Shown: positions 1-13,669 of the stretch, piece after piece
How positions within the stretch are numbered: the first letter of the stretch is position 1
Layout of the letters: every line of letters starts with the position of its first letter
IMG/VR virus record: IMGVR_UViG_2974636107_000001
Location: 1 to 13,669 of that record
DNA length: 13,669 nt
Direction: 5' to 3' (one strand)
Origin: Sulfolobus ellipsoid virus 1 and six more viruses of crenarchaea
The notes under the pieces: model-generated
What the model was told of the DNA's origin: nothing
What the model saw: only the letters and a program-made list of their open reading frames with translations
Database searches by the model: none
Made by a program: the position numbers and the translations under genes

Positions 1-58
1 TGTGTGATGTGAGCGATACATTCACACAGAACAGCTATGACCATGATTACCAATTCCC
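1..58 (+). other. Cloning-vector remnant: lac operator, M13 reverse-primer site, lacZ-alpha start and EcoRI/half-SmaI (pUC8/M13mp8-type)
   Basis: 31-50 ACAGCTATGACCATGATTAC matches the lacZ-alpha 5' end of pUC/M13. 1-30 reads as TGTGTGGAATTGTGAGCGGATAACAATTTCACACAGGAA with base runs collapsed. 51-58 CAATTCCC resembles GAATTCCC|GGG (blunt SmaI cloning). Confidence 0.93.
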
Positions 59-59
59 A

Positions 60-314
60 GAATGTTTAAGTGAAATCGAAGCCACAAGAAAGGGATATAA
101 GGAGTTCGTAGAATGCGTATGCGAACAGTTACTGGAGAAGATAGCTGAAGAGTATTGCAAAGGTATGGGTGTGATTGGAAGTCAAATGGAAGAGTGCAAG
201 GATAAGTATATTGAGACTCATAGGCACGTATTTCCTTGTGAGGACGTTGTGAGACAATGGTTAGTAGAGATGGGAGAGAAGCTGAAGGGCCATGGTAGAC
301 TTTCCAGACATTGA
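60..314 (+). CDS. 5'-truncated hypothetical protein (viral part of the 9..314 ORF), Cys/Glu-rich
   Basis: Frame is open from the vector junction to TGA at 314 and overlaps the next gene. The first 17 codons of the ORF-track protein derive from vector. Confidence 0.6.
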   Translation, partial: ECLSEIEATRKGYKEFVECVCEQLLEKIAEEYCKGMGVIGSQMEECKDKYIETHRHVFPCEDVVRQWLVEMGEKLKGHGRLSRH

Positions 315-489
315 GGTTGAAAGTATACCTGAGGAGATTATGGAAGAGGTAGGCGAATATATCGATATCTTCATTCAACTAACTGAAATTGCTGAGATGG
401 AAAGAGACGTTATCGTGGAGGAACAATTGAAAGATGAAGCAAAACAATTCGAAGAATATGAAGATTTCTGGTTTGACGTATACACATGA
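292..489 (+). CDS. Small, very acidic hypothetical protein (65 aa)
   Basis: ATG start and ATGA overlap with the next ORF. 23 D/E versus 3 K/R. Confidence 0.75.
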   Translation: MVDFPDIEVESIPEEIMEEVGEYIDIFIQLTEIAEMERDVIVEEQLKDEAKQFEEYEDFWFDVYT

Positions 490-869
490 CGAGATACAAT
501 TACATTAGGAATCTAAGAATAATCAGAGGAGAGGAAATCAAAGTAGGTGTGAGTAGCGATAGAATTCCAATGATAGAGATTGAGCCAGGACACAATGACC
601 CAGAAAGAATGTGTGTAATGTTCACGGCTATGGAATATAGTCATATACCATATCAAGCAGATAATCTAGACGAAGTATATGACTCATGTAAAATTTTGAC
701 AAGCAAGATTACTACTTACATAAATGTAGCAATAGGATTTGGCAAGAATTTGGGGCTCAAATTAAGCGAGATGATGTTGGTGACTAGAGATAAGTCGAAA
801 AGAGAATTCAAAGTTGGATTAGAATTGGGAATAAAATATGCATATAATTGGACCTGTAAGTTTCAGTAG
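486..869 (+). CDS. Hypothetical protein (127 aa)
   Basis: ATGA-coupled to the upstream ORF, same strand as all other genes. Confidence 0.75.
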   Translation: MTRYNYIRNLRIIRGEEIKVGVSSDRIPMIEIEPGHNDPERMCVMFTAMEYSHIPYQADNLDEVYDSCKILTSKITTYINVAIGFGKNLGLKLSEMMLVTRDKSKREFKVGLELGIKYAYNWTCKFQ

Positions 870-1011
870 GACGGTATTCCTAGATTTCTACAATTATTTA
901 TTACAAAGTGGTCTTTATGAAACGCTAAGAATAGATAGAAAGTACATTGAATATACATTGAAAAATAAATATGCTACACTAAGATTATATGGCAAGTACG
1001 TTCACACATGA
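838..1011 (+). CDS. Hypothetical protein (57 aa, [57 protein letters not shown]), not in ORF track
   Basis: ATG at 838 with GGGA upstream, TGA at 1009-1011. Exactly fills the gap between 486..869 and 989..1180. Confidence 0.6.
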
Positions 1012-1180
1012 CGTAATAGTAATGGAATGTTATGAGGAGGCATTAGCTGTAATGAGGTGTGAGGTGGCATATGACAGAGTGTTGACTAAATGGATGGAAC
1101 CAAGCTTACCGTTGTTGAGACTTGATAATGAAATTATAAAGCCTTATATGAAAGTAAAATACGTGTATAAACAATTATGA
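989..1180 (+). CDS. Hypothetical protein (63 aa)
   Basis: ORF track entry, in the operon-like run. Its stop overlaps ATG 1177. Confidence 0.65.
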
Positions 1181-1534
1181 TGAGCAGAATAGACAAAGAA
1201 GTAAAGAAAATAATGCAAATATATAGAGGCACTGAAGGCTCAGTGCAATGATAATGACCTAGAATGTTGGCTTAAGAAGGCGGTAATTATGGCAGAGCTG
1301 AATAAGGCTATCGACAAGCTGACATATAAATTGGCAATGAATTACCCATATACGGCAGACATTGCTGAAAAGCTGATAGAATTAGGATTAATTAGACAGG
1401 AGAAGTGGCTGAAGGCAATTAATGACACAAAGAGGTTTAAAGATAAGATATTGGACAAGCGTAATTCTAACAATAAAATAGAAAAATCAGAGAATACAGG
1501 AGAGAATCATGATAATAATCAAGACCAAAAATAG
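1177..1534 (+). CDS. Helical hypothetical protein (~118 aa) interrupted by a +1 frameshift near 1214-1226 (ORF track shows only 1289..1534)
   Basis: ATGA-coupled start at 1177 ([15 protein letters not shown]) stops at 1251. The 1289 frame is open from 1214 ([28 protein letters not shown]...). Confidence 0.6.
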
Positions 1535-1850
1535 AGAATATACGATAGATGAGAATAAGGAGATAAATTCCATAAGTGCAGCTGATACTATATGTCCATA
1601 TCGTGCATATCGGTCGTATCATAGAAAAATCCCAATAAAAATCGACGATTGTAAAGAGGCGAGAAAGATAGCTGGGAGCATGACGCATTACGTCATATTG
1701 CGACAGCTAAAGGAGCAGGGATGTGAGACGGAAAAGATAGTTGACCCAGAGCTGAAGTTTAGAGCTGATGCTATATGTGATGGGGACGCATTGTTGAGAT
1801 TAAGACAAACTTCAATCGGGACTGGCATGCGCTTAATAAGTGGCAATTGA
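1509..1850 (+). CDS. TP1: N-terminal part of a Cas4-family nuclease, described as TTV1 nucleocapsid protein TP1 (113 aa)
   Basis: GGAG SD upstream. Contains the first Fe-S Cys (ICPYRAY), GxxxH (GSMTHY) and motif II (RADAICDG). Length and sequence match my recollection of TTV1 TP1. Confidence 0.85.
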   Translation: MIIIKTKNREYTIDENKEINSISAADTICPYRAYRSYHRKIPIKIDDCKEARKIAGSMTHYVILRQLKEQGCETEKIVDPELKFRADAICDGDALLRLRQTSIGTGMRLISGN

Positions 1851-2077
1851 AAGTGTATATAGCGCTGGCAGGTGCTGAGAGAGGACACCTAATATACATT
1901 AACAATGGCATAAGGACGACAATACAAATGGACGAAGAGGAGCGAGTAAAAATTACTGAGTATGTTAGAAATCTGATAAGACGAATAAAAAATGGAGAAG
2001 CTGTGGAGGAGAGGAATAGAGGAATATGGTGTAACATATGCGAATTTAAAGCTGAATGTAATCATAAATTGCTATGA
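1781..2077 (+). CDS. cas4: C-terminal part of the Cas4-family nuclease in the -1 frame (ORF track calls 1847..2077)
   Basis: Frame open from 1781: GRIVEIKT (ExK), WQLKVY (QxxxY), [10 protein letters not shown] (CxxC-x5-C of the Fe-S cluster). Confidence 0.9.
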
Positions 2078-2286
2078 AGGCGAAAGAAGTCATAGAGATA
2101 CTGGAAATCATAATATACATTGTAGTAGTGCCAAGCCTTATAGTTTATTATGTTTCACATAATACGGTATATGTAGCAATAACGGTAACATTAACATTGA
2201 ATTTAGCAAGGAAGACTTATAGTACAAAGAAAAAGATTGAAAAAATGATGAAGAAAGTAGAAAAGGCGCTCGAGTTTTTCTCATGA
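2074..2286 (+). CDS. Small membrane protein (70 aa): two hydrophobic segments and a basic amphipathic C-terminus
   Basis: ATGA overlaps at both ends. Hydrophobic IIIYIVVVPSLIVYY and VYVAITVTLTL, then KKKIEKMMKKVEKALEFFS. Confidence 0.75.
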   Translation: MKAKEVIEILEIIIYIVVVPSLIVYYVSHNTVYVAITVTLTLNLARKTYSTKKKIEKMMKKVEKALEFFS

Positions 2287-2671
2287 GGGTATACACAATT
2301 AGGGATGACAGAATAGTATACCTAGGAGAATATGAGCTAGTGCCAATGCCCAAGCTGGAAGACGATATTGCGGCCATTAAAGGAAGCATAATAGCGTATG
2401 TGTTAAATAGTAATTATTCAAGTTTCATTGGTGCACTGAAGGATACAAAAGAAATGGAGTTAATTGAAAATTTAGCATATGAATTACACCAGAATATAGA
2501 CAGGACACCGACACTCACACGATACTATTATTTACTCATGAAAGTCTATGGGATGCATGGTTCAATCTTGTCTCAATTTTAACTTACATAAGTTTCGAAA
2601 TAGAAGATATAAACAATTTAATTTATGGATTTGGAAAGACGACCGTAATGCAGAAGCTCATAGGAAAGTAA
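2283..2671 (+). CDS. Hypothetical protein (~129 aa) with a probable -1 frameshift between 2483 and 2582
   Basis: ORF 2283..2582. A second frame is open 2483-2671 (..THESLWDAWFNLVSILTYISFEIEDINNLIYGFGKTTVMQKLIGK*), has no start until 2648 and ends just before the capsid promoter. Confidence 0.6.
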
Positions 2672-2673
2672 AT

Positions 2674-2688
2674 GAAAAAGTTTATAAA
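2674..2688 (+). promoter_or_regulatory. BRE + TATA promoter of the major capsid operon
   Basis: GAAAAAG-TTTATAAA, with ATG 2708 20 nt downstream (leaderless spacing). Confidence 0.75.
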
Positions 2689-2707
2689 TAGATTGTTACT
2701 TATGCTT

Positions 2708-3076
2708 ATGTCAGTAGTTGTTGGAAGAATTGCTGGAGCTAATGAGTTGGAAATGCGGTACCAAGCTGGGATTGAGGTTAAACGTGATGTTCAAGTCAAA
2801 AGAGTTGAGAGAAAGATATCGTATAGAGCGCCTAGAATAGAGGACGCAATAGCGTTGAACATATATGTTGAGGATAAGATTAGTGGAATTAAGCCGTATA
2901 TACCTGGTCTAACGGGATTGGTAAGAAAGGCGATTAAAATAGCATATCGTGATGGGGTTGACAGTGCAATGAATATATTTAAGTCATATGATACCGCAAT
3001 ACAGAATGAAATAAGGAAAATAATCGAAGAGGGTCTAAAAATGTATGAAAAAATAAGGAGTGAGGGTAGGCCATGA
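2708..3076 (+). CDS. Major capsid protein 1 homolog (PFV VP1/MCP1-like, SIRV2-fold family), 122 aa from MSVVVGR
   Basis: Basic helical protein behind a strong promoter and coupled to MCP2. MSVV..R...A..L......GIE and PYIPGLTGLVRK resemble my recollection of Pyrobaculum filamentous virus MCP1. The ORF-track start (2672) lies upstream of the TATA box. Confidence 0.7.
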   Translation: MSVVVGRIAGANELEMRYQAGIEVKRDVQVKRVERKISYRAPRIEDAIALNIYVEDKISGIKPYIPGLTGLVRKAIKIAYRDGVDSAMNIFKSYDTAIQNEIRKIIEEGLKMYEKIRSEGRP

Positions 3077-3498
3077 GCTCCCCTATAATTAGTAATTATC
3101 TTGAGGGAATTCGCGATAATAAATATCTGCAACGGATAGAATGGGAAATACAGGTAGCTCAGAGCGGATTCAGAGCTATTCCAATTACTGAGAGATGGTG
3201 GGGTGAGGCATCATATTATATAGACCTAGCCAACAAGATAAAGGCTTTGCCCGAATTGAGCAATGTTAAGACTAAGCCGATTGGATATGCGTTGGCCGCG
3301 GCGAGATACGTTAAACACAACAACTTCGGCATGGCCGAGATATACCTTGATAGATTTGAGTCTGCGCTTGTCCGTAGCGGACTGTCGAGAGATATGGCGA
3401 GAAGGGTTAGAGAGCATGTGGCAAAAATGATAGGGCTTGGTGGTGGAGGCGGTGGTGGAGGAGGCGGTGGAGGCGGTGGTGGAGTAAGTTTGCCTTAA
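3073..3498 (+). CDS. TP2: Major capsid/nucleocapsid protein 2 (probably TP2), 141 aa with C-terminal poly-Gly tail
   Basis: ATGA-coupled to MCP1. Basic helical protein ending in Gly15-VSLP, as I recall for tristromavirus MCP2. Confidence 0.75.
   Translation: MSSPIISNYLEGIRDNKYLQRIEWEIQVAQSGFRAIPITERWWGEASYYIDLANKIKALPELSNVKTKPIGYALAAARYVKHNNFGMAEIYLDRFESALVRSGLSRDMARRVREHVAKMIGLGGGGGGGGGGGGGGGVSLP
3439..3483 (+). repeat. (GGN)15 poly-glycine coding tract
   Basis: ggt/gga/ggc codons, 45 nt, in frame. Confidence 0.95.
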
Positions 3499-3508
3499 TA
3501 GATAGAGT

Positions 3509-3940
3509 ATGAAGTATAAATTCGCAATAGGTTTTTTTATTAGTCCTTCGGAGTTTCTATTATATAATGACTATAAGAAGATAAGGACTATATACAATAC
3601 AGTTAGAGTAGGAGGAATAGATAGAGAAGTGAGAGTAGGTATAGCGCACTTTATGGAGGGTGAATATAGAATATACATAGAAGGTATACCGATAACAGTC
3701 TATAGAGGAGATAAGACAAGTGCAAGCATATATATGAGCTGGGGTAACTGGATATCGATGTATAATTTATCTTTAGAAAGATTCCTGTGGGCATATAATG
3801 CAAAAGCGATAGTTATTAGACCAACAGGATTCAAAAGAGGAGAAGGATGCCTTAGACGAGTATTAGATGAGATAGATGCTGGAGTATATTCTGGTGGGAG
3901 ATTATTGAAACCTACAATTGTACAATTGAGAGAAGAGTGA
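3509..3940 (+). CDS. Hypothetical protein (143 aa)
   Basis: ORF track entry. Stop overlaps GTG 3937. Confidence 0.75.
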   Translation: MKYKFAIGFFISPSEFLLYNDYKKIRTIYNTVRVGGIDREVRVGIAHFMEGEYRIYIEGIPITVYRGDKTSASIYMSWGNWISMYNLSLERFLWAYNAKAIVIRPTGFKRGEGCLRRVLDEIDAGVYSGGRLLKPTIVQLREE

Positions 3941-4044
3941 ATACATTGTTTGACCCAGTTGAAGTAGACATAATGGCCCAGTATATGGCCATTTATATTA
4001 TGAGCAAAAGAGATAAAGAGTTGATGAGTGCGTTAATGCTATGA
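3937..4044 (+). CDS. Small hypothetical protein (35 aa, MNTLFDPVEVDIMAQYMAIYIMSKRDKELMSALML)
   Basis: GTGA overlap at the 5' end and ATGA overlap at the 3' end. Exactly fills the gap. Confidence 0.6.
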   Translation: MNTLFDPVEVDIMAQYMAIYIMSKRDKELMSALML

Positions 4045-4460
4045 AAGTACTTAGGTTAGGATTCACCGATAAATATATCGAGAAGCAGGAGCCTATCGAT
4101 GTAGTATTCGATAAGTACCAGCCGCTTGGATATGTAGCTGTAGTTGAATTACCTTCGAGGATACCGTGGATAATCGAGATTCAGAGGAGGGAATGGATAG
4201 AAAGGTTCATAACAATGCCGCGTGACATATTTAGAGAATTATCATTTGACATAATTATACTGAGGAGAAAGCTGGAGCCTACTCCTCAATATCGTATGAT
4301 AAGGGATATAGTGTCAGATTTAAGACAGTCAAGAGGATATGCGAGCGGGATGGTGATACTGCCTAATGGACTAACATATGATGGGGACCTGCTTGAAGGT
4401 ATAGAAGTTATGGAAGGAGTTGATGTAATAGCCTATACGTTGGGTCTAATCGATTTCTAA
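4041..4460 (+). CDS. Hypothetical protein (139 aa)
   Basis: ORF track entry, translationally coupled to the upstream ORF. Confidence 0.75.
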   Translation: MKVLRLGFTDKYIEKQEPIDVVFDKYQPLGYVAVVELPSRIPWIIEIQRREWIERFITMPRDIFRELSFDIIILRRKLEPTPQYRMIRDIVSDLRQSRGYASGMVILPNGLTYDGDLLEGIEVMEGVDVIAYTLGLIDF

Positions 4461-4463
4461 CAG

Positions 4464-4478
4464 ATAAGTATATTAATA
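4464..4478 (+). promoter_or_regulatory. Putative BRE/TATA promoter
   Basis: ATAAGTATATTAATA about 18-20 nt before ATG 4496. Confidence 0.5.
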
Positions 4479-4495
4479 CCTAATCATTTTCTCTC

Positions 4496-4936
4496 ATGAT
4501 TACAAGTAACATTACAACTAATGCTATAAATCAAGTAGACCCGAAAGCGGTACAAACAGGGTTAAAGATTTTTAGAATACTGAAAAAGATAAGGGAAGGA
4601 CAAGTTGATGTTAATGAAATAGATAGTTTACCATTTGCTAAAGAATTCTATATAAAAACGGGACGATCATTAGGTAAGCTTATACAGGATATGATGGGCA
4701 GTGACCCAGATAAGGCACTCGAGTTATTTTTAGGAGCATTTATGCGTGGAGAGGAATTGAATAAGGCGATTCAATTCCATAAGGAGCTAATAGCTGAGTT
4801 ATCAAAAGAAGATGGGGCGGATTTATGTACTAAGGTAAATAGAGTATTAGAGAAGTACGGCTCGAGAATAGATTGTGAAAATGCAGAAATGTCGGTAGAA
4901 ATGGCGGAAAGACTTGTTAGGGAAATAATTGAATGA
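4496..4936 (+). CDS. Helical hypothetical protein (146 aa)
   Basis: ORF track entry with a promoter upstream. Confidence 0.75.
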   Translation: MITSNITTNAINQVDPKAVQTGLKIFRILKKIREGQVDVNEIDSLPFAKEFYIKTGRSLGKLIQDMMGSDPDKALELFLGAFMRGEELNKAIQFHKELIAELSKEDGADLCTKVNRVLEKYGSRIDCENAEMSVEMAERLVREIIE

Positions 4937-5016
4937 TGAAGGTTAAATTTAAGGAAAAGATATACTTTATACCGCCATTTAGGGAGAAAGATTTAAATAC
5001 CATGGATAGTAATTAG
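4933..5016 (+). CDS. Possible 27-aa peptide (MMKVKFKEKIYFIPPFREKDLNTMDSN)
   Basis: ATGA overlap with the upstream stop, but it overlaps the TP3 promoter. Confidence 0.3.
   Translation: MMKVKFKEKIYFIPPFREKDLNTMDSN
4985..4999 (+). promoter_or_regulatory. BRE + TATA promoter of TP3
   Basis: AGAAAGA-TTTAAATA, with ATG 5021 about 22 nt downstream. Confidence 0.7.
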
Positions 5017-5020
5017 GACA

Positions 5021-5503
5021 ATGGTTGAGATTAAACTAGTTAATAAGGAAATAATAAAGTTTGGATTGGCACTTGGAATTGTGAATGAGCTTAATGAATA
5101 CCTATACGCGGCAATGCCTCCAATGTATGACATATTATCTAAATTGTACGGATATGGAAGGACTGTAAATGCAATGCTGTATAGTGTGCTGTTTAATTTA
5201 CTCGAATCGAGGATTGATACACTGAGAAGACTTGACCTTAGTAAGTTCTTTGCTGTGGTAGCATATATGGATGCTGTTAAAGATACCGTTGAGCTTGCAA
5301 TAAATGGATATGCATATGTTACGACTTCTGGATTTACAGTGTATCCTGCATCACAGATTACAGGAACGTATGAGAGCGACTTCAGTCAAGCTAAGGCAGT
5401 ACCCGCAAATACTACAGCAACACAGGTGTGGTTTGCACCCAAGAAGTTTGCTTTGATTACACAGAATAAGATATATACATTCCTAGCTCCTTATTGGTTC
5501 TAA
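5021..5503 (+). CDS. TP3: Envelope/matrix structural protein TP3 (160 aa, PFV VP3-like)
   Basis: Hydrophobic helical protein with its own strong promoter. Length matches my recollection of TTV1 TP3. Confidence 0.7.
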   Translation: MVEIKLVNKEIIKFGLALGIVNELNEYLYAAMPPMYDILSKLYGYGRTVNAMLYSVLFNLLESRIDTLRRLDLSKFFAVVAYMDAVKDTVELAINGYAYVTTSGFTVYPASQITGTYESDFSQAKAVPANTTATQVWFAPKKFALITQNKIYTFLAPYWF

Positions 5504-5542
5504 ACTAAACTAAAGCTTATTAGCAATTCAATACTTTTAGAT

Positions 5543-5815
5543 ATGAACATAGTTAGACATAGGGGTATTGTGTATTGTGATGCAGACTTTATCATATCTC
5601 ATAGAGGGGAGGCTATAAAGGATGTTGTAGGTAGATATCCAGTATTATGTTGTTATAATGATGTATGTTATGACCCTGAAAGGGAAGGAGTATACGATGA
5701 ATCGAATATACATGAGCTTAGAACTATAAAGTTGAACGACTTAGATATAAATAGATATCCTATAACTAGAGGACTATTATTTTTAACAAATCAAATAGTA
5801 AACGCATGGATGTAG
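5543..5815 (+). CDS. Hypothetical Cys-containing protein (90 aa)
   Basis: ORF track entry. AAAGCTTATTA promoter-like element at about 5512-5522. Confidence 0.7.
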   Translation: MNIVRHRGIVYCDADFIISHRGEAIKDVVGRYPVLCCYNDVCYDPEREGVYDESNIHELRTIKLNDLDINRYPITRGLLFLTNQIVNAWM

Positions 5816-6504
5816 CAGTAGTTATACTGTATAGCAGAGATGATGCATTAGACTTACTATATAGAACTTTACATTATTGGTGGAAGAGAAGTGATGGGCT
5901 ACGGGGACAGATATACGTGGTGTCGAATACAAATGTACTACTACCTAGATATGCTAAACTAATACAGCAGAAGAGGAAAGGTGTAGGGGGAGCTAGATGT
6001 GATGCAATAGAATCGACGTCTGAGGATTACATAATATTCTCAGATGGACATGTAACACCACCTCGAGAGATATCGAAGATGTTAGTTGAACCGTGGTCAA
6101 GTGTGCCTATAAATCATATAATATTACCATTTGGTACATCGGGAAGAGTAGCTTATTCATTACCATTTATGCCAGATGAAAGACAATTTTTATGGTGTTC
6201 ATGTAGTAAATATAAAGAAGAGATAACGACAACAGGAGAACCCATTGTAGCTATGAGTAGGAAGTACATATCTATGAGCAAATGCTATACAAGCTATGGA
6301 CTTGACTTGTTTCAATTTACGTTGAGAATGCCTCCAGGACAGTTAATCGGCGATGAGGGGATTCATTTTATAGAGGCAAAAAAGCTTATAAGCAATAGGA
6401 AGCCAAATAAAGATGAGATGAAGGACTTCTACGACACGATATACATAAAAAGGAAAAGTGAAATAGAGGAAGAGATAAAGGAGTGCTTCTGTAGGGCACT
6501 ATGA
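5806..6504 (+). CDS. GT-A fold glycosyltransferase (GT2-like, DxH motif)
   Basis: N-terminal VAVVIL strand, GVGGARCDAI (GxxxARN-like), YIIFSDGH metal motif and YGLDLFQF acceptor-region motif. Confidence 0.85.
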   Translation: MDVAVVILYSRDDALDLLYRTLHYWWKRSDGLRGQIYVVSNTNVLLPRYAKLIQQKRKGVGGARCDAIESTSEDYIIFSDGHVTPPREISKMLVEPWSSVPINHIILPFGTSGRVAYSLPFMPDERQFLWCSCSKYKEEITTTGEPIVAMSRKYISMSKCYTSYGLDLFQFTLRMPPGQLIGDEGIHFIEAKKLISNRKPNKDEMKDFYDTIYIKRKSEIEEEIKECFCRAL

Positions 6505-7630
6505 TGCTGTTTTTTACTAATATGATAGTTGACGGAAATTACACAGTATACGAGGATGCAAATTTAGCAATATATATACCTCCAGGTTCAGATTTTGATT
6601 ATATCTTTACCAAAAATGGGCAATTTATTCTACAGATAATTGCTCAAGGTATTGGTGTAATATTTCAGCAAACAGTAAATTATACTGGGCCAGGATTATA
6701 TAAATTCCAGGTAAGTAGCGGTGGAGTAATAACTCAAATAACGCCAATAACAATAGATATAATAATAGGGAATAATATAGTAATATATGAGTTTCAAGGA
6801 ATTATAATACCTGGAGATCAAGCGAGCACAATGGGACTTACAGTTAATGAAGTATCATATCCAGGACAAGGACTATTTATTGTACAAGGATATCCATGGT
6901 ATATGTACAATCCTAATTATCCAGTCGTATTTGCGCCGATTGGATATACTGGATTGTTTATGGGTATCGATAACGTTGTAATGGAGAGACGCACGGTCAG
7001 CCCAACTAATATGTTTTTACAGCCAGACGGAAAAGTGCCATATGCGTATCAATTGACCATAACGATACAGAATGCTAATGCACAGCAGATAATACAGGCC
7101 TTCAATCAAGCTATTGAGTTTGCAGCTGGGATGGGAGCTGTTGCGTATGAAATTACATCAAATAATCAAATTACATTCTACATAATCTTCATATCGCCAA
7201 CATCTTGGTGGGTAGTAGCTTTAGTATTTGTAGTTGCATTAGCCCTTTTGGCCGCGGCTGTTTTTGTGGATAAGTTAACGAAAGGAGTAGCAATGGACAT
7301 GCAGGCGCAGGCGATATCAAATGCATATAATGCAAATACGCAAGCGTTTCAGCAGTGTATTTCCAGCTGTTATCAGCAGACGTCTGGAAGGACGCAATGC
7401 ATAAACAATTGTTATGCTAATTACGTGAAAGTTTTAACGATGTTGGGAGCGCAGTTTGGTTCACTAAATCAAGTTCTAAGTCAGCCAACTCTAAGCTTTA
7501 GTGGACAGACGAATGTTAGCGTGCAAACTAACTGGGCAACGGTAGCGGCGTTACGTTGATAATAGGTGGTGCGGGGGTAGCGTGGGGTATCTATGAGTGG
7601 AAGAAGAAGAAAAAGAGTAAAACACAGTAA
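6501..7630 (+). CDS. Membrane/virion protein (352 aa as annotated, ~376 aa after a -1 frameshift at about 7553)
   Basis: Beta-rich N-terminus, TM helix WWVVALVFVVALALLAAAVFV and twin CxxxC motifs. The -1 frame continues TLIIGGAGVAWGIYEWKKKKKSKTQ* (stop at 7630). Confidence 0.75.
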
Positions 7631-7641
7631 AGCATAAATAC
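7630..7641 (+). promoter_or_regulatory. Putative BRE/TATA promoter
   Basis: AAAGCATAAATA about 20 nt before GTG 7661. Confidence 0.45.
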
Positions 7642-7660
7642 CTATACTTATTGAATAACT

Positions 7661-8362
7661 GTGATAGTAGGTATAACTGATAAATATGTATTTCATTCAA
7701 AACCATTTTCAGCAACTAAGAAGTTTCTAAGATATAAAGATAAAATACATGTATATACTGGCCCAATTTACTTTCTATCTTCAAACATAGATTTGAACTC
7801 ACTTAAGTACTTAATGTCGGATGTAGGATATTGTAGTCCACCAGGTAAGAACAATAGTGACTATCTTACAGCATTCCATTGTGTATCGAGGGAGATGTGC
7901 AATATAGTGAGTAATATACAATTATCGGACGGGACGAAAGTGAATGTAATAAAGACGCCATATATGAAACACTGTAGTAATATTTTATGTAGATTACTAT
8001 TCGAGATTGGACTGAATAGGTTATTTCCAATGTGTATAGAAGATGAAGATTTAGCATGGATAAGTGCTGGGAATAATATTGGACCTACTAAAGGAGTATT
8101 ATTTGCAGGTTCTCTAGGTTCGATATATGGTAGTATTGCAATATTTAGTGGAGATTTAATAGTAGGAAAGAAATACAAGGTGATATCTAGAGATTTCTAC
8201 ATAGGAAAGACAATAGAGTGGGAAACGACTATAAATGGGAAAGGAATATTTTATGTTCTTTATGAAAATGGAAAAGGAATTTGGATAAGAGGATATTACA
8301 GCTTTCCAACGCAGGTTAGGATAAAACCTGGATTCTCTGGAAGCCCAGTGATTGAGGAGTAA
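7661..8362 (+). CDS. Trypsin/chymotrypsin-like serine protease
   Basis: Triad motifs in order: YLTAFHCV (His), EDEDLAWI (Asp), KPGFSGSPVI (Ser). Confidence 0.85.
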   Translation: MIVGITDKYVFHSKPFSATKKFLRYKDKIHVYTGPIYFLSSNIDLNSLKYLMSDVGYCSPPGKNNSDYLTAFHCVSREMCNIVSNIQLSDGTKVNVIKTPYMKHCSNILCRLLFEIGLNRLFPMCIEDEDLAWISAGNNIGPTKGVLFAGSLGSIYGSIAIFSGDLIVGKKYKVISRDFYIGKTIEWETTINGKGIFYVLYENGKGIWIRGYYSFPTQVRIKPGFSGSPVIEE

Positions 8363-8372
8363 AGTTTTTATA
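8361..8372 (+). promoter_or_regulatory. BRE + TATA promoter
   Basis: AAAG-TTTTTATA about 21 nt before ATG 8393. Confidence 0.55.
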
Positions 8373-8392
8373 GTGAAGTACGGAGTATGACA

Positions 8393-8699
8393 ATGAATAA
8401 TGTCTCGAGAATAATACTTACTGGGATTATGATTTGGCTATTTGTGTAGCAGCTATCTAGTTGTACCTACTAGTCCACTTAAAGTGGCATTTATAATGGG
8501 TGTAGAAGTTTTAGGAGGCATATTCAGCAAAAGGTTTACGTCTATAGTGGGTTCATTTATTTGGTTCATTATAACACCTATTCTACTATATCTGCCATGG
8601 CCTCTAGCTATGCTGGGATTTCTAACGCTCTATGGTGCATTACCTTTTGGTGTCGGGATAGTCAATTGGCCATATCCTCGAGATGCCTGCGGTTGTTAA
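8393..8699 (+). CDS. Multi-pass membrane protein with a +1 frameshift at about 8433 (ORF track shows only 8442..8699)
   Basis: MNNVSRIILTGIM.. stops at 8449. The other frame is open from 8433 (FGYLCSSYLVVPTSPLKVAFIMG..) with three further hydrophobic segments. Confidence 0.6.
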
Positions 8700-8701
8700 A
8701 A

Positions 8702-8716
8702 AATAGACTTATAATA
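8702..8716 (+). promoter_or_regulatory. Putative BRE/TATA promoter
   Basis: AATAGAC-TTATAATA about 20 nt before ATG 8736. Confidence 0.55.
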
Positions 8717-8735
8717 TAGAGTGAATTAACATCGC

Positions 8736-8998
8736 ATGATTTTTCATAAGGACTCGAGAACAATAGACTTGGATTATGGTCATATTATTATGGGTATTGA
8801 AAGGAAATCTCGAGGAAATTATGACCTATATATACTGATTAAGAAGGAAGGAAAATTTGAAGTTGACAGTATATTTACTGGAGATGTAATGGTGGTTGAT
8901 AGAGGAAGTTTTGTATCGACTTCTAGAGGATTCCCGATGCTTCTTGTAGAGGTTCCCGATCGATAGATTTTAATGCGGTTAAAACTAAATGGACATGA
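8736..8998 (+). CDS. Hypothetical protein (~72 aa after removing the vector-like insert, ...[17 protein letters not shown])
   Basis: Deleting 8920-8963 gives a frame ending TGA 8996-8998, an ATGA overlap with the GT start at 8995. Confidence 0.65.
8915..8964. other. Polylinker-like insert at a ClaI junction (probable artefact)
   Basis: ATCGAC-TTCTAGAGGATTCCC...ATCGAT resembles pUC TCGACTCTAGAGGATCCCC. Near-copy at 9834-9881. Confidence 0.75.
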
Positions 8999-10005
8999 TT
9001 TTGGGTATTAGTGCATATAGAAAAGAAACAAAAACGGGTCTGAGAAACACGATTTATACGGCAATAAATACGGGAAAAGTAAAGAAGATACTTCTGGGAC
9101 TCGATAAACCTGAAGATAAGGAGATATTCAACGACATAATAAACGAATTTAAAGACTATATTATAGACGTAGTATACGCAGAAGGATTGGGAGCTAATAG
9201 AAATGAACTATTAGTACGTGGTTCTGAAGAAAATGAAGACTACATATGCTTGGCTGACAGCCACCTATACTTCATTACACCAGTGGCAGACATAGTTAAA
9301 ACGATGTGTAACTCTCAGGCATGTGATTTCAAACGATTTGACTTTGGATTTGATGTTGAGAACAACCCACTATCAGTACTTAATAGATCGGTACATCACT
9401 TCGGTCAGTTTAATATCGACAGGTTGGCCAATAACTATATCTTCAGTTGTGAATACAAATACTATGCCAATAATCCATTCTTATGCTTCAAGAAAAGCGC
9501 AATTAAGGAGCTACTTAATATATATGGAGGAAAAATAATACCGTGGCAACACTATGGAGCTGATATGGAACAGATATACGTTTCAATAGTGAGAAGATAT
9601 GGGAGAACAGCTGGCAAATGTATCGGAACTTCACCAATATACGGACATAGAGCTACTGTAAGTAATACTGAACATGAATTTTGGAAATCGAGATGGACGA
9701 TTAAAGATTATAGCGAAGGATGGTATCAAGCAAATGCGTGCTTCCTTGCACTTCATATACCTCGAGAGTTGTGGAATCTGAAACCAAGAATATTTGAACC
9801 AGACAAATGTAAATTACATATAAACTTTATAAAATCGACTCTAGAGGATTCCCAAGCTTCTTCTAGAGGTACCGCATCGATGATATATGCAGTTGATGGA
9901 ATAGATAGAAACATACTTAACTATCTAGGTAAATATACGGCTGATAGTACTGGAACTGTAAGCTTAACCAATCTTCAACCTGGTAAATATATAGCTATTG
10001 AGTAA
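8995..10005 (+). CDS. GT-A fold glycosyltransferase (GT2-like, DSH motif); C-terminal ~55 aa unreliable
   Basis: MILGISAY strand, [15 protein letters not shown] and [15 protein letters not shown] motifs. It spans the vector-like insert at 9834-9881. Confidence 0.85.
9834..9881. other. Polylinker-like insert at a ClaI junction (probable artefact)
   Basis: ATCGACTCTAGAGGATTCCCAAGCTT...GGTACC..ATCGAT packs XbaI, HindIII and KpnI sites. The first 15 nt after A (TCGACTCTAGAGGAT) match the pUC polylinker. Confidence 0.8.
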
Positions 10006-10006
10006 T

Positions 10007-11089
10007 GTGTCGTACCAAATAACTATAAATAATAATACTACAAGTAACGTTCAAAATATAGTTATAGCTGATCCTAATCTAGCATCTTTAGGTGAAAATG
10101 TAGTATTTAGTGATTCTCAAGGACCATTATCATCGTTGTATGTATATGATGGTGTATGGGTAGTTAAATTAAGGTCACCGCTTTCACCTGGACAGAGTAT
10201 AACAATAACAGCATCTAGTGGTACACCTAATATAGACCCCACAATAGCACTATACTATAATAATGGAAGCTCATATTCAAACCTTACACTAGTAGGTTCA
10301 CCTACAGTATCTATTGTACAGGACTTTGGTGGATATGCAATAAGTGCATATGCATCTGGGGACTTCTTCTTAGTAGCATCGCCTACTGGATTTACTCCAA
10401 GTAGCAGTAGACTACTAGTTGTTGATAGATGGGCAACTACTCCTACGAGTCTTGACGCAGTAGGTTTGAGGTTATATGCAGATACTAACGACTGGTTCGG
10501 TGTAGTTAGGAAATATATTAATGGAGCTCAGAATGTAAGCATTGAACAAAAGATATCTGGAACATATTCAGTAGTAAATGAAATAGATATATCACAGTTT
10601 GCGGCATTTACTGATCCATTAGTAATGTACTTATCAATAAATGGAAGTACTGCAAACGTAAAGGTATACAAACAGGGCTCAAACATTGGAACTGTAAGTG
10701 GTAACTATTCTACTACTCCATATGGAAATCCATCTATGGCAGGATATGGAACAGTTGATAAGCATTATGCTAACTTTATTGTGTTACCATATGAGCCAGA
10801 CCCACAGGTAACAGTTACTCCTATATCTTCACCATCTCCTACTCCTACACCGACACCGACGCCTACGCCTACACCGACATATGATATCACTTATGTAGTA
10901 TTTGATGTAACGCCTTCACCTACTCCAACTCCTACTCTTACATCGACACCCACTCCTACTCCTACGCCAACATATGATATAACTTATGTAATATTCGATG
11001 TAACACCTTCACCCACACCTACTCCAACACCTACTCCTACACCAACTCCGACGCCAACTCCTACATCGACAACGTCATCTAACATCTAG
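10007..11089 (+). CDS. TPX: TPX surface protein (360 aa from GTG): DUF2341-like N-terminus, beta-sandwich/lectin-like domain, Thr-Pro stalk; anchor in the +1 frame to 11222
   Basis: [20 protein letters not shown] resembles DUF2341. Thr-Pro blocks are separated by YDITYV(V/I)FDV. Matches my recollection of TTV1 TPX. Confidence 0.85.
10832..11066 (+). repeat. Three Thr-Pro blocks separated by two copies of a 10-codon spacer (93-bp period)
   Basis: acatatgatatcacttatgtagtatttgatgtaacgccttcacc at 10877 and acatatgatataacttatgtaatattcgatgtaacaccttcacc at 10970. Confidence 0.95.
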
Positions 11090-11231
11090 TTGTAATCCAA
11101 TAATAACAACAGGTATTCAATTCCTTGACAGTATAGTATTGTGTATAAATGGATTGGGAATAACAGTGTTCATAATAATGCTAATTGTAATAGCAATAAT
11201 AATTATAGCATATATAATATGATAAACATAG

Positions 11232-11366
11232 ATGGAGACTCAGTGTGAATATGGAATACAGTGTACTAATGAAGAAAAATGTATATGGCTCGGAGGTACA
11301 TGTATCAAGAAGTGTGAACATGGATGTTGTTGTATATTTATTACTTTGAATGATACACACTACTAA
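11232..11366 (+). CDS. Small Cys-rich peptide (44 aa, 8 Cys), not in ORF track
   Basis: METQCEYGIQCTNEEKCIWLGGTCIKKCEHGCCCIFITLNDTHY, starting 10 nt after the stop of the TPX anchor frame. Confidence 0.6.
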   Translation: METQCEYGIQCTNEEKCIWLGGTCIKKCEHGCCCIFITLNDTHY

Positions 11367-11403
11367 ATAATAACGTTACTGATTATATCACTGAACCTTA
11401 TTA

Positions 11404-11423
11404 ATCGATCCTCTAGAGTCGAT
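11404..11423. other. Vector polylinker remnant at a ClaI/AccI junction
   Basis: GATCCTCTAGAGTCGA (11407-11422) is a 16-nt match to pUC/M13 BamHI-XbaI-SalI. GT|CGAT is the product of ligating a ClaI end into AccI. Confidence 0.9.
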
Positions 11424-11523
11424 AACTTCGAAAAGCATGAGCTTTACTGATATATAAGGCTGATAGGACTATTAGAGTTTCTAAAATTAGTTGAATCTGC
11501 CGAATTAATAATGATGGGTAGCT

Positions 11524-11844
11524 ATGATAGCTGAGCAGATATTTATAATAATATTAGTATTAACAGTACTACACACGGCGATTGAAAGGATAGCTAAGCG
11601 TAGTCTATCATATAGTAATGTAAATTACACATATACTCAGTCGATATCGTTCTTAGTGGGATATACTATAGTTTACATAATTATGTCACATATAAGCCAT
11701 GCGGTCATTATATCTATAATGATTATGATATCATATGCGATATATATTGTAATTAAGATGAGAAATAATCAGCAAATACAGAACGATATTGAGATGTTTA
11801 TGTTTGGAATGATAGCTGGACTAGGTATAGAGATAGTAGGATAA
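11524..11844 (+). CDS. Multi-pass membrane protein (106 aa)
   Basis: Three to four hydrophobic segments. Confidence 0.75.
   Translation: MIAEQIFIIILVLTVLHTAIERIAKRSLSYSNVNYTYTQSISFLVGYTIVYIIMSHISHAVIISIMIMISYAIYIVIKMRNNQQIQNDIEMFMFGMIAGLGIEIVG
11779..11835 (+). repeat. Diverged direct repeat, copy 1 (encodes QNDIEMFMFGMIAGLGIEI)
   Basis: 45/57 nt identical to 12459-12515 in a gapless manual alignment. Confidence 0.85.
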
Positions 11845-11854
11845 AGTATATAAA
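11843..11854 (+). promoter_or_regulatory. BRE + TATA in front of the Thr-Pro cassette
   Basis: AAAG-TATATAAA, with GTA 11874 at the 20-nt spacing where other genes have their start codon. Confidence 0.55.
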
Positions 11855-11873
11855 TAAGTAGGAATTAATTAGC

Positions 11874-12458
11874 GTATCTGCAACTCCAACGCCTACGCCT
11901 ACACCCACACCAACGCCAACTCCGACGCCTACTCCTACCCCTACTCCGACACCTACGCCGACTCCCACTCCAACACCTACTCCGACTCCGACACCTACTC
12001 CAACACCAACGCCAACTCCGACACCGACTCCAACGCCAACGCCTACTCCTACACCAACCCCAACACCTACCCCTACTCCTACACCTACGCCGACTCCGAC
12101 TCCGACACCCACTCCTACGCCTACTCCGACTCCTACCCCAACTCCTACTCCCACTCCCACCCCTACTCCGACTCCAACACCGACTCCGACACCTACTCCG
12201 ACGCCTACTCCGACTCCAACGCCGACTCCTACACCAACGCCTTCACCTACACCAACTCCCACCCCTACTCCGACTCCGACGCCAACTCCGACTCCCACTC
12301 CAACGCCTACACCAACTCCGACGTCATGTAAACCGATAATTACTACTGGAGTATCATGGTTAGATACAACGATAATATGTGCTGGAAGTGTTGGTATTTC
12401 GCTATTTGAAATATTACTATCAATACTAGTAATACTGCTTATAATAGCACTGATATAA
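11874..12458 (+). pseudogene. Start-less TPX-like cassette: (Thr-Pro)~73 plus a C-terminal membrane anchor
   Basis: Frame open 11862-12458 with no ATG/GTG/TTG start before the tract. Ends [44 protein letters not shown]. Confidence 0.75.
11883..12323 (+). repeat. 441-nt (ACN CCN)n Thr-Pro repeat with a single Ser
   Basis: 147 codons alternating T/P using all synonymous codons. One TCA at about 12243. Confidence 0.97.
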
Positions 12459-12515
12459 CAGAATGATATAGAGATGATAATATTTGGAATGATAGGTGAC
12501 CTAGGGATGACGATA
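12459..12515 (+). repeat. Diverged direct repeat, copy 2 (QNDIEMIIFGMIGDLGMTI remnant)
   Basis: See copy 1. Lies in frame directly after the cassette's TAA. Confidence 0.85.
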
Positions 12516-12524
12516 TAAATAAAG

Positions 12525-12539
12525 CAAAAAATTTTTAAG
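12525..12539 (+). promoter_or_regulatory. BRE + TATA promoter
   Basis: CAAAAAA-TTTTTAAG, with GTG 12559 20 nt downstream. Confidence 0.6.
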
Positions 12540-12558
12540 ACCTAAAATACTCTATATT

Positions 12559-13669
12559 GTGCCATCATTTAGTACACAGTCAATAACTAGACCGTCTGTA
12601 GGTGTAGCAATTGGACCCGATGGAATATATAGAGCTCTTTATGGATGGTATGGAAATGAACAGCCGCTGGAAATAGATAAATGTTCATATGATTTATCGA
12701 CTTGTTCTCCTGTAGTATCGAGTGGACCAACAATAGGTGATGGATATGGAGGATTTTATGATGGAACTAATATATGGTTCAGTGGTTCAGATGAGGCGAA
12801 TGATCAAGGAGTGGTAGCAAGCTATAATCCATCTACAGGAGCATTCAATTATGCATATTATCCTGGTAATTCTACAAAATACGTAATTAAGATATTCTAC
12901 TATAATGGATACTACTATTTGATAACATGCTGTGACCCAGGAACACTACTTAAGTGCACAAATCCTCTAAATCCGTCTACATGTACCCAGCTTAATATAA
13001 ATGCACCTACTTCATTTACAGTTCAAGAATACTATATGTATACACAAGGCTCATATGCACTACTATCATACTTCCAGAAAAATATGAATAATAAATTGTT
13101 CAGTTTATGTAATTTCGATGGAACAAATCTATATAACTGTATAAATATATACTCTACGACTGGAATACTACATTATCTCCATCACAGTTTACTAGAGGAG
13201 CAATATGTGGAGATAATATAGTATTCCCAGATATTATAAACAATGGAAGTAGTGTTGAGTTCGATGTATATGTAGCGCCTCTTTCAAATCCAACTAGTTA
13301 TACCAAAGTTTATAGTTCAACATATACACTATCTACTACTACTGGTGAGCTTCATGCGAATATAGCATGTCTTGGAGGAAGGTTTGCTATTGCGCAACTA
13401 TCTCGATCTTCGGTACAAGGAGAAATAACTCTGATAGACCTTAATAATAATTCGGTATATGCTAAATATAGCTACATATATCATTTCCATCCAGATGACG
13501 TAATATTCTATGGTGGAAGTCTAATAGGTTCATGTCAGAATGCGAGTGGAGCAAATCAGTCTCTATTACCAATAATATCGTTTAACTATAGGCTTGCTTC
13601 AGCTAGTGTGTCTGGAAGCTCTGCGACGTTGACTGGATTTGACCCTAATGCTATTGTAAGACTATCGAT
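12559..13669 (+). CDS. Large beta-rich (Y/S/T/N/G/C) putative virion or adhesin protein; -1 frameshift at about 13165; 3'-partial (>=370 aa)
   Basis: ORF 12559..13221. A second frame is open from 13137 to the window end with the same composition (NTTLSPSQFTRGAICGDNIVFPDII...). Confidence 0.75.

What the first reader, a model, noticed from the sequence alone, without database searches (positions are those of the whole stretch)
1509..2077. One extra G restores a complete, catalytically intact Cas4 from 'TP1' plus the next ORF
TP1 is known as a capsid protein exapted from a split, inactivated Cas4. However, the -1 frame opens at 1781, long before the annotated 1847 start. Adding one G to GGGG at 1782-1785 gives ...[16 protein letters not shown]...WQLKVY...[10 protein letters not shown], a 189-aa protein with all RecB-type motifs and four Fe-S cysteines. 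The missing ExK motif is present, just out of frame. Either the split is a sequencing error (this record has six other one-base shifts), which would undermine the exaptation model, or the virus makes both a short DNA-binding form and a full nuclease by recoding or phase variation. There is no canonical X XXY YYZ slippery heptamer at the site.
Basis: partly seen in the sequence, partly recalled or inferred. Interest (0 to 1): 0.85.

Follow-up and report, generated by a model that had tools for sequence, protein, structure and literature searches.

The report
Frame-broken viral Cas4 nuclease gene
The 'capsid protein TP1' gene of the archaeal virus TTV1 and the small ORF after it are the two halves of one ordinary, fully conserved Cas4-like nuclease gene, separated only by a one-base frame break at a run of four Gs. 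The break is most likely an error in the 1989 sequence or a very recent mutation, which weakens a much-cited example of an enzyme turned into a capsid protein.

Summary
TP1 (1509..1850, frame 0) matches Cas4-like proteins only up to FRADAICDG (nt 1784). The -1 frame opens at 1781 and from nt 1787 reads RIVEIKT...WQLKVY...[10 protein letters not shown] up to the stop at 2077. New comparators settle the anatomy: at least 36 intact Cas4-like proteins of 179-208 aa (most 189 aa). Those I looked up lie in PFV/TTV1-like (tristromavirus-like) metagenomic contigs, at the same gene position. Against their profile, the frame-0 piece covers positions 3-93 and the frame-2 piece positions 94-187, with no gap or overlap. 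All catalytic residues and all four cysteines are kept. Neither half has evolved unusually fast. TP1's 21-residue tail is out-of-frame sequence, not a mutated motif III as published. The two genes just upstream are also frame-broken relative to intact relatives, and a polylinker-like stretch sits at 9834-9880, so the record contains artefacts. Most likely the split is a sequencing or cloning error (about 0.55). A real, recent frameshift comes second (about 0.33) and is supported only by the reported ~14 kDa gel size of TP1. Programmed recoding has no support: no slippery site, no RNA structure, and relatives are in frame. No second TTV1 sequence exists in the collections searched, so only resequencing or mass spectrometry can decide.

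The parts
1509..1784 (+). N-terminal half of the Cas4-like gene in frame 0 (TP1 residues 1-92). It carries Cys1 in TICPYRAY (1587-1610), the conserved His in MTHYV (1680-1694) and the motif II Asp in FRADAICDG (1758-1784).
   Evidence: Matches positions 3-93 of the HMM built from five intact relatives (64 bits, E 7e-21) and scores 68.0 bits against the 36-member HMM. tblastn with intact orthologues ends at 1781-1784.
1782..1787 (+). Frame-break zone: the GGGG run 1782-1785 plus two bases. The reading frame of the homology changes here from frame 0 to the -1 frame.
   Evidence: Frame-0 homology ends at 1784 and frame-2 homology starts at 1787, at consecutive HMM positions 93/94. The family alignment shows FRADAVCDG-Y-VIELK in P0015 against FRADAICDG | RIVEIK here.
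1785..1850 (+). Out-of-frame tail of annotated TP1 ([21 protein letters not shown] plus the TGA stop). It has no counterpart in any relative.
   Evidence: Adds 1.4 bits to the family HMM score and scores -2.9 bits alone. The published 'Glu to Arg in motif III' (PMC4625639) falls in this tail.
1781..2077 (+). C-terminal half of the Cas4-like gene in the -1 frame, with homology from 1787. It carries motif III ExK in RIVEIKT (1787-1807), QhxxY in WQLKVY (1841-1858) and CxxCx5C in [11 protein letters not shown] (2027-2059). The stop overlaps the next gene's ATG (ATGA at 2074-2077).
   Evidence: Matches HMM positions 94-187 (87 bits, E 6e-28). Hits Pfam Cas_Cas4 and PDDEXK_1 and PDB 4r5q and 4ic1. 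No ATG/GTG/TTG occurs before 1847.
1847..2077 (+). Published 'ORF7/gp7' (1853-2074 in the literature; TTG 1847 or GTG 1853 as putative start). This is the part of the -1 frame lying downstream of the TP1 stop.
   Evidence: PMC4625639; the ORF listing. Only weak start codons are present.
1177..1534 (+). Upstream neighbour gene (family of 121-145 aa in relatives), also frame-broken. An ATG at 1177 in frame 1 overlaps the previous stop as ATGA. Homology then continues in frame 2 from about 1232, while the first start codon in frame 2 is only at 1289. The break lies around 1216-1232.
   Evidence: Frame-2 piece 1214-1531 matches HMM positions 23-119 (E 9e-18), beginning 19 codons before the first start codon. 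The frame-1 N-terminus [16 protein letters not shown] resembles the relatives' N-termini, but not significantly on its own.
486..1180 (+). Second upstream gene (family of 219-224 aa in relatives), spread over frames 0, 1 and probably 2. Breaks lie at about 835-866 and possibly about 983-1008.
   Evidence: Frame-0 piece 477-866 matches HMM positions 7-103 (E 3.5e-8). Frame-1 piece 835-1008 matches HMM positions 116-162 (E 1.5e-3). tblastn shows a two-frame match. The third piece is plausible by eye only.

Best explanation
Positions 1509-2077 hold one gene. It is the TTV1 orthologue of a Cas4-like PD-(D/E)xK / Fe-S nuclease, about 189 aa long, that PFV/TTV1-like (tristromavirus-like) genomes carry at this same position in the left arm, upstream of the capsid genes.

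In this record the gene is interrupted by a single one-base frame break inside or next to the G4 run at 1782-1785. 'TP1' is therefore the N-terminal 92 residues of the nuclease plus 21 out-of-frame residues. 'gp7' is the tail end of the nuclease's normal frame. The break is not an old gene split, and motif III was not lost by substitution.

The most likely cause is an error in the 1989 record: either a gel compression at a G run or a mutation in the sequenced clone. On that reading the virus makes a normal full-length nuclease, presumably for genome replication, repair or end processing as in other archaeal viruses.

Shown here: the anatomy, the homology, the synteny, the conservation and the other frame breaks. 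Inferred: that the break is an artefact, and the enzyme's role.
For: - Seamless junction. The frame-0 piece covers family HMM positions 3-93 and the frame-2 piece positions 94-187. Orthologue tblastn switches frame between 1781 and 1787.
- Intact relatives. There are 36 intact relatives of 179-208 aa, mostly 189 aa. The six looked up lie in contigs that carry PFV_capsid and FV_peptidase genes or a TTV1-like gene order, with the same gene order as the window. None of these is split.
- Residues kept. TTV1 keeps 29 of 34 family-conserved columns, and the five differences are conservative. It keeps His, Asp, Glu-x-Lys, Gln/Tyr and all four Cys.
- No acceleration. ML distances give an N-half/C-half ratio of 0.72, inside the family range 0.62-0.95. 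Terminal branches are 0.87 and 0.79.
- The frame-2 overlap adds 21.7 bits and the frame-0 tail 1.4 bits.
- Cas4 identity. The family profile hits Cas4 SSO0001 at E 2e-12. An AlphaFold model of orthologue P0015 (pLDDT 91) best matches Cas4 structures 4ic1, 4r5q and 8d3l.
- Record quality. The two genes immediately upstream are also frame-broken relative to intact relatives, yet keep open, conserved downstream frames and ATGA gene junctions. A polylinker-like 44-nt stretch shared with an unrelated phiH record sits at 9834-9877.
- No structural need. TTV1 encodes homologues of both PFV nucleocapsid proteins, and in PFV2 these two alone coat the DNA (PMC7189273).
Against: - PMC4625639 reports that virion protein TP1 runs at ~14 kDa. 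The short product is predicted at 12.9 kDa and a full-length protein at 21.6 kDa. The authors use this explicitly to exclude a sequencing error.
- If the gene is intact, the 14 kDa species carrying this N-terminus would have to be a processed fragment or a mis-assigned band. I could not read the 1983 and 1989 primary papers.
- The TP1 gene was itself the subject of the 1989 sequencing paper, so it may have been read more carefully than its flanks.
- No independent TTV1 sequence exists to check against.
- Codon statistics cannot tell the two frames apart over the 21 overlapping codons.
Confidence: 0.55

Rival explanations
1. The frame break is real but recent. A one-base slip at the G run in the TTV1 isolate, or its laboratory lineage, truncated the nuclease. 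The virus then makes a 12.9 kDa N-terminal fragment with a basic 21-residue out-of-frame tail (TP1). This fragment still binds DNA and is found in virions. The downstream frame is a young remnant that has not yet decayed.
For: - Gel mass ~14 kDa against 12.9 kDa predicted, and the 1989 assignment of TP1 to this ORF (PMC4625639).
- The break lies in a homopolymer run, where polymerases slip.
- The tail has pI 11.7 and TP1 overall pI 8.9.
- Intact motifs and equal divergence of the two halves are what a very young frameshift would show.
Against: - It needs a coincidence with at least two other frame breaks in the adjacent genes. Alternatively all three genes would be freshly broken in a viable virus.
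- The fragment would keep only two of the core beta-strands of the PD-(D/E)xK fold and one of the four Fe-S cysteines (model of the orthologue), so a stable fold is doubtful.
- Being both 'recent' and a 'major equimolar nucleocapsid protein' is hard to reconcile.
- TTV1 has both PFV-type capsid protein genes.
Confidence: 0.33
2. One gene yields two products. Ribosomal -1 frameshifting at U GGG GAC, transcriptional slippage, or G4/G5 heterogeneity in the virus population gives abundant short TP1 and a small amount of full-length nuclease.
For: - ExK and half of QhxxY lie in a stretch (1787-1846) with no start codon of its own. As the sequence stands, these residues can only be translated as a continuation of the TP1 frame.
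- Full conservation of the downstream frame.
Against: - There is no X XXY YYZ heptamer, and re-pairing of tRNA-Gly from GGG to UGG is poor.
- The downstream RNA fold is no better than shuffled sequences (z = -0.03).
- Every relative looked at encodes the protein in one frame, so the shift is not a conserved feature.
- Four Gs is short for slippage.
Confidence: 0.05
3. The published model as written. An old split of Cas4 within the QhxxY motif produced two genes. TP1 lost catalytic residues by substitution (motif III Glu to Arg) and was exapted as a major nucleocapsid protein, while gp7 is a separate or dead ORF.
For: PMC4625639: HHpred links for both ORFs, the gel mass of TP1, and the older biochemistry describing TP1 as DNA-binding.
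Against: - The homology changes frame at 1782-1787, not at the TP1 stop.
- The true motif III and the whole of QhxxY are present in the -1 frame.
- The residues that paper aligned to motif III belong to an out-of-frame tail that adds nothing to the family score.
- The N half shows no acceleration and the C half no decay.
- A 98-codon open -1 frame has P about 2e-5 if it were unselected.
Confidence: 0.03

Closest known systems
Cas4 nucleases SSO0001 (PDB 4ic1) and Pcal_0546 (PDB 4r5q)
   Same: Same fold and motifs: an N-terminal Cys plus a C-terminal CxxCx5C, His, Asp, ExK and QhxxY. The family profile hits 4ic1 at E 2e-12 over nearly full length, and the orthologue model's best structural matches are these two. 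The frame-2 piece aligns to both.
   Different: It is virus-encoded rather than next to CRISPR-cas genes. It is shorter (189 aa against 203-216) and only about 22-24% identical. In this record it is interrupted by a frame break.
Cas4-like nucleases of other archaeal viruses (Rudiviridae such as SIRV2, Lipothrixviridae, Fuselloviridae), as listed in PMC4625639
   Same: A stand-alone viral Cas4-family nuclease in a filamentous virus of hyperthermophilic Crenarchaeota, presumably acting in genome replication or repair.
   Different: It belongs to a distinct sequence family confined, as far as I found, to PFV/TTV1-like contigs. IMG/VR hits outside this family are only 30-38% identical over 40-50 residues. 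Activity is untested.
TP1/gp7 'split Cas4' exaptation model (Krupovic et al. 2015, PMC4625639)
   Same: Same locus and same conclusion that TP1 plus the next ORF together make up a Cas4.
   Different: - The break is a one-base frame change at 1782-1787, about 20 codons upstream of where the paper places the split.
- Motif III and QhxxY are intact.
- Intact syntenic orthologues now exist.
- Neighbouring genes in the record are frame-broken too.
Programmed -1 frameshifting (bacterial dnaX; the Saccharolobus solfataricus alpha-fucosidase fucA; both from my own knowledge, not checked here)
   Same: Two overlapping frames, with the downstream one in -1 and lacking its own start for the conserved part.
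   Different: There is no slippery heptamer, no stimulatory structure, and the shift is not conserved in relatives.

Membership tests
Cas4 family (PF01930; PD-(D/E)xK nuclease with a 4Fe-4S or 2Fe-2S cluster) | RecB-type motif II (Asp) and motif III (Glu-x-Lys) | tested here: met
   FRADAICDG in frame 0 (1758-1784) and RIVEIKT in the -1 frame (1787-1807). Both fall on invariant family columns and align to 4r5q and 4ic1. They lie in different frames in this record.
Cas4 family (PF01930; PD-(D/E)xK nuclease with a 4Fe-4S or 2Fe-2S cluster) | QhxxY motif | tested here: met
   WQLKVY at 1841-1858 is complete in the -1 frame. Gln and Tyr fall on invariant columns.
Cas4 family (PF01930; PD-(D/E)xK nuclease with a 4Fe-4S or 2Fe-2S cluster) | Four cluster-binding cysteines: one N-terminal and three C-terminal (CxxCx5C) | tested here: met
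   Cys in TICPYRAY (frame 0) and in [10 protein letters not shown] (-1 frame), all on invariant columns.
Cas4 family (PF01930; PD-(D/E)xK nuclease with a 4Fe-4S or 2Fe-2S cluster) | Significant match to the family model, and a Cas4 fold | tested here: met
   The C piece scores 30.8 bits against Pfam Cas_Cas4, above the 22.7 cut-off. The N piece alone has no Pfam hit. The orthologue family profile hits 4ic1 at E 2e-12. The orthologue model's top hits are 4ic1, 4r5q and 8d3l. The fold was tested on the intact orthologue, not on the TTV1 pieces.
Cas4 family (PF01930; PD-(D/E)xK nuclease with a 4Fe-4S or 2Fe-2S cluster) | One continuous polypeptide carrying all the motifs | tested here: not met
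   In the record as it stands the motifs are divided between two frames. Whether that is true of the virus cannot be told from this record.
Cas4 family (PF01930; PD-(D/E)xK nuclease with a 4Fe-4S or 2Fe-2S cluster) | Nuclease activity and a bound Fe-S cluster | not testable with these tools
   Needs expression and assay of an intact orthologue and of the TTV1 products.
Programmed -1 ribosomal frameshift site | Slippery heptamer X XXY YYZ in the zero frame | tested here: not met
   The site reads U GAU GGG GAC.
Programmed -1 ribosomal frameshift site | Stimulatory downstream stem-loop or pseudoknot | tested here: not met
   Fold of 1775-1880: -23.3 kcal/mol against -23.2 +/- 2.6 for shuffled sequences, z = -0.03.
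Programmed -1 ribosomal frameshift site | The shift is conserved in related genomes | tested here: not met
   All 36 relatives are single-frame proteins. The loci examined carry one uninterrupted gene.
Exapted capsid protein derived from an inactivated enzyme (published TP1 model) | Loss of catalytic residues by substitution | tested here: not met
   All catalytic residues are present. The apparent loss comes from reading the out-of-frame tail.
Exapted capsid protein derived from an inactivated enzyme (published TP1 model) | Changed selective regime: faster evolution of the recruited half, decay of the discarded half | tested here: not met
   Identity to the family is 38.9% for the N half and 30.5% for the C half. 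The ML N/C distance ratio is 0.72, within the family range 0.62-0.95. With only one TTV1 sequence no dN/dS is possible.
Exapted capsid protein derived from an inactivated enzyme (published TP1 model) | The short protein is a major virion component | not testable with these tools
   This rests on 1983-1989 biochemistry cited in PMC4625639; the primary papers are not held. TTV1 also encodes homologues of both PFV nucleocapsid proteins.

The most novel reading that the evidence does not exclude
TTV1 deliberately makes two proteins from one Cas4-like gene. One is an abundant truncated DNA-binding form (TP1), packaged in the virion. The other is a rare full-length Fe-S nuclease, produced by non-canonical -1 recoding or by G4/G5 length heterogeneity at 1782-1785. 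This would be a new kind of recoding site in a crenarchaeal virus, and a live intermediate in turning an enzyme into a capsid protein.
Probability: 0.05. Interest if true: 0.85.

Novelty: new member of a known kind. Interest (0 to 1): 0.6.

Why it matters
TP1 of TTV1 is cited as the first case of an enzyme exapted into a virus capsid protein (PMC4625639, repeated in PMC5704561).

This analysis shows that the evidence for inactivation came from reading an out-of-frame tail. That evidence was the motif III Glu to Arg change, the truncated QhxxY and the split gene. Related viruses carry the gene intact at the same position. The same old record has other frame breaks and apparent vector sequence.

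If the break is an artefact, the exaptation example disappears, and TTV1 simply has the Cas4-like nuclease shared by PFV/TTV1-like viruses. If the break is real, the event is very young and caused by a frameshift, which is a different and testable story.

The analysis also defines a Cas4-like gene family conserved in tristromavirus-like genomes. I found no mention of this family in the literature I could search.

Tried and rejected
- **Second copy of TTV1, to check the G run.** None was found. I tried megablast against phage records, the IMG/VR scan, which returned only the same record, word-based protein searches with TP1 and with the peptidase, which returned only themselves, and scans of metagenome and genome contigs.
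- **PFV1, PFV2 and the X14855 annotation.** These records are not in the collections. PFV-type capsid genes are absent from IMG/VR.
- **Primary and later papers.** Rensen 2016 and Krupovic 2018 are not held. No supplement is held for the PFV2 paper. I found no paper that corrects the 2015 model.
- **Codon-usage test for the true frame over the 21 overlapping codons.** Both frames score atypically (-2.7 and -1.9, against 9.2 +/- 4.9 for real genes), so the test is uninformative.
- **RNA structure downstream of the site.** None.
- **Distant Cas4 hits in IMG/VR.** These are unrelated viral lineages and do not bear on the question.
- **Plasmid search for the polylinker-like stretch.** No hit.
- **Joined protein.** Every test used the two pieces separately.

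Full report
**What the window is.** It is 13,669 bases long. Its coordinates agree with those given for Thermoproteus tenax virus 1 (X14855) in Krupovic et al. 2015, who place 'ORF7/gp7' at 1853-2074 just downstream of the TP1 gene (PMC4625639). The record length is confirmed in PMC3820453. IMG/VR holds the same 13,669-base contig. TTV1 is a virus of a hyperthermophilic archaeon.

**Checking the observation.**
- TP1 is the ORF 1509..1850 (113 aa, frame 0).
- The -1 frame has a TGA at 1778-1780, opens at 1781 and stays open for 98 codons to 2075-2077.
- GGGG lies at 1782-1785.
- The first ATG/GTG/TTG in that frame is the TTG at 1847.
- In the -1 frames of this window's genes, stop codons make up 10.4% of codons. 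So 22 open codons are unremarkable (P about 0.09), but 98 are not (P about 2e-5).
- TP1 alone has no Pfam hit. The -1 frame piece hits Cas_Cas4 and PDDEXK_1. Including 1781-1846 raises the Cas4 score from 25.2 to 30.8 bits and extends the match from model position 99 back to 68.
- phmmer against PDB aligns [23 protein letters not shown] with VEIKTGFSKEAH---KTQLQIYI of the Pyrobaculum Cas4 4r5q, and with the same region of SSO0001.

**New comparators.** An exhaustive phmmer search with the -1 frame piece found full-length proteins of 179-208 aa. A profile of five of them retrieved 36 clusters, most of them exactly 189 aa.

I fetched contigs for six of these clusters (12 loci). They show one conserved gene order:
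- a ~120-aa gene;
- a ~65-aa gene;
- a ~220-aa gene;
- a 121-145-aa gene;
- the Cas4-like gene;
- small ORFs;
- PFV_capsid (MCP1), then MCP2;
- further on, FV_peptidase and a VP3-like gene.

The window has the same order. These are therefore tristromavirus-like genomes, and the Cas4-like gene is uninterrupted in every one of these contigs.

The family profile hits Cas4 SSO0001 at E 2e-12 over nearly its whole length. An AlphaFold model of member P0015 (pLDDT 91) has Cas4 structures 4ic1, 4r5q and 8d3l as its best matches.

**Where the break is.** I searched the two pieces separately throughout.
- Against the HMM of five intact relatives, the frame-0 piece matches positions 3-93, with real similarity ending at FRADAICDG (nt 1784).
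- The -1 frame piece matches positions 94-187, starting at RIVEIK (nt 1787).
- tblastn with orthologues from four contigs switches frame between 1781 and 1787.
- In the family alignment P0015 reads FRADAVCDG-Y-VIELK where TTV1 reads FRADAICDG, then the frame change, then RIVEIK.
- Against the 36-member HMM the frame-2 overlap segment adds 21.7 bits. That is 10 SD above shuffled versions. TP1's frame-0 tail adds 1.4 bits.

So the disruption is one frame change at the G run. It is not a split inside QhxxY, and the published 'Glu to Arg in motif III' comes from aligning out-of-frame residues.

**Is either half degenerate or accelerated?**
- TTV1 keeps 29 of the 34 columns conserved in at least 85% of eight family representatives that are less than 70% identical to each other.
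- The five differences are V>I, R>K, V>I, M>I and L>A.
- His, Asp, Glu-x-Lys, Gln, Tyr and all four Cys are kept. Divergent intact members keep 26-30 of the 34 columns.
- Mean identity to the family is 38.9% for the N half and 30.5% for the C half.
- ML distances give an N/C ratio of 0.72, within the family range 0.62-0.95. Terminal branches are 0.87 and 0.79.

The part said to have become a capsid protein has not sped up, and the part said to be discarded has not decayed. This fits a gene that is intact, or was intact until very recently.

**Other problems in the record.**
- *Gene just upstream (121-145 aa in relatives).* Homology lies in frame 2 from about nt 1232 (HMM positions 23-119, E 9e-18). 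Frame 2 has no start codon before 1289. An ATG at 1177 in frame 1 overlaps the previous stop as ATGA, and it opens a peptide resembling the relatives' N-terminus.
- *Gene before that (219-224 aa in relatives).* It matches in frame 0 (477-866, HMM positions 7-103, E 3.5e-8) and then in frame 1 (835-1008, HMM positions 116-162, E 1.5e-3). A probable third piece lies in frame 2 and ends at the ATGA junction. The span 486-1180 is 231 codons.
- *Positions 9834-9880.* The sequence reads like a cloning polylinker (two XbaI sites, HindIII, KpnI, ClaI, and near-SalI/BamHI as in pUC). It is 97.7% identical to the last 43 bases of an unrelated Halobacterium phage phiH record.

**The counter-evidence.** Krupovic et al. 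argue against a sequencing error because TP1 runs at ~14 kDa, against 12.9 kDa predicted for the short form and 21.6 kDa for a full-length protein. This is the only evidence that the break is real, and I could not read the primary papers.

The argument is weaker than it looks. TTV1 also encodes two basic proteins of 15.3-15.4 kDa: ORF 2672..3076 and ORF 3073..3498. They are homologous to PFV MCP1 (E 5.5e-4; hhalign E 1e-4; syntenic) and to MCP2 (E 5e-11). In PFV2 these two proteins alone coat the DNA (PMC7189273). In PFV1 they are described as 14 kDa each (PMC12662031). The mass argument therefore depends on the 1989 assignment of that band's N-terminal sequence to ORF 1509.

**Recoding.**
- The site U GAU GGG GAC is not a slippery heptamer.
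- The downstream RNA folds no better than shuffled sequences (z = -0.03).
- Relatives are in frame.
- Codon statistics cannot separate the two frames over 21 codons.

The one point in its favour is that ExK lies in a stretch with no start codon of its own. An error or a young mutation explains that equally well.

**Weighing.** The anatomy is secure (about 0.95): one Cas4-like gene with one frame break at 1782-1787. For the cause I give:

| Cause | Estimate |
|---|---|
| Record artefact | 0.55 |
| Real but recent frameshift | 0.33 |
| Recoding or heterogeneity | 0.05 |
| Published old-split model | 0.03 |

The local density of frame problems makes an error in this 570-base gene likely a priori. 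The gel-mass argument pulls the other way by perhaps an order of magnitude. No second TTV1 sequence exists in any collection I could search. Only resequencing or mass spectrometry will settle it.

**Novelty and interest.** That TP1 plus gp7 equals a Cas4 is already known. New here are:
- the correct position and nature of the break;
- the intact motif III and QhxxY;
- the family of intact syntenic orthologues in tristromavirus-like genomes;
- the neighbouring frame breaks.

The object itself is an ordinary viral Cas4-like nuclease. The interest lies in revising a cited example of capsid-protein origin.

Noticed in passing
window 1177-1534: The gene just upstream of TP1 (121-145 aa in relatives) is frame-broken. 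Homology in frame 2 starts about 19 codons before the first start codon (1289). A frame-1 ATG at 1177 overlaps the previous stop as ATGA and opens a peptide resembling the relatives' N-terminus.
   Followed up: yes
window 486-1180: The ~220-aa conserved gene is spread over frame 0 (477-866), frame 1 (835-1008) and probably frame 2 (983-1177). The annotated ORFs 486..869 and 989..1180 look like fragments of one 231-codon gene.
   Followed up: yes
window 9834-9880: A polylinker-like sequence (XbaI twice, HindIII, KpnI, ClaI, near-SalI/BamHI) lies inside ORF 8989..10005. It is 97.7% identical to the last 43 bases of an unrelated Halobacterium phage phiH record (X80163). It is probably vector sequence left in both records. 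It sits just before the TTG-started ORF 9998..11089, so that gene junction may be artificial.
   Followed up: partly
window 2672-3498 and 5021-5503: ORFs 2672..3076 (15.4 kDa, pI 9.8) and 3073..3498 (15.3 kDa, pI 9.6) overlap by 4 nt as in relatives. They are homologues of the PFV nucleocapsid proteins MCP1 and MCP2. ORF 5021..5503 (18.1 kDa) is the VP3-like protein. TTV1 therefore has the standard tristromavirus nucleocapsid genes, which raises the question of what the biochemical 'TP1' band contained.
   Followed up: partly
loci L002, L003, L005, L006, L008-L013: Tristromavirus-like metagenomic contigs all carry an intact Cas4-like gene of about 189 aa at the same position. PMC7189273 states that tristromaviruses share no recognisable orthologues with rudiviruses and lipothrixviruses other than the capsid proteins. 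A Cas4-family nuclease is a further shared function, though it may have been acquired independently.
   Followed up: partly
window 11880-12340: A long (Pro-Thr)n repeat leaves all three forward frames open for more than 150 codons with no start codon. A similar PT-rich stretch at 11088-11171 lies just past the stop of ORF 9998..11089, in another frame.
   Followed up: no
window 1847-1850: The TP1 stop (TGA 1848-1850) overlaps the TTG at 1847 as TTGA, which mimics the ATGA gene junctions used throughout this genome. It is probably coincidental, because the conserved frame-2 sequence begins 20 codons earlier.
   Followed up: partly

What the first reader, a model, noticed from the sequence alone, without database searches (positions are those of the whole stretch)
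2674..3498. A canonical MCP1+MCP2 capsid operon is present, which questions whether TP1 replaced MCP1
Directly upstream of the Gly-tailed MCP2 is a coupled, basic 122-aa ORF behind a strong leaderless promoter. From memory, its N-terminus aligns without gaps to Pyrobaculum filamentous virus MCP1 (MSVVTTRARIAETLTEKHTLGIE versus MSVVVGRIAGANELEMRYQAGIE), as does PYLPGINGI versus PYIPGLTGL. Its size is close to that of TP1. Together with the repairable Cas4, this suggests the small nucleocapsid protein may be this ORF, so TTV1 would have the usual Adnaviria MCP heterodimer.
Basis: partly seen in the sequence, partly recalled or inferred. Interest (0 to 1): 0.8.

Follow-up and report, generated by a model that had tools for sequence, protein, structure and literature searches.

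The report
TTV1 keeps the usual two-capsid-gene operon
This archaeal virus (TTV1) carries an intact, conserved pair of overlapping genes for the two DNA-wrapping capsid proteins of its relatives, so the well-known idea that a broken Cas4 nuclease (TP1) replaced one of them needs re-testing.

Summary
The window is the partial TTV1 genome, X14855.

- **The operon.** A 122-aa basic ORF (2708..3076) overlaps a 141-aa ORF (3073..3498) by ATGA. The 141-aa ORF ends in 15 glycines.
- **Promoter.** A BRE/TATA box lies at 2675-2688, conserved upstream of the homologous gene in 8 loci.
- **MCP1 homology.** The 122-aa ORF matches tristromavirus MCP1. BLASTP against PFV1 VP1 gives E 1e-5. A TTV1-side profile hits PDB 6V7B chain A at E 2.7e-6. 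hhalign gives 95%.
- **MCP2 homology.** The 141-aa ORF matches MCP2 only at profile level (hhalign 97.8%, E 1.3e-12).
- **Selection.** Against a newly found TTV1-like contig, MCP1 has dN/dS 0.07, with no acceleration on the TTV1 branch.
- **Cas4.** That contig, PFV1 and a third relative all carry unsplit Cas4. In TTV1 the split is a small frame-shifting length difference, and the downstream frame still encodes intact motif III and QhxxY. A second similar frame break lies about 700 nt further on.

The genome therefore argues against loss or replacement of MCP1. Whether the historical TP1 band is this protein cannot be settled from sequence, and I could not read the original assignment paper. 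AF2 monomer models gave no significant PDB match.

The parts
2675..2688 (+). Archaeal BRE/TATA-type promoter element (AAAAAG TTTATAAA). It ends 20 nt upstream of the MCP1 ATG, with no Shine-Dalgarno-like motif in between, so a leaderless or near-leaderless mRNA is predicted.
   Evidence: Sequence. Conserved as (G)AAA(A/G)GTTTATA(T)A at the same distance from the ATG in 8 tristromavirus-like loci. One of only two exact matches to RAAARNTTTAWAWA in the window; the other precedes the TP3 gene. Function is inferred, not shown.
2708..3076 (+). MCP1 (VP1) orthologue: 122 aa, 13.9 kDa, pI 9.6. UniProt lists the 134-aa reading as P19288, 'Uncharacterized 15.4 kDa protein'.
   Evidence: P19288 self-hit. 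BLASTP against PFV1 VP1: E 1e-5. Against bridging protein P0004: E 7e-21, and P0004 against PFV1 VP1: E 3e-8. TTV1-side profile against PDB 6v7b_A: E 2.7e-6 over residues 1-117. hhalign: 95.2%. dN/dS 0.07.
3057..3069 (+). Purine-rich Shine-Dalgarno-like stretch (GGAGTGAGGGTAG) inside the 3' end of MCP1, just upstream of the MCP2 ATG.
   Evidence: Read directly from the sequence. Its role in coupled translation is inference only.
3073..3498 (+). MCP2 (VP2) orthologue: 141 aa, 15.3 kDa, pI 9.6. Its start overlaps the MCP1 stop (ATGA).
   Evidence: No pairwise BLASTP match to PFV1 VP2. hhalign of TTV1-like against PFV-like MCP2 sets: 97.75%, E 1.3e-12. Chain of homology: TTV1 to the L004 ORF E 7e-21, and L004 to the L010 MCP2-like ORF E 2e-6. 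Always the gene directly downstream of MCP1, with a 4-nt overlap in 7 of 8 lineages.
3439..3483 (+). Run of 15 glycine codons near the C-terminus of MCP2, predicted disordered.
   Evidence: Sequence. Gly-rich tails are present in all full-length MCP2 homologues. AF2 pLDDT is below 50 for residues 125-141.
1509..1850 (+). ORF annotated as TP1 (113 aa). It is the N-terminal part of a Cas4-like gene. From about 1781-1790 onward, its last ~21 codons are an out-of-frame reading of conserved Cas4 sequence.
   Evidence: Krupovic 2015. tblastn of the L001 Cas4 switches frame at 1784-1787. Substitutions in 1788-1846 fall on codon position 3 of the other frame: 10 of 15, against 2 of 15 for the TP1 frame.
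1780..2077 (+). Second reading frame carrying the rest of Cas4. It reads ...[23 protein letters not shown]... (motif III E-x-K and QhxxY intact) and continues into the 'gp7' ORF (1847/1853..2077) with the three C-terminal cysteines.
   Evidence: Three-frame translation. 80% identity to the continuous L001 ORF. BLASTP against PFV1 Cas4 residues 88-181: E 4.8e-11. Pfam PF01930: 25.2 bits against a cut-off of 22.7. dN 0.077 with saturated dS in the stretch upstream of the gp7 start.
2283..2671 (+). Gene directly upstream of the operon. It is one 128-aa ORF in L001 but is broken in the TTV1 record by a second frame switch at about 2483-2488 (annotated as a 99-aa ORF, 2283..2582).
   Evidence: tblastn gives frame 3 for 2283-2486 and frame 2 for 2483-2668, each about 84% identical to L001. 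dN/dS is 0.09 on both sides. DNA at the site.

Best explanation
Window 2675-3498 is the TTV1 orthologue of the tristromavirus major-capsid operon: one promoter, then MCP1 (122 aa) and MCP2 (141 aa, poly-Gly tail) with overlapping stop and start codons.

By analogy with PFV2 (PDB 6V7B), the two basic helical proteins are made in about equal amounts. They form a heterodimer whose N-terminal helices wrap 12 bp of A-form DNA per dimer. The dimers polymerise into the helical nucleocapsid, which is then covered by the TP3/VP3 layer and the lipid envelope.

Shown here: orthology, conservation, purifying selection, gene coupling, and a shared promoter type with TP3.

Inferred: expression level, heterodimer formation, DNA wrapping and presence in virions.

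Consequence: the genome does not support the idea that Cas4-derived TP1 replaced MCP1. Either the historical 14-kDa 'TP1' band contains this protein, or TP1 is an additional virion-associated protein.
For: Homology
- MCP1. PF25634 is matched by 7 of 8 family members.
- MCP2.

Synteny
- TTV1, PFV1 and L010 are collinear: X, Y, Cas4, small membrane protein..., MCP1, MCP2..., VP3/TP3.

Coupling and promoter
- ATGA overlap in 7 of 8 lineages.
- Conserved BRE/TATA, whose only other exact copy in the window precedes TP3.

Selection
- 55 of 81 substitutions fall at codon position 3, and dN/dS is 0.07.
- 4 TTV1-unique against 4 L001-unique changes with P0004 as outgroup, so no relaxation in TTV1.

Fit to published virion data
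- TP1 and TP2 are described as equimolar, basic, DNA-binding nucleocapsid proteins, with TP1 at about 14 kDa.
- The two ORFs are 13.9 and 15.3 kDa, both pI 9.6. PFV nucleocapsids are made of VP1 plus VP2.
- At the PFV2 packing of 12 bp per 2.86 A, a ~16-kb genome gives about 381 nm. The reported TTV1 virion length is 400 nm.

Structure
- The AF2 model shows a long N-terminal helix plus a C-terminal helical bundle. Its best non-self BFVD match is the PFV2 MCP1 model (TM 0.66, prob 1.0).
Against: - There are no protein-level data for these two ORFs in TTV1.
- The published assignment puts TP1 at 1509..1850, and it probably rests on protein chemistry that I could not read.
- The single TTV1 sequence scores below the Pfam gathering threshold (12.6 against 27 bits).
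- Foldseek against solved structures gave nothing significant for either AF2 monomer. 6V7B is not among the 50 matches listed, and the best TM-score is 0.47, to AFV1 MCP 3fbz at E 5.8.
- The profiles are shallow (3 to 5 sequences).
- Only one close relative (L001) is available for the selection tests.
Confidence: 0.8

Rival explanations
1. TP1, the N-terminal Cas4 fragment, really did take over the MCP1 role in the TTV1 nucleocapsid by pairing with MCP2. The MCP1 orthologue persists for some other purpose (assembly factor, minor component) or is on its way out.
For: The published account says TP1 and TP2 are the equimolar DNA-binding nucleocapsid proteins and that TP1 maps to 1509..1850, with the 14-kDa gel size taken as confirmation. 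The TP1 ORF product is basic (pI 8.9). The split Cas4 is seen only in TTV1.
Against: - MCP1 is intact, keeps all family-invariant residues, has dN/dS 0.07 and shows no acceleration on the TTV1 branch.
- It remains overlapped with MCP2 behind the conserved strong promoter.
- No exact BRE/TATA match precedes the TP1 ORF. It has only a GGAG-like motif and overlaps the upstream ORF.
- The TP1 C-terminal tail has evolved in the other frame, so the truncated product is very young or an artefact.
- The 14-kDa argument fits the 13.9-kDa MCP1 at least as well.
Confidence: 0.12
2. The Cas4 split, and the second frame break at about 2485, are base-calling errors in the 1989 manual sequence. On this reading TTV1 encodes a normal ~189-codon Cas4 nuclease, and the 'truncated, catalytically dead Cas4' features are artefacts.
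For: - Two frame switches lie within about 700 nt, each a length difference not divisible by three in a locally G/C-containing spot.
- Both downstream frames keep 80-87% amino-acid identity to L001 with dN/dS below about 0.1 while synonymous sites are saturated.
- Motif III (E-x-K) and QhxxY are intact in the second frame, so the reported Glu-to-Arg change and truncated QhxxY are consequences of reading out of frame.
- The pre-shift and post-shift pieces add up to about 189 codons, the length of PFV1 Cas4.
Against: A genuine, very recent frameshift in the laboratory isolate fits the same data. Krupovic 2015 argued against an error from the TP1 gel size, although that presupposes the gene assignment. 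No TTV1 reads are available to check.
Confidence: 0.45
3. The 122-aa ORF is a non-expressed relic that only looks like a gene.
For: No direct expression data. UniProt still calls it uncharacterized.
Against: Third-position bias (55 of 81), dN/dS 0.07, equal branch rates, a conserved start, a conserved promoter and a conserved overlap with MCP2.
Confidence: 0.03

Closest known systems
Pyrobaculum filamentous virus 1/2 MCP1 (VP1); PDB 6V7B chain A; Pfam PF25634 PFV_capsid
   Same: - Same length class (122 against 129 aa).
- Same N-terminus (MSVV..R...A......GIE) and the PY(I/L)PG..G motif.
- C-terminal Y...R..R.
- Basic charge.
- Same genomic slot, directly upstream of and overlapping MCP2, behind a conserved BRE/TATA box.
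   Different: - Only about 23-30% identity.
- An internal segment of about 12 residues in PFV (VVATDSWRVGIT) is missing.
- The single sequence falls below the Pfam gathering score.
- No structural or virion data exist for the TTV1 protein.
PFV1/PFV2 MCP2 (VP2); PDB 6V7B chain B
   Same: Similar length (141 against 145 aa), a conserved N-terminal M-S..(V)YL..I...Y and W motifs, a C-terminal poly-Gly tail, and the same position and overlap.
   Different: Not detectable by pairwise BLASTP or by a TTV1-side HMM against the PDB. Homology appears only at profile-profile level and through the bridging L004 sequence.
SIRV2-fold capsid proteins of Rudiviridae and Lipothrixviridae (realm Adnaviria), e.g. 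AFV1 ORF140 (3FBZ); Pfam PF21660 MCP_C
   Same: The predicted architecture is an extended N-terminal helix plus a C-terminal helical bundle. 3fbz_A has the highest TM-score, 0.47, among the 50 PDB matches listed. One MCP2-family member gives a weak PF21660 hit at E 0.012.
   Different: No statistically significant sequence or structure match was obtained here. The relationship rests on the published PFV2 structure comparison.
Cas4 nucleases of tristromaviruses (PFV1 189 aa; L010 195 aa, PF01930). Relevant to TP1, not to the operon itself.
   Same: The TTV1 TP1 ORF plus the second frame are collinear with these Cas4 genes and sit in the same genomic slot.
   Different: In the TTV1 record the gene is interrupted by a frame switch. 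The relatives have one continuous ORF.

Membership tests
Tristromavirus MCP1 (Pfam PF25634 PFV_capsid) | Score at or above the Pfam gathering threshold (27 bits) | tested here: not met
   The TTV1 ORF alone scores 12.6 bits, E 0.14, though over nearly the whole model (positions 11-114 of 129). Seven of the 8 aligned family members match at E <= 1.
Tristromavirus MCP1 (Pfam PF25634 PFV_capsid) | Significant full-length homology to a structurally solved MCP1 | tested here: met
   - BLASTP against PFV1 VP1: E 1e-5.
- Profile of TTV1, P0002 and P0004 against 6v7b_A: E 2.7e-6, the top hit among 177,635 PDB sequences.
- hhalign: 95.2%, E 2.7e-8.
- Transitive BLASTP chain.
Tristromavirus MCP1 (Pfam PF25634 PFV_capsid) | Gene directly upstream of, and translationally coupled to, the poly-Gly-tailed MCP2 gene | tested here: met
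   ATGA overlap at 3073-3076. The same arrangement occurs in 7 of 8 lineages.
Tristromavirus MCP1 (Pfam PF25634 PFV_capsid) | Extended N-terminal helix plus C-terminal helical bundle (SIRV2-like fold) | tested here: inconclusive
   AF2 gives pLDDT 77.9, with helices at 2-59, 68-82, 84-91 and 96-118. The BFVD match to the PFV2 MCP1 model has TM 0.66 and E 1.5e-2. The PDB search found nothing significant.
Tristromavirus MCP2 | Homology to PFV VP2 | tested here: met
   hhalign 97.75%, E 1.3e-12, plus the BLASTP chain through L004 and L010. Pairwise BLASTP against PFV1 VP2 itself is negative.
Tristromavirus MCP2 | C-terminal glycine-rich tail | tested here: met
   15 consecutive Gly at residues 123-137. 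Gly-rich tails occur in all full-length homologues.
Adnaviria MCP heterodimer wrapping A-form DNA | The two proteins form a heterodimer, bind DNA and are the major virion proteins | not testable with these tools
   No multimer prediction or virion data were available. There are only indirect fits: size, charge, the equimolar TP1/TP2 description, and virion length per bp.
Cas4 nuclease (PF01930), for the TP1/gp7 locus | RecB motifs (D, E-x-K, QhxxY) and four Cys in one polypeptide | tested here: not met
   The motifs are all present but split over two frames in the TTV1 record. They lie in one continuous ORF in L001, PFV1 and L010.

The most novel reading that the evidence does not exclude
The textbook case of a viral capsid protein exapted from an enzyme (TTV1 TP1 from Cas4) may be partly an artefact.

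On this reading, TTV1 builds its nucleocapsid from the canonical MCP1/MCP2 heterodimer. The Cas4 'truncation' and 'dead active site' would come from a frameshift that is either a 1989 base-calling error or a very recent lesion. The 14-kDa band was assigned to the Cas4 ORF because the true MCPs gave no Edman signal. Both MCPs start Met-Ser, which in crenarchaea is typically processed and N-acetylated, and so blocked to Edman sequencing. A minor unblocked protein would then have been read instead. The blocked-N-terminus step is my inference and is untested.
Probability: 0.35. Interest if true: 0.7.

Novelty: new member of a known kind. Interest (0 to 1): 0.55.

Why it matters
TP1 of TTV1 is cited as the first example of an enzyme turned into a capsid protein, and TTV1 is the founding isolate of its virus family.

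If TTV1 uses the ordinary MCP1/MCP2 heterodimer, all known tristromaviruses share one nucleocapsid design. The exaptation story would then need re-examination.

Reviewer 3 of the 2015 paper asked for metagenomic relatives, and the authors replied that an intermediate would be interesting. The TTV1-like contig found here (L001, run SRR31758307) is such a relative, and it shows an unsplit Cas4.

The question is now directly testable by virion mass spectrometry and by re-sequencing about 1 kb.

The operon itself is an ordinary orthologue. Its homology to PFV VP1 may already be among the 'nine shared gene products' reported for PFV1 and TTV1, although UniProt still lists the ORF as uncharacterized.

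Tried and rejected
**Searches that found little or nothing**
- Single-sequence searches were too weak to decide: phmmer against the PDB gave E 0.64, Pfam E 0.14, and PHROGs nothing relevant.
- The 'phages' collection has no TTV1 or PFV match by DNA or protein.
- The word-indexed protein search for MCP2 (residues 1-122) returned nothing, not even the query itself. The same search with TP1 residues 1-92 returned only the query.
- Scans of JGI metagenome contigs and GTDB genomes with MCP1-based and Cas4-based patterns found no further TTV1-like loci. One alignment was too divergent to be used as a query.

**Structure**
- Foldseek of both AF2 monomers against the PDB gave only chance-level matches.

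**False positive**
- P0005 (2094 aa, LNNLS repeats) in the library search is a low-complexity false hit and was dropped.

**Ideas considered and set aside**
- The 134-aa reading from 2672 was rejected. The relative lacks that start, and the TATA box lies inside it.
- Programmed -1 frameshifting at the Cas4 break was considered. I saw no canonical slippery heptamer around 1780-1790, so it is unlikely (about 5%).

**Literature and scripting limits**
- Rensen 2016, the Adnaviria paper, Krupovic 2018 and Neumann & Zillig 1989 were not held.
- Because of this I could not verify which ORF was assigned as TP2. My memory of the ICTV masses (12.9, 16.3, 18.1, 24.5 kDa) would point to the acidic 139-aa ORF at 4041..4460 (16.34 kDa). 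The description of TP2 as basic fits the 141-aa ORF instead. This stays unresolved.
- L003 (PFV1) was not exposed to scripts, so I pasted PFV1 ORF translations into the script.
Full report
**Identity of the window.**
[quoted passage not shown] IMG/VR holds an identical 13,669-bp contig. Krupovic et al. 2015 place 'gp7' at nt 1853-2074 of X14855, which matches the ORF ending at 2077 here. A BFVD self-hit names the ORF in question P19288, 'Uncharacterized 15.4 kDa protein [TTV1 strain KRA1]'.

**Step 1: the observation.**
- ORF 2672..3076 (134 aa) contains the 122-aa reading that starts at 2708 (MSVVVGRIAGANELEMRYQAGIE...).
- Its stop overlaps the start of ORF 3073..3498 (ATGA). That ORF has 141 aa and ends IGL-G15-VSLP.
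- The 122-aa product is 13.9 kDa with pI 9.6. The 141-aa product is 15.3 kDa with pI 9.6.
- AAAAAGTTTATAAA at 2675-2688 is a good archaeal BRE/TATA element and ends 20 nt before the ATG. It lies inside the 134-aa reading.
- The only close relative starts at the same Met, with no upstream ATG, so 2708 is the start.
- The motif RAAARNTTTAWAWA has just two exact copies in the window: this one, and 4986-4999 in front of the TP3 gene, a known major virion protein.
The ungapped match holds for the first 23 residues only (10 identities). The full-length alignment needs gaps.

**Step 2: what it is, MCP1.**
- Single-sequence searches point the right way but are not significant: 6v7b_A at E 0.64, and PF25634 at E 0.14 and 12.6 bits against a cut-off of 27.
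- Direct BLASTP against PFV1 VP1 (fetched as L003:6640-7026) gives E 1e-5, 30% identity, end to end.
- An exhaustive profile search of 1.84 billion representative proteins found only six real relatives, all 121-138 aa.
- One of them, P0004, bridges the two groups: E 7e-21 to TTV1 and E 3e-8 to PFV1 VP1.
- A profile built only from the TTV1-side sequences (TTV1, P0002, P0004) hits PFV2 VP1 (6v7b_A) as the top PDB sequence, at E 2.7e-6 over residues 1-117.
- hhalign of the TTV1-side set against the PFV-side set gives 95.2%, E 2.7e-8.

**Step 2: what it is, MCP2.**
- Pairwise BLASTP against PFV1 VP2 finds nothing.
- I collected the gene directly downstream of each MCP1 homologue from eight loci.
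- They align with conserved N-terminal Tyr and Trp positions and Gly-rich tails.
- hhalign of the TTV1-side set against the PFV-side set gives 97.75%, E 1.3e-12.
- The BLASTP chain also holds: TTV1 to L004 at E 7e-21, and L004 to L010 at E 2e-6.

**Synteny and coupling.**
- TTV1, PFV1 and the 12-kb contig L010 are collinear from about window position 486 to TP3/VP3. The order is two conserved ORFs, Cas4, a small membrane protein..., MCP1, MCP2..., VP3/TP3.
- MCP1 and MCP2 overlap by 4 nt in 7 of 8 lineages.

**Structure.**
- AF2 with the 8-sequence alignment gives, for MCP1, pLDDT 77.9 with one long N-terminal helix (2-59) followed by three helices.
- For MCP2 it gives pLDDT 73.7, six helices and a disordered Gly tail.
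- Foldseek against solved structures gave no significant match for either. The highest TM-score among the 50 matches listed for MCP1 is 0.47, to the AFV1 capsid protein 3fbz_A at E 5.8.
- Against BFVD, the best non-self match for MCP1 is the predicted PFV2 'Major capsid protein 1' (TM 0.66, prob 1.0, E 1.5e-2).
- I treat the fold test as inconclusive. In the virion these proteins take their shape from DNA and from their partner.

**Is the gene alive in TTV1?**
- L001 is a 1,577-bp Logan contig from run SRR31758307. It is 75% identical in DNA to window 1648-3202.
- Across MCP1, 55 of 81 substitutions are at codon position 3, and dN/dS is 0.07.
- With P0004 as outgroup, TTV1 and L001 each carry 4 unique amino-acid changes, so the TTV1 branch shows no relaxation. 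If TP1 had taken over the job of MCP1, relaxation would be expected.

**The Cas4/TP1 locus.**
- L001 carries a continuous Cas4 ORF across the TP1/gp7 junction, including EIVEIK and QLKVY.
- PFV1 has an intact 189-aa Cas4, and L010 an intact 195-aa Cas4 with a PF01930 hit.
- In TTV1, tblastn with the L001 protein switches frame at 1784-1787.
- The second frame reads [25 protein letters not shown] and runs into gp7.
- The Glu-to-Arg change in motif III and the truncated QhxxY reported in 2015 therefore result from reading the last ~21 TP1 codons out of frame.
- In 1788-1846, 10 of 15 substitutions fall on position 3 of the gp7 frame and only 2 on position 3 of the TP1 frame. dN there is 0.077 while dS is saturated.
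- By a rough Poisson bound of my own on the three amino-acid differences in those 19 codons, the frame break occupies at most about a tenth of the TTV1-L001 divergence. Otherwise it is not real.
- A second break of the same kind lies at about 2483-2488, in the gene just upstream of the operon. That gene is 128 aa and continuous in L001.
- Both breaks are small length differences, not divisible by three, at G/C-containing spots.
- This fits base-calling errors in a 1989 manual sequence. It fits recent lesions in a laboratory isolate equally well, and I cannot tell the two apart.

**Step 3: how it most likely works.**
- In PFV2 the asymmetric unit is one MCP1/MCP2 heterodimer on 12 bp of A-form DNA with a 2.86 A rise. 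VP3 is associated with the membrane.
- TTV1 has orthologues of all three proteins.
- At the PFV2 packing ratio, a ~16-kb genome gives about 381 nm. TTV1 virions are reported as 400 nm.
- The literature describes TP1 and TP2 as equimolar, basic, DNA-bound nucleocapsid proteins, with TP1 at about 14 kDa. That is what an overlapping MCP1/MCP2 pair of 13.9 and 15.3 kDa, both pI 9.6, would look like.
- I conclude with about 0.8 confidence that this operon encodes the DNA-wrapping heterodimer of the TTV1 nucleocapsid.
- Orthology, selection and coupling are shown here. Expression, dimerisation, DNA binding and virion incorporation are inferred.

**What remains open.**
- Whether the protein historically called TP1 is this ORF is not settled. 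The 2015 argument that the ~14-kDa size confirms the 12.9-kDa ORF fits the 13.9-kDa MCP1 at least as well.
- The original assignment (Neumann et al. 1989) probably used N-terminal sequencing. That is my recollection, and I could not read the paper.
- If it did, a Cas4-derived polypeptide really is in virion preparations. It could be an accessory protein.
- Both MCPs begin Met-Ser and may be N-terminally blocked. This is inference. It would explain how Edman sequencing could miss them.
- I could not verify which ORF was assigned as TP2.

**Steps 4-6: comparison, novelty and verdict.**
- The operon is a plain orthologue of the PFV MCP1/MCP2 operon, so a new member of a known kind.
- The homology may already be among the 'nine shared gene products' of PFV1 and TTV1. 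UniProt still lists the ORF as uncharacterized.
- Relative to the papers I could read, four points add something:
  1. the profile-level proof for MCP2;
  2. a TTV1-like relative with an unsplit Cas4;
  3. the demonstration that the Cas4 'split' is an undecayed frameshift with an intact active-site motif in the other frame;
  4. a second nearby frame break.
- Together these make the replacement and exaptation story directly testable.
- Interest is 0.55. The most novel reading not excluded, that the TP1 exaptation case is largely an artefact, has probability about 0.35.

Noticed in passing
window 2283-2671 (frame switch near 2483-2488): The gene directly upstream of the capsid operon is annotated as a 99-aa ORF. 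It continues in another frame with 84-87% identity to the single 128-aa ORF of L001. This is a second apparent frameshift in the TTV1 record, about 700 nt from the one in Cas4.
   Followed up: yes
L001 (Logan SRR31758307 contig, 1577 bp), whole locus: A TTV1-like contig, 75% DNA identity to window 1648-3202, with the same gene order. It seems to be the only close TTV1 relative in the collections searched. The 2015 authors stated that none was known.
   Followed up: partly
window 4986-4999: The only other exact copy of the BRE/TATA consensus found at the MCP1 promoter sits 22 nt upstream of the TP3 (VP3-like) start at 5021. This suggests one late structural promoter type.
   Followed up: partly
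window 1509-1534 and 1289-1534: The TP1/Cas4 start overlaps the end of the upstream 81-aa ORF. It is preceded by a GGAG-like motif rather than a consensus BRE/TATA box, so it looks like an internal operon gene, not a strongly promoted capsid gene.
   Followed up: partly
window 4041-4460: A 139-aa ORF of 16.34 kDa, acidic (pI 4.9), with no BLASTP match in PFV1. From memory, the ICTV mass for TP2 is 16.3 kDa, which would point here rather than to the basic 141-aa MCP2 orthologue. I could not verify this.
   Followed up: partly
L004:710-1126, L006:556-1017, L009:511-909, L010:9544-9951, L003:7026-7460: Every full-length MCP2 homologue ends in a glycine-rich tail of variable length. Its role is unknown, and the PFV2 structure paper does not use the word 'glycine'. 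One member of the set gives a weak hit (E 0.012) to PF21660, the capsid C-terminal domain of rudiviruses and lipothrixviruses.
   Followed up: no
window 9998-11089 (+) and 11798-12298 (-): Long (PT)n repeats lie in the C-terminal part of a 363-aa ORF. A (GV)n-coding ORF of 166 aa lies on the opposite strand further on. These are low-complexity regions unrelated to the finding.
   Followed up: no
window 7661-8362 versus L003:7986-8678: The TTV1 233-aa ORF ends ...KPGFSGSPV, like the PFV1 230-aa ORF (...KPGFSGSNV). A similarly placed ORF in the same downstream gene block of L006 (245 aa) carries PF25658 (FV_peptidase). In TTV1 this ORF lies downstream of TP3, in a different place from PFV1.
   Followed up: no

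What the first reader, a model, noticed from the sequence alone, without database searches (positions are those of the whole stretch)
5806..12458. Possible viral mucin-type O-glycosylation system: two DxH glycosyltransferases plus Thr-Pro stalk proteins
Both GTs carry DxH (DGH, DSH) rather than DxD. They also carry YGLDLFQF / [14 protein letters not shown] motifs reminiscent of the WGGENLEISF..GH region of polypeptide GalNAc transferases (GT27) and the related GT60 enzymes, which glycosylate Thr in Pro-rich repeats. The DSH enzyme is directly upstream of TPX, and about 100 Thr-Pro acceptor sites are encoded within 2.5 kb. The virus may build its own glycosylated, length-variable surface stalks.
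Basis: inference. Interest (0 to 1): 0.7.

Follow-up and report, generated by a model that had tools for sequence, protein, structure and literature searches.

The report
Archaeal virus glycosyltransferases beside Thr-Pro stalk genes
A filamentous virus of hot-spring archaea (almost certainly Thermoproteus tenax virus 1) encodes two unusual sugar-adding enzymes, one next to a gene for a protein with long Thr-Pro repeats. It is a reasonable but unproven idea that the virus puts sugars on its own stalk-like proteins.

Summary
The sequence features are real. ORF 5806-6504 carries DGH and ORF 8989-10005 carries DSH. Both belong to small tristromavirus-only families in which DxH, a YG.D motif and a later His are conserved, and the two families are distantly related to each other. 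The DSH enzyme models well as a GT-A fold. Its PDB matches mix GT2 enzymes (hyaluronan synthase, RmlT, TarP; best E-values) with GT27 polypeptide GalNAc-transferases (equal TM-scores), so the fold search does not decide. The DGH enzyme's weak model hits GT27 first.

I counted 99 Thr-Pro dipeptides in 9998-12458. However, 72 lie in an ORF with no start codon, bracketed by a 58-nt duplication. The membrane anchor after the first Thr-Pro ORF is out of frame.

In 22 of 29 related loci the DSH-type gene is followed directly by a gene of the form domain + (TP)n + conserved C-terminal anchor, with no signal peptide. PFV1 lacks both the DSH enzyme and Thr-Pro tracts.

My best reading (about 0.38) is cytoplasmic O-glycosylation of tail-anchored Thr-Pro stalk proteins. 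GT27 membership is not shown, and "mucin-type" is not justified. The record also appears to carry cloning-vector remnants, one of them inside the 3' end of the DSH ORF.

The parts
5806..6504 (+). DGH glycosyltransferase (232 aa), here called GT-A232. It is soluble, with no TM segment.
   Evidence: Sub-threshold Pfam Glycos_transf_2 hit (E 3.8e-4, 20.9 bits against a cut-off of 23.3). An exhaustive HMMER search found only 5 relatives. hhalign against the DSH family gives 76% probability, E 2e-5. The AF2 model is poor (pLDDT 55), and its top 17 PDB hits are all GT27. No TM segment.
6043..6051 (+). D80-G-H82 (DxH) of the DGH enzyme
   Evidence: D80 and H82 are invariant in 8 family members and align with the DSH of the other family.
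6295..6306 (+). Y164-G-L-D167 motif (putative xED region) of the DGH enzyme
   Evidence: Y164, L166 and D167 are invariant. A His about 19-20 residues later is conserved in relatives.
8989..10005 (+). DSH glycosyltransferase ORF as written in the record (338 aa). The trustworthy GT core is roughly 8989-9834 (aa 1-282).
   Evidence: 14-member family at 35-43% identity to the window protein. AF2 pLDDT 73, pTM 0.76, GT-A fold. PDB hits to GT2 and GT27. Best viral hit is the PFV2 putative glycosyltransferase. No TM segment.
9256..9264 (+). D90-S-H92 (DxH) of the DSH enzyme
   Evidence: Invariant in 14 sequences.
9553..9564 (+). Y189-G-A-D192. D192 sits at the start of a modelled helix (192-204).
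   Evidence: G190 and D192 are invariant and Y189 nearly so. Helix position. This matches the described position of the xED Asp at the start of helix alpha-F.
9646..9648 (+). H220, candidate metal-binding C-terminal His
   Evidence: Invariant in the DSH family and nearly invariant across both families.
9835..9853 (+). Polylinker-like stretch inside the 3' part of the DSH ORF (it encodes 'STLEDS')
   Evidence: 15 nt identical and 18 of 19 matching to the pUC19 SalI-XbaI-BamHI-SmaI polylinker. Homology to relatives stops here and pLDDT drops below 50.
9998..11089 (+). It has an N-terminal domain of about 275 aa and three (T/S-P) tracts at 10829-10876, 10910-10969 and 11003-11062.
   Evidence: A 93-nt unit is repeated 2.5 times. 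No signal peptide and no TM segment. Its frame opens only 3 nt before the TTG start.
11088..11222 (+). Anchor module ([14 protein letters not shown]... followed by a TM helix) in the +1 frame relative to ORF 1
   Evidence: Translation of this piece alone. TM segment. At the DNA level it is homologous to 12327-12455, with a 10-nt gap between the copies that is not a multiple of three.
11232..11366 (+). Small Cys-rich ORF (44 aa), resembling the N-terminal Cys-rich module of the Thr-Pro stalk proteins of relatives
   Evidence: compared with L001 10907-11836 and L002 6667-7440 / 5444-5761. The resemblance was judged by eye and not scored.
11407..11422 (+). 16 nt identical to the pUC/M13mp polylinker (BamHI-XbaI-AccI), lying between the two Thr-Pro regions
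   Evidence: none of 200 shuffles reached the 2 matches (exact or one mismatch) seen in the window. Also. It is flanked by ATCGAT and GTCGAT.
11524..11844 (+). 106-aa two-TM membrane protein. Its 3' end is duplicated after Thr-Pro region 2.
   Evidence: By eye it resembles the 100-aa ORF of L001 at 12858-13160.
11862..12458 (+). Thr-Pro region 2: an open frame without a start codon. It contains 73 consecutive (T/S)P at 11883-12320, then the anchor module [13 protein letters not shown] plus TM at 12327-12455.
   Evidence: Mixed synonymous codons; TRF periods of 18, 30 and 42.
12458..12515 (+). Second copy of the 58-nt repeat (the first copy is at 11778-11835). The pair brackets Thr-Pro region 2.
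   Evidence: family D4, 79% identity.

Best explanation

It encodes two soluble GT-A-fold glycosyltransferases from two distantly related, tristromavirus-specific families. Both share a DxH metal-binding motif, a conserved Asp at the start of helix alpha-F, and a C-terminal His.

The DSH enzyme sits in a cassette of genes for proteins built as: variable N-terminal domain, then a (Thr-Pro)n spacer, then a conserved C-terminal module (C-x-P-[ILV]-[IV]-x-T-G-x3-L-D plus one TM helix). These proteins have no signal peptide, so they are tail-anchored.

Tristromavirus virions are enveloped inside the cytoplasm. The outward face of such proteins is therefore exposed to cytoplasmic enzymes and nucleotide sugars. 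The most likely mechanism is that the DSH enzyme, and possibly the DGH enzyme, transfers a sugar from a nucleotide sugar to Thr hydroxyls of the Thr-Pro spacers (or nearby Ser/Thr-rich surfaces) of these envelope or terminal-fibre proteins. This would stiffen them and protect them at high temperature.

Shown: the fold, the conserved motifs, the gene linkage, the tail-anchor architecture and the tract-length variability.

Inferred: that the acceptor is a peptide, that Thr-Pro is the site, the topology argument, and the benefit. Sugar identity and anomeric outcome are unknown.
For: - Fold and motifs: AF2 model of the DSH enzyme has pLDDT 73 and a GT-A topology. DxH, D192 and H220 are invariant.
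- DxH is reported as restricted to the peptide O-glycosylating families GT27 and GT60, and the C-terminal His as the third Mn ligand in GT27 (PMC7185993).
- GT27 structures appear among the hits of the DSH enzyme (from rank 19, E 2.5e-8, with the highest TMq of 0.50). They fill the top 17 hits of the DGH enzyme (weak model).
- Linkage: 22 of 29 evaluable loci have a (T/S-P) run of at least 9 in the ORF that begins within about 110 nt of the DSH-type gene's stop. In 20 of them the anchor module is in frame. In L002 the enzyme gene lies inside a cluster of 6 such genes.
- Phyletic hint: PFV1 has neither the DSH enzyme nor any (T/S-P) run of 4 or more.
- No signal peptides or TM segments in the enzymes or in the N-termini of the stalk proteins.
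- Virions assemble in the cell lumen (PMC12662031).
- Precedent for a GT-A gene next to its Thr-rich-repeat substrate: PgfS and Cnm (PMC5856776).
Against: - There is no biochemical evidence.
- The DSH enzyme's best E-values are to GT2 enzymes acting on polysaccharide or teichoic acid.
- No sequence profile reaches any GT27, GT60 or Glyco_transf_7C model.
- All 28 metagenomic homologues form one clade (72-100% identical). The linkage therefore rests on two deep lineages and could be inherited gene order.
- Thr-Pro genes are common in these genomes, so the chance rate of adjacency is high.
- Seven loci have a non-Thr-Pro neighbour, including a pair with identical enzymes and different neighbours (L021 and L022).
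- The DGH family is present in PFV1, which has no Thr-Pro tracts.
- In PFV2 the enzyme travels with a glycoside hydrolase, in a genome context that includes lectin-like genes, which fits glycan rather than peptide chemistry.
- (Thr-Pro)n linkers can serve as rigid spacers without sugars.
- In this record 72 of 99 TP lie in a start-less ORF.
Confidence: 0.38

Rival explanations
1. The enzymes are GT2-like transferases acting on a non-protein acceptor: envelope or host glycolipids, a lipid-linked oligosaccharide, or host surface glycans. They would form part of a carbohydrate module with the viral glycoside hydrolase and lectin-like proteins. On this reading the Thr-Pro genes are merely neighbours in a variable surface-protein cassette.
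For: - The top Foldseek E-values of the DSH enzyme go to hyaluronan synthase, RmlT, TarP and TarS.
- The only Pfam signal is Glycos_transf_2.
- The viral structural matches are phage and giant-virus GT2 or GtrB-like proteins.
- In PFV2 the enzyme came in with a glycoside hydrolase, and PFV1 has lectin-like genes.
- In L011 and L034 the enzyme's neighbour is the hydrolase-like gene without Thr-Pro.
- The invariant Asp at the start of helix alpha-F is typical of inverting GT2/GT7-type enzymes.
Against: - DxH instead of DxD is reported as specific to GT27/GT60.
- Neither enzyme has a TM segment or amphipathic membrane domain, which lipid-acting GT2 enzymes such as GtrB, DPMS or ArnC usually have.
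- The neighbour is a Thr-Pro gene in 22 of 29 loci.
Confidence: 0.3
2. The enzymes glycosylate other viral proteins, such as the major virion proteins or the Ser/Thr/Asn-rich domains of envelope proteins like ORF 6501-7559. The Thr-Pro tracts stay unmodified and act only as rigid, length-variable spacers that hold N-terminal binding domains away from the envelope.
For: - The DGH gene overlaps the start of ORF 6501-7559, a one-TM protein. By eye this ORF resembles the 343-381 aa proteins of relatives, which sit directly upstream of the DSH-type gene.
- The DGH family is kept in PFV1, which has no Thr-Pro tracts.
- Proline-rich alternating repeats are stiff without sugars (general knowledge).
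Against: The same linkage and DxH arguments as for the main explanation apply. No other obvious Thr-rich acceptor is conserved next to the DSH-type gene.
Confidence: 0.2
3. The apparent local 'system' in this window is partly an artefact of the record. The sequence was assembled from ClaI clones with vector remnants and has frame errors, so the DSH-to-TPX overlap, the start-less Thr-Pro region 2 and the out-of-frame anchor do not reflect the living virus.
For: - Window 8-58 matches the lac operator / lacZ-alpha / EcoRI-SmaI half-site of pUC8-type vectors (score 39 against a shuffle maximum of 19).
- 15- and 16-nt polylinker identities lie at 9835-9849 and 11407-11422, next to ClaI or ClaI/AccI hybrid sites.
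- The record ends at a ClaI site.
- The DSH ORF's tail has no homology to relatives.
Against: - Relatives independently show the enzyme gene directly followed by a Thr-Pro stalk gene, so the biological adjacency is real even if this junction is not exact.
- The polylinker-like element has a diverged second copy at 8915-8964, so it could be a natural repeat.
- This rival concerns details of the record, not the function.
Confidence: 0.5

Closest known systems
Polypeptide N-acetylgalactosaminyltransferases (CAZy GT27) and the related GT60 peptide alpha-GlcNAc-transferases
   Same: GT-A fold. DxH in place of DxD. A C-terminal His about 130 residues downstream. A G-x-acidic motif at helix alpha-F. 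Structural matches to both viral proteins. Their preferred acceptors are Thr flanked by Pro, which (TP)n supplies (my own knowledge).
   Different: No significant sequence-profile match. No type II membrane anchor, no ricin-type lectin domain and no secretory-pathway location. The proteins are much smaller (232 and about 300 aa). GT27 has Asn where an inverting enzyme has its catalytic Asp, whereas here one invariant Asp (D192/D167) sits at the helix start, so the mechanism may differ. The donor sugar is unknown.
GT2 enzymes that decorate polymers (S. aureus TarP/TarS, Listeria RmlT, Chlorella virus hyaluronan synthase)
   Same: These give the best Foldseek E-values for the DSH enzyme (3e-10 to 6e-8). 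Same GT-A core with xED and Mn-dependent chemistry. TarP is itself phage-encoded (my own knowledge).
   Different: These enzymes use DxD, not DxH. They carry oligomerisation or membrane domains that are absent here. Their acceptors are teichoic acid or a growing glycan.
PgfS-Cnm system of Streptococcus mutans, and (from memory) mycobacteriophage virion glycosylation
   Same: A GT-A glycosyltransferase gene lies next to the gene for a surface protein whose Thr-rich repeat region it modifies, which raises protease resistance (PMC5856776). In the mycobacteriophages, virus-encoded transferases modify virion proteins in the cytoplasm (my recollection; the paper was not retrieved).
   Different: PgfS is membrane-bound and works with PMT-like membrane proteins and an epimerase. 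No such partners are present in the window. Those systems are bacterial, not archaeal.
PFV2 ORF35 / 'the glycosyltransferase gene of TTV1' (Tristromaviridae)
   Same: A direct homologue: 33% identity, TM 0.72/0.84. The literature already calls it a glycosyltransferase (bioRxiv 10.1101/2020.01.16.907410).
   Different: In the passages I read, that paper gives no motif analysis, no acceptor proposal and no link to Thr-Pro proteins.

Membership tests
GT-A fold glycosyltransferase superfamily | Rossmann-like alpha/beta/alpha sandwich with a central mixed beta-sheet | tested here: met
   DSH enzyme: AF2 pLDDT 73, pTM 0.76, with 431 PDB matches at E<=1e-3, the 50 listed all glycosyltransferases. DGH enzyme: only residues 1-85 are modelled confidently. 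Its hits are GT-A enzymes and nucleotidyltransferases, and it is related to the DSH family by hhalign.
GT-A fold glycosyltransferase superfamily | DxD-type metal/nucleotide-sugar motif after beta-4, an acidic residue at the start of helix alpha-F (xED), and a C-terminal His | tested here: met
   DSH/DGH, D192/D167 and H220 are invariant or nearly invariant. D192 is the first residue of modelled helix 192-204. Motif definitions come from PMC7185993.
CAZy GT27 (ppGalNAc-T) | DxH instead of DxD, plus a His as the third Mn ligand | tested here: met
   D90-S-H92 with H220, and D80-G-H82 with a conserved His.
CAZy GT27 (ppGalNAc-T) | Significant sequence similarity to the family, i.e. Pfam Glycos_transf_2 plus Glyco_transf_7C (the Gal/GalNAc-T motif WGGENxE...) | tested here: not met
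   The 14 DSH-family members give no Pfam glycosyltransferase hit even at E<=10. The DGH enzyme has only a sub-threshold Glycos_transf_2 hit. Profile searches of PDB sequences find no glycosyltransferase. Only YG.D resembles WGGE.
CAZy GT27 (ppGalNAc-T) | GT27 structures are the closest structural neighbours | tested here: inconclusive
   DSH enzyme: GT2 enzymes rank first by E-value. GT27 appears from rank 19 with TM-scores equal or slightly higher (0.48-0.50). DGH enzyme: GT27 fills ranks 1-17, but the model has pLDDT 55.
CAZy GT27 (ppGalNAc-T) | Type II membrane anchor, a stem, and (usually) a C-terminal ricin-type lectin domain | tested here: not met
   No TM segment. No lectin-domain hit. 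Lengths are 232 and about 300 aa.
CAZy GT27 (ppGalNAc-T) | Transfers alpha-GalNAc from UDP-GalNAc to Ser/Thr of peptides (retaining mechanism) | not testable with these tools
   This needs enzymology. The invariant Asp at the helix start leaves open an inverting mechanism.
CAZy GT2 | Match to the Glycos_transf_2 profile above its threshold, with a canonical DxD | tested here: not met
   The DGH enzyme scores 20.9 bits against a cut-off of 23.3. The DSH family has no hit. The motif is DxH, not DxD.
Tristromavirus Thr-Pro stalk / tail-anchor protein set (defined here) | No signal peptide; a variable N-terminal domain; a (T/S-P) run of at least 9; then C-x-P-[ILV]-[IV]-x-T-G-x3-L-D plus one TM helix at the C-terminus | tested here: inconclusive
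   Relatives meet all of these features. In the window, ORF 9998-11089 has the domain and the tracts but its anchor is out of frame. Region 11862-12458 has the tract and the anchor but no start codon or N-terminal domain.

The most novel reading that the evidence does not exclude
The DxH GT-A enzymes of tristromaviruses are soluble, cytoplasmic protein O-glycosyltransferases. They would sugar-coat the (Thr-Pro)n stalks of tail-anchored envelope or fibre proteins before or during intracellular envelopment. That would make them the first identified enzymes for protein O-glycosylation in the archaeal domain, and a minimal GT27/GT60-like peptide glycosyltransferase of prokaryotic-virus origin.
Probability: 0.3. 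Interest if true: 0.75.

Novelty: new variant of a known kind. Interest (0 to 1): 0.5.

Why it matters
O-glycosylated Ser/Thr-rich regions are common on archaeal surface proteins. The 2018 review I read says the enzymes that make them have not been identified (PMC6098224).

A pair of small, soluble, thermostable viral GT-A enzymes, genetically linked to very simple (TP)n substrates, would make this question directly testable in vitro. If confirmed, the result would:
- show that viruses of hyperthermophiles build their own glycan coat in the cytoplasm;
- explain the long-known but functionless TPX/Thr-Pro repeats of TTV1;
- place a DxH peptide-glycosylating enzyme outside eukaryotes and their parasites.

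If the acceptor turns out to be a glycan or lipid, these are ordinary viral glycosyltransferases with an unusual metal motif.

Tried and rejected
- Sequence searches that found nothing useful:
  - Pfam on all ORFs of the region gave only FV_peptidase for 7661-8362 and a sub-threshold GT2 hit.
  - PHROGs gave nothing.
  - phmmer and profile searches of PDB sequences with the single proteins and with alignments A1, A2 and A5 gave only chance hits.
  - Pfam on all 14 DSH-family members gave nothing.
  - The phage genome collection holds neither this record nor any homologue, by DNA or protein search.
- The word-indexed protein search found no relative of the DGH enzyme. The exhaustive HMMER search found only five.
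- IMG/VR holds only this record and PFV1.
- The original TPX paper (PMC330233) and the PFV1 paper (PMC4780613) are not held. Equating ORF 9998-11089 with 'TPX', and the published account of Thr-Pro length variants, therefore rest on my memory.
- I considered that the sequence after the ClaI site at 8959 comes from pBR322. I rejected this because the alignment score of 16 is below the shuffle maximum of 18.
- I considered that Thr-Pro region 2 is expressed by frameshifting from ORF 11524-11844. I rejected this because that ORF stops at 11844 and the Thr-Pro frame is closed by TAG at 11859-11861.
The xED register (D192 as base, or as the preceding Glu equivalent) is therefore unresolved.

Full report
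**1. What the window is**

The window is AT-rich (about 36% GC), and every plausible gene is on the + strand.
- ORF 7661-8362 is a 'filamentous viruses peptidase' (Pfam PF25658, E 8e-85).
- Homologues of several ORFs lie on metagenomic contigs that also encode the Pyrobaculum filamentous virus capsid protein.
- IMG/VR holds an identical 13,669-bp record, and its only other relative there is a 17,714-bp contig. That is the published length of PFV1.
[quoted passage not shown] That paper is not held, so calling ORF 9998-11089 'TPX' rests on memory.

**2. The observation**

- ORF 5806-6504 (232 aa) has D80-G-H82 and Y164-G-L-D167.
- ORF 8989-10005 (338 aa) has D90-S-H92, Y189-G-A-D192 and G219-H220.
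- ORF 9998-11089 overlaps the DSH ORF's stop. It carries 27 TP and 8 SP dipeptides in three tracts, separated by TYDITYV(V/I)FDV (a 93-nt unit repeated 2.5 times).
- Positions 11883-12320 encode 73 uninterrupted (T/S)P dipeptides.
- The total is 99 TP in 2461 nt.
- The codons are a mixture of all four Thr and all four Pro codons, so this is an old, selected repeat rather than a fresh slippage product.

**3. The two enzymes**

*The DSH enzyme*
- It has 13 homologues at 35-43% identity, all unannotated or named glycosyltransferase.
- D84, D90, S91, H92, G190, D192, Q195, S199, H220 and R221 are invariant.
- AlphaFold2 with this alignment gives a confident GT-A fold for residues 1-280 (pLDDT 73, pTM 0.76).
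- Foldseek against the PDB returns hundreds of matches, and the 50 listed are all glycosyltransferases. The best E-values go to GT2 enzymes: Chlorella virus hyaluronan synthase (3e-10), Listeria RmlT, and S. aureus TarP and TarS. GT27 polypeptide GalNAc-transferases T2 and T1 appear from rank 19 (2.5e-8). All TM-scores fall between 0.40 and 0.50, and the highest belongs to GalNAc-T2. The search therefore does not separate GT2 from GT27.
- Against viral models the best match is the PFV2 'putative glycosyltransferase' (33% identity, TM 0.72/0.84). [quoted passage not shown]

*The DGH enzyme*
- It has only five relatives in an exhaustive search of 1.8 billion representative proteins, plus copies in PFV1 and contigs L001 and L002.
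- In its relatives the motif is DSH.
- Its model is poor apart from residues 1-85 (pLDDT 55).
- Its top 17 PDB matches are all GT27 enzymes (E 4e-5 to 2e-4). This result must be read with caution because of the model quality.

*The two families together*
- They are related: hhalign gives 76% probability and E 2e-5, with the DxH motifs aligned.
- A joint alignment keeps D84, D90, H92, P163, D192 and C274 invariant, and S91, Y189 and H220 nearly so.

**4. What the motifs mean**

A large comparative study of GT-A enzymes (PMC7185993) defines the shared core as three elements:
- DxD;
- an 'xED' acidic residue at the start of helix alpha-F, which is the catalytic base of inverting enzymes;
- a C-terminal His that binds the metal in GT27 and GT8.

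That study states that replacement of DxD by DxH is confined to GT27 and GT60, the two families that O-glycosylate peptide Ser/Thr.

In the model, D192 is the first residue of helix 192-204, and H220 lies on a strand 28 residues later. DxH is the one feature that does point to GT27/GT60.

Whether D192 matches the catalytic Asp (inverting) or the preceding Glu of WGGEN (retaining) could not be settled without a superposition. No sequence profile links either family to GT27, GT60, GT2 or Glyco_transf_7C above threshold.

Membership of GT27 is therefore not established. A GT27-like way of working is not excluded.

**5. The Thr-Pro proteins**

Relatives show clearly what the window shows only in pieces.

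Contigs L001, L002, L006-L010 and many of the loci encode a set of proteins with a shared layout:
- a variable N-terminal domain (Cys-rich plus beta-rich, glycoside-hydrolase-like, or other);
- a (TP)n tract;
- a conserved module C-x-P-[ILV]-[IV]-x-T-G-x3-L-D-x-V-x-F-C, followed by one TM helix and a basic tail.

None has an N-terminal signal peptide, so they are tail-anchored. Tract length differs between relatives with otherwise similar flanks. For example, the counterpart proteins of L002 (382 aa) and L007 (374 aa) differ in total length. Across loci the longest run ranges from 9 to 69 dipeptides. This supports 'length-variable stalks'.

The window has two copies of the anchor module.
- One is in frame behind Thr-Pro region 2 (12327-12455).
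- The other lies behind ORF 9998-11089 but in the +1 frame (11088-11222). The two DNA copies align with a 10-nt gap just before the Cys codon.

Thr-Pro region 2 has no start codon. It follows a TAG directly and is bracketed by a 58-nt direct repeat that duplicates the 3' end of the 106-aa membrane-protein gene. It looks like a recombination remnant or a cassette rather than an independent gene.

**6. Linkage**

Among 29 loci with enough downstream sequence, 22 have an ORF with a (T/S-P) run of at least 9 beginning within about 110 nt of the DSH-type gene's stop. In 20 of these the anchor is in frame. In L002 the enzyme gene lies inside a block of six such genes.

PFV1, which lacks the DSH-type enzyme, has no (T/S-P) run of 4 or more in any frame. 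It keeps the DGH-type enzyme.

Several points weaken this linkage.
- All metagenomic homologues form one clade, 72-100% identical to each other and 36-41% identical to TTV1. Independent support therefore comes from only two deep lineages.
- Thr-Pro genes are frequent in these genomes.
- Seven loci have another neighbour: a beta-propeller-like protein related to window ORF 12559-13221, a second enzyme copy, or a hydrolase-like protein without Thr-Pro.
- Identical enzymes can have different neighbours (L021 and L022).
- PFV2 acquired the enzyme together with a glycoside hydrolase.

**7. Mechanism proposed**

Tristromavirus virions assemble and are enveloped in the cell lumen. The enzymes have no TM segment, and the stalk proteins are tail-anchored. 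A cytoplasmic enzyme can therefore reach the part of these proteins that ends up on the outside of the envelope.

I propose direct transfer of a sugar to Thr of the Thr-Pro spacers (confidence 0.38). The fold, the motifs, the architecture and the linkage are shown. The acceptor, the sugar and the benefit are inferred.

Rivals:
- glycan or lipid acceptors, GT2-like (0.3);
- other protein acceptors, with unmodified Thr-Pro spacers (0.2).

A precedent for a GT-A gene beside its Thr-rich substrate gene is PgfS-Cnm. The enzymes of archaeal O-glycosylation are still unidentified according to the 2018 review, and that is the main reason this is worth testing.

**8. State of the record**

- The first 58 nt match the lac operator, the lacZ-alpha start and the EcoRI-SmaI half-site of a pUC8-type vector (alignment score 39 against a shuffle maximum of 19).
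- Positions 9835-9849 and 11407-11422 are 15 and 16 nt identical to the pUC polylinker. They lie next to ClaI or ClaI/AccI-hybrid sites, and the record ends at a ClaI site.
- The first internal stretch encodes 'STLEDS' inside the DSH ORF. It sits exactly where similarity to all homologues stops and pLDDT collapses.
- The following 41 codons look like half of an Ig-like domain (weak SpaA hit, E 0.056). The Thr-Pro ORF's frame opens only 3 nt before its TTG.
- The true 3' end of the enzyme gene and the true 5' end of the Thr-Pro gene are therefore probably not as written.
- A diverged copy of the same 48-nt element lies at 8915-8964, so a natural repeat cannot be excluded. I leave this unresolved.
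- None of this affects the catalytic core or the linkage seen in relatives.

**9. Verdict**

- 'Mucin-type' and 'GT27/GT60 member' go beyond the evidence.
- The individual components (the TTV1 glycosyltransferase and the TPX repeats) are already in the literature. What appears to be new is the conserved DxH signature, the tail-anchored Thr-Pro protein family, and its linkage to the DSH-type enzyme.

Noticed in passing
window 8-58: The 5' end of the record matches the lac operator, the lacZ-alpha start codon region and the EcoRI-SmaI half-site of a pUC8/M13mp8-type vector (49 identical positions over 51 window bases, with six gap columns; score 39 against a shuffle maximum of 19). The first listed ORF (9-314) therefore begins in vector sequence.
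   Followed up: partly
window 9832-9881, 8915-8964 and 11404-11423: Three polylinker-like elements, all bounded by ClaI or ClaI/AccI-hybrid sites. Positions 9835-9849 and 11407-11422 are 15 and 16 nt identical to the pUC polylinker. Positions 8915-8964 are a diverged copy of 9832-9881. They are either vector remnants at clone junctions or a natural repeated motif. This is unresolved.
   Followed up: partly
window 9880-10005 and 9995-10010: The last 41 codons of the DSH ORF (MIYAVDG...[22 protein letters not shown]) look like the first half of an Ig-like (SpaA/Big_1-type) domain. The Thr-Pro ORF's frame opens 3 nt before its TTG start. The Thr-Pro protein may really begin upstream in the other frame.
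   Followed up: no
window 11088-11222 and 12327-12455; L001, L002, L007, L010, L017, L021 and others: A conserved C-terminal module, C-x-P-[ILV]-[IV]-x-T-G-x3-L-D-x-V-x-F-C plus a TM helix and a basic tail, ends many tristromavirus proteins, with or without a Thr-Pro spacer. A second anchor type (C-x-G-[LV]-N-[IL]-G-G-V-C-[VIM]-P-W-W plus TM) ends others. Neither matches a Pfam family. They could be envelope-targeting signals.
   Followed up: partly
window 11232-11366: A 44-aa Cys-rich ORF (8 Cys, including a CCC triplet) resembles the N-terminal module of the Thr-Pro stalk proteins that follow the DSH-type gene in relatives. Here it stands alone and is followed by a stop.
   Followed up: no
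window 11778-11835 and 12458-12515: A 58-nt direct repeat (79% identical) duplicates the 3' end of the 106-aa membrane-protein gene on either side of Thr-Pro region 2. This looks like the footprint of an insertion or recombination event.
   Followed up: partly
L008 874-1773 and 1818-2714; L018 1265-2146 and 2188-3084: Some relatives carry two tandem copies of the DSH-type glycosyltransferase gene.
   Followed up: no
window 3438-3484; L004 10252-10689: A run of 16 Gly near the C-terminus of ORF 3073-3498 is mirrored by a 15-Gly run in the PFV1 145-aa ORF at L004 10252-10689. This appears to be a conserved poly-Gly tail.
   Followed up: no
window 12559-13221; L016 1159-2409, L022, L030: The 220-aa ORF after Thr-Pro region 2 appears by eye to be homologous to 417-422-aa proteins that, in some relatives, take the place of the Thr-Pro gene directly after the DSH-type enzyme.
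   Followed up: no

What the first reader, a model, noticed from the sequence alone, without database searches (positions are those of the whole stretch)
11004..11222. TPX has a hidden 44-aa membrane anchor one base out of frame, paralogous to the cassette's anchor
TPX stops at TSSNI*, but the +1 frame reads [44 protein letters not shown]. This aligns without gaps (19/44 identical, two conserved Cys, same length to stop) with the end of the downstream cassette. TPX is therefore a head-stalk-anchor protein. The extra A at 11081-11082 is either an error or a switch between anchored and soluble forms, and indels within the repeat could also flip the frame.
Basis: seen in the sequence. Interest (0 to 1): 0.7.

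Follow-up and report, generated by a model that had tools for sequence, protein, structure and literature searches.

The report
TPX's out-of-frame membrane-anchor tail
The 44-codon hydrophobic tail one base out of frame after the TPX gene of this archaeal virus is real and belongs to a conserved stalk-plus-anchor module found in related viruses, so TPX was built as a sugar-binding-type head on a Thr-Pro stalk tied to a membrane, and the break in this old record looks recent or artefactual, not a switch.

Summary
Observation confirmed. TPX (GTG 10007/TTG 9998 to TAG 11087-89) ends ...TSSNI*. The +1 frame 11088-11222 reads a 44-codon tail, 19/44 identical without gaps to the end of the downstream (TP)n copy (12324-12458); 0 of 200,000 shuffles reach this.

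New evidence makes the tail more than a local paralogue. Two tristromavirus-like metagenomic contigs (L016, L017) encode five proteins built as head, (Thr-Pro)n stalk, then C-x-P-x3-T-G-x3-L-D-x4-C-x4-G and a terminal hydrophobic helix. The tail is always in frame, there is no signal peptide, and the genes sit beside the homologue of the glycosyltransferase upstream of TPX. Tail A keeps all eight family-invariant residues. Neutral drift at the observed DNA divergence never reproduces the similarity (0/20,000).

The TPX head models confidently as an Ig-like plus ConA-like/CBM β-sandwich.

Not supported:
- The specific "extra A".
- Repeat indels flipping the frame: all periods are multiples of 3.
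- A programmed switch: no slippery site, no RNA structure, and all relatives are in frame.

The ClaI fragment carrying TPX is bracketed by cloning-vector polylinker remnants, which raises the odds of a clone or sequence artefact.

UniProt P19275 (strain VT3 TPX, 474 aa) exists, but I could not read its C-terminus. That is the decisive check.

The parts
8989..9835 (+). Glycosyltransferase gene (the genuine part of 'ORF338')
   Evidence: Homologues P0010-P0013 are about 41% identical and 298 aa long, and align to residues 7-275. One is named glycosyltransferase by JGI. Baquero et al. 2020 call it the TTV1 glycosyltransferase gene. In L016 and L017 it sits directly beside the stalk-anchor genes.
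9836..9877 (.). Polylinker-like insert (TCGACTCTAGAGGAT, then HindIII, XbaI and KpnI sites) ending at ClaI 9876. It encodes '[15 protein letters not shown]' inside ORF338.
   Evidence: 15/15 nt match to the pUC-type MCS. The longest shared k-mer in 200 shuffles is 13 or less. The MCS itself was verified in plasmid records.
10007..10810 (+). TPX head: an Ig-like β-sandwich plus a ConA-like/CBM-like β-sandwich
   Evidence: AF2 with an 8-sequence alignment gives pLDDT 85.8 and pTM 0.86. Foldseek matches include CBM66 4b1l (TM 0.70), GH43 C-domains, galectins and phage Dit/baseplate CBMs. BFVD P19274 and P19275 identify it as TPX.
10811..11086 (+). TPX stalk: two 93-nt units of (TP)~10 + YDITYV(V/I)FDV, then a third TP run ending TSTTSSNI
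   Evidence: (D3, 81% identity).
11076..11089 (+). 7-nt near-tandem repeat CATCTAA|CATCTAG containing the TAG stop (11087-11089). This is where the frames part.
   Evidence: Such near-duplicates occur at 0.26% of positions. 7 = 1 mod 3, which is the size of the shift.
11088..11222 (+). Tail A: 44 codons plus TGA in the +1 frame, comprising a Cys-loop and a terminal hydrophobic helix
   Evidence: It is 57% identical over 28 aa to the L016 568-aa protein's tail and keeps all 8 family-invariant residues.
11232..11366 (+). ORF44, a Cys-rich mini-domain. It equals the N-terminal domain of the family members L016_309, L017_257 and L017_96, and looks truncated here.
   Evidence: tblastn E = 5e-6 to 1e-4.
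11406..11419 (.). Second polylinker remnant, within GATCCTCTAGAGTCGA at 11407-11422. It is an inverted copy of the first and lies between ClaI 11404 and the ClaI/AccI hybrid at 11418.
   Evidence: 16/16 nt match.
11524..11844 (+). ORF106, a small multi-pass membrane protein
   Evidence: Its C-terminus weakly matches the L016 99-aa protein (E = 0.056).
11862..12323 (+). Head-less (TP)n run: the open frame contains no ATG, GTG or TTG
12324..12458 (+). Tail B: 44 codons plus TAA, in frame with the (TP)n run
12458..12515 (+). Diverged copy (79%) of the 3' end of ORF106 (11778-11835). It follows tail B's stop in frame and reads QNDIEMIIFGMIGDLGMTI*.
   Evidence: (D4).
12559..13221 (+). ORF220, head-like. 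It is related to the head of the L016 568-aa stalk-anchor protein. A further open frame (13137-13667) runs to the end of the record.
   Evidence: tblastn E = 0.004.

Best explanation
[quoted passage not shown] Tail A (11088-11222) is the C-terminal membrane-anchor module of TPX.

TPX belongs to a family found in tristromavirus-like genomes, always next to a conserved glycosyltransferase. Each member has:
- a variable head;
- a long (Thr-Pro)n stalk;
- a roughly 22-residue loop, C-x-P-x3-T-G-x3-L-D-x4-C-x4-G;
- one strongly hydrophobic helix at the very C-terminus;
- no N-terminal signal peptide.

**How it most likely works (inferred).** This is a tail-anchored topology. The lectin-like head would sit on a rigid, probably glycosylated, stalk on the cytoplasm-facing side of a membrane. 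For a virus that acquires its envelope inside the cell, that side is the outer face of the virion envelope. The family would then be a set of surface or adhesion proteins.

**The break.** In this record the tail is cut off from TPX by a +1 disruption at 11076-11089. That disruption is either very recent (a lab-stock or clone mutation) or a sequencing or editing artefact. I lean roughly 55:45 towards clone or sequence artefact over a true KRA1 allele. It is not a programmed switch.

**The downstream copy.** The (TP)n-tail copy downstream is a decapitated paralogue. It could recombine in frame with TPX.

**Shown:** homology, conservation, frames, fold, and the vector remnants. **Inferred:** membrane insertion, topology, glycosylation, function, and the cause of the frameshift.
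For: 1. Paralogy: 19/44 identical, and 0 of 200,000 shuffles reach it.
2. Family: five proteins in L016 and L017 end with the same module, in frame after TP runs.
3. Alignment A5 has invariant C2, P4, T8, G9, L13, D14, C19 and G24, and tail A keeps them all. Tail A is 57% identical to the L016_568 tail, against 50% for tail B.
4. Constraint: with the observed 62/132 nt differences, neutral drift keeps the frame open in only 5-6% of runs. It reaches the observed protein score in 0 of 20,000 runs.
5. Hydropathy: family members have no N-terminal hydrophobic segment (0.84 or less) and one C-terminal segment (2.7-3.2). TPX as deposited has none (maximum 1.09).
6. Synteny: the glycosyltransferase homologue lies directly upstream of such genes in L016 and L017.
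7. Head: the model is confident (pLDDT 85.8) and has a ConA-like/CBM fold.
8. Independent relatives of the head in other viral contigs are also tethered, but through N-terminal hydrophobic segments and a different repeat stalk. They end exactly where the TPX head ends.
9. Artefact risk: polylinker remnants flank exactly this ClaI fragment.
10. Against a switch: z = 0.37 for RNA structure, repeat periods are multiples of 3, and the relatives are in frame.
Against: - The deposited KRA1 TPX (P19274) is 360 aa, so the depositors accepted this stop. Their paper's title claims protein-level data, which I could not read.
- TPX is described as abundant in infected cells. That fits a soluble product.
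- The 7-nt near-duplication looks like a real mutation, not a misread band. It could still have arisen in the virus stock or in the E. coli clone.
- Both TTV1 tails lack the terminal Arg residues of the relatives.
- No experiment shows membrane insertion for any family member.
- A tail-anchored topology puts the head on the opposite side of the membrane from the signal-peptide-bearing head relatives (L009, L010).
Confidence: 0.75

Rival explanations
1. True KRA1 allele with cassette rescue. The frameshift is real in the virus, so TPX is made as a soluble, abundant head-stalk protein. Anchored versions arise by in-frame crossover or gene conversion with the downstream (TP)n-tail copy. This overlaps the best explanation on what the tail is, and differs only on the cause and current state.
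For: - P19274 is 360 aa and a VT3 variant of 474 aa exists.
- 41 of 41 TP-run matches are in phase, and there is an 18-nt identity at the ends of both runs.
- The 7-nt near-duplication is a mutation-like signature.
- TPX is abundant in infection.
- Tristromavirus genomes are actively remodelled in this gene class.
Against: - A single crossover that would give 474 aa needs offset 1027, where identity is only 5 nt. The 17-nt identity at offset 1030 gives 473 aa.
- Tail A shows no decay at all.
- Vector remnants flank the fragment.
Confidence: 0.4
2. Programmed recoding or phase switch. Ribosomal +1 frameshifting, or reversible slippage at 11076-11089, sets the ratio of soluble to anchored TPX.
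For: The tail frame is intact and starts exactly at the stop. A stop codon at the shift site is a feature of some +1 frameshift sites.
Against: - No known slippery motif: AUC-UAG cannot re-pair in the +1 frame.
- No homopolymer tract for transcriptional slippage.
- No downstream RNA structure (z = 0.37).
- All five relatives encode the tail in frame.
- Repeat periods are multiples of 3.
Confidence: 0.06
3. TPX is natively soluble and tail A is an old, dead relic of a former anchor.
For: Head relatives in other viruses end right after ...PYEPDP(T/S)(I/V)TVS, with no C-terminal tail. The deposited protein ends at SSNI.
Against: An unselected 44-codon stretch this diverged from its paralogue would rarely stay open (5-6%). 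It never keeps this similarity (0/20,000). It also keeps all eight family-invariant residues.
Confidence: 0.08
4. Tail A is translated on its own as a small hydrophobic peptide from an internal start.
For: In-frame TTG 11139, TTG 11154, GTG 11166 and ATG 11178 exist.
Against: These starts would drop the conserved C-x-P...L-D part, which is the best conserved region. There is no promoter-like TATA box about 28-30 nt upstream, unlike the window's other genes. Relatives never encode the tail alone.
Confidence: 0.03

Closest known systems
Tail-anchored membrane proteins (Get3/TRC40-type clients)
   Same: No signal peptide, and a single very hydrophobic helix at the extreme C-terminus. The bulk of the protein is predicted to lie on the cytoplasmic side.
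   Different: Here a conserved Cys-loop and a very long Thr-Pro stalk precede the helix. Insertion and topology are untested. In TPX itself the helix is out of frame in this record.
Archaeal S-layer glycoproteins and archaeosortase substrates (Thr-rich O-glycosylated stalk plus a C-terminal hydrophobic segment, such as PGF-CTERM or CGP-CTERM)
   Same: A Thr/Pro-rich spacer lies next to a C-terminal motif-plus-helix, with basic residues after it in the relatives. A glycosyltransferase is encoded nearby.
   Different: There is no signal peptide. No NCBIfam C-terminal sorting model matches at E of 1 or less. The motif is longer (C-x-P...T-G...L-D...C...G) and is not PGF, PEF or CGP.
Phage receptor-binding and decoration modules with ConA-like/CBM heads (evolved Dit CBM2, mycobacteriophage baseplate fibres, CBM66, galectin fold)
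   Same: The fold of the TPX head. The heads are modular and exchanged between unrelated viruses.
   Different: Sequence identity is only 6-17%. No sugar-binding residues were tested. Attachment is through a membrane anchor and not a tail structure.
Silent-cassette variation (pilE/pilS, vlsE, msp2 type)
   Same: A start-less, promoter-less 3' copy lies downstream of the expressed gene and shares in-phase repeats with it. A length variant of TPX exists.
   Different: There is a single copy in direct orientation, so a crossover would delete about 1.2 kb. Relatives show the copy is more simply a decapitated paralogue. No donor-recipient event could be verified here.
TPX as published (Neumann & Zillig 1990; UniProt P19274 and P19275)
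   Same: It is the same protein: the head is 98-99% identical, it has Thr-Pro repeats, and it is abundant in infection.
   Different: The published KRA1 product is 360 aa with no anchor. As far as I could check, the out-of-frame tail and its family membership are not described. The primary papers were not readable.

Membership tests
Tristromavirus head-(TP)n-Cys-loop-TM tail family (unnamed; defined here from L016 and L017) | Tail motif C-x-P-x3-T-G-x3-L-D-x4-C-x4-G followed by a hydrophobic helix that reaches the C-terminus | tested here: met
   Alignment A5: tails A and B keep all 8 invariant residues. Hydropathy is 3.35 and 3.02.
Tristromavirus head-(TP)n-Cys-loop-TM tail family (unnamed; defined here from L016 and L017) | Tail directly preceded by a (Thr-Pro)n run and in the same reading frame | tested here: not met
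   Met for tail B (11862-12458). For TPX, the TP run abuts the tail but the tail is in the +1 frame in this record. All five relatives are in frame.
Tristromavirus head-(TP)n-Cys-loop-TM tail family (unnamed; defined here from L016 and L017) | A head domain and a start codon upstream of the stalk | tested here: inconclusive
   TPX has both. The downstream copy has neither: there is no ATG, GTG or TTG in its 199 codons.
Tristromavirus head-(TP)n-Cys-loop-TM tail family (unnamed; defined here from L016 and L017) | Gene located next to the conserved glycosyltransferase | tested here: met
   ORF338 homologues lie directly beside such genes in L016 and L017.
Tristromavirus head-(TP)n-Cys-loop-TM tail family (unnamed; defined here from L016 and L017) | One to three Arg residues after the helix | tested here: not met
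   Relatives end ...FR...RRR...LR...RR or ...RGR. The TTV1 tails end ...AYII and ...IALI.
Tail-anchored proteins | No N-terminal signal or hydrophobic segment | tested here: met
   Maximum 19-residue hydropathy in the first 48 aa is 0.84 or less for TPX and all five relatives.
Tail-anchored proteins | Post-translational, Get3-type insertion with the N-terminus in the cytoplasm | not testable with these tools
   Needs fractionation or protease-protection experiments.
Archaeosortase/exosortase-type C-terminal sorting signals | Match to a curated CTERM model, and an N-terminal signal peptide | tested here: not met
   No NCBIfam hit for either tail at E of 1 or less. There is no signal peptide.
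Programmed +1 ribosomal frameshift site | Slippery P-site codon that can re-pair in the +1 frame, a stimulatory element, and conservation of the shift in relatives | tested here: not met
   The sequence AUC-UAG-U cannot re-pair. RNA fold z = 0.37. Relatives are in frame.
ConA-like lectin/CBM β-sandwich (TPX head) | Fold similarity to solved CBM or lectin domains | tested here: met
   Foldseek E = 4e-6 to 1e-4; TM 0.70 to CBM66 4b1l. Model pLDDT is 85.8.
ConA-like lectin/CBM β-sandwich (TPX head) | Carbohydrate binding | not testable with these tools
   No ligand-site analysis is possible at 6-17% identity. Needs glycan binding assays.
Silent-cassette gene conversion system | Documented transfer of cassette sequence into the expressed gene | tested here: inconclusive
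   The in-phase homology exists and a 474-aa variant exists. The simple crossover that would give 474 aa has no junction homology, and the variant sequence was not readable.

The most novel reading that the evidence does not exclude
TPX, for 35 years an abundant viral protein of unknown role, may be the lectin-like surface adhesin of the TTV1 envelope. It would be one of a modular set of tail-anchored 'head on a glycosylated Thr-Pro stalk' proteins that tristromaviruses diversify by swapping heads and by in-phase recombination between TP runs. On this reading the KRA1 frameshift and the head-less copy are two states of a real variation system: soluble decoy versus anchored adhesin, with variable stalk length, as in the VT3 474-aa form.
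Probability: 0.12. Interest if true: 0.75.

Novelty: new variant of a known kind. Interest (0 to 1): 0.5.

Why it matters
- It gives TPX a concrete, testable architecture and role. TPX is one of the first archaeal virus proteins ever sequenced.
- It defines a stalk-plus-anchor module conserved in tristromavirus-like genomes. No Pfam, NCBIfam or PHROG model covers it.
- It links that module to the family's conserved glycosyltransferase and points to candidate envelope or adsorption proteins. How these enveloped filamentous viruses recognise their hosts is unknown.
- It flags that the only TTV1 reference sequence contains cloning-vector remnants and probably several frame disruptions in its last 4 kb. 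Comparative studies that use this record should take that into account.

Tried and rejected
**TPX head searches**
- The word-index search with the TPX head found nothing. Only the exhaustive phmmer search found relatives.
- No curated family covers TPX, the tails, ORF44, ORF106 or ORF220 in Pfam, NCBIfam or PHROGs.
- The phage collection holds neither TTV1 nor any relative.

**Tail searches**
- The TTV1-specific motif C[NK]PIITTG gave only chance hits in IMG/VR.
- The two-tail alignment found nothing in genomes or metagenomes, and the word-index search found nothing.
- These failed because relatives read C-[PQK]-P-[LVI]-[VIF]-R-T-G. They were reached only through the neighbouring glycosyltransferase.
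- A degenerate family pattern in IMG/VR found only the window itself and one chance hit.

**Deposited TPX and variants**
- Exact-sequence look-ups with eight possible N-termini did not find TPX in the collection.
- The primary 1989-90 papers and the PFV1 paper are not held. No paper mentions VT3 or the accessions.

**Uninformative or negative tests**
- dN/dS is uninformative because both values are saturated (pS 0.63, pN 0.42).
- Bacterial promoter and terminator scans do not apply to archaea and show no enrichment.
- I considered that ORF338's end (GKYIAIE) continues into TPX by analogy with the relatives' SKYIAP repeat. I rejected this, because the motif fits a SpaA-like strand and the region contains vector sequence.
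- The window's flanking genes do not match the neighbours of the head relatives.
- Evidence for a second frameshift (ORF220 into frame 13137-13667) is only weak (E = 0.005 and 0.07; no help).
- A single crossover explaining the VT3 length is not supported.

Full report
**Identity of the window.**
- The 13,669-bp window has almost all its genes on one strand and about 36% G+C.
- IMG/VR holds the same 13,669-bp contig.
- A structure search with the head encoded at 10001-10825 returns UniProt P19274, 'Viral protein TPX, Thermoproteus tenax virus 1 (strain KRA1)', 360 aa, and P19275, the same protein from strain VT3, 474 aa.
The deposited KRA1 protein corresponds to GTG 10007 through the TAG at 11087.

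- TPX ends ...[12 protein letters not shown].
- The +1 frame is open from 11004. From 11088 it reads 44 codons, SCNPIITTG...IIAYII, then TGA.
- Downstream, a frame open from 11862 reads about 148 residues of Thr-Pro and then SCKPIITTG...IIALI* (12324-12458).
- The two tails align without gaps at 19/44 identities, with both Cys conserved and the same distance to the stop.
- None of 200,000 shuffles reach the identity or the BLOSUM62 score of 115. This also holds when the polar and hydrophobic halves are shuffled separately.
- Each tail ends in a strongly hydrophobic stretch, with 19-residue hydropathy of 3.35 and 3.02.

**The tail is a conserved family module.**
- Searches built on the TTV1 spelling of the motif failed.
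- The gene upstream of TPX (ORF338) has about 41%-identical homologues. Baquero et al. 2020 call it the TTV1 glycosyltransferase gene.
- Two of those homologues lie on long contigs: L016, which has PFV capsid and peptidase Pfam hits and is therefore tristromavirus-like, and L017.
- Beside the glycosyltransferase, these contigs carry five genes whose products are head, then (TP)n, then a tail. One example is ...HECKPIFRTGVGFLDWVVFCIGGVGVTVFVLLVAFLLAWLLFRGR*.
- tblastn places these tails on both window tails. Tail A is 57% identical over 28 residues to the L016 568-aa protein (E = 7e-7); tail B is 50% identical.
- In the seven-tail alignment, C2, P4, T8, G9, L13, D14, C19 and G24 are invariant, and the out-of-frame tail A keeps every one.
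- In all five relatives the tail is in frame with the stalk.
- None has an N-terminal hydrophobic segment (0.84 or less). Each has exactly one very hydrophobic segment at the extreme C-terminus (2.7-3.2). TPX as deposited has none (maximum 1.09).

**Tail A has been under protein-level constraint.**
- I simulated neutral drift with the observed 62 differences in 132 nt.
- The frame stays open in only 5-6% of runs.
- Amino-acid identity reaches 19 in at most 0.07% of runs.
- The BLOSUM score is never reached in 20,000 runs.
- So for nearly all the time since the two TTV1 tails diverged, tail A was translated in this frame. The only possible upstream partner is the TPX stalk, because upstream the +1 frame is merely the TP repeat read out of phase.

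**What the head is.**
- Exhaustive HMMER found two clusters related to the TPX head (E about 1e-30). A metagenome scan found six loci.
- Every complete relative ends ...LPYEPDP(T/S)(I/V)TVS*, exactly where the TPX head ends.
- Instead of a C-terminal tail, these relatives carry N-terminal hydrophobic or signal-like segments followed by an FD(T/V)xxSKYxPP repeat stalk.
- Nothing else on those contigs resembles the window. The head is therefore a module exchanged between different viruses, and it is tethered through a stalk in each case.
- With eight sequences, AlphaFold gives pLDDT 85.8 and pTM 0.86. The model is an Ig-like sandwich plus a ConA-like sandwich.
- Its best matches are CBM66 (TM 0.70), GH43 β-sandwich domains, galectins, phage Dit CBM2 and a mycobacteriophage baseplate fibre. 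Matches also include structural, tail-fibre and 'signal peptide' proteins of archaeal and bacterial viruses.
- Carbohydrate binding is a reasonable inference but is not shown.

**How the frames part.**
- Both TP runs end in the same 18 nt, CCTACACCAACTCCGACG (11036 and 12306).
- After the later shared ACGTCA, the paralogue goes straight to TGTAAA. TPX has 13 extra nt before TGTAAT.
- These extra bases include a 7-nt near-tandem repeat, CATCTAA|CATCTAG (11076-11089), whose second copy supplies the TAG. Such near-duplicates occur at 0.26% of positions, so this is suggestive only.
- The 'extra A' is not identifiable. Any -1/+2 change between 11004 and 11087 would join the frames.
- Repeat slippage cannot do it. 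All tandem periods are 6, 12, 18, 24, 30, 42 or 93 nt, and all 41 exact matches of 11 nt or more between the two TP runs are in phase.
- That same in-phase relation means a crossover between the runs would give an in-frame head-stalk-tail B product.
- There is no slippery sequence and no RNA structure (z = 0.37).

**Reliability of the record.**
- The ClaI fragment that carries TPX, tail A and ORF44 (9876-11409) is bracketed by inverted copies of a cloning polylinker.
  - On the left: TCGACTCTAGAGGAT plus HindIII, XbaI and KpnI sites (9835-9875).
  - On the right: GATCCTCTAGAGTCGA (11407-11422).
  - The outer junctions are ClaI/AccI hybrids.
- The matches are 15 and 16 nt exact. The best in 200 shuffles is 13.
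- The polylinker as I remembered it occurs verbatim in plasmid records.
- ORF338's '[15 protein letters not shown]' is therefore vector-encoded, and its homologues align only up to residue 275.
- This shows that the fragment came from a plasmid subclone and that the record was edited imperfectly. A misread, or a clone-selected mutation just before a very hydrophobic tail, becomes quite plausible.
- It does not prove either. The depositors' 360-aa protein and the mutation-like 7-nt repeat argue for a real allele.

**The 'cassette'.**
- Its 199-codon frame has no ATG, GTG or TTG.
- Its stop is followed in frame by a 79% copy of the end of ORF106.
- In the relatives, the gene right after the glycosyltransferase starts with a Cys-rich domain homologous to window ORF44 and ends in (TP)n plus tail.
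- In the window, ORF44 stops after the Cys-rich part.
- The simplest reading is that TTV1 carries several members of the family and some are disrupted in this record:
  - TPX;
  - an ORF44-type gene whose body is missing;
  - a head-less stalk-tail;
  - probably ORF220, which resembles the head of the L016 568-aa member (E = 0.004) and whose continuation runs off the end of the record.
- The head-less copy could still donate sequence to TPX.
- The VT3 length cannot be derived from a single KRA1-type crossover. Offset 1027 has only 5-nt identity, and the 17-nt identity at offset 1030 gives 473 aa.

**Mechanism, stated with its limits.**
- Shown:
  - homology of the tails;
  - their constraint;
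  - the in-frame state in relatives;
  - the lack of signal peptides;
  - the terminal hydrophobic helix;
  - the adjacent glycosyltransferase;
  - the lectin-like fold.
- Inferred:
  - The proteins are tail-anchored.
  - Tristromavirus virions mature inside the cell. The heads would therefore face outward from the envelope, on rigid and probably glycosylated Thr-Pro stalks, and serve in adhesion.
- I put about 0.75 on 'tail A is TPX's genuine anchor, cut off by a recent or artefactual, non-programmed disruption'.
- Within that, I lean about 55:45 towards clone or sequence artefact over a true KRA1 allele.
- A programmed switch gets about 0.06, an old relic about 0.08, and a separate peptide about 0.03.

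**Novelty and score.**
- TPX, its Thr-Pro repeats and the variability of this region were published in 1990. I could confirm the titles only.
- Three things are not in any library or paper I could reach:
  - the out-of-frame anchor;
  - its membership in a conserved stalk-anchor family next to the glycosyltransferase;
  - the fold of the head.
- This is a new variant of a known kind (C-terminally anchored, stalked viral surface proteins). It is of solid interest to archaeal virologists, but it rests on one old record of doubtful accuracy. Interest: 0.5.

Noticed in passing
window 9835-9877 and 11406-11422: Two inverted stretches identical to a pUC-type cloning polylinker (15 and 16 nt exact, plus HindIII, XbaI and KpnI sites) bracket the ClaI fragment that carries TPX. 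The outer junctions are ClaI/AccI hybrids. These are very probably vector remnants left in the deposited sequence.
   Followed up: yes
window 8989-10005 (ORF338): The glycosyltransferase ORF is artificially extended. Residues of about 283-296 ([15 protein letters not shown]) are polylinker-encoded, and homologues (298 aa) align only to residues 7-275. The last 42 residues resemble half of a SpaA/CarboxypepD_reg-like β-sandwich motif (Pfam E = 0.056).
   Followed up: partly
window 11232-11404 (ORF44 and beyond): ORF44 is the Cys-rich N-terminal domain of the relatives' 257-309-aa stalk-anchor proteins, but here it stops after 44 codons. A possible continuation (VTDYITEPY versus the relatives' HTYIDEPVY) lies in another frame and ends at the ClaI/polylinker junction. 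The body of the gene may be missing from the record.
   Followed up: partly
window 11778-11858 versus 12458-12524: The 3' end of ORF106 (QNDIEMFMFGMIAGLGIEIVG*) is repeated at 79% right after tail B's stop, in frame (QNDIEMIIFGMIGDLGMTI*). The repeat includes a TATAAATAA box. This points to a rearrangement or duplication around the head-less stalk-tail copy.
   Followed up: partly
window 12559-13669: ORF220 stops at 13221, but another frame is open from 13137 to the end of the record (177 codons, with no obvious start). ORF220 resembles the head of the L016 568-aa stalk-anchor protein (E = 0.004). Profile hits to the head relatives' 399-aa neighbour are weak but colinear (E = 0.005 and 0.07). 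This may be a second frame disruption and a third family member running off the record, which ends at a ClaI site.
   Followed up: partly
L007, L009-L014 (metagenomic contigs): The TPX head occurs in otherwise unrelated viral contigs that also carry a helicase-like gene, a DruA/Mom-like gene, a weak GT2 and a lectin-like gene. There it is fused to N-terminal hydrophobic segments and an FDTxxSKYxPP repeat stalk, the mirror image of the TTV1 arrangement.
   Followed up: yes
L017 5471-5761: A 96-aa protein joins the ORF44-type Cys-rich domain to a TP run and a different hydrophobic tail (...CGGLNLGGVCVPWW...). The same tail ends the 354-381-aa proteins upstream of the glycosyltransferase. This is a second tail type in the same gene neighbourhood.
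   Followed up: no
window, upstream of 4496, 5021, 7661 and 8736: A/T-rich TATA-like boxes ((T/C)(T/A)TAAATA type) lie about 28-30 nt before several start codons. This suggests leaderless transcripts. No such box lies at that distance upstream of tail A.
   Followed up: partly
BFVD hit list: UniProt P19275, TPX of strain VT3, is 474 aa against 360 aa for KRA1. This is a natural length variant whose C-terminal 114 extra residues I could not inspect.
   Followed up: partly

What the first reader, a model, noticed from the sequence alone, without database searches (positions are those of the whole stretch)
11843..12458. Silent stalk-plus-anchor cassette: a possible gene-conversion system for surface-protein variation
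About 0.8 kb downstream of TPX lies a head-less copy: ~73 Thr-Pro units, the same acgccttcacctac (TPSPT) motif found in the TPX repeats, and a paralogous anchor. It has a good promoter, but GTA sits where a start codon is expected. Recombination with the TPX tract would change stalk length several-fold, swap anchors and bypass the TPX frameshift, like expression-locus/silent-cassette antigenic variation. Alternatively, a GTA/GTG misread hides an expressed ~194-aa membrane mucin.
Basis: partly seen in the sequence, partly recalled or inferred. Interest (0 to 1): 0.8.

Follow-up and report, generated by a model that had tools for sequence, protein, structure and literature searches.

The report
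Start-less Thr-Pro stalk gene in TTV1
This is the second Thr-Pro-repeat, membrane-anchor reading frame of the archaeal virus TTV1: most likely an ordinary small gene whose start codon reads GTA in an old, error-prone record, not a dedicated silent cassette for surface variation.

Summary
Positions 11883-12323 hold 147 codons (73 Thr, 73 Pro, 1 Ser). A 43-codon Cys-X-Pro-Ile-Ile-Thr-Thr-Gly plus transmembrane tail follows, colinear with a tail lying out of frame behind TPX. The 199-codon open frame has no ATG, GTG or TTG. The window is Thermoproteus tenax virus 1 (X14855); variability of this Thr-Pro region was published in 1990.

- A BRE/TATA-like element ranks 8th of 13,651 positions on a matrix built from other promoters of this genome. 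It places the start codon exactly at GTA 11874.
- Third codon positions of the tract are randomised while first and second positions are almost perfect. The two anchors share only 54% of bases, with a coding pattern of change. These are old, translated paralogs.
- The two Thr-Pro tracts share no run longer than chance, so there is no sign of recent exchange.
- The record retains cloning-vector polylinker with a base error, so a G/A miscall is plausible.

Homologous crossover with TPX would be in frame and is possible, but it looks incidental. Relatives of the TPX head carry no stalk or anchor. Interest is low to moderate.

The parts
11841..11858 (+). BRE/TATA-like promoter element (ATAAAGTATATAAATAAG)
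   Evidence: Ranks 8 of 13,651 window positions on a matrix built from 7 other promoters of this genome, and predicts a start codon at 11874. Same TATA-to-start spacing as genes 4496, 8736 and 12559.
11874..11876 (+). GTA at the position where a leaderless start codon is expected
   Evidence: Upstream in-frame stop TAG at 11859-61. No ATG, GTG or TTG anywhere in the frame up to 12458.
11883..12323 (+). (Thr-Pro) tract: 147 codons, 73 Thr, 73 Pro, 1 Ser
   Evidence: Third positions are random: neighbour identity 0.23-0.35 against 0.31 expected. The longest internal repeat is 23 nt against a null of 22.
12236..12250 (+). AACGCCTTCACCTAC (TPSPT), the only Ser of the tract, identical to TPX 10909-10923
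12327..12458 (+). 43-codon tail [18 protein letters not shown] plus a C-terminal transmembrane helix, then TAA
   Evidence: Kyte-Doolittle 19-residue maximum is 3.0.
11779..11828 (+). Direct repeat copy a: the 3' end of ORF106 (QNDIEMFMFGMIAGLG...)
   Evidence: score 27.5 against null 9.9, sd 1.3, maximum 16.5.
12459..12508 (+). Direct repeat copy b. It begins at the first base after the cassette stop and, in the cassette frame, reads QNDIEMIIFGMIGDLGMTI*
10007..11089 (+). TPX reading frame: lectin-like head, then 93-nt repeats rich in Thr-Pro, ending in TAG
11076..11089 (+). Near-perfect 7-nt tandem duplication (CATCTAA CATCTAG), inside the 13 nt that TPX has in excess of the cassette. It carries the TAG and shifts the frame.
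11091..11219 (+). TPX-side anchor paralog (CNPIITTG...AYII), intact for 43 codons in the +1 frame
11524..11844 (+). ORF106, a small membrane protein whose tail is the source of the flanking repeat
9836..9875 (.). Cloning-vector polylinker left in the record at the left end of the TPX ClaI fragment
   Evidence: A 44-nt match to the 3' end of an unrelated haloarchaeal phage record from the same era. Polylinker search.
11407..11422 (.). Cloning-vector polylinker core GATCCTCTAGAGTCGA between the TPX fragment and the cassette fragment
   Evidence: (inverted repeat I2).

Best explanation
The region is an independent, leaderless transcription unit of Thermoproteus tenax virus 1. It encodes a ~194-residue protein with three parts: a long rigid Thr-Pro stalk (probably O-glycosylated), a short Cys-bracketed segment, and a C-terminal transmembrane helix. 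It is an old paralog of the stalk-plus-anchor module fused to the lectin-like TPX head.

In the deposited sequence its initiator position reads GTA. This is either a G/A base-call error in a 1980s record, or a recent inactivating change in the laboratory stock.

Both modules carry ACNCCN tracts in direct orientation and in the same register. Homologous crossover or conversion between them can therefore occur and gives in-frame TPX variants. That would be a by-product of the repeats, not an evolved donor/expression system.

Shown: the anatomy, the promoter geometry, the coding-type constraint, the absence of exchange footprints, and the poor quality of the record. Inferred: transcription, translation, glycosylation, topology and recombination.
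For: - Identity: TP1 (113 aa, 1509-1850) and the ORF at 1853-2074 match the coordinates given for X14855 in PMC4625639.
- Promoter: the element at 11841-11858 ranks 8 of 13,651 and predicts the start at 11874. The spacing equals that of four other genes, two of which start with GTG. The GTG-started neighbour ORF220 is held as a protein in public collections.
- Constraint: in 147 codons the first and second positions have one deviation, while third positions are at random expectation.
- Anchors are colinear: 54% nt and 18/43 aa identity, both Cys kept, differences by codon position 21/11/27, pS 0.62 against pN 0.40.
- No recent exchange with TPX.
- Record quality: 40 nt and 16 nt of vector polylinker remain inside the sequence. 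One base differs from the same polylinker in another record and destroys its BamHI site.
- GUA would mismatch the initiator anticodon at two positions (established knowledge), so initiation at GTA is unlikely.
Against: - No independent sequence of this virus is available, so the base at 11876 cannot be checked.
- The frame was not found as a protein in public collections in eight tried forms. The same negative applies to TPX, so it is weak evidence.
- A protein starting at 11874 has no signal peptide, so its topology and export are unclear.
- Both TP-anchor modules carry a small lesion in the same isolate. That could be read as a designed off/off state resolved by recombination.
- No homolog of the anchor exists anywhere searched.
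- The promoter matrix rests on only seven sites.
Confidence: 0.6

Rival explanations
1. Evolved silent donor cassette. The start-less copy is kept as a store of stalk and anchor sequence, and is copied or crossed into the TPX expression locus. This switches TPX between a soluble short-stalk form and a membrane-anchored long-stalk form.
For: - The copy is truncated and start-less, and lies in the same orientation and codon register as TPX.
- The TPX anchor is cut off by a frame break that such an exchange would bypass.
- Any 24-mer of the cassette tract is unique, so exchange would be heritable and traceable.
- Structural variability of this genome region is published, and a variant strain VT3 exists.
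Against: - Single donor.
- Strong promoter-like element with exact start geometry.
- Anchors are 54% identical and not homogenised.
- Longest shared run is 18 nt, against a null mean of 20.
- The variable part is a linker, not the binding head.
- Protein-level constraint is too strong for a copy tested only after rare donation.
- No recombinase or initiator element was seen; Rfam and tRNA scans were empty.
- Archaeal hosts have no antibody-like pressure on surface epitopes (established knowledge).
Confidence: 0.12
2. Dead relic. The cassette is a decaying leftover of a segmental duplication or insertion, bracketed by the 50-58-nt direct repeat. It has no present function and is prone to loss by recombination between its flanks (680 bp).
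For: - No start codon.
- Significant flanking direct repeat whose second copy starts right after the stop.
- The tail copy behind the stop looks degenerate: 3 synonymous and 6 non-synonymous codon differences (read).
- Relatives of the TPX head have no stalk or anchor, so the module is dispensable in the wider group.
Against: - 194 codons remain open in a 37% GC genome.
- The tract is perfect at first and second positions, and the anchor keeps a coding pattern of change. Any silencing must therefore be very recent.
- The promoter-like element is intact.
Confidence: 0.22
3. The coding strand is the minus strand. ORF 12298-11798 encodes a (Gly-Val)n protein that shares the same wobble positions.
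For: The minus frame is open for 166 codons with a GTG start. Its third positions coincide with those of the plus frame.
Against: - All confident genes lie on the plus strand.
- No promoter-like element for it appears among the top matrix hits.
- The plus frame continues into an anchor with a paralog behind TPX.
- Four of six frames of ACNCCN are stop-free by construction.
Confidence: 0.03

Closest known systems
Variable TPX region of TTV1 (Neumann and Zillig 1990, Mol Gen Genet 222:435 and Nucleic Acids Res 18:195)
   Same: Same virus, same locus, same Thr-Pro repeats. Both papers are cited for TPTX repeats in TTV proteins. From memory only: a variant (VT3) has an altered TPX repeat region attributed to recombination with a neighbouring Thr-Pro frame.
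   Different: Neither paper could be read here. I cannot say whether the missing start, the promoter geometry, the flanking repeat or the age of the paralogs were described.
Pro-Thr (PT) linkers of bacterial glycoside hydrolases, e.g. Cellulomonas fimi CenA and Cex (established knowledge)
   Same: Strictly alternating Thr and Pro forming an extended, often O-glycosylated spacer next to a carbohydrate-binding module. The TPX head is CBM66/galectin-like.
   Different: This tract is far longer (73 units), ends in a membrane anchor, and in the cassette has no folded domain attached.
Thr-rich stalk plus C-terminal membrane anchor of haloarchaeal S-layer glycoproteins (established knowledge)
   Same: Thr-rich stalk directly in front of a C-terminal transmembrane helix. 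Glycosyltransferase-like genes lie nearby.
   Different: No signal peptide, no large ectodomain, viral origin, no sequence similarity.
Silent-cassette gene conversion (Neisseria pilE/pilS, Borrelia vlsE/vls, Mycoplasma genitalium MgPa repeats)
   Same: A truncated, start-less paralog lies near an expressed gene in the same orientation.
   Different: One donor, a promoter-like element present, no conserved flanking blocks, no exchange footprint, and the variable part is a linker and anchor.
Proline-rich TPTP proteins of Acidianus two-tailed virus (ORF567, ORF1940)
   Same: Archaeal virus proteins with TPTP-type repeats, compared to TPX in PMC4456609.
   Different: No homology shown. Those repeats are embedded in large proteins.

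Membership tests
Silent-cassette gene-conversion system | Donor copies lack promoter and start | tested here: not met
   The start is absent, but a top-ranking promoter-like element sits at exactly the start-defining distance.
Silent-cassette gene-conversion system | Conserved blocks shared by donor and expression locus that bound the conversion tracts | tested here: not met
   Only the degenerate tract is shared (maximum exact run 18 nt). The anchors are 54% identical. Nothing is shared beyond them.
Silent-cassette gene-conversion system | Mosaic footprints of donor sequence in the expressed gene | tested here: not met
   Shared runs do not exceed a synonymous-codon shuffle: 18 against a mean of 20, with 78% of shuffles reaching 18 or more. 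This covers one isolate only.
Silent-cassette gene-conversion system | Several donors, or a diversity store | tested here: not met
   Only two ACNCCN regions exist in the 13.7-kb window. About 15% of the genome is not in the record.
Silent-cassette gene-conversion system | Chimeric variants observed in populations | not testable with these tools
   No reads or second isolate are available. The 1990 papers are not held.
Ordinary leaderless archaeal gene | BRE/TATA element about 27 nt upstream of the first codon | tested here: met
Ordinary leaderless archaeal gene | ATG, GTG or TTG as first codon | tested here: not met
   GTA at 11874. Record quality leaves a miscall open.
Ordinary leaderless archaeal gene | Coding-type sequence constraint | tested here: met
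C-terminally anchored membrane protein | Single hydrophobic helix at the extreme C-terminus and no N-terminal signal | tested here: met
   The Kyte-Doolittle maximum is 3.0-3.35 in the last 25 residues of both tails. The TPX N-terminus reaches 0.76. This is a hydropathy calculation only.
PT-type glycosylated linker | Alternating Thr/Pro tract next to a carbohydrate-binding module | tested here: inconclusive
   True for TPX. The cassette has the tract but no module. Glycosylation is not testable here.

The most novel reading that the evidence does not exclude
Both stalk-anchor modules are deliberately kept 'off' by small lesions: a 7-nt tandem duplication behind TPX and a missing start on the cassette. 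In-register recombination within the codon-scrambled Thr-Pro tracts acts as a switch. It converts an abundant soluble lectin-like TPX into a long-stalked, membrane-anchored form and deletes 0.8-1.5 kb. That would be a recombinational phase switch in an archaeal virus.
Probability: 0.1. Interest if true: 0.7.

Novelty: already known. Interest (0 to 1): 0.3.

Why it matters
If the favoured reading is right, the result is a correction to an old record. TTV1 would have a second Thr-Pro stalk protein with a membrane anchor, and the TPX region of X14855 contains vector sequence and probable base errors. This matters to anyone using the only TTV1 sequence for comparative work on tristromaviruses.

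The analysis also gives a clean test for the published variability. Third positions in the tract are random, so any 24-nt stretch identifies its origin. A variant TPX gene can therefore be assigned to the cassette or to TPX without ambiguity.

A programmed switch would be a new kind of variation in archaeal viruses, but the present evidence points away from it.

Tried and rejected
- Relatives of the cassette anchor: word-indexed protein search, degenerate-pattern scans of metagenome and viral contigs and PHROGs. Nothing was found except the same contig and a low-complexity hit.
- Relatives of TPX: the phage collection gave none, IMG/VR gave only the same record, and the word search gave none. 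A full HMMER scan found two relatives. Both end where the TPX stalk begins, and their contigs have no ACNCCN tract.
- Reading the primary papers failed. No held paper describes the variants.
- Exact look-ups to learn how the cassette is annotated were negative, but TPX was negative too, so this is uninformative.
- Translation as an extension of ORF106 is rejected: different frame, with the ORF106 stop (TAA 11842-44) and an in-frame TAG (11859-61) ahead of the cassette frame.
- Initiation at ATT 11868 is rejected: it lies only 21 nt from the TATA start, so probably upstream of the transcript.
- The minus-strand Gly-Val frame is rejected as a shadow of the repeat.
- RNA gene or tRNA: none.
- R-loop-driven recombination: the transcript would be C-rich (GC skew -0.75), which is unfavourable.
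- The bacterial promoter scanner was not used because the host is an archaeon.
- No protein read through a stop was given to any tool.

Full report
**Identity of the window.** The window is the 13,669-bp partial genome of Thermoproteus tenax virus 1 (TTV1, X14855).
- Its ORF at 1509-1850 encodes 113 residues, and an unannotated frame lies at 1853-2074. Krupovic et al. give exactly these for TP1 and 'gp7' in X14855.
- IMG/VR holds the same 13,669-bp contig and nothing closer.
- The taxonomy lists two strains, KRA1 and VT3.
[quoted passage not shown] Both are cited for the TPTX repeats of this virus. Neither could be read here.
- From memory only: the variability paper attributes an altered TPX repeat region in VT3 to recombination with a neighbouring Thr-Pro frame.

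**The observation.** It is fully confirmed.
- Positions 11883-12323 are 147 codons of ACN-CCN: 73 Thr, 73 Pro and one Ser.
- The frame opens at 11862 after a TAG and runs to TAA 12456-58. It contains no ATG, GTG or TTG.
- After the tract come Ser, then a 43-residue tail [18 protein letters not shown] plus a strongly hydrophobic C-terminal helix.
- TPX (10007-11089) ends in TAG. One base later, in the +1 frame, an intact 43-codon paralog CNPIITTGIQFLDSIVLC plus helix follows.
- The two tails align without gaps and keep both Cys.
- At the stalk/anchor junction TPX has 13 nt more than the cassette. These include a near-perfect 7-nt tandem duplication (11076-11089) that carries the stop and shifts the frame.
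- The TPSPT 15-mer is shared.

**Promoter and start.**
- In the upstream regions of the window's genes, a BRE/TATA-like box starts about 27 nt before the first codon at genes 4496, 8736 and 12559, and one base further at 7661. The last two of these four start with GTG. This implies leaderless transcripts.
- A matrix built from seven such sites, without the cassette, ranks ATAAAGTATATAAATAAG (11841-11858) 8th of 13,651 positions. It predicts the first codon at 11874, the GTA.
- ATT at 11868 is too close to the box to lie in the transcript.
- GUA would mismatch the initiator anticodon twice (established knowledge).
- So the unit has everything an ordinary TTV1 gene has, except the last base of its start codon.

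**Age and constraint.**
- Third positions in the tract are random. Identity between units is 0.23-0.35 against 0.31 expected. The longest internal repeat is 23 nt against 22 in synonymous shuffles.
- First and second positions deviate once in 294.
- The anchors share 54% of bases and 18 of 43 residues. Differences by codon position are 21/11/27, with pS 0.62 and pN 0.40.
- These are therefore old paralogs, each kept by selection on the protein. A copy that is never translated, and is tested only after rare donation, would not be expected to look like this. If it is silent, it became so recently.
- The minus strand reads (Gly-Val)n with the same wobble positions, but that frame is a by-product of the repeat.

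**Exchange with TPX.**
- The longest run shared by the TPX tract and the cassette tract is 18 nt. Shuffling synonymous codons gives a mean of 20. This isolate shows no footprint of recent transfer.
- The anchors are not homogenised.
- The geometry does allow exchange. Both tracts are direct and in the same six-base register, so any homologous crossover is in frame. It would delete 0.8-1.5 kb, including the TPX-side anchor, a small Cys-rich frame and ORF106.

**Flanking repeat.**
- The cassette is bracketed by a direct repeat, 11779-11828 and 12459-12508. Its score is 27.5 against a null of 9.9 (sd 1.3, maximum 16.5).
- Copy a is the 3' end of ORF106.
- Copy b begins at the first base after the cassette stop. 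In the cassette frame it reads a degenerate version of the ORF106 tail.
- The similarity continues weakly into the promoter of the next gene.
- This points to an origin by duplication or insertion that placed a promoter copy in front of a stalk-anchor module. It predicts 680-bp deletions.

**Context.**
- The TPX head models confidently (pLDDT 89) as an Ig-like sandwich plus a concanavalin/galectin/CBM66-like jelly roll.
- A full HMMER scan of 1.84 billion representatives found two true relatives. Both stop at ...PYEPDPTITVS, exactly where the TPX stalk begins. Their contigs have no ACNCCN tract or anchor.
- In the relatives the membrane or signal segment lies at the N-terminus. The stalk-anchor module is therefore a TTV1-lineage addition.
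- The gene upstream of TPX (8989-10005) looks like a GT-A type glycosyltransferase by eye, though Pfam gave no hit. A TTV1 glycosyltransferase is mentioned in the literature.
- A Thr-Pro linker next to a carbohydrate-binding module resembles the PT linkers of cellulases.

**Record quality.**
- The TPX-bearing ClaI fragment is bounded by cloning-vector polylinker. About 40 nt lie at 9836-9875; they equal the end of an unrelated haloarchaeal phage record except for one extra T, which destroys the BamHI site. The pUC-type core GATCCTCTAGAGTCGA lies at 11407-11422.
- The left remnant adds 42 nt, in frame, to the 338-residue ORF.
- Hence TPX and the cassette lie on different cloned fragments, joined through vector sequence. 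Base errors in this record are demonstrable.
- A G/A miscall at 11876 is therefore plausible. The 7-nt duplication could even be a read-join artefact.

**Verdict.**
- The best reading (0.6) is an ordinary leaderless gene for a Thr-Pro stalk protein with a C-terminal membrane anchor. Its start codon is either misread or very recently lost.
- A dead relic is the second reading (0.22).
- A dedicated silent-cassette system is unlikely (0.12).
- Recombination between the two tracts is likely to occur and probably underlies the published variability, but as a side effect of the repeats.
- The locus has been known since 1990. What is added here: the promoter geometry, the age of the paralogs, the flanking repeat, the anatomy of the TPX frame break, the lectin-like head with stalk-less relatives, and the vector contamination.

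Noticed in passing
window 9834-9881 and 11404-11423: Cloning-vector polylinker remnants, inverted relative to each other, bound the 1.5-kb ClaI fragment that carries TPX. The left one equals the 3' end of phage phiH record X80163 except for one extra T. It adds 14 vector-encoded residues, in frame, to the 338-aa ORF.
   Followed up: yes
window 11076-11089: The TPX frame break coincides with a 7-nt tandem duplication (CATCTAA CATCTAG) containing the TAG. The anchor behind it is still intact for 43 codons, so the break is recent or an assembly artefact.
   Followed up: partly
window 11779-11828 and 12459-12508: A significant direct repeat brackets the cassette. The second copy starts right after the stop and repeats the C-terminal tail of ORF106. 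It predicts 680-bp deletions.
   Followed up: partly
window 10007-10810; loci L004 3002-4729 and L005 251-1354: The TPX head is an Ig-like plus concanavalin/galectin/CBM66-like fold. Its only two relatives, found in metagenomes, end exactly where the TPX stalk starts. They carry hydrophobic N-terminal regions and FDT..SKYI.P repeats instead.
   Followed up: partly
window 8989-10005: The 338-aa ORF just upstream of TPX looks like a GT-A glycosyltransferase by eye, with no Pfam hit at E<=0.01. This fits possible glycosylation of the Thr-Pro stalks.
   Followed up: no
window 11232-11366: Small Cys-rich frame (44 aa, 9 Cys) between the TPX-side anchor and ORF106. A promoter-like hit (11194) lies about 5 nt off the expected spacing.
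   Followed up: no
window 2675-2692: A strong promoter-like hit inside ORF 2672-3076 predicts a start at ATG 2708. The annotated start of that gene may be too far upstream.
   Followed up: no
window 3438-3484: GGN-rich tandem repeat (period 12) encoding a Gly run at the end of ORF 3073-3498.
   Followed up: no
window 11883-12323: Pro codon usage in the cassette tract differs from the rest of the genome: fewer CCA, more CCG and CCT (chi-square p = 0.004). The tract is 61% GC in a 37% GC genome.
   Followed up: partly
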